Shown here: positions 1 through 15,656 of the stretch, one piece after another
Layout of the letters: every line of letters starts with the position of its first letter
How positions within the stretch are numbered: position 1 is the stretch's first letter
Assembly: GCA_044868695.1 (NCBI GenBank)
Contig: JBIOWP010000142.1
Coordinates: 1 to 15,656 of the forward strand
DNA length: 15,656 nucleotides
Reading direction: 5' to 3'
Origin: a bacterium
GTDB lineage: Bacteria > Sysuimicrobiota > Sysuimicrobiia > Sysuimicrobiales > Kaftiobacteriaceae
Made by a program: the position numbers and the translations under genes
The notes under the pieces: model-generated
What the model was told of the DNA's origin: nothing
The model's database searches: none
The model's input: only the letters and a program-made list of their open reading frames with translations

Positions 1-160
1 CACTGTCGACCGCGATCCCCATCAGCTCAGTGAGAGGCCTCTCGTAGCGGAACCGACCCCAGACGCTACCTAACACGTTGTCCAGGAGGACGGCGTGAAA
101 CCACCCGACCGCACCGACTACAATGAGAGAAATTCCAAGCACTCTTATTCCTCTGGCCAT
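1..160 (-). CDS. Partial (runs off window) hypothetical protein with N-terminal hydrophobic anchor, possibly NHL/beta-propeller type
   Basis: Hand translation from ATG at 160: MARGIRVLGISLIVVGAVGWFHAVLLDNVLGSVWGRFRYERPLTELMGIAVDS, open to the window edge. Basic N-terminus plus hydrophobic stretch, GIAVDS resembles an NHL-repeat strand, AGGGA lies 5 nt upstream. Not in the ORF track. Confidence 0.4.
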   Translation of the reverse strand, partial: MARGIRVLGISLIVVGAVGWFHAVLLDNVLGSVWGRFRYERPLTELMGIAVDS

Positions 161-303
161 GCGAATCCCTAAGACGAGAGAGGAAAGTCAGCCACGGGAC
201 TACGGACCTACCTGCCCTATGACGGCGGCCAGGCGTGCCTTTCGTTCATTCTCGCCTGTCTCCTTGGCCCTACCCGGGATGCATCCGCACGCTCCGAGAT
301 CGC

Positions 304-331
304 TTGCCATACAGGGAATTATGGCTATAAT
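304..331 (+). promoter_or_regulatory. Sigma70-type promoter of the TA operon
   Basis: TTGCCA (304-309), 16-bp spacer, perfect TATAAT (326-331). The toxin ATG is at 340 with no Shine-Dalgarno. Confidence 0.75.
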
Positions 332-340
332 ATAGCCATA
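320..340. promoter_or_regulatory. Palindromic operator, likely TA autorepression site
   Basis: TATGGCTATA-A-TATAGCCATA: perfect 10-bp inverted repeat covering the -10 box and the first base of the start codon. Confidence 0.75.
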
Positions 341-633
341 TGCGCTTTGAGATCCTCTTATCCCCCGAGGCTGTTGAGGACCTCAAAGCTCTCAAGGCAT
401 ATCTCCGGGCCGAGGTGAAAGATGCGATCGAGCGACATCTCCGGTACCGGCCGAAAAGGACGAGTAAGACGCGTATCAAACGGCTAAGAGGGGTCTCCCG
501 GCCACAATACCGGCTCCGAGTTGGAGATGTCCGGGTATTCTACGACGTAGTAGGAAATGAAGTTCAGGTGCTCGCGGTTGTCCTGAAGGACGACGCGGCT
601 GAGTGGCTGAGAAAGGTAGGCCAGGATCGATGA
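340..633 (+). CDS. Type II toxin, RelE/ParE superfamily
   Basis: 97 aa, basic. MRFEILLSPEAVEDLKAL ... IKRLRG ... YRLRVGDVRVFYDV ... VQVLAV matches the RelE pattern (YRLRVGDYRxxY). Confidence 0.9.
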   Translation: MRFEILLSPEAVEDLKALKAYLRAEVKDAIERHLRYRPKRTSKTRIKRLRGVSRPQYRLRVGDVRVFYDVVGNEVQVLAVVLKDDAAEWLRKVGQDR

Positions 634-875
634 GGAGAGTTCCTCTACACAAGGTAAAAGATGATCTGTCAAGATACCTCCGCGCGTCGGAGAAGGAGGA
701 AGTCATCATTACCCGACACGGGAAGCCTGCCGGCGTATTGATCGGCTTCGAATCGGAAGATGACTGGCTTGAATACAGACTCGAGCACGACCCGCGATTC
801 CTTCGTCGTGTTGCACAGGCACGCCGCAGCATCGCGGCAGGCAAGGGCATTCCACTAGAAGAAATCCCGATCTGA
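630..875 (+). CDS. Type II antitoxin, Phd/YefM family
   Basis: 81 aa from the ATG at 630, which overlaps the toxin stop (ATGA). VPLHKVKDDLSRYL ... EEVIITRHGKPAGVLIG is the Phd/YefM DNA-binding domain pattern, followed by an acidic segment and a GKGIPLEEI tail. Confidence 0.9.
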   Translation: MRRVPLHKVKDDLSRYLRASEKEEVIITRHGKPAGVLIGFESEDDWLEYRLEHDPRFLRRVAQARRSIAAGKGIPLEEIPI

Positions 876-974
876 CCACCGAATCTCGACGTCCTCTCGT
901 CCCACTCGTCTGGTACTGGATCTGGAGAGGATCAGTGCAAGGGCCAGGGCAATAGTCCCGCGAAGAGGTGCGCC

Positions 975-2729
975 ATGCTGGATCTTATGACCGGGGCGTC
1001 CGGCCCTGTAGTCGGCGTCACGCAAGGCAGGCCGGAGTTCTTGGCCAGGAAGTACGCGGTCAGTTCGAGCCACTATCTGGCCACGATGACCGGCCTGCGC
1101 ATGTTCGCGCTTGGGGGAAACGCTGCGGATGCGGGTGTGGCCGCTGGGATCGCGCTCAACGTGCTCGAGCGCCACCTGACAGATTTTGGCGGTGTGGCGC
1201 CGATCATGTTCTTTCGGCCCGGGATGTCGCGCCCTGAAACGATCGCCGGGGTTGGATGCTGGCCGCGCCGGCTGACCCTCGAGCGGTATCTCGAGCGGTA
1301 CGGGGGCGACATGCCGATCGGCGCGCCGCGGTACGTGACGCCGGCGGCGCCGGACGCGTGGTTGACGGCGTTGGCGCGATACGGCCGCCTGACGCTGGGC
1401 GAGATCCTGCAACCGGCATACGAATTGTGCGAAGGGTTCCCGGTCTACGGCCGCCTCGCGCGGGCGATTGCCAACCTGGCCTCCCGACTCCGTGAATGGC
1501 CTGCCAGCGCACGGGTCTTCCTGCCCAACGGCCGGCCGCCGCATGTGGGTGAAATCCTCGTGCAGCGCGAGCTGGGTAGCCTGTTTCGACGACTGATGGA
1601 CGTGGAGCGCGGCGCCGCGCATCGCGGACGCGAGGCGGCTATCATGGCGGCCCGGGACGAGGTCTACCGCGGCGAGATTGCGCACCTCCTTGCTGTCCAT
1701 GCCGAGCGGACCGGCAGCGAGTTGGACGCGGAGGACCTGGCTGCCTACCGTGTCGCCGTGGAACCGTCGATCTCGTCGCCGTACCGAGACGTGGAGGTAC
1801 ATGCCTGCGGTCCATGGTCACAGGGCCCGCTCCTGCCGATGGTCTTGAATCTGCTGCAGGGAACGAATCCGCGGCACCTGGGTCAGGGAATCGCAGCCTA
1901 CTTGCACTATCTCATCGAGGCGATCAAGCTTGCGTGCGCGGACCGAGAAGCTTTCTTCGGCGACCCGAATTCCGTCGACGTGCCGATCGCGGGGCTGCTC
2001 GATCCTGACTATTCGGACGAGCGGCGGCGCCTCATCGATCCGGCTCGCGCGTGCCCGCGGCTCCCGTTGCCCGGGAATCCGTGGCGGTACGAGGGCCGCT
2101 CGGGCCCCGCGGGACACGTTCCGGTTGTCGCCGCCGGCGCGCCGCAGCCCGATACGTCCTTTGTGTGCGCGATGGACGCCGATGGCAACGCCTTTTGCGC
2201 CACGCCATCCGACCCCGGCATGAGCGCGCCCCTCGTCGATGACCTCGGCATTATCATCTCAACGCGCGGGGCCCAGCTGTGGACCACGCCGGGACACCCG
2301 TCGGCGATTGCGCCCGGGAAGCGTCCGCGGTTGACGCCAAACCCCGCCATGCTCGTGGCGTCTGGGCAGGCCGTGATGCCCCTGGGCTGTCCCGGCGGCG
2401 ATGCGCAGGTTCAAGCGATGGTTCAGGTGGTAGTGAATGTGTTGGACTTTGGGATGAACGTCCAGGCCGCTATCGAGGAGCCTAGAGTCATCTCGGCGAG
2501 TTTCCCTTCGTCCTTTCATCCCCACCCGTACGAACCCGGAGTGGTACGCGTCGAGGGCCGCATCCCCCCGCAAGTGCGGAACCGACTCGCCACACTCGGT
2601 CATACCATCGAGGTGCTGCCCGACGTCGCGCCGGTGGTGGCCGCGGTCTGCGCGATTCGGCGCCGGGACGGCGGTGTGCTCGAGGCCGGGGCGGATCCTC
2701 GTCGCGAAAGTTATGCCGCCGGCTGGTGA
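975..2729 (+). CDS. Gamma-glutamyltransferase family Ntn-hydrolase (no signal peptide)
   Basis: 584 aa. GGNAADAGVA, DFGG, GPWSQG, EAIKLACADR, nucleophile site PD-TSFVCAMDADGN, PGKRP, GCPGG and C-terminal GADPRR motifs. GAGGT RBS upstream. Confidence 0.92.
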   Translation: MLDLMTGASGPVVGVTQGRPEFLARKYAVSSSHYLATMTGLRMFALGGNAADAGVAAGIALNVLERHLTDFGGVAPIMFFRPGMSRPETIAGVGCWPRRLTLERYLERYGGDMPIGAPRYVTPAAPDAWLTALARYGRLTLGEILQPAYELCEGFPVYGRLARAIANLASRLREWPASARVFLPNGRPPHVGEILVQRELGSLFRRLMDVERGAAHRGREAAIMAARDEVYRGEIAHLLAVHAERTGSELDAEDLAAYRVAVEPSISSPYRDVEVHACGPWSQGPLLPMVLNLLQGTNPRHLGQGIAAYLHYLIEAIKLACADREAFFGDPNSVDVPIAGLLDPDYSDERRRLIDPARACPRLPLPGNPWRYEGRSGPAGHVPVVAAGAPQPDTSFVCAMDADGNAFCATPSDPGMSAPLVDDLGIIISTRGAQLWTTPGHPSAIAPGKRPRLTPNPAMLVASGQAVMPLGCPGGDAQVQAMVQVVVNVLDFGMNVQAAIEEPRVISASFPSSFHPHPYEPGVVRVEGRIPPQVRNRLATLGHTIEVLPDVAPVVAAVCAIRRRDGGVLEAGADPRRESYAAGW

Positions 2730-2791
2730 TTGTCGAACACGGTGCTTTGCGATCTCATCAGGTGCAGCGACATTAAGCGGGGGGTGATGCA

Positions 2792-4342
2792 ATGATGCTC
2801 GGCAGGTGGTGGAAGATCGTTTCGCTCTTTGTCAGTGCGGCGCTCGTCCTCGCCGCGGGCTCGGCCGTGGCGACGCAGGCGCAGACGCCCCGCACCCTGG
2901 TCGTGGCCCAGGGCGCCGACATCGTCACCGGCGACCCGGCCAAGAGTACCGCGCTCGCGACCATTGCCGTCCTGGCAAACATCTACGACACGCTTATTCA
3001 CCGGGATGTCAGCCTGAGTCTCAAGCCCGGACTGGCGCTCTCCTGGCAGGCCGTCGACCCCACTACCTGGGAGTTCAAGCTGCGCAAAGGCGTAAGATTT
3101 CACAACGGTGAGCCCTTCAATGCCGAGGCCGTCAAATTCTCGTTCAACCGAATGCTGGATCCCGCGACGAACTGGCCGGGCGCCGGGTCCCTGCGGCTGA
3201 TCAAGTCGGTGACCGTGGTGGACGACTACACGGTACGATTCGCCACCTCGCAGCCCTGGCCGGTGTTGCCGCGGCTCCTTGGGTACTACGGGATGATTGT
3301 GCCGCCAGGTTACCTGACGCAAAGTGGTCCGGACGCGCTCATCCGTCGCCCCGTGGGTACCGGACCCTACCGCTTCGTGAACTGGGTCAAGGATGACCGC
3401 GTAGAACTCGAAGCCAATCCTGACTATTGGGGCGGCAGGCCGAAAATCGACCGCGTCGTCGTTCGCGTCATCCCCACGGATGCGGCGCGGGTTGCGGAAC
3501 TGCTGGCTGGGTCGGTTCAAATGGCCCCCCTCTTGCCGCCCGAACTGTTCAGTGCCGTAAGGACCTCATCGAAGCTGAACCTGTCCGTCGGCAAGAGTCT
3601 GAGTGTGTTCTTCGTCATCCTCAACATGGTCAACGTCCCCAAGGACAAACCGCTGGCCGATCCACGGGTTCGGCAGGCCCTCAATTACGCGATCGACCGC
3701 CAAGCGATCTTAACCAGCGTCATGCGCAACGTGGGTACGCCGGTGTCGACCTTCTGTACCGAGGTGATGGCGGGCTGCGACCCGTCCATTCCGCCGTTCT
3801 CGTACGATCCGGACAAGGCCCGCGTGCTGCTGCGCGAGGCTGGCTATGCGAACGGGTTCGACTTCAGCATCAGCGGGACGAGCGGCTCCTACCCTGGCGA
3901 CCGCGATATTGTCCTCGCTGTGGCCGATCAACTCACCCGCGTCGGGGTACGCACGAAAGTGGACATCACGGAGATCGGCGTTCAGCTGAAGGCCGTACTC
4001 GCTCGGGAGCTCCAGGAGGACGGCTGGTTCACGCGATTCACCGATTTCTTCGGGATCAGTACCATCATTCCGCTCCGAGCATTCTATTCGCCCGGCGAAT
4101 GGTCTCAGTGGCGACCGGGGCACGCCCCGTTCAACCAACTGGTCGAGGCGGCGCAGGCGGCCCCCGACGAGGCAAAACTGGCCGACATCTCCAGGCGCCT
4201 CCAGTTAATGTACAAAGATCAGGCGCCGGCCATCACGCTGTTTGGCGCGCCTAACGCCTACGGCATGAGCCGCGATCTGGAGTACACGCCCCGGCCGGAC
4301 CTGGAATTGTACCTGTTCGACGCGTCTTGGAAGAGTCGTTGA
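2792..4342 (+). CDS. ABC transporter substrate-binding protein, family 5 (DppA/OppA/NikA-like)
   Basis: Sec-type signal peptide without lipobox. IYDTLI, LALSW, FKLRKGVRFHNGEPFNAEAVKFS, PVGTGPYRF, DPRVRQALNYAIDR. Confidence 0.95.
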   Translation: MMLGRWWKIVSLFVSAALVLAAGSAVATQAQTPRTLVVAQGADIVTGDPAKSTALATIAVLANIYDTLIHRDVSLSLKPGLALSWQAVDPTTWEFKLRKGVRFHNGEPFNAEAVKFSFNRMLDPATNWPGAGSLRLIKSVTVVDDYTVRFATSQPWPVLPRLLGYYGMIVPPGYLTQSGPDALIRRPVGTGPYRFVNWVKDDRVELEANPDYWGGRPKIDRVVVRVIPTDAARVAELLAGSVQMAPLLPPELFSAVRTSSKLNLSVGKSLSVFFVILNMVNVPKDKPLADPRVRQALNYAIDRQAILTSVMRNVGTPVSTFCTEVMAGCDPSIPPFSYDPDKARVLLREAGYANGFDFSISGTSGSYPGDRDIVLAVADQLTRVGVRTKVDITEIGVQLKAVLARELQEDGWFTRFTDFFGISTIIPLRAFYSPGEWSQWRPGHAPFNQLVEAAQAAPDEAKLADISRRLQLMYKDQAPAITLFGAPNAYGMSRDLEYTPRPDLELYLFDASWKSR

Positions 4343-4385
4343 TCCGGCAATCCGCACCGAACGTCCAGCGGGTGCCGAACCAGCA

Positions 4386-5315
4386 GTGAGCGGCTATCTG
4401 GTCCACCGGCTGGCTCTTTCGTTGATCGCCATGCTGGGCGTGATCACGATCGTGTTCATCCTGCTGCACGTCAGCGGCGATCCCGCCTTGCTGCTCGTGA
4501 CGCAGGATGCGACGCGGCAGGACATCGAGCGGATCCGGCAGACCTACGGCCTGGATCGCCCGCTCTCCGTGCAATACGTGCGATTCATCGAGCGCGTCGC
4601 CCGCGGCGATCTCGGATATTCGTACCGGCAGGGCCTGCCGGTTACCGAACTGATCGCCGGCCGGATCAGCGCGACATTCAAGCTGGCCCTTGCTTCCCTT
4701 GCCGTGGCGATCGTGCTCGGGGTGACGCTCGGCATGGCGGCAGCCGTGCGGCGGGGGTCGGGAGTTGATACGACGGCCATGACGGTTGCGCTCCTCGGGA
4801 CGAGCATGCCGAGCTTTTGGCTGGGGCTGCTGCTGATCATCGTCCTCGGCGTCAAACTGGGCTGGCTTCCGGTCTCCGGTTACGGCGGTCTCGACCATCT
4901 CGTCATGCCTGCGTTCGTACTCGGCGGTTTCTATGCGGCACAGGTCAGCCGGCTCACGCGAACGAGCCTGCTCGAGGTCCTCGCTCAAGACTACATCCGC
5001 ACGGGGCGGGCCAAGGGCCTGAGGCCTCGTACGGTGCTGTTCAGACACGCCCTGCGCAACGCGGCGCTTCCGGTGCTCACGGTGCTTGGACTCAGCTTCG
5101 GGCAGATGCTTGGCGGAGCGATCGTCGTGGAGTCCATCTTCGCCTGGCCGGGCATGGGACGCCTCGCCGTACAGGCGGTGCTGGGCCGCGATTTCCCGGT
5201 CGTACAGGGCGTCACGATCGTCGGCGCGGCTGTGTTTCTCGCCGTCAATCTTACCGTGGATCTGATCTATGGCTGGGTCGACCCTCGCCTTCGAAGCGCC
5301 GCGCAGCGGGCGTAG
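4386..5315 (+). CDS. ABC transporter permease (DppB/OppB-like)
   Basis: GLDRPLSVQY, GDLGYS, MPSFWLG, EAA loop QDYIRTGRAKGL, VESIFAWPGMG, DLIYGWVDPR. Confidence 0.95.
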   Translation: MSGYLVHRLALSLIAMLGVITIVFILLHVSGDPALLLVTQDATRQDIERIRQTYGLDRPLSVQYVRFIERVARGDLGYSYRQGLPVTELIAGRISATFKLALASLAVAIVLGVTLGMAAAVRRGSGVDTTAMTVALLGTSMPSFWLGLLLIIVLGVKLGWLPVSGYGGLDHLVMPAFVLGGFYAAQVSRLTRTSLLEVLAQDYIRTGRAKGLRPRTVLFRHALRNAALPVLTVLGLSFGQMLGGAIVVESIFAWPGMGRLAVQAVLGRDFPVVQGVTIVGAAVFLAVNLTVDLIYGWVDPRLRSAAQRA

Positions 5316-6183
5316 CGCCGCGCGCGCGTCGCCGCTCCGCCGCCTCTTGCGTAGTCCCTCGGGGGCCGTTGGTTCTGCGCTCCTGGCCGTGATCCTTGCG
5401 GCCGGGTTTGGCGGTTCCTTCGTGACACCCTACGACCCGACCGCGCAGAATCTGAGCATGACGGTGCATCCGCCGTCATTGACGCCAGTGCGGGGTAGCG
5501 TCCACCTGCTCGGCACAGATCAATTGGGACGCGACATCTTCAGCCGGCTGTTGGTCGGCCTTCGGATCTCCCTGCTAATGGCGCTCACGGTCGTTCCGGT
5601 CTCGCTGATGCTCGGCCTCGCGGTCGGGATGGTGACTGGCTACCGCAGCGGCTGGCTCGACGTTGCGCTCATGCGCCTCGTCGATGCTCAACTATCCATC
5701 CCAACGCTGCTTCTCGCGGTGGCCGTGGTCGCGGTGCTCGGGACGGGGCTGTTCCAAATTGTGGCGGTGCTGGTGATCGCGGGGTGGCCGGGTTACGCGC
5801 GCGTCGTGCGCGCCGAGGTCCTGGCCCTGCGCCAACGCGAGTTCGTGGCGGCGGCCCGTGCGGTGGGCGCCTCCGACCTCCGTATCCTCGCTCGCCACGT
5901 CCTGCCGAACCTGCTCCCCACCATGCTGGTGCTGGGCACCCTGCATCTGCCGGTGGTGATCATCTTCGAGGCCGCGCTGAGCTTCCTCGGCCTCGGCATC
6001 CAACCGCCGATGCCCAGCCTGGGCCAGATGATCGCCGGGGCGCAAAGCCTGTTGTGGCAGGCCTGGTGGATGCCGGTGATACCCGGGGTCGCCATCACGC
6101 TGGTGGTGCTCGCGTTCAATCTGTTGGGCGACCGCATGCGGGACGTGCTTGATCCACGGCTGCGGGGACTCGGACCTGCGTGA
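5269..6183 (+). CDS. ABC transporter permease (DppC/OppC-like)
   Basis: HLLGTDQLGRDIFSR, EAA loop EFVAAARAVGAS, FEAALSFLGLG, FNLLGDRMRDVLDPR. The start is approximate (47-nt overlap with the upstream gene). Confidence 0.93.
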   Translation: MAGSTLAFEAPRSGRSAARASPLRRLLRSPSGAVGSALLAVILAAGFGGSFVTPYDPTAQNLSMTVHPPSLTPVRGSVHLLGTDQLGRDIFSRLLVGLRISLLMALTVVPVSLMLGLAVGMVTGYRSGWLDVALMRLVDAQLSIPTLLLAVAVVAVLGTGLFQIVAVLVIAGWPGYARVVRAEVLALRQREFVAAARAVGASDLRILARHVLPNLLPTMLVLGTLHLPVVIIFEAALSFLGLGIQPPMPSLGQMIAGAQSLLWQAWWMPVIPGVAITLVVLAFNLLGDRMRDVLDPRLRGLGPA

Positions 6184-6325
6184 CGATGGAGGGCAGAGCT
6201 TCCATTAGCGCTGGGGTCCCGCCAGGGCTCGAACAAGGAAGCAAGGATCTCCTAAGCATGAAGCATGAACTGCGGCGCTCTGGAAATGCCCGGAGATGAA
6301 CGTCACAGCACCCTGTACGCTTCGG

Positions 6326-7120
6326 CTAGCGCCGCCTCTGTGCCCGCCGCCACGTCACCGGCAGTCGCATCATCTGATTCGGCTCACGGGCATCGTACAG
6401 CCAGCGGAGTGCGGATTCCAGGATGTCCCGCTGCGTCTGATTGTCCTGCGGCTCGCCGTAGGGATCGCCGTACGGGAATCGCACATATAGCGCACGCGGA
6501 ACCCCCACCCCGAAGGTCACAACCGGGGCCATCGTGACGCTCACCGTCGCGATGCCGGCATGCTCGAGAACATTCTGGGCAAGTCCCACGGACCGGTGGC
6601 ACATGGGTCAGCCGGGGGAGAACACCGCCGCATCCACCCGATCCGATTCAAGCCGGGCGGCCAGCGCCGGCGTGGTGACCCAACGGAACCTGCTCGGATC
6701 GGGGATGAATCCCATGCACCCCCCATGCCACGCGGCGACGCTCCCTACCACCCCTTCGGCCGCGAGCTCGCGGAGGCGGTCGATCGGGAACATGCAGTTC
6801 GGATCTTTGTCGGGATCCGTGTGATCGTAGTGATCGTGCGCGAACCGCAGCCGGCCGGCATCCACGTCGCCGGAGATCCAGCGGATCGAGTCGTCCCCGC
6901 TGTGGGACTCAAGATCGAACGGCGGGTCGCCCACCACGTAGACACCGCCTGTGGACACGAGGGCGACGCGGGCTGCCGGTAGCGGCTTGGTGAGACGGTG
7001 GAAGGCGATCGCGCTGTTGCGGACGGGCACGAAGTGTCCGGTATGCGACACGAGGGACCGCTCGTTGTAATCCGCCCACTGAGCCTCGAGGTCAGGGATC
7101 TCGAACGGAATAGGATCCAT
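6326..7120 (-). CDS. Selenoprotein of the PrdB/GrdB (D-proline/glycine/sarcosine/betaine reductase component B) family, 264 aa, Sec171 encoded by in-frame UGA
   Basis: ORFs 6608-7120 and 6326-6604 share a frame and are separated only by TGA (6610-6608) and CCC. Read-through gives DAAVFSPG-U-PMCHRSVGLAQNVLEHAGIATV, matching the PrdB-type UxxCHRS...E-xAGI pattern. The N-terminal part has VALVSTGGV, HYDH, DPNCMFPIDRLRELAAEG and MG motifs; the C-terminal part has VPRAL..FPYG..YG. Confidence 0.88.
6580..6595 (-). promoter_or_regulatory. Putative bacterial SECIS hairpin
   Basis: mRNA after UGA reads CCCAUGUGCCAC-CGGUCC-GUG-GGACUUG. GGUCC pairs with GGACU, closing a G-initiated apical loop (GUG) that starts 19 nt after the UGA. 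Folded by eye only. Confidence 0.6.
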
Positions 7121-7152
7121 TAGCGTGGAGCCCGCCTCATCGCTCGCGGCCC

Positions 7153-7995
7153 TCAGTCATACCGGTACGGGAACAGGGGAACACCCGGATGATTGGCGGG
7201 GTGGCCGATCGGAAACGGCGTGTCGTAGCTGTCGATCTGATACCAGGTGTTCTCCGGCCCGTGGATCATCGCGTCCTGCCAGAGATCCACTGGAACGCCC
7301 CGCGTCTCGACCTCCTTGATCGCCCCGTCGGCGTCGGCCACGTCGAACGCGATGTGGTTGAGCCGCGTGGCTTCGATGTCATGACGGAGGAAGAGAGGGA
7401 GAAGGCTCACCTGCCTCCCGACGGCATCCACCGGCGCATCGCCGTACTTGATCGTCTGGATGAACTCCCCGCGGCGGTCGAAGGTCTGGACACGATCCAT
7501 CCCAAACACCTCGGCGAGCCAGGCCAGCGTGGGCGCATGGGATACGACGTCGAGGGCGACGTGATGGACTCCCCGCACGAGACTGCGGACGGCCGGATCC
7601 CACGCCACGTCCGCCATCCGGGTCGACGGGTCGCCGGCCGGCGCCAGGCGCGGACCCAGCACGCTCGTGATGCTCACCGCGAGCCCGCCGGGGGCCCGGA
7701 TGATGTCCTCACCGTCGACTTCGTAGCCGCGCCGGCGCAGTCCGGCAACCGCCTCATTCACCGGTACGTCGACGGCGATGGCGATGTAGCGCAGGCGGCA
7801 GCGGGGGATGAACGGCCGGTTGTAGAGCACGAGCAGCGGGTCGCCCCCGCCGGGGACACCGACCGTCCTCACGTACTCTCCACGCCAGTACCCGTGGGCG
7901 AGCAACTGCAGGCCAAAGACGTCGCGCAGATATCGCTCCATACGCGTAGGGCTGGACAGCTCCAGTGCCACATGCGCGACCCGCTGCGCCCGCAC
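7153..7995 (-). CDS. Tandem VOC (glyoxalase/extradiol dioxygenase superfamily)-like protein, paralog C
   Basis: 280 aa, GTG start 2 nt after the upstream stop. Repeated beta-alpha-beta-beta-beta style modules AHVALEL..DVFGL, RYIAIAV..LRRRGY, HHVALDV..EVFGM, NHIAFDVAD..IHGPE..YQI. Clearly homologous to two other ORFs in the window. Confidence 0.78.
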   Translation of the reverse strand: MRAQRVAHVALELSSPTRMERYLRDVFGLQLLAHGYWRGEYVRTVGVPGGGDPLLVLYNRPFIPRCRLRYIAIAVDVPVNEAVAGLRRRGYEVDGEDIIRAPGGLAVSITSVLGPRLAPAGDPSTRMADVAWDPAVRSLVRGVHHVALDVVSHAPTLAWLAEVFGMDRVQTFDRRGEFIQTIKYGDAPVDAVGRQVSLLPLFLRHDIEATRLNHIAFDVADADGAIKEVETRGVPVDLWQDAMIHGPENTWYQIDSYDTPFPIGHPANHPGVPLFPYRYD

Positions 7996-7997
7996 CG

Positions 7998-8903
7998 CTA
8001 GCCCCCGACCTTGGCGGGCGTCTTCGGCTCGTAGCGGGTGAAGGCGTCGCGCCCCTCGGGCGGGTACGGGATGAAGGTCACCCCCGTCGGGTTCGCCGGG
8101 TGATCCACGGGGAACGGGGTGTCAAAGCTATCGATCTGGTACCAGACCTCCTCAGGCCCGTGGATCATCGCGTCCTGCCACAGATCGACCTTGGGGCCTC
8201 TCGCCTCCACCTCCCGGATCGCCCCCTCCGAGTCGGCCACGTCGAAGGCGACATGATTGAGCTCCACACGGGTCGTCCCACGCCGCAGGAACTGCGGAAA
8301 GATGCCGCGCCTCCGGCCGATCGGGTCTCTCGGAGCGTCGCTATATCTAACGCTGGAGATGATCTCGCCGCGGCGATCGTGGGTGGAGCGGTGGTCGAGC
8401 CCGAAGGCCGCTTCCAGCCAAGCGAGCACGGGCTCGTGCTCGGGCACATCGGGAGCCACGTGATGGATCCCCCGCCAGAGGCAGGGAAGATCCGGATCGA
8501 CGGGCTCGGCGGCCATCTTCGTCGCCGGATCGTGCAGCGGCGTCGGGCGCGGGGCCGTGTAACTGTCGATCTTGAGGTGGAAGTCGAAGGGTGCGATTAC
8601 GATGTCTTCGCCGTCCACCTCGTAGCCGCGGCGGCGCAGGTCCGCAACCGCGTCGTCGATCGATCCGCCCACGGCCAGCCCGACGTGGCGCAGGCGCCCC
8701 CGAGGGATGAAGGGGCGGTTGTAGAGGATGAGAAACCCGGGGTTCTCGCGCTGATGGTGCGGGGAGCCGACCACCCGGACGTACTCGCCCTTCCAATACC
8801 CGTGCCGAAGTAGCTGCAAACCGAAGGCATCCCGAAGCCATCGCTCCATCCGCGTGGGTGACGACAGCTCAAGCGCTACGTGCGTTATTCCCACCACCCT
8901 CAT
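7998..8903 (-). CDS. Tandem VOC-like protein, paralog B
   Basis: 301 aa from the ATG at 8903 (MRVVGITHVALELSSPTRMERW), with AGGAGG RBS upstream. The start aligns with the paralog at 14431. The upstream part of the 636-aa ORF call is spurious. Confidence 0.8.
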   Translation of the reverse strand: MRVVGITHVALELSSPTRMERWLRDAFGLQLLRHGYWKGEYVRVVGSPHHQRENPGFLILYNRPFIPRGRLRHVGLAVGGSIDDAVADLRRRGYEVDGEDIVIAPFDFHLKIDSYTAPRPTPLHDPATKMAAEPVDPDLPCLWRGIHHVAPDVPEHEPVLAWLEAAFGLDHRSTHDRRGEIISSVRYSDAPRDPIGRRRGIFPQFLRRGTTRVELNHVAFDVADSEGAIREVEARGPKVDLWQDAMIHGPEEVWYQIDSFDTPFPVDHPANPTGVTFIPYPPEGRDAFTRYEPKTPAKVGG

Positions 8904-8958
8904 CGCTGCTGCCCTCCTCTTATTACCTCCGGTCCGCCCAATCTCGCCTGCCACTGGA

Positions 8959-8974
8959 GGTATGATATGATACC
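8959..8974. promoter_or_regulatory. Palindromic operator / internal promoter, site 1
   Basis: GGTATGATATGATACC is 1 mismatch from the palindrome GGTATGATATCATACC. On the minus strand it reads TG-G-TATCAT, resembling an extended -10. It lies in the intergenic gap upstream of paralog B. Confidence 0.6.
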
Positions 8975-9013
8975 AATTCACCCGGCGCGTCCGGACCCCT
9001 TCCCCGCGCGTGC

Positions 9014-9973
9014 TCAGTCCTGCCGGCTCTGCGCGATGATGTCCACCCCCGCATAGCGGCTGAACGCTGCCGTCAACGCGGCAGTGACCGGCCCCGGGAT
9101 GGGCAACAGCACCTGGCCGTTGAGTCGTCTGACCGGCAGCACGGCATAGCTCGTGGCCGTGACGATGGCCTCCTCGGCTTCGACGAGCTGGCTGAGATGC
9201 ACCGGGCGGCGATCGACGGGGATGCCCGTCTTCGGAGCCAGCTGCAGGAGGACGCGGCGGGTCACACCCTCGAGCGCCACCGCGTCCGGCGGGGTGACAA
9301 GGCGGCCGCCCATGACGTACATGATGTTTGCGCCGTCGCTCTCCGTCACGTAGCCCCGTGCATCGACGAGCAGCGGAAGCGCCTCGGGCCGGAGATGCCC
9401 GATCTCCACGTGCGCCAGCGTCATCGCCAGGCGGCTGTGGGTTTTGGCCCGGGGATCGACGCCGCCCTCGGCGGGAATGCGAAGCGTGGGCACCTCGATG
9501 ATCAGGCCTTCCGCGTAATATCGGGCAAAGCGCTCGAACGCGATCGGGCGGCACCCGATGAGCACGGTGGGCGGACCTTCCGGCGGTGCCGCAAACGGCC
9601 CCGGCGTGAGCCCCCGTGTGATGCGGTGCGTGAGGATCACATCGTCGTGCGGACGCAGGAGGTGGCGGTTCCGGTCGAGGACGCCCAGCGTTAGCTCTTC
9701 GAGCTGGCGGCGGGAAAGCCCGGGATCGAGCCGCAGGTACTCGAGCGTGGCGAAGAGCCTGTCGACATGCCAGTCGAGATGGAAAGGCGCATGCCGGTAG
9801 GTGCGCGTGGCCTCGAAGGCGGCATCTCCCAGGATGAACCCCCGGTCCTGCGGCGAGATCCAGACCTCCGATTCCGGGACGAACCGTCCGTTCCAGTACA
9901 CTATCCACGGCGCGGCGTGCGCCGGGGCGCCGGACTGCGGCGCTTCACGTGACGTCACTCGATCCGTGGCCAT
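9014..9973 (-). CDS. PLP-dependent fold-type IV enzyme (branched-chain/D-amino-acid aminotransferase, ADC lyase family)
   Basis: YWNGRFVP, DRGFILGDAAFEATR, HVDRL, catalytic Lys in DPRAKTHSR, TESDGANI, LEGVTR, TATS. The start is ATG 9973 or TTG 9976, with GGAGG upstream. Confidence 0.9.
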   Translation of the reverse strand: MATDRVTSREAPQSGAPAHAAPWIVYWNGRFVPESEVWISPQDRGFILGDAAFEATRTYRHAPFHLDWHVDRLFATLEYLRLDPGLSRRQLEELTLGVLDRNRHLLRPHDDVILTHRITRGLTPGPFAAPPEGPPTVLIGCRPIAFERFARYYAEGLIIEVPTLRIPAEGGVDPRAKTHSRLAMTLAHVEIGHLRPEALPLLVDARGYVTESDGANIMYVMGGRLVTPPDAVALEGVTRRVLLQLAPKTGIPVDRRPVHLSQLVEAEEAIVTATSYAVLPVRRLNGQVLLPIPGPVTAALTAAFSRYAGVDIIAQSRQD

Positions 9974-9997
9974 CAATCGCTCCCCTCCCGCGTGTTG

Positions 9998-10897
9998 TCA
10001 GTGGCCGCGAAGCCGTACGTCCAGCGCATCGCGCAGGCCGTCTCCCACGAGATTGAAGCTCAACACTGTCAGCATGATCACGAATCCGGGGATGAGGGCG
10101 ATCCACGGGGCCAGCTCGAGGTACCCGCGGCCCTCCGCCACCATGACCCCCCATGACGGCGTCGGGGGCCGGATGCCAATGCCCAGGAACGAGAGGCTGG
10201 CTTCGGAGAGCATGGCCGTGGCGATCCGCGTCGTCACGAGAACGATGAGCGACGACGCGAGATTCGGCACGATGTATCGTAGCAGGATCCGGGCCTGGGA
10301 GGCGCCGACTGCTTCCGCGGCCAGGACGTAGTCGCGCTCCCGGATGCCCCGCGTCTCCGCGCGCAGCACCCGCGCGAACATCGGCACGCTCCCCACACCG
10401 ATCGCGACCATCACGTTCGTCAGCCCCGGTCCGAGCACGGCGATGAACGCCAGCGCCAGGAGCAGCAGCGGGACCGCCATGAGCATCTCGATGACGAAGT
10501 TCAGCAGGCGGTCCAGCGCGCCACCGGCGTACCCGGCGACGATCCCCATGGTGCCGCCGACCGCCGTAGCGATAATGACAACAACCACGCCGACGAGCAG
10601 GGAAATCCGCCCGCCCCAGATGACCCGGGAGAGGATGTCCCGTCCGAAGGGATCGGTCCCGAACAGATGGGTCCGAGACGGGGGCGACTCGAAATGCTCG
10701 ATGTCCTGCGCCGCCGGATCATAGGGGGCGACGACCGGCGCGGCCAGGGCGACGGCGATGAACATGGCCACGAAGAGTGCGCCCGCGCCGGAGCTCATCC
10801 GCGTCCACAGGACCGTCCGCCATAGGGCGAAGCGGCGGCGGGGCGCCGCTGCGGTAGCCTCCGCTCGGGGCAGACGGCCGACGCCCGCGTCGCTCAC
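9998..10897 (-). CDS. ABC transporter permease (DppC/OppC-like)
   Basis: HLFGTDPFGRDILSR, DYVLAAEAVGAS, EASLSFLGIG, PSWG, FNLVGDGLRDALD. GTGA overlap with the upstream gene. Confidence 0.95.
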   Translation of the reverse strand: MSDAGVGRLPRAEATAAAPRRRFALWRTVLWTRMSSGAGALFVAMFIAVALAAPVVAPYDPAAQDIEHFESPPSRTHLFGTDPFGRDILSRVIWGGRISLLVGVVVVIIATAVGGTMGIVAGYAGGALDRLLNFVIEMLMAVPLLLLALAFIAVLGPGLTNVMVAIGVGSVPMFARVLRAETRGIRERDYVLAAEAVGASQARILLRYIVPNLASSLIVLVTTRIATAMLSEASLSFLGIGIRPPTPSWGVMVAEGRGYLELAPWIALIPGFVIMLTVLSFNLVGDGLRDALDVRLRGH

Positions 10898-11832
10898 TGG
10901 TAGGAGGTCCGTGGGTCCAGGACAGTCAGTAGGAGATCGGTCAGCAGGTTCACCAGCACGATGGCCGTGCCGAAGACCAGGACCAGGACCTGGGTCAGCT
11001 GGAAGTCGCGGCTGTTGATGGCCGTGATCATCAACCAGCCCAGCCCCCGGCGCGCGAAGACGATCTCGACCACGACGGCCCCGGTCAGGAGATTGGCGAA
11101 CATCGTCCCGGCGGCCGCCGTCACGGGGATGGCCGCGTTTCGCAGGACGTGCTTCACTACGACGATCCGCTCCCTGAGCCCTTTCGCCCGCGCCGTCCGC
11201 ACGTAGTCCTGACCCAGCGTCTCGAGCGTGGCGGAACGTGTAAGCCGGGCGATGAGGGCCGCGAGGCCCAGCCCGACGACGGTGGCGGGCAGGACCAGCT
11301 GCACCAGCCCCGCGCCGGGCTGGGTGCCCCCGAAGATGGGGAACCAGTGCAAGCGGAAGGCGAAGACGTAAAGCAGGATGATGCCGATCCAGAAGGCCGG
11401 CGCGCTCAGCCCCAGCATGGCGCCGGTGAGCGACAGATAGTCCACGATCGTGTTCCGCTTCACCGCCGAGATCAACCCGGCCGGCACGCCGATGAGGACG
11501 GCGATGAACATCCCCGCCAGCCCCAGGTAGACCGTCGGCATGAAGTTCCGGTTGATATCCTCGATCACGGGCTGCTTGGTGCGGTAGGAGGTGCCGAAGT
11601 CCCCCCGCACCGCCTGCCCGACGAACCGCAGGAACTGCTCATAGATCGGACGGTCGAGCCCGAGGTCCTTTCGGATCTGCTCCAGCCGCTCTGGGGGGAC
11701 ATACGCGGCCTGCGTGTCGATGATGGCGTCCACTGGATCGCCCGGCGCGAGGTGCAGCATCAGGAAGACGCCGAGAAGAATCCCCAGCAGCGTCGGGACG
11801 AGCAGGAGCAGGCGATGACCGACGTTGCGCAT
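10894..11832 (-). CDS. ABC transporter permease (DppB/OppB-like)
   Basis: APGDP, LGLDRPIYEQF, GDFGTS, PAFWIG, QDYVRTARAKGL, VEIVF, LDPR. Confidence 0.95.
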   Translation of the reverse strand: MRNVGHRLLLLVPTLLGILLGVFLMLHLAPGDPVDAIIDTQAAYVPPERLEQIRKDLGLDRPIYEQFLRFVGQAVRGDFGTSYRTKQPVIEDINRNFMPTVYLGLAGMFIAVLIGVPAGLISAVKRNTIVDYLSLTGAMLGLSAPAFWIGIILLYVFAFRLHWFPIFGGTQPGAGLVQLVLPATVVGLGLAALIARLTRSATLETLGQDYVRTARAKGLRERIVVVKHVLRNAAIPVTAAAGTMFANLLTGAVVVEIVFARRGLGWLMITAINSRDFQLTQVLVLVFGTAIVLVNLLTDLLLTVLDPRTSYQ

Positions 11833-11854
11833 GCGCTGCCCTCAGCCCGGAAAG

Positions 11855-11889
11855 CCGTCGGCCCTGACCGGCGGCGTCGGGGCCGACGG
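11855..11889 (-). terminator. Intercistronic stem-loop between SBP and permease (partial terminator or mRNA stabiliser)
   Basis: CCGTCGGCCCTGAC (11855-11868) and GTCGGGGCCGACGG (11876-11889) form a 14-bp stem with one mismatch and a 7-nt loop. The mRNA continues CUUU, a weak U tract. Confidence 0.6.
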
Positions 11890-11897
11890 ATCAGGCG

Positions 11898-13439
11898 TTA
11901 GCGCTCGATGTCCATCCGGTAGAATTGCTGCTGCCACCACCCGAGGTTCGGCACCATCCCCTTCACGTAGCTGCGGGCGGCCGTGGCCTGGACGGTCGGG
12001 AACAGCGGCAGCGTGGGGAGGTCCGTGGCCAGCTGCTGCTGGATGCGCTTGAGGATGGCCACCCGCTGCTGCGGATTCGTCTCGCGCGCCTGGGTGTCGA
12101 TGAGCGTGTCAATCCCCCGGTCCCGGTACTGGCTCTGGTTGAGGACGGGGATCTCCCGGCCGTCCAACCGCGCCAGGTGCTGGCCGATCTCGGACTCGGT
12201 GGGATCGCCGGAGGTCAGGTCGAAGTCGCCGGCGCGCTGCCGGGGCCGCAGTGCGGCGCCGTCGAGCAGCTGGAGCTGCAGGTCCACCCCGACCTGCTTC
12301 CACATCGCCTGCACGAACGTCAGGATCGGGGGATGGTAGGCGGTATTGGGCGCGATCGCCGTCACGCGGAACCCATCGGGATATCCGGCCTCCCGCAGCA
12401 GCTGGCGCGCCTTGGCCGGATTGTACTCGTATCTGGGCACATCGCTCGTGAACCCATAGATCGCCGGAGGGATATGGGAGTGCGCGATCTGGCCTAGGAT
12501 GCCGGCCCCAACGCGCAGCATGATCGTCCGTCGGTCGAGGGCGTGTAGCATCGCCCGCCGCACGCGCACGTCGTTGAACGGCTTCCGCGAGTTGTTCAGC
12601 GTGAGTTGGTACACGCTGGCCGCGAACTGATCGTCGGCGTTCACGACAACATTGGGCGTGCGGCGGAGCAGCGCGATGTTCGGGAACTCACGCACGACCA
12701 TCATGTCGAGCTCTCCGGCGCGGAACGCCAGCACGGAGACGCTCTCTTCCAGGATGACCCGCATCTCGACCTCATCGATCTTGGGCCGGCCGCCAAAATA
12801 CTGGTCGTTGGCGACGAGCAGCGCCCCGCCCCGCACCTCGGCCCGGGCCACCCGGTAAGGGCCGGTGCCGATCGGACGGATGCAGTGCGAGCTCCCCCGC
12901 TCCTGGATCGCGCGGCGGTTGACGATGGCCGTGAACGCGGAGTTCGCGATAGTCACCAGGAAGGCCGGGAACGGCTGATCGAGCGTCACCCGGACCGTGC
13001 GCGGGTCGAGGATCTCAATCGACTTCACGCGGCGAAGGTCAGCGGAGCTATTCGCCCGCGTCTCCGGATTCAGCTGGCGTTCCCACGAGTATTTCACGTC
13101 TTCGGCCGTGAACTCCCCGTAGTTCTCGTGCCAGCGCACGCCGGAGCGGAGGTGGAACGTGAATACGGTGTTGTCGGGGCTCACGGTCCAGCGTTCCGCC
13201 AGGTCCGGCTCCACTTCCGAGAGGGACCCGGGCTTCTGCCGTACCAGCCCGTTGTACACGTTCATCGTAAGCTGCCAGTCCGGCAGACGGTTCGAGTAGG
13301 CCGGGTCGATGCAGGACGTCGGGAACGAGACGACCCACACCAGCCGCTTCCGTTCCTGAGCCTGCGCCAGCGGGAGCATTCCGGCCGCGAGCATCACAAC
13401 AAAGAGCCCGACCAGCATCCAGCGCGTCAGCCTACACAT
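11898..13439 (-). CDS. ABC transporter substrate-binding protein, family 5 (DppA/OppA-like)
   Basis: 513 aa from the ATG at 13439, with GGAGGAG RBS. Signal peptide ends AQA-Q. VYNGLV, PDLAERW, FHLRSGVRWH, FTAEDVKYS, PIGTGPY, DVRVRRAMLHALDR. Confidence 0.95.
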   Translation of the reverse strand: MCRLTRWMLVGLFVVMLAAGMLPLAQAQERKRLVWVVSFPTSCIDPAYSNRLPDWQLTMNVYNGLVRQKPGSLSEVEPDLAERWTVSPDNTVFTFHLRSGVRWHENYGEFTAEDVKYSWERQLNPETRANSSADLRRVKSIEILDPRTVRVTLDQPFPAFLVTIANSAFTAIVNRRAIQERGSSHCIRPIGTGPYRVARAEVRGGALLVANDQYFGGRPKIDEVEMRVILEESVSVLAFRAGELDMMVVREFPNIALLRRTPNVVVNADDQFAASVYQLTLNNSRKPFNDVRVRRAMLHALDRRTIMLRVGAGILGQIAHSHIPPAIYGFTSDVPRYEYNPAKARQLLREAGYPDGFRVTAIAPNTAYHPPILTFVQAMWKQVGVDLQLQLLDGAALRPRQRAGDFDLTSGDPTESEIGQHLARLDGREIPVLNQSQYRDRGIDTLIDTQARETNPQQRVAILKRIQQQLATDLPTLPLFPTVQATAARSYVKGMVPNLGWWQQQFYRMDIER

Positions 13440-13488
13440 GTGACCATCTCCTCCACGAGACATTCGTGCCGGTGTCGCTTCAGATTCT

Positions 13489-13504
13489 GTTGTGATATCA
13501 TACC
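13489..13504. promoter_or_regulatory. Palindromic operator / internal promoter, site 2
   Basis: GTTGTGATATCATACC is 2 mismatches from GGTATGATATCATACC. The minus strand contains -10-like TATGAT, about 50-65 nt upstream of the SBP start. Confidence 0.6.
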
Positions 13505-13582
13505 TTCCTCCCCGACAACCCAACCACCTCGAGAAGGTGGGAAAGCAAACCTGTCGCCCCTGCCCCCTAGGTTGGTGCAGAG

Positions 13583-14431
13583 TCAGCGGTTGTGATACGG
13601 CACCAGAGTCTGACCCGCTCGGTTTGCAGGATGATCCACGGGGAACGGTGCAGTGCGGCTGTCGATTTGATACCAGACCTCCTCGGGCCCGTGGATGATG
13701 GCATCCTGCCACAAGTCCACCGCGGCCCCTCGGGCCTCTACAACGCCGATCGCCCGCTCCGCGTCGTCCACCTCGAAGGCGATGTGGTTCAATCCGGTGT
13801 GGAACCGTCCGGGCCGGAGGAAGATCGGCAGAATGCTCATGCGCCGGCCAATGGCGTCCGTCGGCGAGCCGGGATAGTAGATCTGCGAGATGATCTCTCC
13901 GCGCCGGTCGTGATGCCGCTCGTAGGTCATCCCGAAGAGGTCCCGCTGCCAGTCCAGTAGCGCCCGGGGGTCGGCCGCATCGACAGCCACATGATGGATG
14001 GACCGCCACAGGCAGGGCAAATCGTCGTCAACCGGCTCGTCGGCCAGCACCGTCGCCGGATCGCCGACCGGCAGGAGGCGCGGGACCGTGTGGTGATCGA
14101 TCTTCACACGGAGGTCCCCGGGACCCGTGAGCAGGTCCTCCCCGTCCACCTCGTATCCCCGGGAGCGCAGGCCAGCCACGGCCTCCTCGACGGGCTCGTC
14201 CACGCCGACGGCGATGTGGCGGAGCCGGCCCTGGGGAATGAAGGGGTGGTTGTAGAGGTGGAGAAAGCCGCGACGGTCCCGATCGCCAGGCACTCCGACA
14301 ACCCGGACGTACTCGCCCTTCCAGTATCCGTGCCGCAGGAGCTGCAGCCCGAAGACGTCCCGGAGCCAGCGCTCCATCCGGGTCGGCGAGGAGAGCTCGA
14401 GCGCCACGTGCGTGATCCCCTCCACTCGCAT
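13583..14431 (-). CDS. Tandem VOC-like protein, paralog A
   Basis: 282 aa, AGGAGG RBS overlapping the upstream TAG. THVALELSSPTRMERW, RHIAV, HHVAVD, NHIAFEV, DLWQDAIIHGPEEVWYQID. Confidence 0.8.
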   Translation of the reverse strand: MRVEGITHVALELSSPTRMERWLRDVFGLQLLRHGYWKGEYVRVVGVPGDRDRRGFLHLYNHPFIPQGRLRHIAVGVDEPVEEAVAGLRSRGYEVDGEDLLTGPGDLRVKIDHHTVPRLLPVGDPATVLADEPVDDDLPCLWRSIHHVAVDAADPRALLDWQRDLFGMTYERHHDRRGEIISQIYYPGSPTDAIGRRMSILPIFLRPGRFHTGLNHIAFEVDDAERAIGVVEARGAAVDLWQDAIIHGPEEVWYQIDSRTAPFPVDHPANRAGQTLVPYHNR

Positions 14432-14442
14432 GTTGCGGCCTC

Positions 14443-15656
14443 CTAGTGAAACCCTCCGTCGGCGACGACGAGCCGGCCGTCGCGGAGGACTGCTCGGACG
14501 TCCCTCACCCGGCCGATATCCTCGAACGGATCTCCGGCGACGATCGTGATGTCGGCGGCTTTGGCCGGTTCCAGCGTCCCGATCTCGTCCTTAAGCCCCA
14601 CCGCCTCGGCTGCTAGGCGCGTCGCGCCGGTGAGCGCTTCGCGCGCCGTCGCTCCGGCGCGGACGAGCAGTTCCAGCGTCAGTGCGTACTCCCCGAAGGG
14701 TACAAGACTCCACCCCGCGTCCGTGGAGGCGACGAGTCGGACGCCGGCCCGGAGCATTCGACCGTAGTTGTTCAATCGCGCCTCCCAGGTCCGCTGCCTC
14801 GTCTCCCAATAGACCCGCTCCGTGGGACCCAACGCGGCCCACCCTGCGCGCGCACGCTCCAGGCTGCGGTAGGGCCCGGTGAGAGTGTGCCCGATGAAGA
14901 TACCCTGCTCGGCGATCCGGTCCACCAGCGCCGCATCGTACCCTACTTCGTCCCGGGACCGGTACAGGGAGGCGTGCTCGATGCCGTCCACGCCGGCCAG
15001 CGTTGCCCGGCGAACCGCCTCGATTGTATTCGCGTGCACGGTCACCTGCGTCTCATGGGAGCGCGCTTCGCTCACGGCTTCCGTGAGCTCCGCGACGCTG
15101 TACGTCGGGATCCAACTGTGGGTCCGCGGCGTGCCGCCCCCTTCCCCCACGACCTTGAACATGTCGACGCCGACCCTCCACAGGCGGCGGGCGACGCGGC
15201 GGATGTCCGAGACGGTATCGGCCTCGCCCCCCAGGTAGTACATGTGGCCGCCGGTAACAGTGATCGGGGAGCCGGCGGCGACGATCCGGGGCCCGGAGAG
15301 CCCACCCCGGGCGATGTGGTCGCGCAGATCCAGGACGACGCGACCCCGGCTGCCCAGGTCACGCACCGTGGTCACGCCGGAGGCGAGCGCGCGCTGAGCG
15401 TTGCGCACGGCCGTCAGCAAGAGCTCCGTGTCCGTGGCGCCCACGGTAAAGGTGTCGTTGGGCGTCCCATCTCCGGGCCAGGACAGGTGCACGTGGGTAT
15501 CGATCAGCCCCGGCAGGACCGTCGCCTCGCCGAAGTCCAGCACGTTTGCATCGCTCGGCGGCAGGGCGGCCCGAGCTACGCACTCCACCACCCGGCCCTC
15601 GTGTGGGATGGGACGGACGGCCCCGTCCTGGAGGACGGGGCCGTTCTCATCCGAGA
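14443..15656 (-). CDS. Metal-dependent amidohydrolase (Xaa-Pro dipeptidase-like subgroup), 5'-truncated by the window
   Basis: PGLIDTHVH (HxH), GVTTVRDLG, GPRIVAAG..ITVTGGH, FKV (Lys bridge), VHA, IEHA, STDAG, GTLEPAKAADI. The frame stays open to the edge, but the last ~58 nt appear inverted (see findings). Confidence 0.92.
   Translation of the reverse strand, partial: SDENGPVLQDGAVRPIPHEGRVVECVARAALPPSDANVLDFGEATVLPGLIDTHVHLSWPGDGTPNDTFTVGATDTELLLTAVRNAQRALASGVTTVRDLGSRGRVVLDLRDHIARGGLSGPRIVAAGSPITVTGGHMYYLGGEADTVSDIRRVARRLWRVGVDMFKVVGEGGGTPRTHSWIPTYSVAELTEAVSEARSHETQVTVHANTIEAVRRATLAGVDGIEHASLYRSRDEVGYDAALVDRIAEQGIFIGHTLTGPYRSLERARAGWAALGPTERVYWETRQRTWEARLNNYGRMLRAGVRLVASTDAGWSLVPFGEYALTLELLVRAGATAREALTGATRLAAEAVGLKDEIGTLEPAKAADITIVAGDPFEDIGRVRDVRAVLRDGRLVVADGGFH

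Follow-up and report, generated by a model that had tools for sequence, protein, structure and literature searches.

The closest described systems to the gene analysed here are the selenoenzymes PrdB and GrdB. According to the available text of a study of the C. difficile PrdA/PrdB enzyme (PMC11229817), PrdB needs the pyruvoyl subunit PrdA as well as its own selenocysteine (Sec), a U151C variant being inactive, and it is this Sec that attacks the substrate carbon. In the characterised relatives the attacked carbon is described as polarised by a pyruvoyl Schiff base, and for the betaine-type and fluoroacetate systems polarisation by the substrate's own leaving group has been proposed (available text of PMC11229817, PMC10838667, PMC13188914); one GrdB homolog is proposed to break fluoroacetate at its C-F bond with no pyruvoyl group involved (PMC10838667, in part). 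UxxC selenoproteins of the family PF07355 that are labelled PrdB have long been known and are abundant in metagenomes, as the accessible parts of several papers attest (PMC1088965, PMC2398784, PMC1794560, PMC5029168). 'PrdB' is counted there among the most abundant selenoprotein families of marine metagenomes (PMC1088965, PMC2398784), with 42 genes in the one study (PMC1088965) and 235 Sec and 110 Cys genes in the other (PMC2398784). In their available portions, both papers treat the metagenomic family as proline reductase and do not discuss a missing PrdA or a VOC-linked subgroup.

The PrdB-like gene described here lies in a 15,656-nt stretch of DNA, which was analysed as a whole and is referred to as the window (Table 1); the sequencing runs that cover most of it are soil metagenomes. 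The gene comes last in a co-directional run in the order amidohydrolase, VOC, solute-binding protein, two permeases, aminotransferase, VOC, VOC, PrdB-like. On the plus strand and convergent on it, 975-6183 holds a gamma-glutamyltransferase-family gene and, after it, another Opp/Dpp-type ABC set. At 340-875, also on the plus strand, a ParE/RelE-family toxin gene precedes a Phd/YefM antitoxin gene. ARAGORN found no tRNA in the window, and a promoter and terminator scan of 5900-9100 found neither.

Table 1. Features of the PrdB-like gene and its co-directional neighbours in the window
Feature	Coordinates	Strand	Remarks
PrdB-like (PF07355) gene	6326..7120	minus	264 aa with TGA read as Sec
SECIS-like upper stem GGUCC-GUG-GGACU	6582..6594	minus	loop G at 6589
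Cys174, predicted resolving Cys of UxxC	6599..6601	minus	
In-frame TGA, predicted Sec171	6608..6610	minus	same column as TGA of annotated clostridial PrdB
Two-domain VOC protein 3	7153..7995	minus	extradiol dioxygenase/HPPD architecture; invariant H145, H214, Q253; 32 nt upstream of PrdB-like start
Two-domain VOC protein 2	7998..8903	minus	301 aa
Class IV aminotransferase-family protein	9014..9976	minus	PF01063; below all NCBIfam cut-offs
Opp/Dpp-type ABC importer	9998..13439	minus	
Two permease-like ORFs	9998-10897, 10894-11832	minus	judged from translations
Family-5 solute-binding protein	11898-13439	minus	PF00496
Two-domain VOC protein 1	13583..14431	minus	
Amidohydrolase-family protein	14443..15591	minus	head of co-directional cluster

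An earlier note on this DNA had seen two same-frame ORFs joined at a TGA to give SPG-U-PMC-HRS, and this arrangement is confirmed, both ORFs being on the minus strand. The frame from 7120 to 6326 comprises 265 codons with one internal TGA (6610-6608) and a terminal TAG; the first ORF (7120-6608) encodes 170 aa ending in SPG directly before the TGA, and the second (6604-6326) encodes 92 aa. GC by codon position is of the coding type in both halves, and the 264-aa read-through protein contains the motifs HDHYDH (95-100), DPNCMFP (106-112) and UxxC (171-174). The TGA is not an assembly error: X3 and X4, two runs belonging to a separate study, have contigs that cross it, and no difference is listed there.

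The family match, for which the note had proposed an alignment to the GRDB Pfam family and PrdB as a check, extends across both halves of the read-through protein. The PF07355 score is 37.8 bits against a gathering cut-off of 22, and the best NCBIfam match, TIGR04483 (PrdB), runs continuously over residues 30-258 (E 7e-48, 163.1 bits), with each half matching its own part of the profile. The UxxC/CxxC motif is present at the catalytic column, and homologs bear out the prediction of Cys or Sec at this position: among the best 120 of 439, 90 end directly before the column, 24 have Cys and 6 have D, E or R. One of the 90 (P0083) has a divergent tail. In the 94 distinct genes for which DNA was available, drawn from relatives' genomes and from 80 metagenome loci picked on upstream motifs and ranked by similarity, the codon is TGA in 80, TGC or TGT in 14 and TAA or TAG in none; the annotated clostridial and lactobacillus PrdB have TGA at the identical column. 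Hairpins were counted in the 73 short-family TGA genes that are left when the seven long GrdB among the 80 are excluded. It had also been anticipated that standard pipelines would mis-call such a gene as hypothetical proteins; truncation does occur, but many of the truncated homologs are labelled PrdB rather than hypothetical.

Several variants of the motif were encountered among the homologs. In two members of the near subclade (P0002 and P0003) SPE-D-P-V-G replaces SPG-U-P-x-C, with both redox residues gone, and a third (P0060) ends at SPE; these three are possibly non-catalytic or binding paralogs, and the occurrence of D/G variants within the subclade implies that some members act without the redox pair. 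The Cys forms P0005, P0006, P0008, P0014 and P0018 are extended at the C-terminus; the added stretch contains a D-C-x-D-G-A-C-like motif that the Sec forms do not have and that might serve as an internal resolving or redox pair. A clade with U-P-L-D-H (UxxD), which includes L047, L058, L050 and L057, has kept the TGA and the hairpin and lost the resolving Cys. A PrdB-like copy in genome G061 (C315:893-1668; L107, L108) appears to be frameshifted near residue 136, where it falls into two search pieces, by what looks like either an assembly error or pseudogene formation.

Just 3' of the UGA the note had also described a GGUCC-GUG-GGACU hairpin with its loop 19 nt downstream. It is present at 6594-6582: bases 6594-6590 can pair with 6586-6582 around a loop at 6589-6587, whose G is the 19th base past the UGA. 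A small apical loop containing G is a described feature of bacterial SECIS elements (available text of PMC1088965), and the hairpin here combines such a loop with a position just 3' of the UGA. Folding 6610-6550, which had been suggested as a check, did not recover it: the minimum free energy (MFE) structure has an alternative CCCAUG/GUGGG stem in which the GGUCC-GUG-GGACU hairpin is not formed. That fold is not significant (z -0.86; 41 of 200 shuffles fold as well), and covariation was therefore used to assess the SECIS element. The hairpin becomes the MFE structure (-4.7 kcal/mol) after removal of the first 11 or 14 nt of a 45-nt piece, which would be roughly the length covered by the ribosome, and in a slightly different fold window its closing pair opens to leave a 6-nt loop. 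An Rfam scan of the full 15,656 nt gave no match.

In this copy five of the six core family pairs are formed, the sixth being a C16-U30 mismatch. All six are formed in 58 of the 73 short-family TGA genes against none of the 14 Cys genes, and the TGA genes average 5.5 pairs where synonymous resampling predicts 3.7, as compared with 3.07 and 3.00 for the Cys genes. The third position of the Gly codon, which is free to vary, tracks the upstream residue: Ser-TCC is accompanied by Gly-GGA in 33 genes, and Thr-ACC by Gly-GGT in 22, even though GGC accounts for 317 of 599 upstream Gly codons. For an eight-pair stem around a GUN loop in the 73 genes, pairing holds in 91.5% of cells, and in 83 of them both sides change, counts that take in related sequences and so overstate the number of independent covariation events; none of 500 shuffles scored as high, and slid registers were 14-47% paired. 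The geometry of five pairs with a loop G follows 174 of 64,255 genomic TGA triplets (0.27%).

The selenocysteine machinery that the note had proposed looking for was found in full. In the genome carrying the gene (G000, 95% complete in 162 contigs), selA, selB and tRNA-Sec occur together on contig C84, and selD, itself with an in-frame TGA, is on C146; across the phylum, selA is present in 77 of 94 genomes. The PrdB-like family is represented in G000 by this gene and one paralog (C52:19103-19885; L006, L021), with no further members found. The paralog is 43% identical, reads GG-U-PVC-LRS with TGA at the same site, and has a 7-bp SECIS-like hairpin stronger than that of the copy at 6326..7120. 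It sits behind an Opp/Dpp-type ABC operon and adjoins a ribosomal protein/ECF/truA region.

We predict with near certainty that the TGA at 6610-6608 is recoded to selenocysteine, and SelB bound to the hairpin would, with the same confidence, deliver Sec-tRNA at the UGA. A single 264-aa UxxC selenoprotein of the PrdB/GrdB family with a SECIS element, as the earlier note envisaged, is a prediction supported by the family scans, Cys/TGA usage, covariation and the machinery. Were the TGA instead a true stop, the gene would be split or a pseudogene, yielding pieces of 170 and 92 aa, and an ATG two codons past the TGA does open the 92-aa ORF; the weakness of the hairpin in this copy also makes some termination likely. 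We nevertheless regard a true stop as extremely unlikely, as the stop is always TGA (80/80) and alternates solely with Cys codons, conservation is lacking at the start of the second piece, where many homologs have V, L or I, the hairpin covaries in TGA genes only, and splitting would remove the catalytic residue.

Membership of the family does not, however, make the protein a D-proline reductase: 'PrdB/GrdB-like', the label first given to it, stands as far as family is concerned and fails as to D-proline reductase identity because the partner subunits were not found. Searches of G000 by tblastn with the PrdA, PrdH, PrdD, PrdE and PrdF sequences annotated in clostridial and lactobacillus operons returned nothing at E<=0.1, and the same queries returned nothing in the 80 metagenome loci (flanks searched by local tblastn, with 45 of the 80 loci at least 5 kb long); the controls were matched. 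PF09338 was not found in G000, G014 or G026, and its matches, in 8 of 41 genomes, each lie beside a long GrdB. GrdA was not found in G000, although it was found in 2 of 5 genomes, nor was GrdE found in this 95%-complete assembly. The TIGR04480 control was weak (one weak match among 5 genomes), so that the partner call rests on PF09338 and tblastn. A GrdE-like gene in G061 was considered as a partner and rejected, since it adjoins that genome's own long GrdB.

In a quick IQ-TREE maximum-likelihood tree of 116 rows, which left out pieces shorter than 170 aa and N-terminal-only proteins, the query falls in a 12-row clade (SH-aLRT 98), three canonical PrdB form their own clade at 100, and long GrdB make up a distant clade. 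The protein is likewise short for a GrdB type (264 against ~430 aa) and scores 48-53 bits against NCBIfam cut-offs of 65-800. Judged from its sequence, then, it is neither D-proline nor glycine reductase. One could still argue that the protein is a true D-proline reductase PrdB and that the assembly simply lacks its PrdA: PrdB is the best NCBIfam match, identity to annotated PrdB is 35-40%, many homologs are labelled PrdB, and with G000 incomplete and in 162 contigs a partner subunit could have been missed. This we hold to be very unlikely, given a TIGR04483 score of 163.1 bits against an equivalog cut-off of 300, the separate clade, PrdA, PrdH and PrdF not found in G000 or PF09338 in G014 or G026, and PrdA in none of the 80 metagenome loci when canonical prdB lies directly behind prdA in all three annotated controls.

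The VOC proteins of the neighbourhood belong to a family that, by its clustering, is small and isolated, with 91 hits at the 90% level collapsing to essentially one full-length 50% cluster. Their fold is of the two-domain extradiol dioxygenase/HPPD type (Z 17-19 over ~235 aligned residues, rmsd 3.5-4), with catechol 2,3-dioxygenase (1mpy; Z 19.3) and a Mn glyoxalase (3b59; Z 19.0) tied as best matches. With these two, HPPD and hydroxymandelate synthase they share the whole-chain fold and two invariant His at only 10-17% identity, and appear to differ, judged by motif spacing, in having Gln where the Glu ligand is expected. The metal triad of such dioxygenases is 2-His-1-carboxylate. H145, H214 and Q253 are invariant in 84 of 84 aligned rows, and the candidates for the third ligand, placed by motif spacing only, are Q253, E248 and D255.

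Within the phylum, the VOC family occurs in 3 of 94 genomes, which are kin, and these are exactly the three with a PrdB-like homolog of at least 60% identity; four genomes with homologs at 33-41% are without it. VOC and PrdB-like genes are directly clustered in the window, G014, L024 and L025, and lie on different contigs in G061. Matching contigs by size between the VOC and PrdB-like homolog lists gave 14 pairs, two of them checked on DNA (L008 and L025), against 1.5 after jittering, yet only 10 of the 32 VOC contigs of at least 4 kb were size-matched to a PrdB-like contig. Of the 80 metagenome loci, two have VOC neighbours and a further 17 share an AhpC/TSA-type gene, so the VOC link belongs to the subclade and not to the whole family.

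Gene order in G014 is nearly that of the window, with two tandem TGA-bearing PrdB-like copies, whose loops have diverged, followed by a PF00756 esterase and GGT. L025 reads ABC, VOC, VOC, PrdB-like, and in L024 four VOC genes are accompanied by isochorismatases, aminotransferases and a CMD gene. C10 of G000 carries close homologs of this CMD gene and of the isochorismatase and amidohydrolase genes of L024; there, 1028-7293 (L135) encodes a Rieske-like protein, an amidohydrolase_2, two isochorismatases, CMD, MFS and an amidohydrolase; several C10 genes are 74-91% identical to genes flanking PrdB-like and VOC genes in L024 and G061, and this segment is probably the other half of the same pathway. 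Overall, the subclade is accompanied by VOC proteins, ABC transporters, aminotransferases and amidohydrolases; the set of neighbours differs from one locus to the next, and none of them points to a specific substrate. The PF00756 esterase, which in G061 is on the same contig as a PrdB-like gene, was considered as a core gene and rejected for G000, where it had no match at E<=1e-10.

Elsewhere in the family other contexts were observed. A ~100-aa protein lacking a Pfam match is encoded directly upstream of the PrdB-like gene at G000:C52:19948-20208, L024:4201-4527 and L123:1700-2014; these proteins are 37-72% identical, and we note them as a candidate accessory subunit. Sec PrdB-like genes in L026 and L030 belong to a different conserved cluster, with PTS EIIC, phosphotriesterase-family, UroD-family and histidine phosphatase genes. 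Stop-free, stand-alone PrdB-like genes occur on plasmids of cultured alphaproteobacteria (L131:7896-8804 and L132:7710-8636, Roseomonas and Haematobacter), one of them directly behind a 900-aa class III aminotransferase fusion, and these hosts are tractable for work on the wider family.

The AF2 model of the PrdB-like protein (pLDDT 96.7) places U171 at the start of helix 172-187, the UxxC thus occupying a helix N-terminus preceded by a beta-strand. Conserved polar positions are HDHYDH, H26, H132 and DPNC. No solved relative was found by phmmer (0 matches), a profile search gave only weak ones (E>=0.011), and Foldseek gave none at E<=0.001; the best match with VIA (Z 9.0, rmsd 3.8, 140 aligned) was to generic alpha/beta proteins. 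The absence of solved relatives does not show the fold to be new.

What might such a protein do? The DNA itself shows one continuous frame, a UxxC column, a covarying hairpin, the Sec machinery, the VOC link and, in the searches made, no PrdA, GrdE or GrdA; the chemistry has to be argued by analogy. With partner subunits not found and the VOC neighbourhood in view, the protein likely helps to break down some other imported compound, and we lean, with modest confidence, towards a PrdA-independent Sec enzyme of the window's catabolic cluster, likely working without a pyruvoyl partner subunit. As no pyruvoyl subunit was found, attack by Sec171 on a pre-activated substrate is the most economical reading, and a catabolic role in which the Sec, as nucleophile, cleaves such a substrate seems to us plausible, if just short of probable. 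The selenolate of Sec171, placed where helix 172-187 begins, would attack a carbon with a good leaving group, such as an onium or a halide, or else an electrophile produced by the VOC or PLP enzymes encoded nearby; Cys174 would resolve the Se-adduct to a selenenyl-sulfide, to be re-reduced by a general cellular reductant. Delivery or later processing of the substrate would fall to the ABC importer, amidohydrolase, aminotransferase and VOC proteins.

A helix N-terminal UxxC following a beta-strand, as modelled, would also suit a thioredoxin-like Se/S oxidoreductase that reduces disulfides, peroxides or an oxidised partner (for example VOC metal or Cys sites) and cleaves no substrate bond. In the available text of PMC1088965 metagenomic PrdB is classed with the thiol-dependent redox selenoproteins; AhpC/TSA-family genes lie beside more distant members (the 17 loci) and CMD genes beside near ones. 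We judge such a role rather unlikely, since the conserved HDHYDH, H26, H132 and DPNC point to a pocket for a particular small molecule, the family members that have been characterised are C-N bond-cleaving enzymes (PMC11229817 and PMC13188914, in part), and the tandem paralogs of G014 with their diverged loops better fit substrate specialisation. Improbable, in our estimate, is a protein-bound stand-in for glutathione, in which the selenol would add to an electrophile, VOC isomerise the adduct and a hydrolase release the product: the putative His/His/Gln triad of the VOC proteins (third ligand placed by motif spacing), in place of 2-His-1-carboxylate, and the esterase found after the PrdB-like pair in G014 and sharing a contig with one in G061 would fit it, but that esterase is unmatched in G000, the folds that best match the VOC proteins include dioxygenases and HPPD no less than glyoxalase, and most family members have no VOC neighbour. 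Returning to the PrdA-independent enzyme, it is tempting to speculate, as a distinctly tentative proposal, that the VOC array and the Sec PrdB-like protein are together the conserved core of a selenium-dependent catabolic pathway, so far undescribed, in uncultured bacteria from soil and sediment that belong to at least two phyla. In it, a Sec enzyme lacking a pyruvoyl subunit would receive its activated substrate from VOC or PLP enzymes. If so, this would offer a first clue to the function of the abundant partnerless 'PrdB' of environmental metagenomes.

The recoding itself is an ordinary case in a known selenoprotein family that is routinely mis-annotated. A search of the literature, supplements and most subscription journals aside, found no paper on a PrdA-less or VOC-linked PrdB-like group, and the available text of the CSP1-3 paper (PMC11604079) has no mention of seleno, prdB or grdB; CSP1-3 is probably the phylum of the host, to judge from its being a phylum of one order and from an 'Armatimonadota' label on related VOC proteins. 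For the partnerless 'PrdB' of G000 and the loci examined, the D-proline reductase label is probably wrong, because PrdA was found in neither. The subclade offers a compact conserved neighbourhood of solute-binding protein, VOC array, amidohydrolase and aminotransferase, as well as natural Cys versions that are easy to express, and together these make the role of partnerless PrdB-like selenoproteins testable at the bench.

Set beside the known systems, the protein is nearest to PrdB (TIGR04483; C. difficile PrdA/PrdB, PMC11229817), with which it shares the single-domain length class, a full-length HMM match, 35-40% identity to annotated sequences, the TGA column and a UxxC-H-R motif. It differs from canonical PrdB in having UPMC rather than UGTC, in an extra N-terminal helix, in its separate clade and in a genome where no prdA, prdH, prdD, prdE or prdF was found; its pocket loops read HDHY and GFIP, where the three canonical PrdB have HGGY and GGGG. 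With GrdB, GrdF, GrdH and the fluoroacetate protein FarB it has in common a homologous Sec-bearing C-terminal domain (E about 1e-13 to 1e-14), but it is ~170 aa shorter than GrdB-type proteins, and GrdE and GrdA were not found in G000; FarE/GrdI provide a precedent for pyruvoyl-free activation (PMC10838667, in its available text). Finally, it shares PF07355, UxxC and the existence of Sec and Cys forms with the metagenomic 'proline reductase PrdB' family, to which, matched by description rather than by sequences, the gene almost certainly belongs.

Follow-up and report, generated by a model that had tools for sequence, protein, structure and literature searches.

A predicted PrdB-like selenoprotein linked to a two-domain VOC family in a putative catabolic island

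How could a PrdB-like selenoprotein act where no pyruvoyl partner is encoded beside it? The question is raised by a 15,656-nt stretch of DNA (the window) from a bacterium of the Kaftiobacteriaceae, in which a PrdB-like gene stands among genes for VOC proteins and a peptide-type importer (Table 1). A previous sequence-only reading had described nine co-oriented genes with the selenoprotein gene in last place, and all nine indeed lie on the minus strand with mostly small gaps (11, 143, 65, -4, 24, 110, 2, and 32 nt from the amidohydrolase to the PrdB-like gene). It had also reported a window free of PrdA/GrdE, GrdA, GrdC/D, and thioredoxin, and a scan of 15 window genes returned no match to any of these. 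The ABC importer that it listed stands as a conserved part of the system, but the nine-gene run holds no ABC ATPase gene. The gene system extends past the window, whose final ~60 nt are inverted when set against a close relative and against contigs from two sequencing runs; this inversion is most likely an assembly artefact.

Table 1. Features of the window, listed along the gene run and followed by predicted elements.
Feature	Position	Strand	Remark
Amidohydrolase, metal-dependent, Xaa-Pro dipeptidase-like	14443-15656	-	Accessory; truncated at the 5' end, final ~60 nt inverted
VOC1, two-domain VOC protein, conserved subtype D	13583-14431	-	
Family-5 solute-binding protein	11898-13439	-	52-88% identical to orthologs from other VOC islands
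Opp/Dpp-type permease B	10894-11832	-	
Opp/Dpp-type permease C	9998-10897	-	
Fold IV PLP enzyme, class IV aminotransferase-like	9014-9973	-	Accessory; conserved in a single further island
VOC2, two-domain VOC protein, conserved subtype B	7998-8903	-	
VOC3, two-domain VOC protein, conserved subtype C	7153-7995	-	32 nt upstream of selenoprotein gene
PrdB-like gene, predicted selenoprotein, 264 aa, VOC-linked subfamily	6326-7120	-	
In-frame TGA, predicted Sec codon	6608-6610	-	UGA/Cys correspondence; Sec machinery in genome
SECIS-like hairpin	6580-6596	-	7-pair stem, GUG apical loop, loop start 18 nt past TGA
16-bp palindrome, predicted operator	8959-8974		Upstream of VOC2-VOC3-selenoprotein
Second palindrome copy, predicted operator	13489-13504		Upstream of binding-protein gene

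The PrdB-like gene and its in-frame UGA

The PrdB-like gene is predicted to encode a bacterial selenoprotein. Reading the TGA as Sec yields one 264-residue frame containing U171-P-M-C174, and the protein matches PF07355 and TIGR04483 on both sides of the TGA. The coding frame is likewise conserved on both sides, and the UGA aligns with Cys in homologues. Among 120 homologues listed of the 439 found, 89 stop exactly before the Sec position, one stops elsewhere, and 30 span it, most of these carrying Cys at that position. The Cys three residues past Sec is kept in homologues, and two close paralogs among the matches listed have neither Sec nor Cys. The genome encodes selA, selB, selD, and tRNA-Sec. 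The SECIS-like hairpin covaries, with two-sided changes in five of its seven pairs (consensus of 14 homologous stretches); folding of single sequences was no better than that of shuffles (z of 0.02, -0.40, and -0.21).

The structure predicted for the protein has a pLDDT of 95.3. No solved relative was found by sequence, nor at E 0.001 by Foldseek, and the best structural match of the model (VIA Z 9.0) falls among common alpha/beta folds. Fusion of a small helical island protein to a PrdB-like protein in P0109 was considered and rejected, with an hhalign probability of 1.2%, no homologues of greater length, and weak Atlas matches. The gene bzdT of benzoate clusters may be another orphan PrdB-like gene, though a literature search gave no confirmation.

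Linkage of VOC and PrdB-like genes across genomes

The selenoprotein gene lies at most one gene from VOC genes in six of eight assessable settings, Chloroflexota included, a count that leaves aside seven distant VOC loci (L027-L030 and L043-L045; 26-31% identity) and three loci that are too short (L031, L034, and L041). The setting L035/L037/L042 has a single VOC gene and no selenoprotein gene within the 11-13 kb available, genome G024 carries its VOC and PrdB-like genes on separate short contigs, and the PrdB-like gene adjoining the VOC genes of L032 is frameshifted and of a second type. PrdB-like orthologs above 60% identity are confined to genomes with the VOC family: they occur in 3 of 94 genomes of the same phylum and, in the class of G094, in 2 of 401 genomes, both of which carry the VOC family. 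The VOC-linked selenoproteins form one branch (support 98), and 14 of 74 VOC contigs match one in the selenoprotein list by size in nt, compared with a mean of 1.4 when shifted. No VOC-PrdB fusion was found within the length ranges searched. The sequence-only reading was prepared to give up the system if the two families failed to co-occur in other genomes; because they do co-occur, across two phyla, it was not refuted on this ground.

The conserved core, comprising the VOC family, the PrdB-like subfamily, and the importer, is narrower than that proposed earlier. The fold IV PLP enzyme, once counted as part of it, recurs in a single further island (G044), and four genomes that lack the VOC family encode homologues of 55-59% identity to it. 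The amidohydrolase adjoins VOC1 in close kin only; both enzymes are local additions. Other islands have class I/II or DegT aminotransferases in place of the fold IV enzyme, and each long locus has PLP enzymes close to its VOC genes. This recurrence would suit a PLP enzyme that replaces the pyruvoyl subunit, its aldimine activating an amino compound for Sec attack while the VOC proteins serve elsewhere in the pathway. The explanation is improbable, since PLP folds and subfamilies differ between islands (fold IV, class I/II, HisC-like, DegT) and the fold IV enzyme of the window is missing from most of them. That enzyme matches PF01063 and stays below cut-off for all NCBIfam subfamilies (BCAT, DAAT, and ADCL class); as to substrate clues, 0 of 21 island proteins reached an NCBIfam cut-off. 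The island also holds a Rieske ferredoxin and 2-hydroxyacid dehydrogenases, and a PF00756 esterase adjoins VOC or selenoprotein genes in L018, L031, L032, and L075.

An operator-like palindrome occupies each of the two widest gaps of the run, which makes a single transcript doubtful. Its recurrence suggests several co-regulated units within a larger catabolic island. A looser 12-mer pattern gave nine genome matches, as many as expected by chance (6-12), leaving the 16-mer alone informative. In 14-mer scans the island contained 4 of 4 sites in G044, 0 of 1 in G024, 1 of 4 in G095, and 1 of 5 in G094, the last being intragenic. Scans for sigma-70 promoters and terminators returned 0 and 1 sites, a chance level, and Rfam gave no match.

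The VOC and PrdB-like genes are very probably the conserved core (the module) of a catabolic island that is likely co-regulated. Their patchy distribution (3/94 and 2/401), as in a mobile island, could instead mark them as passengers of one transferred block without a common function. There is little likelihood of this, as the pairing persists through altered gene order and orientation and down to about 50-60% identity, and the units are marked by the same palindrome. Orphan PrdB-like selenoproteins are a known family; on the pairing with the VOC family, literature searches found no publication.

Comparison with pyruvoyl-dependent reductases

The PrdB subunit of D-proline reductase (TIGR04483), which functions with PrdA in Clostridium sticklandii and C. 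difficile, is homologous to the PrdB-like protein over residues 30-258, and the two have a similar size and a UxxC motif in common (motif per PMC13188914). In contrast to PrdB, the protein scores 163 bits against a TIGR04483 cut-off of 300, no pyruvoyl proprotein was found in the assembly, and the neighboring genes encode VOC proteins and an importer. Protein B of glycine, sarcosine, and betaine reductases (GrdB, GrdF, GrdH) and the fluoroacetate FarB/FarE system have the same Sec domain, but the 264-residue protein equals only the C-terminal half of protein B (full length ~430 residues), matching its profiles at positions ~212-425 only, with 49-53 bits. Unlike these reductases and the FarB/FarE system, the present system has yielded neither a GrdE-type subunit nor GrdA.

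PrdA/GrdE and GrdA were not found in the 95%-complete assembly, with the 19.1 kb directly past the window lying outside view. This interval separates the window from contig C10, and the assembly lacks at least the first of its genes. The PF09338 proprotein had no match in the four module genomes (G000, G044, G094, and G095), the control for this search being positive in 24 of 94 phylum genomes, and none was detected across 187,789 nt of island loci, again with working controls. GrdA was found in 0 of these four genomes and in the control genome G027; unassembled DNA remains. The earlier proposal of a Sec enzyme working without a pyruvoyl partner agrees with the assembled genome, where none was found. 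Its second stated ground for refutation, a canonical prdA/grdE just outside the window, is dismissed for the DNA covered, the adjoining 19.1 kb apart. The 19.1 kb would leave room for a conventional B subunit of a Stickland-type reductase, with its pyruvoyl proprotein encoded in unassembled DNA. Such an arrangement is very improbable in view of the controlled searches of module genomes and island loci and of a score far below the PrdB cut-off.

FarE of the fluoroacetate FarB/FarE system has been described as lacking the pyruvoyl-forming cysteines, and a Schiff-base-free attack of Sec on fluoroacetate is a proposal for that system (PMC10838667). Consequently, there is a proposed precedent for a Sec that attacks without help from a Schiff base. 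Attack by Sec and cleavage of the selenoether belong to the chemistry of glycine and proline reductases, which favours a related reaction here; counting against it, the published reductase mechanisms include steps reviewed as undocumented in organic chemistry (PMC10298544).

The VOC proteins and a candidate Sec-dependent reaction

The VOC proteins constitute a small two-domain family that appears uncharacterised. Residues H147, H216, and Q255 of VOC1, along with four Arg, are invariant in 104 of 104 family sequences, and His/His/Gln is the predicted metal site. Judged from a quick-method tree, the three copies are conserved subtypes (B, C, and D) without sign of recent duplication. The fold resembles that of extradiol dioxygenases and HPPD (Z 19.8, rmsd 3.5, 234 aligned), catechol dioxygenases, HPPD, and hydroxymandelate synthase being the top matches. 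Type I extradiol dioxygenases, HPPD, and hydroxymandelate synthase share with the VOC family a fold of two domains and four VOC modules, in which the C-terminal domain carries two His, but identity to these enzymes is 12-16%, and each locus contains several conserved paralog subtypes. The metal triad of type I extradiol dioxygenases and HPPD is 2-His-1-Glu, which the VOC family does not display. Instead, Gln occupies the predicted Glu-ligand position in 104/104 sequences. Q255 was matched to this position by strand topology and the register of the motif rather than by a residue-level structural alignment, and profile alignments stop short of this residue.

These fold matches bear on another possible role for the selenoprotein, that of a redox-maintenance partner keeping VOC metal or thiol enzymes reduced, with the VOC proteins performing their own, possibly O2-dependent, chemistry on 2-oxo acids made by the aminotransferases. 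The best matches use O2, a published list assigns PrdB a thiol-redox motif, UxxC (PMC1088965), the island includes the Rieske ferredoxin, and one VOC setting has no selenoprotein gene nearby. A general reductant, however, would not need a pairing exclusive at the subfamily level, the predicted third ligand is Gln instead of Glu, and two Anaerolineae genomes also carry the island. Anaerolineae are mostly anaerobic. On balance this role is rather unlikely.

Further members of the superfamily invite comparison. Pfam glyoxalase matches occur in the VOC proteins, sequence likeness to methylmalonyl-CoA epimerases and glyoxalases is weak, and an Atlas search with VOC2 returned generic VOC clusters only. 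Glyoxalase I, methylmalonyl-CoA epimerase, and FosA/FosB are built from VOC modules and their His ligands align with those of the family, whereas the family proteins are twice as long with no conserved Glu ligand seen. In principle, as the sequence-only reading had suggested, the selenol could take the place of glutathione by adding to a 2-oxoaldehyde, which a VOC protein would isomerise as glyoxalase I does before an esterase frees the hydroxy acid. The VOC fold and glyoxalase-like matches are compatible with this route, as are the PF00756 esterases and 2-hydroxyacid dehydrogenases. It is nonetheless quite unlikely: NCBIfam glyoxalase and epimerase models reach 20-23 bits against cut-offs of 115-148, and although Glu ligands act as bases in glyoxalase I and methylmalonyl-CoA epimerase, column counts give no conserved Glu on the strands where glyoxalase I has its two catalytic ones. 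Moreover, the resolving Cys kept three residues past Sec is needless for a non-redox carrier.

The preferred explanation is that the island probably breaks down an imported amino-acid-like compound. The Opp-type importer would bring a modified amino acid or a small peptide into the cell, from which hydrolases (M24, M55, M20, amidohydrolases, isochorismatase-like) would release the amine, and PLP aminotransferases and NAD-dependent dehydrogenases would convert it to a 2-oxo or other carbonyl compound. Since this intermediate would bring its own carbonyl, the carbonyl and the VOC metal are proposed to stand in for the pyruvoyl Schiff base as activator. The VOC metal site would bind and activate the intermediate, and the selenoenzyme would reductively cleave its carbon-heteroatom bond: Sec171 may displace the leaving group, Cys174 would resolve the selenoether to give a Se-S bond, and a cellular dithiol would reset the latter. 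That Sec, independently of any pyruvoyl group, cleaves the carbon-heteroatom bond of an intermediate bound to VOC is a tentative prediction, possible but short of probable. The predicted reaction resembles that of FosA/FosB, where the metal activates the substrate for thiol attack, although profile matches are weak (E 4e-4 or worse) and the proposed nucleophile here is a protein Sec. Whether the His/His/Gln VOC proteins form a hetero-oligomer that replaces the pyruvoyl protein as substrate-activating subunit is doubtful; were it so, they and the PrdB-like protein would constitute a new class of selenoenzyme, a lyase/reductase in which Sec, assisted by a metal, breaks the carbon-heteroatom bond of some unrecognised amino compound from soil or water.

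Environmental UxxC selenoproteins named 'proline reductase PrdB' amount to 42 genes in the Sargasso Sea and 235 in GOS, and the accessible portions of these papers give counts and a clostridial function without gene context (PMC1088965, PMC2398784, PMC9402790). In marine metagenomes few selenoprotein genes are as common as PrdB-like ones, and the function that these papers ascribe to them is the clostridial one, which requires PrdA. The present protein belongs to the same family but to a distinct, rare, VOC-tied branch, and this rarity limits its reach. One PrdB-like branch now has a defined partner family and a conserved importer with a screenable ligand, and the module also offers a candidate regulator of FadR type, a candidate operator, and easily expressed natural Cys homologues such as P0096. 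Pyruvoyl-independent PrdB-like chemistry thereby becomes directly testable.

Linkage of VOC and PrdB-like genes

The gene for the PrdB-like predicted selenoprotein closes a minus-strand run of nine genes (gaps of 11, 143, 65, −4, 24, 110, 2 and 32 nt), and gene calls and gap lengths bear out the sequence-only reading of a co-oriented, mostly close-set run. By profile matches, three of the products are VOC proteins and three are importer parts (a family-5 binding protein and two permeases); the others are an amidohydrolase, a fold IV PLP enzyme and a PF07355 protein. The source assembly, G000 (2.59 Mb, 162 contigs, 95% complete, 67% G+C), contains the window as the whole of contig C142. Compared with contigs of sequencing runs X1 and X2 and with the relative L040, the final ~60 nt stand in inverted orientation, which most likely reflects an assembly artefact at the contig end; the first amidohydrolase residues as read here are therefore most likely artefactual.

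Translation of the in-frame TGA as Sec gives a 264-aa frame with U171-P-M-C174, and codon-position G+C is similar on both sides of it. Among the best 120 of 439 homologues, 89 stop exactly before the aligned codon, one ends elsewhere and 30 span it, mostly with Cys. G000 encodes selA, selB, selD and tRNA-Sec. The consensus of 14 homologous stretches contains a SECIS-like hairpin (seven pairs, GUG loop) with two-sided changes in 5/7 pairs; single-sequence folding of the region was no better than shuffles. The protein scores 163 bits against the PrdB model (cut-off 300) and 49–53 bits against the C-terminal half of the GrdB/F/H profiles. Its structure model is confident (pLDDT 95.3), and sequence and structure searches returned no clear solved relative. 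In two close paralogs (P0093, P0094) Sec and the resolving Cys are both replaced (Asp, Gly); these are possibly non-catalytic subunits.

Thirty loci were examined for linkage; after removal of seven distant VOC matches and three too-short loci, the remainder and the window made up eight settings. The predicted co-occurrence of the two families in other genomes held, a PrdB-like gene lying at most one gene from VOC genes in six of the eight, across two phyla. The VOC family occurs in 3/94 genomes of the phylum and 2/401 of the class of G094 (Anaerolineae), and selenoprotein orthologs above 60% identity occur in exactly these genomes, although G094 and G095 were picked up through the VOC search and are not a blind sample. 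Matches were found in 26 of the 401 class genomes (the unpublished genome G440 among them), the other 24 at 44% identity or less. Contig sizes shared between the VOC and selenoprotein homologue lists (14/74, 1.4 expected) agree with linkage. In the selenoprotein tree, the VOC-linked members group together in a single branch (support 98). It is very improbable that the genes are passengers.

Features of the window and arrangement of VOC and PrdB-like genes in compared settings
Feature or setting	Position	Observation
Toxin–antitoxin pair	340-875	ParE-type and Phd/YefM-type; low-G+C stretch (55-57%), contig start
Convergent unit (plus strand)	975-6183	Gamma-glutamyltransferase-family protein, family-5 binding protein, two permeases; likewise no ATPase gene
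Selenoprotein gene (minus strand)	6326-7120	
SECIS-like hairpin	6580-6596	
In-frame TGA	6608-6610	
VOC3	7153-7995	
VOC2	7998-8903	
VOC1	13583-14431	
16-bp palindrome, two copies	8959-8974, 13489-13504	
Inverted stretch	15593-15656	
Second PrdB-like TGA gene (L007)	G000 C52:19103-20211	44% identity
G000 (near-identical L036)		PrdB-like gene within one gene of VOC genes
G044		Two PrdB-like copies within one gene of VOC genes
G094, G095 (Chloroflexota)		PrdB-like gene within one gene of VOC genes
L033		PrdB-like gene convergent to VOC genes, CMD gene between
L032	L032:4305-4670	PrdB-like gene by VOC genes; second type, frameshifted (decay or sequencing error)
G024		VOC and PrdB-like genes on different short contigs
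L035, L037, L042	L035:1357-6153	Single VOC2-type gene, two DegT aminotransferases, PrpD/MmgE, short-chain dehydrogenase
L075	L075:866-1680	PrdB-like gene, frameshifted (decay or sequencing error)

The sequenced stretches of L035, L037 and L042 contain no selenoprotein gene and represent a second context for the VOC family.

Core, accessory genes and regulation

Of the proposed module, the VOC, PrdB-like and importer genes recur, and the fold IV PLP enzyme and amidohydrolase fall outside the core. Binding-protein identity is 52–88% in L023, L024 and L026; the supposed peptide-type ABC importer retains its family-5 binding protein and two permeases, but the nine-gene run contains no ATPase gene. 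The amidohydrolase adjoins VOC1 in close kin only. The PLP enzyme appears in one other island, with 55–59% homologues in four VOC-less genomes, and PLP activation of the substrate is unlikely. Genes common to the islands of both phyla encode an M24 hydrolase (77–78% identity), class I/II aminotransferases, dehydrogenases of the DUF1932, Zn and 2-hydroxyacid types, a regulator of the FadR type and a helical protein of ~95 aa. All 21 island proteins compared with NCBIfam models scored below cut-off.

Contig C10 of G000 (L087) carries a CMD/PcaC-like protein, two isochorismatase-like proteins, an amidohydrolase-2 and Rieske pair, M24 and MFS genes, and the beginning of a second binding protein. 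The rest of that protein is encoded at one end of C52, where the helical protein and the second PrdB-like TGA gene come next. A small helical protein of no known family (about 95–100 aa) is also found in L024, L025, L033, L075 and L107, its gene often adjoining the selenoprotein gene. Like the window, with its gamma-glutamyltransferase (GGT)-family gene in the convergent unit, G044 has a GGT-family gene (~30% identity) downstream of the selenoprotein genes.

At up to three mismatches the palindrome has only three matches in G000, both window copies and one in C10 (simulated genomes: 0–3, and none at up to two mismatches), a count that is partly circular because the consensus derives from the window. 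In a forward test on G044 both new sites lay upstream of island genes; the scan performed poorly in G024, G094 and G095. Given the two copies in the window, the nine genes are more likely to form three co-regulated units than one transcript. The island FadR-type gene is only a candidate regulator, since the palindrome has longer GT-AC spacing than the typical FadR consensus (PMC4494728).

Pyruvoyl partner, VOC site and candidate chemistry

Profile searches for the pyruvoyl proprotein family PF09338 gave no match in the assemblies of G000, G044, G094 and G095; the same search found it in 24/94 phylum genomes, with one match in G024 adjoining a separate GrdB-type gene. Two proprotein queries matched 4/5 control loci but neither G000 nor any of 22 island loci (187,789 nt in total). 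GrdA was not found in any of four module genomes tested (control G027 positive). These results on prdA, grdE and grdA cover the assembled contigs; a further 19.1 kb, outside the searched DNA, lies between the window and C10. A run-X1 contig of 21,766 nt joins the two (positions 1–999, right window end; 20110–21766, left end of C10). At least part of the stretch is missing from the assembly, because DNA matching the genes that precede the L040 amidohydrolase was not found in G000. A PrdA hidden there would escape the G000 searches, yet the negative results in the other genomes and island loci make it very unlikely. In many genomes of the phylum, a GrdB-type TGA gene is accompanied by a shorter PF09338 protein that covers only profile positions 1–386 (G005 C61, G006 C1, G038 C161, G055 C16 and others), possibly a non-canonical reductase B complex.

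A word-indexed search returned 91 VOC proteins, 89 of them near full length and 47–82% identical; an exhaustive profile search found only 21 representatives among 1.84 billion. The model (pLDDT 92.4) shows the same two-domain fold as catechol 2,3-dioxygenase and HPPD, at 12% identity (Z 19.8, rmsd 3.5, 234 aligned). H147, H216, Q255, D243, W253, S258, R176, R177, R196 and R206 are invariant in 104/104 sequences. H147 and H216 align with metal ligands of VOC enzymes; model and motif register put Q255 on the last strand past a G-P-E-E turn, the position at which VOC enzymes have a Glu ligand. Because Q255 is placed by strand and register, His/His/Gln is a predicted metal site; distant relatives (P0214, P0221–P0223; ~33% identity) keep it. 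In these relatives the VOC domain is apparently repeated in tandem. A glyoxalase-like role is doubtful. In a quick tree VOC1–3 each fall in a branch of their own, and every one of these branches also includes a single copy from each of G044, G024, L032 and L033. They are old subtypes that have stayed side by side, an arrangement suggestive of distinct roles or of a hetero-oligomer.

In glycine and proline reductases Sec attacks carbon and the selenoether is then cleaved, giving a Se-S bond (PMC10298544); for fluoroacetate, a Schiff-base-free Sec attack has been proposed (PMC10838667). Given no pyruvoyl partner, a closely linked, predicted metal-binding family with four invariant Arg, and aminotransferases and dehydrogenases nearby, reductive carbon-heteroatom cleavage is tentatively favoured, each catalytic step being one that we infer: the VOC site would hold a carbonyl-bearing anion and the predicted Sec would cleave its carbon-heteroatom bond. 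Redox maintenance by the selenoprotein is a less probable reading.

PrdB-like selenoprotein genes have long been known to be abundant in marine metagenomes (PMC1088965, PMC2398784, PMC9402790). A 2026 review names grdA-grdB and prdB-prdC as the usual operons, and its searched passages contain neither 'glyoxalase' nor 'VOC' (PMC13188914); those of the phylum paper contain no 'selen', 'grd' or glycine/proline reductase (PMC11604079). The VOC and PrdB-like pairing was not found in the published literature, in a search thin on subscription journals. The module is real and conserved, and apparently undescribed; its novelty is the VOC partner of a PrdB-like selenoprotein.
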